DNA of 64,000 bases from Lytechinus pictus (taxonomy: Eukaryota), in contig NC_087251.1 of NCBI RefSeq assembly GCF_037042905.1, positions 7,504,001 to 7,568,000 of the forward strand, given 5' to 3'. The position numbers and the translations under genes were made by a program. Below are positions 1 through 64,000 of this stretch, piece after piece; positions within the stretch are counted from its first letter, which is position 1, and every line of letters starts with the position of its first letter. Below the pieces are notes generated by a model, which worked only from the letters and a program-made list of their open reading frames with translations, made no database searches and had not been told where the DNA came from.

Positions 1-72
1 GGTCTGTGCCTGCAGACCAAAAAAATGTCATCCATTTGATTTGGGATTTGACAATTTACATTGTAACTTGTA

Positions 73-1237
73 AGGGAGAGTGGGGTAAATAAGGCCACCT
101 TTTTCATAAATTCCAGTCATGTCTTTTTTAATGCATAGGCCATAGCAGTAGAAACATGATGTCTAATACAAAGTCTACAGCATCAAATATCGTTTTCAGG
201 GGGCCGTATTTGCCCCATCAAAATTGAGCAAATGAGGCCCTTTGATTAAAGACTATTTTGTGTAGATATATTCAAAGTAATAATAGTTCAGTTGGTTTAA
301 TACAATCACTGAACATTTACTTGTAACAATCACAGGATTGATATTTAATTATTTCCCCAAAGTCCCTCATTTAAGGATTTATTTATCAATCCTATGAAAT
401 ATGGACACTTTAAGTGTAAATACATGTAAGCAATTGTGGAGATGTCTACACTTACATTTTACTGTTTTAAAGAGAAATTCCAGTAGTTGTACATGTAGTA
501 AACACTGATTTCATGAGAAAGTCTGTAAAACCAGGCTTAATTGTCAGTATATCATCGAGGATCTAGATCTGGTACAGTTACATAAACTGAACTTTGTGAA
601 ATCTTGAAATCTACGCTGAAAAATGTTCAGACTGAACTTCCCCAACACAGATAAGCGCACGTGGGACTGTGTATAATTAGTGCTTCCCGAATCCTGTGCT
701 TATTTGCTGATTTCTCAGCAATTACACAATTTCTTCCAGAATCCTTTGGCACATGCGTTTTATTTATACAAACAGATAATTTGGTGGTAATTTCATTGGA
801 TTCTGTACGAACTCATTTTGATATCGTTACCAAAACTAGCATTTACCTTTAAGAGATGTAACCATACAGTGCTAATTATGTTTTAATCCGGGGGGGGGGG
901 GGCTCATTTGCCCCATCAGGCATGTTAAGTTCATAGGCCTCCAGTATATTAAAAAAAAGGAGGGAAAGTGGTGAATTTTGCAATGTACAGTATTGGCATG
1001 TACCATAATCATGCCTTTCAAACGTTAACTAAGAAAAAAATAATTACTCATTTTTATTTTGAGGTGCTGCTAAGTTTGTGCTCCTCCTGGTCATGTGCAT
1101 TGTACTATGAGACATTGTCTATGCTCAAGATAATGAACTGTTTCAAATACCACACAAACAGCAATCCCTTGACGCTGGCAAACTTGAGCAGTGATCTTAA
1201 AATAATAACTGGGGGCCTTATTTACCCCACTCTCCCC
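73..1237. mobile_element. Non-autonomous TA-TSD DNA transposon (Tc1/mariner-like)
   Basis: 24-bp TIR AGGGAGAGTGGGGTAAATAAGGCC / GGCCTTATTTACCCCACTCTCCCC (1 mismatch), flanked by TA. Confidence 0.8.
471..848. mobile_element. TTAA-TSD MITE (Kolobok/T2-like) nested in the 73-1237 element
   Basis: TTAA at 467-470 and 849-852; imperfect TIR; related inverted copy near 31168-31554. Confidence 0.7.
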
Positions 1238-1389
1238 TACATGTATGCTTACATATTGAAATAGAGGGAGAGAAAGGGAGGGGGATGTAAAAGAAATATG
1301 ATTTACATGTACACTTTCTGAATGTGGGAAAAAAACGAAATTGGTATAATCATACACATTATGGCATCTGTTTGTATTTTTGTTGACAG

Positions 1390-1486
1390 ACTTTGGAACT
1401 CGTCCTGTTGGATATCCCACAAATGATGACAGTTTTAGGTGGGGTTGTCATGGAACTCCAAGATTGTTCTCTACCTCTTGTCCAGA
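1390..1486 (+). CDS. MDH1: MDH1 exon (97 nt) [32 protein letters not shown]
   Basis: gacag| acceptor, |gtgagt donor. Confidence 0.95.
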
Positions 1487-4400
1487 GTGAGTTTTATCAT
1501 TGCATATATATTGGAAGAAAAGGGCAATGACTCTTGAAGTGAATTTCTATTTCGATTTTACCCATGTAACTTATTTGTCCCAAATGCTCAAATTTGTGTA
1601 TTGTAGCTGAACTACATGTATATCTAGACTTGAAAATGAAAATCTTTCTTTTATGGAAATATAACATGGTTTCACTTCATTTTCCATTCATATTAGAATT
1701 ATTTATTTGTGATATATACATTTTTTATTCATTTTAAACCAGTATGATAAGAATTAAAGGAATATTTGGTCAGTTTTAAGGTTTTTTGGGTCACTTCCCT
1801 AACAGTTTAAATGTTTACAAAAATTTGTAAATGTTCTTTGTGTTAATGGTCGTTTAAATATTGGTTAAATGTTTTGACTCAGGCCTAGTCAATTTTAAGG
1901 TACATTTGTCCTGTTTCCAAATGGTTGAACTGTTGAGCAAAGTTTGTAAACTTTTTTTTTGTCAACAGTCATTTGAATGTCCGTTAAACGTTAAAATAAG
2001 AATTCTAAACCAGTTTCATTTCATATTTTATCGCTGCACTGGGGTCCAATTGGTGCAATGCTGTTGTGACCCAGTATAATGAAAGTGATGACCCACCATC
2101 CCCTTGTGAATTGTGCACACTTCAAATGTTGGGCAACATACTGTCCACTGTGTTGGGTAATGTATGTTGGTAAAAAATATATATATTCTGGGCAATTATT
2201 AAGCAAATTTATTACCCAATTATTTTTTATTACCCAATTTGGACAGATTTTAACCAATAGTTGTGTGGACTGTATGTTGCCCAGTGATGGTTAATAATTG
2301 TGCCTTTTTTGCCCAACCTTTTTAAGAGTGAGTATCCCTTGCGCTTTTAAATTGTCTGTCCTGGCCAAACTTGTTTCTGATTATAAGGTGCATCTCCAAC
2401 TTTTGGTGTTTTTACGGGGGGGAAAATACATGTCTTACTTTACTTTATGAATATGTGAGCCATTGACAATATAGAATAGGGAACTGATTCCGATTTGACA
2501 CACTCTTTGTTTGTTTGAATGCTTTTCAAGTATTAAATAGATTGGGTATTAATGTACCTTATGGGGCATATATATATATTTAGTGAAAGAAGAGAACATT
2601 GGAAGGCGTAGCTTAAATTAAGGTTCCCCAGAGCTACCTGCCCTTTATAAAAATTGGTGATGCCGGAAAACAGCTTCTGCCGGGAATCGAACCCAGGCCC
2701 TCAGCTTTGAACGCTGGAGCCTTAACCACTAGACCACAGTGATGGGTTAGTGGCTAGGGCAACCCCTGTCCGATTGACCGTCAGATAAACAGATTTTTGA
2801 CACCACTAATTAAATTTTGAACAATGACAAGCCGCCATACCTCAGCTGGATCAAAGCTATTGCTTAGATAGCCTACAGTACGTGTATGGGACAAATTATA
2901 CAAATGTGAGAAATTATACATGTACAGCAGCTTTGGCAACATATGTTGTGAAAGAAATGAAGAGAACAAGGGTAGGCATAGCTTAAATCAAGGTGCCCAA
3001 GAGCTATCTGCCCTTTTTTTTTTGCTTTGCCCCTCTGCCACTCATACATTGTATGTATGTATACTAGTGTGCACAATTTTTAGTGTACCGGTAACATGAT
3101 TTTGAATGCATTTTTGTGATTTTTCTAAATAGAGATTACTGAAACTAGTGATGCGAAAGAGGCATTTACTGATGTTGATTTTGCTGTCCTCGTGGGAGCC
3201 ATGCCCCGTAGGGAGGGTATGGAACGTTCTGATCTTCTCAAGGCCAATGTCAAGATATTTGAATCCCAGGGAAAAGCTATCGATCAGTTTGCTAAGAAAA
3301 CAGTCAAGGTAAAAAATATTTTTTCCAATTATTTTAGAAGGCTTTAAGATGACATGCTGAATCTCATTAGGATTATTCCAGTTTCTTAGATTCCACCACA
3401 TTAGTATTATATGATTTGGGATTCGGGTGAAATCCTGGTGGTTTCAAGCTGTGGGATGATTCCATAGTGGTTTAGTATCAATAAACAACACTGATGACAA
3501 TATATTTTCATTCATAAATCATTATAAAAACGGAATATACGTAAGGTTGCAACTAAGCTTTATGCATTATTTTAATGTACATTTATGATTTTTCAATCAC
3601 ATTGTTCAATACCATATGATTCTTTTTGATTTACCAAATATGAAATTCTTATTGACACTCTTTAGGTACTGGTTGTTGGAAACCCAGCCAACACCAATTG
3701 TTTGGTCTGCATGAAGTGTGCTCCATCTATACCTCAAGAAAACTTTACTTGTATGACAAGACTGGATCAAAACAGGGCCCAGGCTCAGGTGAGTTAATAT
3801 GAACCAATCTCATGCACAAATATTTAATATCTATTTCTTTGAGATTTTCTGTACCAATTTTGCCCAAATGAATGCCCACTATGTTTCACATAAATAATCT
3901 TACACCAATACAACAATTTCAATTCCACCTGTCGAAGTACACATGACATGCAATGTACAAGTGTCGTCTTTCTCTTTTCCACAGCCCTTTATAAATGCAA
4001 TAAGATGATCCTTACCGGTATATTGTAGTGCTGTAGCCGAACTGCCGAACCGAACGGAAGTTCGCCGAACTTGGCACTTCCGAACCGGACTGAACCGAAC
4101 CGAACGCAAAGGCCTGGTTCGGTGGTTCGGTAAAAAAAAAAAGGCACATTAATATAGCTAAATAAAATGCATAACAGTGGGGACTACATAGATTTAACTG
4201 TAAAATAAATAAAAGAATTATTGGTTAGTGATTGTGCACAATAAGAATTCCACCCAAAATATTTTTAAAATCCACTATGAAAGCTCCCATCTCATCTTTG
4301 ATTGAACTGTTATCAACTTAAGAATATTTTTATTAACATGAATATATTTTTTCTTGATAAAATGAGGGGACATTTGAAGCTAAACTCGGTATAAAAGTGT

Positions 4401-7400
4401 GATTAATTACATATTGTCGTAATCGATCGTGATCGTAAACGGACCTAATTATTTTGTGTTTAATAAAGAAAAGGACCAGACATATATTCATTCCTCATAA
4501 ATGACAGCTTCGGTCTCGTCTTTAATTGAATTTTTATCAGTTTCAATATTTTTATAAACATGAATTTATTTTTTTCTTCATAAAATGTGGGAACATTTTA
4601 AGCTAAACACAGTTCAAAAGTGTAGTTGAATTACGTATTGCTGTAATCGATCGTGATTGTAATCAGACGTACATGTAATTGTTTTGTATTCAAAAAAAGA
4701 AAAAGACAATACATAAATTAAAGGAGAATGAAACCCTTGAAACCAGCTGAATCAATATCAAAGAGAAAAATCAAAGAAACATAATGTGAAAGTTTGAGGA
4801 AGATTGAATGAATAATAAGAAAGTTATGAGCATTTGAATATTGAGATCACTAGTGCCATGTAGATCCTCCCATTGGCAATGCGACCAAGATCTGTGATGT
4901 CACACACGTACAACTCCCTCATTACTTTAGTACTTATTTCACTTATATTCTCACTTTTATAGAGTCTATCACAAGGTGAGGTATTTTCTTTATGAGATGA
5001 CAAGTACAGAGGTTTCACAACATTATATCATTGATGAATCATTTGTCATATGATTTAAATGAGCAAAAAGAGATGTTTTGGGGTATATTTTCAGTGTCCA
5101 AATGGGAGAGTTGTACGTGTGTGACATCACAGATCTTGGTCGCGTTGCCAATGGGAGGATCTCCATAGCATTAGTGATCTCGACATTCAAATGCTCATAA
5201 CTCTTTTATTGCTAGTCCTATTTTACTCAAACTTTTGTTGATCTTATTCTTTGATTTTTCTGCTTACACAAAAGCTAACTTGCTTCAAGAGTTTCATTCT
5301 CCTTTAATTCCTTGTGACAGACAAAGTAATGGTAAAGTATATTTCACCTTCTGAAATTTTCATGTTAAGATAAATGATAAATAAATAAGAGATGAAGGAA
5401 TGAGGGTAGAAAAAACAGAAAAGATAAAAATTCAAACCAAATCAACGCATGTTCCCTGATCGCGTTCCGGAAATGGTTGGTAAGGAAAGTTGAAACAGGA
5501 AGTCCAAACAACCTGCTCTCAGTTGCTATTATACAGGTAAAATTTGTATTCCGAATTCAAAACGTTTTTCCATTGTCAATATTTTCTAAAAAGTGGTTTA
5601 ATCTGGTCAATTACTGAAAATGAAATGATAAATTATCAGTTCCATCTTGGTTCTGAAGATCAACGCCGAGTGATTTCACAACACTAAAATACACAGTACA
5701 GTCCCATTTACTCATTTTCGTGTTGGAAATATGTTTGAAGTCACGTAGCGTCAATCTTTCTGGACCAAGAATGGACTGATATTTTATCTTTTTAAAGTAA
5801 TTGATTGACCAGATTTAACCACTTTTCAGAAAATAGGGACTTTCTAAAACATTTCATATTCTTTGGAATGTGAATTTTACCAGTATAATAACAGTTGAGT
5901 GGAGGTTGTTTGTCAACTGTTTCGACACTCTCGATCAACAATTTCCAATCGGAGAAGCTGCGTGCAGCGTTTGCAATGACATTGTAATCGATCATGATCA
6001 TAGCTACATGAAATAATCATGAAAAAAAAAATGATCTTTGTAATTCCATTTCTGTCCTGATTCTCTCATTATCAATATTTTTTCTTTGTTTTTTTTTATT
6101 TCATTTTAAAAATGAAAGTAGAAATGACTCTTATTTTTGTTTAAAGATTAAAATAAATAAAAGAAAGTTATGCAACAATTCTTATAACTATTCTTTTTAG
6201 AAACAAAATTTATTATAAATATGTGACGGATCTTTGTTAATATTATCTGTTCGAGGGTCGGCATTTCCTTATTTTATGTTAGTAATTTAATTTTGGCATT
6301 AATAGCTGAACCCCGAATCGAACCAAAGTTCGGAAAAAAATTGCCGAACCGAACCGAACCCGAACATGCCGCCTGACTTGCAGCACTAGTATATTGGTTC
6401 ATTTTTCTTATGATTTTGTGAATGATTTGCACATATTCTCAGATTGCCAGTCGTTTGAGTGTTGCTTGCAATGCTGTTAAGAAAGTTACCATCTGGGGTA
6501 ACCACTCCAGTACTCAATTCCCTGATGCTGCTCATGCTGTTGTAGACATTGATAGCCAGCAGCTTAAAGTTCCTGAAGCTGTCAAGGATGATGATTGGCT
6601 CAATGGAGAATTCATCAAGGTAGTCTTATTTTGAGTTTTTGCTCATATTAGATCTGTGCACACAATTCTCGCTACCCCAAATAGCGATTTCGCCGAGATC
6701 CGGGAAAAATCCCTGTAACGCGCATTGCATTATGGGATAGCTTTTCGGTATTACAACTTCCTGTTCGGAAGTCCAATGCACTGTTTTGCCATTCAGAACA
6801 ACAGTGCCGTCATCCACAACAACACAACGTCGCTTTCGCTTGGAAAGTTCGTGATCACAACCCTCTCTTTCACGATACAGTTTAACGGCCTTTTCTGCTG
6901 AAGTCACTTACTAATTCTGCCCGATGCTTTCCTTTGCACGGTATTCCTCTGTCAGTTAAGATTTGTTTAAGTTCTGAAACTGATTTTTTTATCCATTTTG
7001 TGGTCGACGAAAAATTGAACGGAATGAATGCTGTAGTGTATATATTTATAGCGTCTAGTCGAATACGGTCGTGATGTCAGGCCGGTCGCTGAATGCAAAA
7101 TTTTAAGATATTCATTTTTCGTTTTATTTTTTTATAACCAAATAAAAACATGAATAAAAATTATTTTCACGTGAAATATATTTTGTATTTTTATTCATAA
7201 TTCAAATGGAATCAAAACTGACCAAATTAAATAAAAAGTATAATCTGTACATATTACGCTGATTGGCATCGATTTCAACGTGGTGGAAAACTCAGTATCG
7301 CGAACCTCGCGCGAGCATGACTCTGAACCGGAAGTGGTGATGACGACCCGACGGAGTGAAAATTCTCTCGTCTCGCGCATTATGAGATTTTTGTTCCTAT

Positions 7401-9173
7401 TTGGGGTAGCGAGAATTGGAATGTGGATAATAACTGTCTCAAACTGATTTGGAAATGTTTATAATCTACCTAAGAAGAATTGTATGCTTTCTGATTAGTA
7501 TTTATAATCTACCCAGCAATTAGTTGATATTGTTAATTGAATTTGTCAAATTTCATCCCAAGATTTGGTCTACAAGATCAAGTTTAAAAAACATGAATGA
7601 AAAATAAATTTGGTTGATTGCTGTTTAGTTTATTATCCTTTTTCTTTTATTATTTTTTTTTGCATAATTAATCAAAGATGCCAATTTGAATACAACTATA
7701 TAATAGGTGTTCAAATGTTTAGTTAATTTCTTTTGTTGTAACATATTTCCCCAACCTTTAAAGGTCTTCTTGAATAGTTTTTCAGACGTAATGAAAAAAA
7801 TTAGCGGGGACAGTTTAAAATGGGGATAGCGGCTTGTAGGTGGAAGGTCAAGATTTGCAATTCTGGTTCATTGAATGTGTATTAATGAAGCGATTATACT
7901 TACTGCTATTTTTAACACGTTTGTAGACTGTTCAAGTCCGTGGAGCTAGTGTTATCAAGGCAAGGAAGCTATCCAGTGCCATGTCAGCTGCCAAGGCTAT
8001 CTGTGATCACTTGAAAGACTGGCATTTTGGCACTTCTGAGGTAAATTATTAGTCTTTGTATTTTACTACTTTTACTACCGTAAACTGAACATTTCTTTTC
8101 ATATTAGTAAATTAACCCATACTAGGCCAGGTTTTTGGGGTTGTTAGCTGGATGAGGGGGGGGGGTGAGTTGAATCAACCCCCCCCCCCTTTTGAGATCT
8201 TGGCCGCTGGTCGCCGCAAAAATTTGCATGATATAGTGTGGGATGTATTCTACAAGGATCTAATTCTGCTAATTTATGCACAAATTATACCTATAATCTG
8301 ATTTGCTAAGAAGGGCTTGTAGAGTGCTAATTTTAGGTGTGAATATTCTTTATACCATTCCTAACCAATGAAAAAATACAGTTTGAAAGTCAATTTTTTA
8401 CTTCAATTATTCAGGATGTATTTCTTAGTTTTCAACCTTTTGTTTTTCTTTGTTTTTTCTATCAAATTTTATTGCGGAAACATTTTGAAGCATAATTATG
8501 CTAAAACCATTAAATTTCATAATTCATACCTATGCTCTGATTTGCTGAAAAATGCTCTCAGAATGCTAATTTTTGGTGTAAATATTCTGTATACTGCTCC
8601 TAACAAATTTTGCAACTGCGTACCTGGATGCCAAAATTTGGTCTTGACAGATGCACAAGATTTCAAAGTAAAAAATCAGCAATTCGAAAAAATTTCGCCC
8701 AGTGGAATGATCATGTTTTGGAAGCTTTGTTAGGCCTACATTTGATCATTTCATTGGGATACTTTTGTTTGTGTGTCTTAAGTTTCTCAGGTGACGCTAG
8801 AGAAAATGGTGTTGCACTTGTAAATAAAGTTTTGAGGGTTGAAGAGAGTGATTTTTTTTGCTCCACAGGCCAAATCACCATGCCTGAATTATTACAGAAC
8901 ATGATCTCTCAATTAGACTCTATTAATATTTTGAGCTCATTTTCTTTCTTCTTGCAGGGTTCTTGGGTATCCATGGGAGTATACAGTGATAATAATCAGT
9001 ACGGCATTCCACAGGGCCTCATCTACAGTATGCCAGTCAACATTGGTAAAGATGGAAGGTGGACTGTTGTCCAGGGTCTTAGCATCTCTGACTTTGCTCG
9101 AGAGAAGATGGACCTGACTGCCAAAGAGCTTCTTGATGAGAAGGAAGTTGCTTTCCAATTTATCCAACAATGA
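1390..9173 (+). CDS. MDH1: Cytosolic malate dehydrogenase, 5'-partial spliced CDS: join(1390-1486,3133-3308,3666-3788,6443-6619,7927-8040,8958-9173)
   Basis: All introns are GT-AG and phases are consistent. Translation contains [63 protein letters not shown] and [12 protein letters not shown]. The N-terminal exons lie upstream of the window. Confidence 0.97.
2583..3016 (-). repeat. tRNA-derived repeat unit with about 65-bp terminal direct repeats
   Basis: Direct repeats 2583-2646 and 2948-3016; A box TGGTCTAGTGG and B box GGTTCGATTCC on the minus strand (2673-2743). Confidence 0.65.
3133..3308 (+). CDS. MDH1: MDH1 exon (176 nt) [58 protein letters not shown]
   Basis: tag| acceptor, |gtaaaa donor; substrate loop PRREGMER. 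Confidence 0.96.
3666..3788 (+). CDS. MDH1: MDH1 exon (123 nt) [41 protein letters not shown]
   Basis: tttag| acceptor, |gtgagt donor; catalytic Asp motif TRLD. Confidence 0.96.
4026..6388. mobile_element. Non-autonomous hAT-like transposon
   Basis: 8-bp TSD GTATATTG (4018-4025, 6389-6396); TAGTGCTG...CAGCACTA ends; subterminal CCGAA(C) arrays. Confidence 0.88.
4722..5303. mobile_element. TTAA-TSD MITE (Kolobok/T2-like) nested in the hAT element
   Basis: TIR AGGAGAATGAAAC / GTTTCATTCTCCT, TTAA on both sides; near-identical copy at 43623-44206. Confidence 0.9.
6443..6619 (+). CDS. MDH1: MDH1 exon (177 nt) [28 protein letters not shown]...WLNGEFIK
   Basis: ctcag| acceptor, |gtagtc donor; catalytic His in WGNHS. 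Confidence 0.96.
6663..7418. mobile_element. MITE with perfect 22-bp TIR
   Basis: CAATTCTCGCTACCCCAAATAG (6663-6684) / CTATTTGGGGTAGCGAGAATTG (7397-7418); no TSD evident. Confidence 0.8.
7927..8040 (+). CDS. MDH1: MDH1 exon (114 nt) [38 protein letters not shown]
   Basis: tgtag| acceptor, |gtaaat donor. Confidence 0.96.
8958..9173 (+). CDS. MDH1: MDH1 last coding exon [11 protein letters not shown]...[11 protein letters not shown]
   Basis: Polypyrimidine tract and tgcag| acceptor; TGA at 9171-9173. Confidence 0.96.
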
Positions 9174-9215
9174 CCGACTGCTCGTGGAATGAGTACAGAC
9201 AAGTCTCGTCTCTGA
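9171..9215 (+). CDS. MDH1: Putative stop-codon readthrough extension of MDH1: (X)PTARGMSTDKSRL* carrying PTS1 SRL
   Basis: TGA CCG ACT GCT CGT GGA ATG AGT ACA GAC AAG TCT CGT CTC TGA in frame; parallels vertebrate MDH1x. Confidence 0.75.
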
Positions 9216-9375
9216 GACTCTGTTTAGTCTATTTCTATGGAGAAAATTAAATGGAAACAAATGTTAAGCATATACTATATGATTGATATAAAACTATTCA
9301 CCTGTTTGGTGTGGATTACTATTGTAGCTTTCTTTATTTGACCATTTGAATGTGCAGCTAATAACTGTTCATCCC

Positions 9376-9381
9376 AATAAA
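9376..9381 (+). promoter_or_regulatory. Candidate MDH1 polyadenylation signal
   Basis: AATAAA about 200 nt after the stop codon. Confidence 0.5.
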
Positions 9382-10348
9382 ACATGTTGGTTGGCCAGTT
9401 GAACTGGTATATATATAATCTTTGAATTTAATATCAATTTTCTGCCAGTTTGAAATATTGCTACCCATGGTACTTTTGCATCAAGACTTATTGTGGCATT
9501 GGAGTTGTGATGTTTGGTTTGCCTACAAATTCTGTATTTTGTTTTGATATGTTTCTCTTTTTTTCCACACTTTTATTATATTATAGTGCCCTATTTGATA
9601 GGTTCTGTATTTAAATCTGATATCTTATTTGAATTATTCTTTTTAAAATTAAAGTGATTTCATTTGTATTGACTCTCCTTTTAAAGTACTCTTTCCACGG
9701 CTTCGAAGCTATACTTCATATTTTAGACGCCAATGTTATACTAAGATGAGTATCCCACTGCTTTCCTGATTAAATATGGTAGCCAATCTTCAGTGACCTA
9801 TTTTTGTTTATTAAAGGTGATACAATCCTATCTTTAAATATTAGGGGCCTTAGGTGTGACTGTTGCAACTATTCTGAACATTTCAAAATAAGACATATGT
9901 ATAATCCTTGTACAGTCTTGAATTAGTGATCCATGAATTATTAAAAAAAAATATGTTGTTTTGACTCACCAAATAGAAAACTATACTTATGAAGTTATAA
10001 ACCTGTATATTTCATATATTTTTTTCTGTATTAATGATTAAAGCTTTTTATCTTTGACCAAATTGAAAATTGCTTCTAAGAAACAACAATTATTGTGCAA
10101 CTAAGTTGCAGAACTACTGATGAAAAGAAATAGTGAGATGAATTTTTTTCCTAATGTCTCTGGTACCCTGTGATATTGTGTTTTGTGCTTCAATTATGTA
10201 CTGCTTCTACTGAAGGCATCTTGTTTGATGTGATTAGTAGCCGATCAATAAAGTGATAAAACCGATAGATCTGTGTGAACAAGTGAGTCAAAGATTTGAT
10301 TGTCAATTGTGATGTTGTCACTCTGCAAGTTAAAGACCACATGCAATG

Positions 10349-11749
10349 CAGTGGCGTAACAGGCGGGGGGGCAGGGGGGGCAAGCTGCCCCCCCTGGCGG
10401 AGCTCACCGGGAAAATTAAAAAAAACGGGAAAAAGAAAAAAAAGGGGGGAGGGAAGGGAAAGGGAAAGGGAAAGGAAAAGGGAAAAGAAAACTAAGAAAA
10501 AACATAAAAAAGGGAAAACGGAAAGATAACGGGAAAAGGAAGGAAAAAAGAACAAGTGAGAAAGAACAATTCGCCCCGATATACAAATACATTAGCATGA
10601 TTAGTAAGACAGGGAAATAAATAAAAGATGACAAAAAGGCAAACAAAAGCGGGAAATAAAGGCAGAATGGAATTAGCCAAAATCTAAATGGGAAAATAAA
10701 TAGGGACAAGATAACGTACACTACCGGGCTGCCGAGGATTGAGATAACGAGCGGGAAGAAAAATGGATGGTATATAGCATAATGTCGTATGAAAGTCTAT
10801 CATAAAACTTGCTAAATCTCCGAAGGCTCTGTCCAAGAGTCAATTAGACCCCGTGCAGTGGGGGCTCTTCATCTGTAACCTTTAATGGGTTCTATAACGG
10901 GCCCCTATATGGACCCTTCCTGCATTAAGCTTTACGTTGAAGCACTGGCGTACCGGGGGTGGTTCCACAGCCAGAAGGAAATAAAAGAAAATAAAGAAGG
11001 CAGCGAAATGAGATGAATGAAAAAAAAATATATGACATGATATTTGCTATAATGATGTAAAAATCTATCACATAATTAGAATTTCATTTTAACAGGCCAT
11101 TTTTTTCTGGCTCGCTTCGCTCGCTGGCGACTTTTTACAAATTTTCCCACATTTGCTATGGTGTGCCCCTCACAATATTTGGATGATTCCGATACACACT
11201 TGAATTTATGTGTTGTGTTAAAGCTATATAAATATACACGCAATTTGATTAAAATAAGTGGCCATCTGTAAGGTTTAAAATGGCTTTGATATCAAGAGGT
11301 TCCGGGGCTCTGCCCTGGACCCCACCCATAAAGCATTGTTATATGGATGAGTTTGGACCATGGCCCCCAAAAGTTCTACAACCAAACAAACAAAAATGAG
11401 GAAAGAAAGGAAAGTGTATTATATTTTTCTGAATATCACGTAAAAATCTATCTTCATGTTAGATTCTCATGAAAAGGTGATTTTTTTATCTCGCTCGCTT
11501 CGCTCGCTCGGGACCTATATTAAGCTACTTCTTGCCAGAAGCGCCATACTCGGCCCCCTCGAGCATATAGAGCTTCGCCCTGATGCTCACAATCATAACA
11601 AAAATCCTGTTCACCGTGGCGTACAAAAAAAGAGAGAAAAAAGGAAAGATAGAAGGGTGAAATATGATATCATCTTTTTAACATTATGTCAAAATCTATC
11701 ACAAAATTGGATTTTTACAATAAAAATGTCAAAAGTTTTTGCTCGCTCG

Positions 11750-11795
<46 letters not shown>

Positions 11796-11917
11796 CCCGA
11801 TACGCCATATCGCCCCCTCAAAATTGTTGCCTTATGACGCCATTGCCTGTTCCATGATATGACCGGGAAATTTTTGGCTCTTGCCCCCCCTGGCCACCGA
11901 CCCCTGTTACGCCGCTG
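10349..11917. mobile_element. Non-autonomous hAT-like transposon between MDH1 and UGP2
   Basis: TIR CAGTGGCGTAACAGG / CCTGTTACGCCGCTG; 8-bp TSD ATGCAATG; contains (TA)n near 11754-11792. Confidence 0.9.
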
Positions 11918-13149
11918 ATGCAATGAAGTACATTACAGAAAAGTGAATTTAATATCTAGTCGTAATGACGTCATAGCAATGGTACTATTGGCTATGATTT
12001 GAAATTTATTTGGCCTTTACTCTAAAATAAAGGCTTGCACTCATGTTATGTTAGTTTTCTTTCAGTGACTTTGAACCTCAAATAAAAGATATTTTCATTC
12101 ACATTTTCCGAAAAAAAATGAGCAAAATGCTATGTGTTCCAAAATCGGATTGTGGACTGGTCATAAGGTGTGCTGTGTCCTTTACAGATACCTCAGTATT
12201 GGGACCTGGAGAGAGATAATATTGTTGTCGGACATACATTCGTGGCGAATACATCACATTGGAAAGGATAGGAAGGGCAATCAAGCCCCCCCCCCCCCCC
12301 ATAAACTCTCATGTGTTGAAAGAAAAGGATAAAAGGCTCGAAAAGAGAGAAAATGAACAAAAAGAGATATCATAAAATAATACAAGGACTAATTTGGCCT
12401 AATTCACTGAAAATACCGGCCCTGGCACCCCGCCTGGCACAAAAAATTTCAGATAGAGAGCATTAGTCTGGTTCAGATCCAAATAAACTAGTTTCAATGA
12501 CATTTTGTGACTGTGATTTACTGGTACTAGAGTCAAAGAAATAAATTTGACACCTCACAAATCCCCATTATAAGGAAAAGGGCATTGAACACATAATATA
12601 TGGCCTAAAAGAGTATGTTCTCCCAAATAATTTGGTACTATATTTATGTGGTATATGTTAATGCTTGGATTTTCAAGGAGTATGCTTTACAGTGATAGTG
12701 TAAATTTTGATTTGCATCAAGTAAGACACGACTACAATGAATGAATCCAGATCTCATAATCCGACAAGGGTTGCATTAAAATCTATTTCAAAACACTTTT
12801 TAGCAACTTTTCTCAAGTTAAATGACAAGAAGTCTGCAAGTAGGTTAACTATATCTCATGTAGGATTATGACATCCCCAGGATGACGTCATTGGCATCTG
12901 GGGTATACCTACTGATTATCCTATCATGAAGACATACCACGTAAATTGGTATCAAATTATTTGGGAGAAGATAATTGTTCCAGCCATATATTATAATTGT
13001 GTTTATGTCATATTTATTTCTTAAATTGGGGATTGTGAGGTGTTGAGCTTTTGTACATGTGTATAAGAAAAAAAAACATGACACCTAAGAGCTCACAAAA
13101 ATATACCCAGAATCATCACATTATAAACAAAGACAAGGAAAAAAGGGGT

Positions 13150-13446
13150 GGGGAAAAGGGCGTGGCAATAAAGAAAGAGGATGGGCATGCACGAAGGTTG
13201 GAGAATCCATGCCATGGATATGGACAGATATTTTACCCAGTATAGTACGGAGCGTGCCGTTTCGCACCGGTCATCACCATACATATCGCGCGGCCTAGCC
13301 TTGCCTTCATGCACGCGCCGTGTACGTGTACTGCCGGTTGCTTGGGCGAAGAGTTTTCATCGACGAATTGGTTTTCATATTTTATGGGATCAAAGTTCAC
13401 GTGCAGGTTTGCGCATCGAGCTCCCTCGATTTTTTAAGGCAGTGCC
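13150..13446 (+). promoter_or_regulatory. CpG-rich candidate promoter and 5'UTR of UGP2
   Basis: Local CpG enrichment, GGGCGTGG GC-box near 13158 and CACGTG E-box near 13398, directly before a GCCATGG start and a donor site. Confidence 0.5.
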
Positions 13447-42868
<29,422 letters not shown>

Positions 42869-43129
42869 TTTGATTGGAAGTCCAATAGATGTATATCCTG
42901 AAATCTAATTGAGCTTGTACTACATTGTTGCATGATATGTATGGCAAAGACATTATTCTATATTCAAAAGATGTGTACAGAAATATATTTTGTATCAACC
43001 AATTATTACACATAATTTGTGACTTTGCTGTCACATCAGTTGTGAAATTGGAGAACCTTCCAATTAATGATTTCAGTAATGGCATGGCTAGTGTTTGAAG
43101 TGTATACTTTTAACTCATCATTACATCAT

Positions 43130-43135
43130 AATAAA
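43130..43135 (+). promoter_or_regulatory. Candidate proximal UGP2 polyadenylation signal
   Basis: AATAAA about 260 nt after the stop, followed by GT/T-rich sequence. Confidence 0.4.
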
Positions 43136-43622
43136 CAAGGAGTGGTAATGTGGTTTTCTTGCTTTGAAAGAAATTGGTGGTCATTTGATTTAATTGAATA
43201 TTACTCGAGAAATTACTTTTATTGATATCCAACAAATATGAAGCGTTGTTTCTATTCTTTCAGTTGAATTGAAGTGATGTGAAATAGCTGTGATTAAATC
43301 AAAGCTGATGTGTATTATGATTTAAGTTGTGCACACCCCTTGTTGTACACTGCCTGATGAAGTTACCACTTTGTGAGAAATGACATTTGCTCTTTTACTG
43401 AATCAAATCTTCTACTTTTTCCTGTTACAAGCCTGAAAAAAGCTTGTATTTGATGTCTATGTATATTGTTATATATATTGTGCCAAATTTAAATCCTGCA
43501 CGAATAGAAATATGTGACAATATGCTTTTCAAACATTGTGACTAAACTGTTAAATCATTAATAGTTAAAAAGCTACTTGAAAGGGCAGGACCGAAGCCAG
43601 CGCTTTGCATCCACATTATTAA

Positions 43623-44206
43623 AGGAGAATGAAACCCTTGAAATCAAATAGAAAAATCAAAGAAACATATTGTTGAAAGTTTGAGGAAGATTGAATGAAT
43701 AATAAGAAAGTTATGAGCATTTGAATATTGAGATCACTAATGCCATGTAGATCATGCCATGTAGATCCTCCCATTGGCAATGCGACCAAGATCTGTGATG
43801 TCACACTCGTACAACTCCCTCATTACTTTAGTACTTATTTCACTTATATTCTCACTTTTATAGAGTCTATCACAAGGTGAGGTGTTCTCTTTATGAGAGG
43901 ACAAGTACAGAGGTTTAACAACATTATATCATTGATGAATCGTTTGTCATATGATTAGAAATGAGCAAAAAGAGATGTTTTGGGGTATATTATCAGTGTC
44001 CAAAAGGGGAGAGTTGTTCATCTGTGACATCATAGATCTTGGTCGCATTGCCAATGGGAGGATCTCCATTGCATTAGTGATCTTGACATTCAAATGCTCA
44101 TAACTCTTCTATTGCTAGTCCTATTTTACTCAAACTTTTGTTGATCTTATTCTTTGATTTTTCTGCTTTCACAAAAGCTAACTTGCTCCAAGAGTTTCAT
44201 TCTCCT
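43623..44206. mobile_element. TTAA-TSD MITE, second copy of the 4722-5303 family
   Basis: Same TIRs and interior; TTAA at 43619-43622 and 44207-44210. Confidence 0.9.
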
Positions 44207-45701
44207 TTAAGTTGAATACTCATCGTATTGGTGATTACAATAGGTGCTTAGAATATTCCGTTGTTAGATCTAAGTCTCACCGAAATTCAGCACACGCTTT
44301 ATAACAAAAAATGCTCTCTTCATAATGGTCCTATGTTAAACAGTGCTTAACATGATAAACTCGATCTTCACACTCACATTAATTTGTTTATTGAGATACA
44401 AAGCTTGTTCTTTAAATAAAAGTGTGCTTTAAATGTCTAAATTTCAGATTAGAATACCAACAATTTTCAGCTCACGTTTCGCGCTCGAATCATTTCTTTA
44501 GCAAGACACCCATCCTTTTCATGATTACAAAAAAGTGAATGGAACATCCCATCATTAGGATTAAACCTATAAAAGCTTGTGTTTCACATTGTTTATTGGA
44601 TATATATTTTGTTATTAAAAAAGTCCACTTAGTGTCATTTTTTTTCATATCAAGAATTTCAGCTTGCGCTTTGCGCTCAGATCAATTGTTCATTTAGATA
44701 CCCGAACTTAACATTAGTACAAAAAGTGCTGAGAATTTGAAGCTTTCAGGTCAGAATATCAAAAGCATTACACCTTGCGCTGCGCGCTTGCATTATTTAG
44801 TTGTTGAGATATGTATCCTTCGCATGAGTCACTGTAAACAGTCCTAGACAGTTCCCTTTTCTTCTTTTTTTTGGTCAGTATATTACAGATTCTAGTTGGT
44901 GCTTTTCGCTCGCGTTAATTGTTTAGATCTAAGTTACTTAGGTACTCATCTTAATCATTATTACCAAAATTACTCTGAGGGTTCAATTTTCAGAATACTT
45001 TGAATAATTTAAGAATGAGCTTGTCCTTCCATAATATATTTTATTGGCCGATCAGGGAAAATATAGATGATTTTATGAACTGATCATAATATAGAAAGGT
45101 TCACTATTTCTAATTTGGAACCCCCTCATGGAAAATTTTCCAAAAAAATCTATTATAAATTTCTTTGCTCAAATGTGATTTCATTTGGAAACTGTCCCAG
45201 TATAATCTTCCTTTCTTGTTTTTTTTAAGTGACTGTTTTAAAATGACTTAGAGTTATTATTGTCTATGCCATCAAGAAAGTTATTTTTAGTTAGATGTGA
45301 ACCTAGTGTAGATGAAACATGTAACAAGAATTAGTCAAGGACCAATCAACAGTATGTACACAATCTCTTTTCCCTCAGACCAAAAAATAAATAAATTCAC
45401 CCACCAAATAAATTATTTTAGATGTCAAAATATTGATTATGGCAAGAACATCCAGATAATATGTTGGCTTATTATAACTGATGCCATTAACTAATTCTTG
45501 TCTCTCAGTCCTTGTTTCATTAATTAATTTGTACTATCTTTAGATAATAAGTGTATAATCAGGATAGTTTCATAATCTGTATTAATCAATTATTATTGTA
45601 TCCCCAGCTATATGCAAATATTTGTCTATTGCTGCAAAATTTGGGCATTAACATTTAACATTTAATTTTTTTCAAGAAAGAAACATCATTACTAAATACT
45701 A

Positions 45702-46101
45702 CAGGGTTCCCAGCCCATCAGAGAAATCAGGGGAAATTATTTTATTTTTTCCAGTTAGGGAAAAATCTTGGAATTCAATCAAAGATACTTAAAATCAGGG
45801 GAAAATGCTTCAAATGAGGGAAAAATCGGGGAATTTTGATAAGCCCAAAAGTCGAAAGTATGGTAGTCAGTCAGACTCTGTTATATTTCATTGCATATTG
45901 AAACAACATCCATTGAATGACTGGTTATGGTGGTATTAATTTGTTTTACATTATTGTTTTTATACTGAACATACATGTAATTCACTGTAACAATTTAGAA
46001 AACATGTGAAACTGGGAATGGGTTTAAATATTTATCAGGGAATTTTTAAACTTCAGGGAATAATCAGAGAAGTTTGTTTTCTTGAAAAACTGGGAACCCT
46101 G
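45702..46101. mobile_element. Non-autonomous hAT5-like element with 5-bp TSD
   Basis: TIR CAGGGTTCCCAG / CTGGGAACCCTG; TACTA on both flanks. Confidence 0.85.
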
Positions 46102-48775
46102 TACTAACACTTTAAGTTTTTATTCTCAATTTTACTGAATGATATGTATTTCCTCGATATATGATCCATGTGGAGAGACTATAACTTTGATTGGGACAAG
46201 GTTCAATGGTGAGATAACTCAATTGCAAATCAAATCAGCAGCTGATAATTTAGGAAAAGATTTTTTTAAAGGCATTTAAGGGCCTTTGTTATCGGTCAAA
46301 TAATGATGCAATGGGGACATGTAGGGAAGGATTAAAGATTTATCATACGTGTGTATGGGGTTTTTTATGTTATGTATTCAGCTAGTGTGATGGAGTTATC
46401 ACTGGTCAAATCTTTATGTTGATGGAAACTCCAAGTTGTACATTGCCTTTATCATTCATAAAAGTTGTTCTTTCTGCAGTGGGGGCATGTCATAGACCTG
46501 TGTATTTAATGTAAGTCTTGGTACATAATCCATTTGACTGAACATTTGAAAATAATATGTGAATTATGATGGCAATTTAATCTTGTGGGAAAATTTATAT
46601 AGACATTGTTGTATTTTTTTTTATTAGAAGCCTATTTGTTGTAGTAATATTGTAGAGAGTTACAGTGGATATTTTTTTTCATTTCTACAGGTAACACTGC
46701 GTAAAATAAAATCTGGGCTAAAAGATGGCTTTGACTTAAATGACTATTTGACTTATCGAAGGTCAACTAAGTAAGTTTCTTTTGGTTGGTATATATTATC
46801 AGACTACGTGGTTACAATGTTGCAGTTGGGGTAATGAGCAGGAACTGTTTGAGTAGTTCATGATTGGAACTGGTGTATGATGTTTAATGAAATAAAATGA
46901 TTTATTAAAAGGATATACACTGCATATTTTATGAATAGTCTTCACCATAGTGAAATTTATACTATTTCTGATATTTTGTTTCGAAATGTTTTTATATTTT
47001 CAGTTTGCTTATTTTAAAATGAACTTGGCTGATAAAGTGCATCTCTAATGAAATAAAAGTGTAGCTCAATTTTATCTCATGAAATTGTTTATTTCTATGG
47101 TGTTCCTTCAAGTCGGTCCATCTTACATAATGTCATTTGGTTGTAAAATATTATACGGTGAAGTGCTGTCGGTTTGGAACAGGCACTGGCTGATTTTTTT
47201 AGCTAATATGTTGGTATTTAGAATATGCAATAGACTGCCTAACCAGCACAACAATAAATGTCAGTTTACTAAATTATAGAAACAACACTAAAAGTGTTGG
47301 TGTTTGAATTGTGCACAGTGCTACCCAACTTAGCTCAACAGTTGGTTTACAAGAAAGCTAGTATTCCCACTACAGTGAATGCTGAGTGATGTCATTGACA
47401 GTCGTCGTTCTAGTGTGGTAAAAATCACCCAAAGTTCTACAGCTTTCAATACCGACTGTAGCGTGTGTAGAGAGGGGCAACGGCGTGTACCCTGTGTGTC
47501 ACGCTCAGGGGTTGCAAAACAGCCCCCTCCCTTATTTACTTCTATACTACAATAAAAGATATCACAACTTGAATGGGGCTAAGTTTTACAACTTTGTTCA
47601 GGCACTGATTCTCCTGAATAAACCACTTAATATTGAATTTGATACCACCCCTTAATCTTAAATAGAAAGCGTTTTGCAGCACTTAATCTTGACATTCATT
47701 TAAACTTTATAGTTCACCAATAAATTGACACTTTTGCTCCAGTTCAATTCAATGTTTAAGTGAAGTAATTTCATGTAACTGTTTTGTAAAAAATTTAATA
47801 TCTATAAATTAATATTTTGAAATACAATATTGCAGAATTGTTTCAAGAGGGCTACGAAATTAGTTTCAAAATTTCTGCATATCAGGTTATGACAAGAAAG
47901 AAAAATAATTACAATTGCCATGATACCTTGTAAGCATGTTGAGAATGAGGTTGGTTGGTTTTTATTCATTATTAAAAGTGCATAAATACGAACAAAATAA
48001 ACATTACATGATCAAATAATTATATAACAATGTAACAATAACCAAACTTAACAATGCATGTAATACAAAATCGCAGGGATAGACCCGTTTCAGATTGGCT
48101 ATTAATAACCGACCCGGGGTCCCTAGAAGAATTGGGGATTGGAGAAGAGAGAAAGTGAGACAAATAGTGTGTTGGAGAGAGAGAAAGAAAGAGCGAGGAA
48201 AATATGAAAAGAAAGAAATCGAAAGATGAATAAACGAGGGGAGTCAGGGAGTCATTTCATTCTAAACATAGTAATGTGTTAAAAACATAAAGGGATTATC
48301 CATTAAGTTCTTTTTAACATAACCGACCCCAAGAATTTCTAACACACAACCCAGTTCATCCGATCTCTTGGTGAAAATATCAATATGAGATGAGCGTACT
48401 GATGTGGAGCTTGGTGCCAAGGAACCCCCCCCCAAAAAAAAATCACAACCAAGAAAAAGGAGAAAAGGAAAGGTAAAAGTGTGAAATTGGATCAATTTTT
48501 TTTTTTTTTTTTTTTTTTGGGGGGGGGGGTATTGAAATGGTCAAAATTTTGCTCGCTCACATTGTTCGTAACTTTCGAGAAATATTGCTCCATACTGTCT
48601 GACCCCCTAAGTGTTGGCTCATTGCGCTGCTGGGAAGGATTAAACGAAGAGAGATAAGGAAAGAAGAACATTATTTTGATTCGCTATGAAAGTTTATTCA
48701 ACTTCGTCCTCGTTATTGTTGTTGATGACTATGAAAAAAAGGGTGTTTTTTCTTACTTTGAGTGTGTGTTGTTAA

Positions 48776-49361
48776 AGGACAAGTCCACCCCAACAAAAAG
48801 TTGATTTGAATAAAAAGAGAAAAATCAAACAAGCATAACACTGAAAATTTCATCAAAATCGGATGTAAAATAAGAAAGTTATGACATTTTAAAGTTTCGC
48901 TTAATTTCACAAAACAGTTATATGCACATCCTGGTCGATATGCAAATGAGGAGACTGATGACATCATCCACTCACTATTTCTTTTGTATTTTATTATATG
49001 AAATATTCTTATTTTCTCCTCATTGTCAAGTGATACAACGATTAATTCCTCCCTGAACATGCGGAATTAGCATTGTTTAATATACTATATGGTACAGTCA
49101 AGTTGGTCCTTATTGTCAAATCTGTAAAAAATGACATATTGTATAATTCAAACAATAAAAAACAAAAGAAATAGTGAGTGATGAACATCATCGACTGACT
49201 CACCTAGTTGTGCATATCACTGTTTTGTGAAAAATAAGCCAAAATTTAAAATGTCATAACTTTCTTATTTACATCCGATTTTGATGAAATTTTCAGCACT
49301 ATGCTAGTTTGATTTTTCTCTATTGATTCAAGTCAGTATTTTCCTTTGGTGGACTTGACCT
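48776..49361. mobile_element. TTAA-TSD MITE (Kolobok/T2-like)
   Basis: AGGACAAGTCCACC / GGTGGACTTGACCT; TTAA flanks; long imperfect inverted arms. Confidence 0.88.
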
Positions 49362-50184
49362 TTAACAAGGAAAGTAAGTGACTTTTATTATTATTTTAAG
49401 GCATAATAATTGAACATTTGGAATCATCTTTACATAATATGAAAGGCTTTGAAGAATTGATCTTAAAGTTTTAAACACACAGTAATTCGCATTTGATGTA
49501 TGAGATTATTAAATGCTTAGAACCGTGTAAAATCTAAAAGATATTACTCTTATTATTAAACTGACTTTCAACCAAAAATCAAATAAGTGCTTTTCATCGA
49601 ATGGAGAAAGCCCCAACTCAACCAACAGGTAACGCTTTAGTTTTAATCAACCCCTTAGCGATCTTCATAGTTACAATCGAGTTTTCAGGTCGAAATATTA
49701 AAAAAATCAGATCGTGCTTCGCGCTCGCATTATTGGATTGGTAAGATATGTATTCTATTCATGGATCACTACGAACAGTCTTTTGCAGGCCAGTATATAA
49801 AAGATTTCAGCTCACGCTTCGCGCTCGCATGGATTGTTTAGTTAGATACGCAACTAGTTCATGAAAAGTTGCTTAAAAATAATGTTCAATTTATAGATTA
49901 TGTAAAATATTACAAAATTTCAGCTCGCGCTTTGCGCTCGCATGGTCATTTATATTTGGTCCAAATGAAATACCTTATACTGTTTCTAAGAATGAAAAAT
50001 TTGTTAGGACTAACCATTTTAAAAAAAATCAGATTTTGGCGGCCGCGACGGGGAAAATGTGAATGAAAAATAGTTTCCGCTCACTTCTATTGATAAAAGC
50101 TGAGTTGCCCCTGGGTATTACGAAAGAAAATGTGACTGAGGAGAAAATGGAACTCTACTATGACTCATGGGCGTCGGTCGTCGG

Positions 50185-50308
50185 CAGTGGCGTACCTAGG
50201 ATTTTCCACAGGGGGGGGGGGCAAATTCGTCCGCCAAAAAATTTGACCAGCAAAAAAAAAAAAATTCGTCAGGGGGGGGGCAGTCTGCCCCCCGTAGGTA
50301 CGCTCGTG
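50185..50308. mobile_element. 124-bp hAT-like mini-element nested in an older hAT-like element (50166-50412)
   Basis: 8-bp TSD GTCGTCGG; TIR CAGTGGCGTACCTA / TAGGTACGCTCGTG. Confidence 0.8.
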
Positions 50309-51821
50309 GTCGTCGGTAATCGGTACCGATAATTGTCGGTAATCAGGGACTCCACCCCCCCCCCCCCACACACACACACACACTCATTCGAAAAGGCCTA
50401 GCGACGCCCCTGGCTGGACTCTAGGAAATAAACTTTGGGTTTATCTAGCTAATCACTTTGCTGACTATGTCATGCATTTGCTTTCAGTTTTAATAAATAC
50501 CAATACCCATGCACGTTTAAGCATATACGGATCTATCTACAGCAATATATTATTGCTAAAATAGCTTGTAATAGACTGTTAGACCGAATGTCGTTTCAAT
50601 TTCAAGTATACCAGCAAAAAAAAGTGTAAAACCATAGGACTATAATTATAGATGTAATTTATAGTGAAAATGCTAATGAAGCAACCAGGAAGAAGTATAC
50701 CAAGAAAATTACCTATAGTCTTGGACTCTTGGGAAGATTACGACAATGAAACAGAACAGAGAATTAAGGGGTGTAGGCATACAGGGGAGAAAGAAACATT
50801 GTCGAAGTGGGAGGGGCTGAAATGGAATTGCCCACATTTTCCCGGATCGGCCCCACATAGTGCCGAATTCGTGTGTGTGTGTGTGGGGGGGGGGGGTATG
50901 TATATGTGCAGGGGCGGAAAGGGAGGCAGGACCAGTTTTAGGATTATTCTGCTCAATTTTTACAAACAAGGTTAGGTATCTCATTAGGCCTAATCTTAAA
51001 ACCATTATATGAGCGCGGAGCGTGAGCTAAATATTTTTACTAATCTAAAAAGGGGGTATTTTAAATGCCGTTTGAATTCATGAAGAAGATATGAATCTCA
51101 CTTCTAACACGTAACGAGGGCGCGAAACGCAATCTGAAATTTTGATACACTCACTGACCGTTAAAAGTTGAAACGACGTGAATCTCTCTGTTAACAAAAT
51201 AAACATGAGAGCACAAAGTGTAAGCTGAAATAGTTTCAAATACTAACATGAGAAAAAATCCTTTATTTTCACCATATTTCAATTAATCAAAACGGTATGA
51301 ATCCTACTATTAACAAAATTAATGAGCTGAACTGAAAAGGGATATTTTAGAGACTGTAGAAATTCGTGAAAATTGTTTTACATGATGTAATTTACACAAT
51401 AATGAGAGACTGACTATTTTAGATGAATCAAGTAAAGTCATAGTCTTGCCCTTTTTTGACTTCCTTGAACGAATTTAAGTTCGGCGTCAATTATTTTTAT
51501 CACACTTGGTTAAAAAATATTGTGTTTTCACGAGGATAGGGTGAGAGGCCAATCTAGGGGTCAATAAAGATCACATCGCAAAATTTTATTCTGATCGCGC
51601 GAAATCAGGCGGGACTCGTGGTTTACGAGTTTGTAGACCTATAATAAAAAAAAAGATTCGAAAGGACCACATAAAACATTATTAGAATAATTACGTATTC
51701 ATTTTATATTCAAAATAAATCGGCCACTTTAGTTGGTCTTGTAGCATTTACTTCCAATATCAGACTTATTTAATTGGTTATTGCTTAAAGAAAGTATAGC
51801 CTACATTAAAGACCGGGTTTA

Positions 51822-52534
51822 AGCTAGGGTTATACCGGAACCGAATCATGCAGTTGCGAATCCATCAGAATACACTATTCTGGTGGTTCCGGGAGTATCT
51901 TTGTTCTCCCTCCTCGATTCCGGGCCTCGAATGCGAGAAAATTCGGAAGGGATTCGGGAACATTCGCGGAGGAATTCGGCTCGTTTTGAAATGTTAATTC
52001 AAAACAAGCCGAATACCCTAAAAAATACTCCCGAGTCCTGAATGTGGCCACAACAAATTTCATTCGGGCCACATTTAGGATGTATTCGGATGACATTCGG
52101 TTGGATTAGGGGAGGCATTTGGAGTAGCCTATTCTGGGGAGATTCGGACCTGTTTGTGGAGTAACCGAGCTCGGCGCATTCAGCCATATTCGTTCCGATT
52201 CGGGTTAACATTCGGGTCGTCGTTCGGCTGTAATCGGAGCAATCTGGCCACATTCGGCTCGATTCTAGCCACCTTGATTTGCTCGATTCATGCCACCATT
52301 CGGGTGGCATTCGGCTTTATTCGGGATGGCAAAAATTGATTCGGGTCAATTCTTGGCGATTCTGCGCTGAATCGGGACCTATTCGGGGCCCATTCGTCTC
52401 TATTCGGGGAGCTCCCTGAATCATGCAGAGGAGAATAAGTTCCGAATTTACCGAATTCATCCGAATCATGCCATATTCGGGCAGAATCAGTCCGAATTCA
52501 TTCGTGTGAATATGGCTTTGGTGTAACCCTAGCT
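51822..52534. mobile_element. PIF/Harbinger-like MITE
   Basis: TIR AGCTAGGGTTATACC / GGTGTAACCCTAGCT; TTA TSD; ATTCGG-rich interior. Confidence 0.82.
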
Positions 52535-53372
52535 TTACACCGGAACCGAATCTGCGAATCCATCCGAATACACGCATTTAGGATTCGGGAGTAGGGGAGA
52601 GCGGGCCTAATCCGCCCCCAGGGCAAATCCGCCTACCACTTGATTTTCCCCTTTGCTGTGATTAGATTTAGGTTTTGTTGTAATTTGTTGTAATGTTAAC
52701 CTGCCCAAAGGTAGCAACATACCTTGGCGAGAGGTCATCTTCTCGGAATTCAAGAAAATTACGACTCGTCCATTTTGAGGCCATTTGTAATTTTTTTTTT
52801 TTTCAAATTTCTTGTATTTTTATAGACACTAATGAATGCAGTTAAAATATTTTTTTGTTAGAAAGGTGTGTCATTTGCTTACTGAAATATGCCTTTGATA
52901 CTTCAAAATAATATGATGTACATTTTGCGAAAAACAAGAGAAAAGAAAATGACTGCCCGGGGAGCTAGTTCACTCCTTTTGCGACGGGGCAGGTCCGCCC
53001 CACGTTTATCTATAGATAATGTATACATATATAGACCCATAGGCCGACAAAAGTATCCTTATAAACATGACATGCAAGTATGTCGTTATATGTGCTAAAT
53101 CATGATAACTTTTCATAGATTATTGAACTAGAAGTCGTTGTTGCTCCACTATGAAAAAAAATGTTTGGTGTCTTTGAACACATCATTTTGTTTCATATAT
53201 AACTATTTTTCCCTATGGGCGAACTCGCCCCGCCTAACCAGCGAACTTGCCCCAGGGTGGGGCAGGTTCGCCCTTCAGCGAAATTTTTTTTTTAAGGTCC
53301 ATTTTTGCCAAAACCGTATGCATGTCCTCCCCGGAAATAAGGTATTAGGTAGATATTACCTAGACCTTTATA

Positions 53373-54878
53373 CAGGACCCTGGGGGTGCTGACATGGGCT
53401 GAAATTTCTCCTCAAAGGTGTGTGTGTGTTGGGGGGGACACATTTGAGTTTTCTATTGTTCTATATATACAAACACACACGCAAGGGCACCCCACATATA
53501 CATATACATATATTTACACAACAAAAAAGTAAGTCCCCCCTTAAACAAACATCAATAATTTCCGAACCAATGCGAGTTTTTAATATATTTTTACATGAGT
53601 GTGTAGGTAATTACCTCCTTGCATAGTTCATTTGATTTGATTTTTATGAAAATCCCGATGTTTAATGCATCAGTGAGCACACAATATTCGAAAACTATCC
53701 AAAATTATGCAAATGAGAAGAAAGTTCAAGGCCTTGGCCCCACTCTGTGCCGTATCGAATGGTTATGTTGGTGTGCGCGCCTTTTGGATAGTGTTACCCT
53801 GACGCCATGTGCGAAGTTTCATGAAATAGCTGTTGGCAGAAGTAACAAAAACCGTCCATGAAACAAACCCTTCATTTCATATTTGTTAAAATTTTGACTT
53901 CCTCTCTCATAGACTTGTGTACATTATGGGTGCATAATATGTTTAAGAATAAGTAACCCCTTACTCAATATGGTGGAACTTTTTTTCAAGGCTGTCTTTA
54001 GCAATGTCATTTGACAGTAATGTTTATCAACGTATGGGCAGAATTCTGTGCAAAAATGAAATCGATTTGTTTATTTATGGATGAGTGAGCACGCATCAAA
54101 GTGGGAAAATTTGTATTTTCAACGTCACAGACTCATTTTAAAGGGTAATAAAGTGAATATTGGGGGCAAATTCGGTTTCAAATGTGACTTTAATTGCTGT
54201 TGTTTGTATCATCCATCATTTCTATCACCACACACTTTCCGAACTTTAAACATTTTCATGGTTGAGCGAGCACATTCGAAAACTTAGGAATGAATACTCT
54301 TTATACTGCATAAATGTATTCTTTTCCTAACAGTTTCTCATGATCAGTTTAATTTATGGACAAATCAGTGGTGTGTCCAGAATTTTAAAATGGGGGAGGG
54401 GCCTATACTTGGGGGAGCCAACAAAAAAACGACTCTTGTGACTTTCAAAAATTGTCATTTTTAATTCAATCTTTTATTACTCATGCATGACTCAACCGAT
54501 CTCATTTTTCCCCAGGAGTTGCTTAATGAGTGTAGAAAATCACCTTCGAAATATCGTATCTCAAAATAATTCCGTTCAAAAGTTACAGCAATTTGATTTA
54601 GGGGGGACTTACTTTTTTTGTTGTGTATAATGTATATATATATGTGAGCGCGAGCAAAAATATTTGATATTTCGATCTTAAAAAGGGCGAATTTAAGCAC
54701 TACTTCAAGCACTGTGTAGGGAAATTCTGAAGTGGGGGGGGGGGGTTCCTACAAAACGTCGTTCATTTTCATTACACTTCTGTCATTTAACATACAGATT
54801 TCCAGGGGGTGCTGCACACGGAGCACCTCGAAGGAAAATTTGGGGGTTTCTTTAGCACCCCTGCCTCCCAGGGCCATG
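53373..54878. mobile_element. hAT-like element nested in 52594-54968
   Basis: 8-bp TSD CCTTTATA; CAGGACCCTGGG / CCCAGGGCCATG ends. Confidence 0.82.
53517..54625. mobile_element. Tc1/mariner-like element nested in 53373-54878
   Basis: TA|CACAACAAAAAAGTAAGTCCCCCC / GGGGGGACTTACTTTTTTTGTTGTG|TA. Confidence 0.85.
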
Positions 54879-57800
54879 CCTTTATACATCATAAAGCACA
54901 ACCTTCCTGCTAAAGAAATGACGATTCTAGAAAGGGGGCGGACTTGCCCCTCGCCCCGCGCTCTCCCCTATTCTGTTCTCCCTCCCCGAAAGCGAGAAAA
55001 ATCGGGAGGCATTCGGGATCATTCGTGGAGGGATCTGGCTCGTTTTGAATTGTTCAAAACCACCATCCAAACATGATCATCCGTTGAATGCTATGGTCAC
55101 AAATAACTCAACGGGCTAACGATCGCCGTATATACGAACGATTTTTACACATAGCAATGAATAAATCATTCGTTCTTTCGTTCGTATTTGTAACTGTATA
55201 GCTTTTTTTTTTAGTTGCTATTTTTTTAATTTATTCGCTTTTGATTATTGTTCTTTTTCAGTGTCACACGATATTTTAATTTGTGCATGATTATTGGGGG
55301 GGGGGGGGGTGTTATAAAAATCATAAAAATGAATAAAAAACTCAAAAAAGTGCAAGCCCCAAACTACTTTTTTCGTGATAATTCAGACCCGAAAAGGGAA
55401 AAATTTCAATCCTTTTTTTAAATCATGGACATGATTGTTTTTTTTCTTGTTCAATTTTTTTGGGGAAAATTCGCTAAATTCAGTAGTCTAAAATGAAACA
55501 TCGAACAGTTTGTAATAAGAGATGTAATGATTGGTTGAGTGTAATTATTGTGCAAATCCCAACAAATATTTCATCAAAATGGAATAAAAACGAAAATGAT
55601 CTCTGGTCAAACCATGGGGAGGGGATCCAAGTACGATGGGACATAATGTTTCCATATCAAAAGCCTTATTAGCCGAATATTTTGGAAGGGATGGGAAGGG
55701 GTGTCAAGAATAATTATGTAAAGTATTTGAAAAACATAATAGGAAACAAGGAAACTAAGCAACTGAGTGTAACGCAACTGTGTTTTCATCTAAAAAAATA
55801 AATGAGGGAAAATGAGGCGATTACGGTGTTACTCTTCATAACCCCTTTATATTCCAATTCGGAAATGACGTCACAATTAGTCCATACCCCCTATCAGAAT
55901 ACCACCACATCGCCCCTGTCAATACATGGTTTCAAATATTCTACGTATAAGATCAACACAGTCCGAACAATATTGGGTCGAGTTCGTATAGGCCTATATC
56001 CTTTTGGCAGAATGGATGTAAGTAAAATAAACTTCGCTCATAAAAGCCCAAGTAGTAAGGGCTATATATTTTGACAGAAAAGGGAAAAAAGGCCTATGCC
56101 CTAAATGATAGTGATGTGCAATATCTTAGGTCTATATGTGGCATATTATAAGGTAAAGCTCAGGTAGATCCGTACTATATAAAAAAAAAAAATATATATA
56201 TACACCTGTATACCAAAATCCTATTAAACACACCAAGAATGTTTGGACAAAAATAATGAAAAGAGAGTAAAAGGATAAAGAGTAATTTATCGCGGGTGGA
56301 TGAACTGGATGGAGATCGCAGACAGCACGGAGGTAAAGGCTTGCAGAGTTGCAGAGCATATCATTATGATTATATTCAACATGTGAAGAGGAAGAGAGTA
56401 AAGCCTTCCATCTTTTGCACGAGATAATGATGCCGAACGAAGCGGGCGTATATATTGACGAGCTGCAATATCTTGGTACACTCGGTATATTCTCGGCTTG
56501 GATTGCCTGTCGCTTCATTCTCTATAGCATAGACGATGTGTGTTTTTAGGTATGGCCGTGAAAAGTACGGAATTCGCTGTACATGGTCGGAAAGGGAGTG
56601 GATTTAAATCCATGTACAAGGCACAATGATTTGTCATAATGCATTGGAAGCACAAGTGGACCCTGAACGGACCGGGATTATGTTTTTAATTGTGTTTTAG
56701 TGCCTGATAACGGGTTGATTTGTGGTTCAATCCCGGCTAGTCGACCAGCTGTCATATTGTACCAGTTCATCGGCTCGTATTCACGTTCATAGTTTTGTAC
56801 ACACAGTGCATATGGAGAAACGGGATGACCGCCCGTGCATAAACGCTTACGCTTTCTACGTACGATAGTAACGTAGCGCCAGCGAGTCTTCTTTCGCGTT
56901 ATATATATATTTTTTTTGCCTTGGAGGTAAAAGTATCCAAACATATCTTTTTGGGGAAGTCTACACTCAAAGAATTAATACATGGAATATATTATGCATA
57001 TATAGTTATGAATATATAAGGACAATATATTCTGATTATATTCATATTACATGAAGACATGTTTTTGTAAGGAGACACGTACAACTCTTTTTGCGCTTCC
57101 ACGGAATGACAGCGGTATATTAGTGAGGATTTATATCAAGTGTGAAGAGGTTTCAGAGGAGAAATATGTCGAACCTCACGTAGTCTGTGATAACGCAACA
57201 TAGTTGGAAACATATATATTTCATCCCCGCCACAGTGGCACTCTTGCAGTTTAAGTTTGTATGCAAGAGTGTAAAGCGTCTGTTGACGTAGTGACAATCC
57301 GGGGGTTGAATAGCTACGGCCGTGTGGACTCGGGGAGCACAGAAAGGGGACAGGTGTAAATTATGCAGAAAATGGCACACTGGCGGCGGGTAAACGGTGC
57401 TGGTGGTGATGAGGAATGCGCACATCCCAATCTCATCGTGTATCGAAAGGTAATTCACGTAAGATCTAACACTGGTATGATTTAGGTGCATGTCGATCGT
57501 TGGAAATGATTGAAGTCGAAATTAAACTGCAACCAAAGGATATGGTAGCATTTGTTTATATTGCTACATTCTGGTTAAAACATTTTTCTTGGATTCATCT
57601 AATCCATGAAAAATCAACTTTAAAATAATGTGTTTCAAAATTTGAATATCATCTGTACATGATTCTGCAAATAGTTTCAGCAAATGGTTTCCTTTTATAA
57701 CTTGTAGGCCTACTCTGATTTAAAAATCTATCAAAGTGTAATGGATAGCATAAATTATCAGCATTGTAAAGGACCCTGACTGGACCCAAAAATGAATCGC

Positions 57801-59532
57801 CAATTAAATGCTTATAAACTACATAATACAACATTTCAAATTTGACACATTTTCACCTCATGTTAGCTGTTGCTTTGCTAGAAAGCTCCAATTATCAGGC
57901 TTCAAAAATATGCTTTTATTGGCCTAAAGTTTGTGACGTCATTCTCTGTCAGAAGCGTTGTGATTCCATAGGAATTTATACACAGAAATAGTAGTTATTT
58001 TTTTATATTTTCTAATTAAGCATTAATGTTTTTTTCTCTTCACATATAAATAGCATTGTCTGCCTTGTTTTATTTCCCACTTATTTAGCATAGCTTTTCA
58101 TTTCTATCTCCATATTCAGATTATATGTAACGGCTTTCCATGACAGCAATAATAATTAGGCCAAATAAGAGCCAGACAAAGATATCACTAAAAACAACAA
58201 CCCCCAAAAAAGTTGACAACTGTAGGTTTCTCTGCAAAATGTAAAAAAAAAACTTGAATTCATATTCTGGAAATCAAGAAAGCTTTCATTCTTTTCTGTG
58301 TAAAAACATGTGTAATCACATCCCTCCTGACATAGTATGACACATAATTCAGGCCCGTAAAAAGCACTATTTACAATTTAGCCCATTTTCAAAACCCGTG
58401 AATTTTAGTTTTTCTTAAGCAAAATATTTGGCTGGCAAGTGGTTCATATGCATGAAACTTACATTGTTGTAATTTGTAGCTTATATTTTTTATTTGTCAA
58501 TTTTAATTTTAGCTCTGGTCTGGGTCTTTAAAACCCTAAAACGGTGATGAAAAATTCAAAATGTGACAATTAAAATGGAACAAAATATGTCCAAATAGAA
58601 TTGAATATTAAGGTGTATTTTCCCACGGAGTGCATGGTCTTAGCTGGGTTTTTTTCTTAAACAAACTTTCTTTTCATGTTTTGCTATTAGGTGATGGGTT
58701 ATCCTTTGAGATGCAAAATAAAAGATTATTTGATAAATAGTATTTTCTCTAAAGTTGGATACTCCAGGAATCTACATCTTATCCATATAATAAAGCAATA
58801 GAAGGCATGGGGATGTAAAAAAAAGTTAATCACTATACTTTTTAGAGAACACTTTAACAATGGTTTTTGTTACTACCTTTCTTTATTTGATTAAAGTGTC
58901 AGAATACATATCAACATCTGTTCAGAATTTTTACCAATATTGAATACTTTCTGAAAAAATATGATAGTATCATGCAGTATCGTAGAGACATGGTAGGAAG
59001 TACATGAAGGCAACGGTTGATTTCTTCTTCATGACAGCCCAAATCGCCCCTAAAACCCCCCAAAACGCATGATTTGGGGCAACCATTCTATTTAGAGTCG
59101 ACCCAAGATCTATCATAAATAATATTTAAGATTGTTTAGAAAATCAATACTCTAACTATGACAGAATAATGATAATTGCTCGTAGCCTCTCTAAAGTAGC
59201 CCTTGAAATGAAAGGCAAAGCATCCCAAATACTGCAATCGCCCCAGTGTGGAAAAAAATAGCCCCTCAAAAAATAGAAGTTATTTTCTACCCTCCATAGA
59301 GATAAATGTAAAATATTTCAAGACTGTATATCAATGGTTTGACTATAGTCTGGACTGCAAATTTCTGCAATATGCACAACATTCTATACCAGCACAATGC
59401 ATTGATCAGGAACTGCACTATTTGACCAGGTGAAAACGTGCTGGCGTTGACAAAATATGATTGTAATTTCTTAAATAGTTTTAATATTGTACAGGTATCA
59501 TGCAATTACTAAAGAAGAATAGAGAAGGATGT

Positions 59533-59829
59533 GGGGGCCTGGTGGTCTAGTGGTTACGACTCTCGTCTTTCAATCTGAGGGACATGGGTTTGATTCCCAA
59601 CCATGGCGTGCTTTCCTTCAGCAAGAAATTTACTCACATTGTGCTGCACTCAACCCCGGTGAGGTGAATGGGTACCCGCTAGGAAGAAATTCCTCGAATA
59701 CTTGAGCACCTGTGTGGCAGCTCGGCTATAGCCGGGGTAATGATAATCGTGATACCAATTGTTAAGCGCAGTAGAGTATATTAATATTTTTAGCTGCGCT
59801 ATTTGAATGGTTCACATTATTATTATTAT
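59533..59829 (+). mobile_element. Full-length tRNA-derived SINE
   Basis: A box TGGTCTAGTGG, degenerate B box GGTTTGATTCC, central core shared with 27779-28465, (ATT)n tail. Confidence 0.88.
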
Positions 59830-60139
59830 ACCTATCACACTTTTGAAAATGAAGATAAACTCAAAAACATTAAAAACATTATGCTTTTTAAAAGAAACAT
59901 ACTGAAAATCATTAAAAATCTGAATGATATATCTCATAGGGCATTGATATTTGAATTCCTACAATTGTTTATTGTAGAGAGGTTTGAAATTGGCCTTATT
60001 TTGCCAATAATGTTTTTCTATACTGTAATTACCGTGGAGAATATACCAGAATGTTTTACTGAGAGCAGTATCAACCAAGTTATTGATGCAGCACTTAGTA
60101 GAATAATTTAGGATTAACCATAGAAAAAATATTAGTGTG

Positions 60140-60790
60140 AGTAGGAGTAGTAGTATTAGTATTTTGGAAGGCCTAGCAGTCGTAGTAGTAGTAGTAGGAG
60201 TAGTACTAGTAAGAGTGGTGGTGGTAGTAGTAGTACTAATAGTAGTAGTAGTAGTAGTAGTAGTAGCAGTAGTCGTAGTAGGAGTAGTAGTAGTAGAAGT
60301 AGTAATAGTAGTAAGAGTGGTGTGGTAGTAGTCGTAGTAGTAGTAGTAGTAGTAGTAGTAGAAGTAAGAGTGGTAGTGGTAGTAGTGGTAGTAAAAGTGT
60401 TTGCAGAACAGGGCCATGGGAACATTTTTTTGACTGGGGGTGCTGATGTCAATCTGACAAGCCAAAACAAAAATTCACCCCAAAATGAAAGTTATTTTCG
60501 TTGTGAGAAAATTTGACAAGCCAAAAAAAAAGAAGAAGAAGATTTCACCATAACCTGAAGGTCATTTTTGTCCTGAGCAAGTTTACAAGCAAAAAAAAAG
60601 GCTTTCTAAAAAAACTGTTGGTCATTTTTGTTACATTTCTCAATTTTTCCACACCTTCCAGAATTTATGGGGGTGCTGCCTCTGGAAAATAATACACCCA
60701 AGGGAAAATCTTGGGGATGCTTCAGGTAGTAGTACAGTAGTAGCAGTAGGAGGAATAGTAATGGTAGTAGTAGTAGTTGTTGTAGTAGTT
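60140..60790. repeat. (GTA)n microsatellite split by a hAT-like fragment (about 60409-60724)
   Basis: GTA arrays at 60140-60393 and 60725-60790; the insert starts CAGGGCCATGGG. Confidence 0.8.
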
Positions 60791-63700
60791 CTGTTGTTAT
60801 TACTTTTTTTTTTTAATGTTGTAGGTGGTAGTGGTCATTGCAATATAGCGGCGCTCGTGTTGATGTTTCTTAAATATACTTTATTATCATGATTATCTAA
60901 TTTATATTCTAGATAGTATTTTCAAAAGAATACATTCTCAGGCAAAGGAAACAGGCTACAATTTAGATCATTTGAGACTAATATTCACCCCAGTTCTCAT
61001 ATGGCCTTCTACCCAAATAACATGCAAATAAAAAACCCTTGTACTAGCTTGGTATTTCAGTATTTGCCACCAATAAGATTCATGGGGTTCATAAAAGCAG
61101 CTTTATAATGGCTACGGTGCTTAAATTTAAACCTTGGCTTAGGGCTTTACCAGGATTGACAATTTCCAAGGAAATTTAGGTATTTCTCTGCAATTCCAAA
61201 TACTTTGCATTTTCCTGAAAAATTATCAACGCAGTACATATTTACCAGTATTCACCGCCAGTATTTCTCACTCGGCCAGCCCTGGGCTTTACAACTATGT
61301 AAGCACGTTATGGTACTGAAAACAGTAAACATATTTGCCTTGGAATTTAGTAATGAGTGTCAACTGAGAAGAGATGAGTTGTTATTGTTGAAAAGCATCT
61401 GATCAACCATGTTTATTCGCTAGTCAGCTGTACTTCCCAAGATCATTACCCTAACAAGGATTACAATCTTTCACCTGTTTGTCATCTCAGGTTCCTGCTT
61501 ACTCTGTGTTAATTGCTGTCATAAGTACGATGAGTCATGTCAATATTAACCTTCAATTGTTTTAAGGAATTAAGCATTACCTTGTGAACTTTTGTCAATT
61601 GTTGTTTGTAACGTTCCAAGCTTGATGACTCTTCTTTAGTTGACAATTCTCAACAAATTTTTTTTCTCAGTATAATGATGAAATTGAATGAATGGTCTCT
61701 GTATAATTTATAAAATCTAAAACCTCATACCTATTTATGGTATTCAATATTACCAACAATAATGACCCATATTCTGGACTCTGGCTAATGTAAACTTTAG
61801 TTTACATGTGTTGGTTTAACTATGGAGAACCAGATGTGACACATTACAGGCTCTACTTATCGGTTCATTTTACAATCAAATCATTAGTAACTGTGTGGGA
61901 ATAATAACATCAAAGTATTAGGAAACAATATATAGTAAACAGAATTTTGACATTGTTTCTTCCAACAATTTTAGTTAAATAAATTTAAGTTCATGGAATT
62001 CAGAATACGGGCCAACAAATTTTACATCATTGAATATCTCCAATATTGTGACAAAATCTTCAGTATATTTAGCATAACAAAAAGTAACCAACCGGTTTAA
62101 GTCAATTATACATGCTTTACAAACGTAAATAGTCAGATGTTTTCACTATTCTTAAATTTACAAAACTTAATAATCATTTGGGTTTTTTCAGTATAATTAC
62201 TAAATATCATAAACACTTTCATTATCAGTTCAAACATGTTGGTAAACCTTTATATCATATGGTGATTTTCAACATCAGTCACCTGATGTAGTCAATTGTT
62301 TTATAACCACCAGTTGTCTTCATCAATAAACAAGTAAACCTTTATAACAATCATATTTCTTTGATATCAATATCAGTAAGATACCTTGTAGAAAGTCTTT
62401 GCCACATCTTTTAGCAAGAATCCTGTTATAAAGGCATTATGTGTCTTCCTAGCATCTTTTCTGCATTCCCCATTGTTTTGTATATGATGAAGTATGCGAA
62501 CTGGTAAGGAGTGGCCACATGTGTGTTTCCTGCATAAAAGATGCAGTTCTAAGGTACCTAACATAGTAAACCTTTGTAACCACCTGATTTCTTCAACTTC
62601 AATAACCCAACTTTTTTTCAAAATCAACTTCAGTAACTCTAGTGAACCCTAATCCATGTCTTTAACATCGGTTACCCAGTAAGCCTTCACAACCATCATT
62701 TGTTTTCCACACAAAAAAGTAAACATATAAACCATCAGTTGTCTTCAAAATCTATCACTTGGTTAACCTATATCAGTTGTCTTTAGCACCAATCACCAAG
62801 TAACCTTCATAACCAATACCAAGATCAGTAGTAGTAACTTAATAAACTGTCATACTCATTATACAGCATCACTTTCCTAGTTAAGCTTTATCTACTATCA
62901 GTAACTCATTGTACCTACATTGTCATGCAGCAAGAATCACACTCTAAACCTGCATAATGCTTCAAATATCTACAAACAATCAATATGTCTCTAGCTAGTA
63001 TGACTAACTTTTTAAATCCCCATAGCCTTTAGTTGCGTTCAGCATCACTAAACTAGGTAGTTAAAATTTACAACCGCAAGTTATTATTATTATTATTATT
63101 TATTATTATCTTATTTGGCAGAATATCAAACAAGTCAAATACAATGATACAAATTAATTGTTACAATAACACAACAATAATACAGTAACACAAAACTAAT
63201 TAAACACTGGATTCACCTTGATGACCAGGCAAATCTATACAACTACTAATTCACTTTAACATCTCCATCTCTACATGATAAATATTATCCCAATCATACC
63301 ATGAACTCATATGCCAATATTTTGCACTTATCGCAAAACTATTGATGGTAAGTTTTGATGGCCTCAAATGCTAACACTATATATTTAACTCCTTTATAAC
63401 ATATTAGAGAAAAATCCTTATTTTTAATGGTTGTTGTTATTTGTTTTGTTTGTTTCTTTTGCTTGATTTATTCTCCTTTTCAAGGGGGGGGGGTGTCAAG
63501 AAAACTATTCCATTTTTTAAAGTCAACTACTGAAGTTTTGAATAGCAGAAAATGAATTTAAATCATGTAATATTTTAATTAAAGAGACATGTCCTTCATT
63601 TCATTTCATAAACTACAGATCTGTAAACTAGTCAAGCTACACTCAAGGTCTATGACCTCAAGTGATGCCCAATCTTCCCCTATAAACCCATAATTTCAAT

Positions 63701-64000
63701 CTAATTTTGGGGGAGTTCCAAAATATTTTGGAAGAATTGGTCACATATATTGCTTAAAATAAATAAATGAAAATGCCCTTGGTGAGGAAAATGTATATTA
63801 GAGGATATTGTCTAGACAAAGAGCTAGGATGTCTACATGTCATGGGTGACTGCTATTCTACATGATCATAATCTTGTCAATATTGAATTAAATTGAAATA
63901 CATGTAACTCTTGTAACTATTATCAAGGTGATGCAAAAAATCAAGTGGGACTTTATGGAATATAAATTTTCAGAATAACTGGATTATTAGATGAATCCTT

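Follow-up and report, generated by a model that had tools for sequence, protein, structure and literature searches.

Does the cytosolic malate dehydrogenase gene of a sea urchin, Lytechinus pictus, conceal a peroxisomal targeting signal behind its stop codon, and do ribosomes reach that signal by reading through the stop? The question arises from the human orthologue, for which both translational readthrough and peroxisomal targeting of the extended product, MDH1x, have been demonstrated (Stiebler et al. 2014, PMC4207609). Readthrough of the human MDH1 stop codon was put at ~4%, with the codon decoded as Trp or Arg (Hofhuis et al. 2016, PMC5133446). As stated by Stiebler et al., the efficiency of the process is governed mainly by UGA and by the two nucleotides CU that follow it (PMC4207609), and UGA CUA has been derived as the high-readthrough consensus (Schueren et al. 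2014, PMC4359377). For comparison, the DHX38 control of the latter study, a UGA CUU G context of low predicted propensity that departs from the UGA CUA consensus, was read through at 0.27% in HeLa cells (PMC4359377). Here we describe the urchin gene and its transcript, follow the sequence behind the stop codon into relatives of increasing distance, and weigh the readings that the resulting pattern of conservation allows.

The MDH1 gene and the frame behind its stop codon

The window, by which we mean the whole stretch of 64,000 nucleotides analysed, is part of an 812-Mb genome in 368 contigs. Six exons within it, all on the plus strand, align to the L. pictus protein P0001, listed in nr as 'malate dehydrogenase, cytoplasmic-like [Lytechinus pictus]', on the evidence of tblastn and splice sites. 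The most upstream of these, 1390–1486, was delimited by tblastn and splice sites and corresponds approximately to residues 34–66 of P0001; the exon at 3133–3308 matches with 98% identity and has AG/GT borders. Two further coding exons, 3666–3788 and 6443–6619, were placed by tblastn of P0001, as was the penultimate coding exon, 7927–8040, whose splice to the last exon (8040/8958) is also seen in RNA. The coding part of the last exon, recognised from the sequence and from protein matches, occupies 8958–9170 (8958–9173 with the stop codon) and specifies 71 residues ending in EVAFQFIQQ. The window does not include the first coding exon, which is located upstream; a search of the urchin's own genome placed residues 2–36 before the window start. 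In the last exon 70 of the 71 residues equal those of P0001, PF00056 and PF02866 are present in its protein matches, and the gene is identified as MDH1, the cytosolic NAD malate dehydrogenase. The intron in front of the last exon (8041–8957) includes a segment of repeated DNA at 8395–8560, where contigs of several runs stack to a depth of hundreds to thousands and where raw RNA reads lie in both directions, with many differences and loose ends.

The annotated stop codon, TGA at 9171–9173 (plus strand), stands in the context CAA CAA TGA CCG A, and it is at this position that named MDH1 proteins all terminate. Behind it the frame of the last exon stays open for 13 codons (9174–9212, plus strand; CCG ACT GCT CGT GGA ATG AGT ACA GAC AAG TCT CGT CTC), which would be translated as PTARGMSTDKSRL, and is closed by a second in-frame TGA at 9213–9215 (plus strand). 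The final three codons, 9204–9212, spell SRL, a canonical tripeptide of the peroxisomal targeting signal of type 1 (PTS1), and a lysine directly precedes them, so that K-SRL stands immediately before the next stop, where MDH1x also has its PTS1. On re-reading, this part of the sequence matched its original description exactly. The codon to be read through is a UGA, again as in MDH1x. The high-readthrough context UGA CU(A G) is absent; the urchin has UGA CCG A, in which only the C at +4 fits. The original prediction was right to set this context apart from the UGA CUA G of vertebrates, and we judge fair its further claim that scans for UGA-CUAG would miss the present case. Its description of vertebrate MDH1x as ending in CRL applies to the mammals; non-mammalian vertebrates have SRL, except amphibia, according to Hofhuis et al. 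(PMC5133446), and SRL in the urchin is therefore the common form of the signal.

The extension in the transcript

Four runs were mapped to 7900–9520, among them X19, a set of raw stranded RNA reads from the same species of which ~6% of the run was used. Contigs of another run, X1, left the MDH1 exons uncovered despite the run's containing their words, a gap that carries no weight as evidence. The X19 reads on the 3′ end of MDH1 all point in the same direction. They cover 8956–9330 at a depth of ~20 across the last exon, the value at 9165–9219 being 19.9, and beneath them lies a 3′UTR stretch of 9174–9330 (plus strand) in which the depth is 6.4 at 9275–9329. The splice 8040/8958, with GT..AG borders, is crossed by 22 raw X19 reads and is present in transcript contigs of a congener as well. 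No joint of the last exon other than this constitutive one, and hence no alternative splice, was seen in the X19 reads; the extension therefore belongs to the mature mRNA, and the PTS1 frame is not reached by splicing.

This result also bears on two other routes by which the signal could become part of a protein, namely decoding of the UGA as selenocysteine, and a PTS1-bearing form that arises by alternative splicing or polyadenylation; neither gained any support. A search of 8900–11000 at E up to 1 returned no SECIS element and no other Rfam family above threshold, and with the normal 8040/8958 joint as the only one observed we rejected both selenocysteine and alternative splicing; the whole group of explanations is scarcely credible. 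The same search gave a weak SNORD87-like match at 10024–10113 on the plus strand (20.8 bits, where the gathering score is 50; E 0.79), which is probably due to chance.

Conservation of the extension in a congener

How often would a frame end in such a signal by accident? Across all six frames of the window, [SAC][KRH][LM] ends 31 of 6303 stop-to-stop segments (0.49%) and SRL ends three of them (0.05%), while base composition predicts 0.31–0.32% and 0.07%, respectively. The chance expectation of ~0.4% put forward with the original prediction holds up against both figures. At 0.3–0.5% a single PTS1 tail is weak evidence on a genome-wide scale and proves nothing alone; it is the comparison with relatives that makes the hidden PTS1 more than chance.

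The nearest relative available is a congener, represented by two transcript contigs from the runs X5 and X11, which belong to two studies and share 41% of their sampled words. Its last coding exon differs from that of the window at four of 213 sites: C>G at 9023 (Ile to Met), A>G at 9039 (Asn to Asp), C>A at 9156 (Gln to Lys) and a silent T>C at 9161. Three of these four differences thus change a residue, and none is listed for the extension behind them. Indeed there are 0 listed differences across the whole of 9162–9248, where 24 of the 25 differences per congener contig piece are listed, which leaves at most a single unlisted one that the extension might contain. The distal 3′UTR (9249–9520) differs at 20 of 272 sites (7.4%), with indels in addition. 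At this distal rate the probability of finding no change is ~0.03 for the 45 nucleotides from stop to stop and ~0.003 for 78 nucleotides; the extension, which shows no listed change, therefore evolves as slowly as coding sequence. The quiet stretch of the congener extends 33 nucleotides beyond the second stop, into a conserved non-coding block at 9216–9248 (plus strand) that contains an in-frame TAG at 9225–9227 and is seen in the congener and, in part, in the more distant relative described below. Because there is no change at all, the congener pattern cannot part constraint on the peptide from constraint on the RNA.

A distant relative and the case for an RNA element

The last exon and its extension, with TGA read as W, served as the query against 1.84 billion representative proteins at E up to 0.001. 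The search yielded 987 matches, the best of which is P0005, a 101-residue fragment; P0162, from the same cluster, lies on a contig that looks genomic and has its intron at the same place. The source of these two sequences, hereafter organism C, reads ...TANQFVQPQ-W-QTARGMSTDETKSRL-W-DK(V/L)LSTFMEKINETEIF. Its last exon is 70% identical to that of the window (49/70), a divergence similar to that of Diadema setosum (70.6%) or of starfish proteins, and its nearest neighbour is protein P0195 at 80%. To judge from these identities, organism C is probably an echinoderm-like relative.

Organism C has a W not only behind its coding end but also where the window has the second TGA. Since the W residues fall at the TGA sites of the window, where all named MDH1 proteins end, we infer that both stand for TGA codons. 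In sister fragments up to three W occur in the ~20 to 50 residues that follow the coding end, a pattern that fits gene calls made under a code in which TGA is W. The residue after the first W of organism C is Q, which would make its stop context UGA CAR if that W is a TGA. Both echinoderm sequences would then have UGA-C, followed through as CCG in the window and CAR in organism C, and the CU core is absent.

Within the extension 12 of the 13 aligned residues are identical in organism C, SRL is kept, and the sole indel is an insertion of two whole codons that preserves the frame. Behind the second stop the identity drops to 7/15 (Fisher p = 0.016). An extension more conserved than the exon it follows cannot be neutral, and the conservation data argue for selection on the tail. 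Two relatives preserve the frame, the PTS1 and the second stop, organism C at the protein level only. A frameshift or a missing PTS1 in close relatives was what the original prediction had named as evidence against itself; the congener and organism C both retain the frame, SRL and the stop.

Not all of this constraint need fall on a peptide. Conservation passes the second stop, reaching 9248 in the congener and persisting to some extent in organism C, and part of the constraint may therefore act on the RNA. Taken to its conclusion, this argument yields the main rival of a readthrough product: a non-coding element of the 3′UTR, such as a binding site for a protein or RNA or a hairpin, that overlaps the open frame and of which the SRL frame is a by-product, its peptide never being produced in useful quantity. 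The congener's freedom from listed differences beyond the second stop agrees with such an element, as do the 7/15 same-frame residues that organism C matches there and a stop context that is not of the high-readthrough type. It would also find support in a hairpin that can be drawn over 9182–9240. The step from 12/13 to 7/15 identical residues coincides with the second stop, however, and an RNA element offers no reason for the only indel of the extension to comprise two whole codons, or for SRL and the stop that follows it to be kept. Neither would it explain why a PTS1 is found at the same place of MDH1 in other animals, behind unrelated linkers. The predicted hairpin is imperfect and weakly supported: it starts 8 nucleotides behind the first stop on the plus strand and folds with −22.3 kcal/mol, no better than shuffled sequences (z −1.56), of which 13 of 200 fold as well. 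This being not significant, we left the hairpin out of the evidence. On balance we regard an overlapping non-coding element as an unlikely explanation of the whole pattern.

Probable readthrough in a different stop context

Given its position, frame and conservation, the extension probably marks a minor, PTS1-bearing form of MDH1 that is made by readthrough, as in vertebrates, and that would constitute an echinoderm MDH1x. Most ribosomes would terminate at the UGA at 9171–9173 and release cytosolic MDH1, whereas in a small fraction a near-cognate tRNA would decode the UGA, and these would go on to add the 13 residues ending in K-SRL. This C-terminus would serve as a PTS1, through which PEX5 could bring the extended subunit into peroxisomes, and there it may help to re-oxidise the NADH that stems from beta-oxidation. 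We infer the readthrough and its level, the import of the tail and its role in the peroxisome alike.

The idea of dual targeting by readthrough, as originally advanced for this gene, has gained support from the presence of the extension in the mRNA, from the conservation of its frame, SRL and second stop, and from PTS1 signals in the MDH1 of other animals. It fares less well at the stop codon itself, where UGA CCG A takes the place of UGA CUA G: the urchin has UGA CC and lacks the U at +5, a position reported as important in published mutagenesis (PMC4207609). Together with the conservation past the second stop, this context counts among the counter-evidence to a readthrough product. The two could be connected if echinoderm MDH1 had swapped UGA-CUAG for a block of downstream sequence that stimulates readthrough, reaching from the first stop to ~9250 and perhaps including a hairpin. 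The possible hairpin would span the second stop, and the extension would be constrained twice, once as peptide and once as RNA. Such a double constraint, if true, would account for an extension that surpasses the preceding coding exon in conservation; we nonetheless hold the proposal to be unlikely.

Comparison with known systems

A readthrough form of urchin MDH1 would have its closest counterpart in vertebrate MDH1x. The two share the orthologous gene, a UGA-C stop, a short in-frame extension and a PTS1 right before the next stop, and with the non-mammalian vertebrates the urchin has SRL in common (PMC5133446). They differ in the stop context, UGA CUA G in vertebrates and UGA CCG A in the urchin, whose extension measures 13 residues, and in the nature of the evidence, given that readthrough and import have been shown for human MDH1 and the urchin case is known from sequence and mRNA. 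Stiebler et al. describe the cryptic PTS1 of MDH1 as conserved outside the vertebrates too, across the animals as far as Hydra vulgaris (Fig. 4C of PMC4207609), which is the same claim of a hidden signal behind the MDH1 stop. In presenting such a signal outside vertebrates as new, the original prediction therefore overstated its case. The supplements of PMC4207609 name no Strongylocentrotus, Hydra, Branchiostoma, Saccoglossus or Ciona and no echinoderm, and our literature search found no paper that names sea urchin or Strongylocentrotus together with MDH1 readthrough.

Three further systems resemble the urchin gene in part. Mammalian LDHBx is likewise a redox-shuttle dehydrogenase that receives a PTS1 by UGA readthrough, although the enzyme is another one, the trait is confined to mammals and the context is UGA CUA G (PMC4359377). 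In the fungus Ustilago a leaky UGA-C exposes a PTS1 on Tpi1, Art1 and Rpe1 (PMC4207609; its reference Freitag et al. 2012); these too are cytosolic metabolic enzymes, but they differ from urchin MDH1 in having the UGA CU core, in their identity and in the kingdom to which they belong. Yeast Mdh3, as cited in PMC5133446, regenerates NAD+ as a malate dehydrogenase of the peroxisome, and in contrast to the urchin protein it is the product of a separate gene with a constitutive PTS1 in the normal frame and without recoding.

MDH1x thus gains an echinoderm example, one backed directly by comparison, and the urchin tail shows that the UGA-CU context, the basis of published genome screens, is not needed for a hidden signal to persist. 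What sets the urchin case apart is the stop context UGA CCG and the conserved block past the second stop; the kind of phenomenon is already known, and no new kind of biology is opened by it. Sea urchin eggs and embryos readily accept injected mRNA reporters. If readthrough is true, they would be a convenient system in which to ask how much context a functional leaky stop needs, and could reveal any contribution of the conserved block behind the stop.

MDH1 3′ ends in other animals

When metagenome contigs were scanned with the last exon as query, 59 loci were detected. Thirteen were dropped as bacterial-type (L046, L048, L050–L059 except L055's duplicate class, L061 and L062), eight because the match ends before the C-terminus (L016, L060, L063–L068), and L042 on account of an in-frame TAA; 28 distinct animal-like MDH1 3′ ends were retained. 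A canonical PTS1 closes the readthrough frame in four of these 28, for which the window null rate gives a binomial P of ~1e-5, to be read with the phylogenetic non-independence of the metagenome rows in mind. The endings are LLSRL behind TGA CTC (L013/L015), SPAARL behind TGA AGT (L014), RSRLSRL behind TGA CGG (L020) and DHAAVKSRL behind TAG GAT (L041). Four further 3′ ends close with x[KR]L behind TGA-C (PRL, PKL, PKL and HKL), and the other two frames of the metagenome 3′ ends contribute a canonical PTS1 in one of 48 instances. L013 is mollusc-like, being 91% identical to the MDH1 of a littorinid snail, and L043 is 85% identical to that of Aplysia.

Protein fragments point in the same direction. 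We examined 18 of them among the 150 matches listed, chosen because their matches ran past the stop and, like the metagenome loci, phylogenetically non-independent. Eight of the 18 have a W at the MDH1 end, and four of those eight finish in SRL, SHL, SKL and SKL; the remaining four W fragments comprise two that end in PKL or ANL and two without a signal. Across animals the linkers show no relation to one another, either in sequence or in length, and it is the terminal signal that recurs. This recurrence in the same gene points to the C-terminal signal as the selected feature.

Pure coincidence, in which SRL stands before the next in-frame stop by accident alone, can draw on the rate of 0.3–0.5% per gene, which amounts to many cases among tens of thousands of genes. 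Conservation in two relatives and the return of the signal in the same gene across animals strongly disfavour it, and for urchin MDH1 it is very improbable.

The hidden MDH1 PTS1 is not universal among animals. None is present at L011 and L049, and the 16 distinct 3′ ends of an annelid-like group, out of the 28, include no canonical PTS1; 12 of this group use TAA or TAG, and three use TGA CTx with the common ending ...QSPL. Within this group (L017–L040) the TGA CTx members share the QSPL extension and the TAA/TAG members have none, and stop type and extension appear to vary together in the clade.

Several of the sampled lineages use TAA and no longer have the hidden PTS1, which means that the trait can be lost, and the urchin tail might accordingly be an inherited relic: a product of basal error at UGA-C, made in amounts too small to matter, whose peroxisomal role has disappeared or been taken over by other enzymes. 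The UGA CC context without the CU core would suit such a relic. Free of selection, though, it would not still have its frame, both its stops and 12 of its 13 residues in organism C, where the exon identity is 70%, and we consider this decidedly unlikely.

Several homologues deserve separate mention. L010 and L012, both among the 28, and P0225 share ~78% identity with starfish proteins, and in all three the frame itself closes with ...EGKL and a TAA. In L042 the in-frame TAA falls within the conserved C-terminal helix, and the frame reads on, ...MDLSAK before the TAA and LGEERATALEVC... behind it, so that its source organism may read TAA as sense. L004 (G000:C3:47929982-47933842) contains, at 1213–2463, a single stop-to-stop frame of 416 residues that is 31% identical to MDH1 residues 1–276 and has a long N-terminal addition; from its sequence it looks like an MDH1B-type paralogue.
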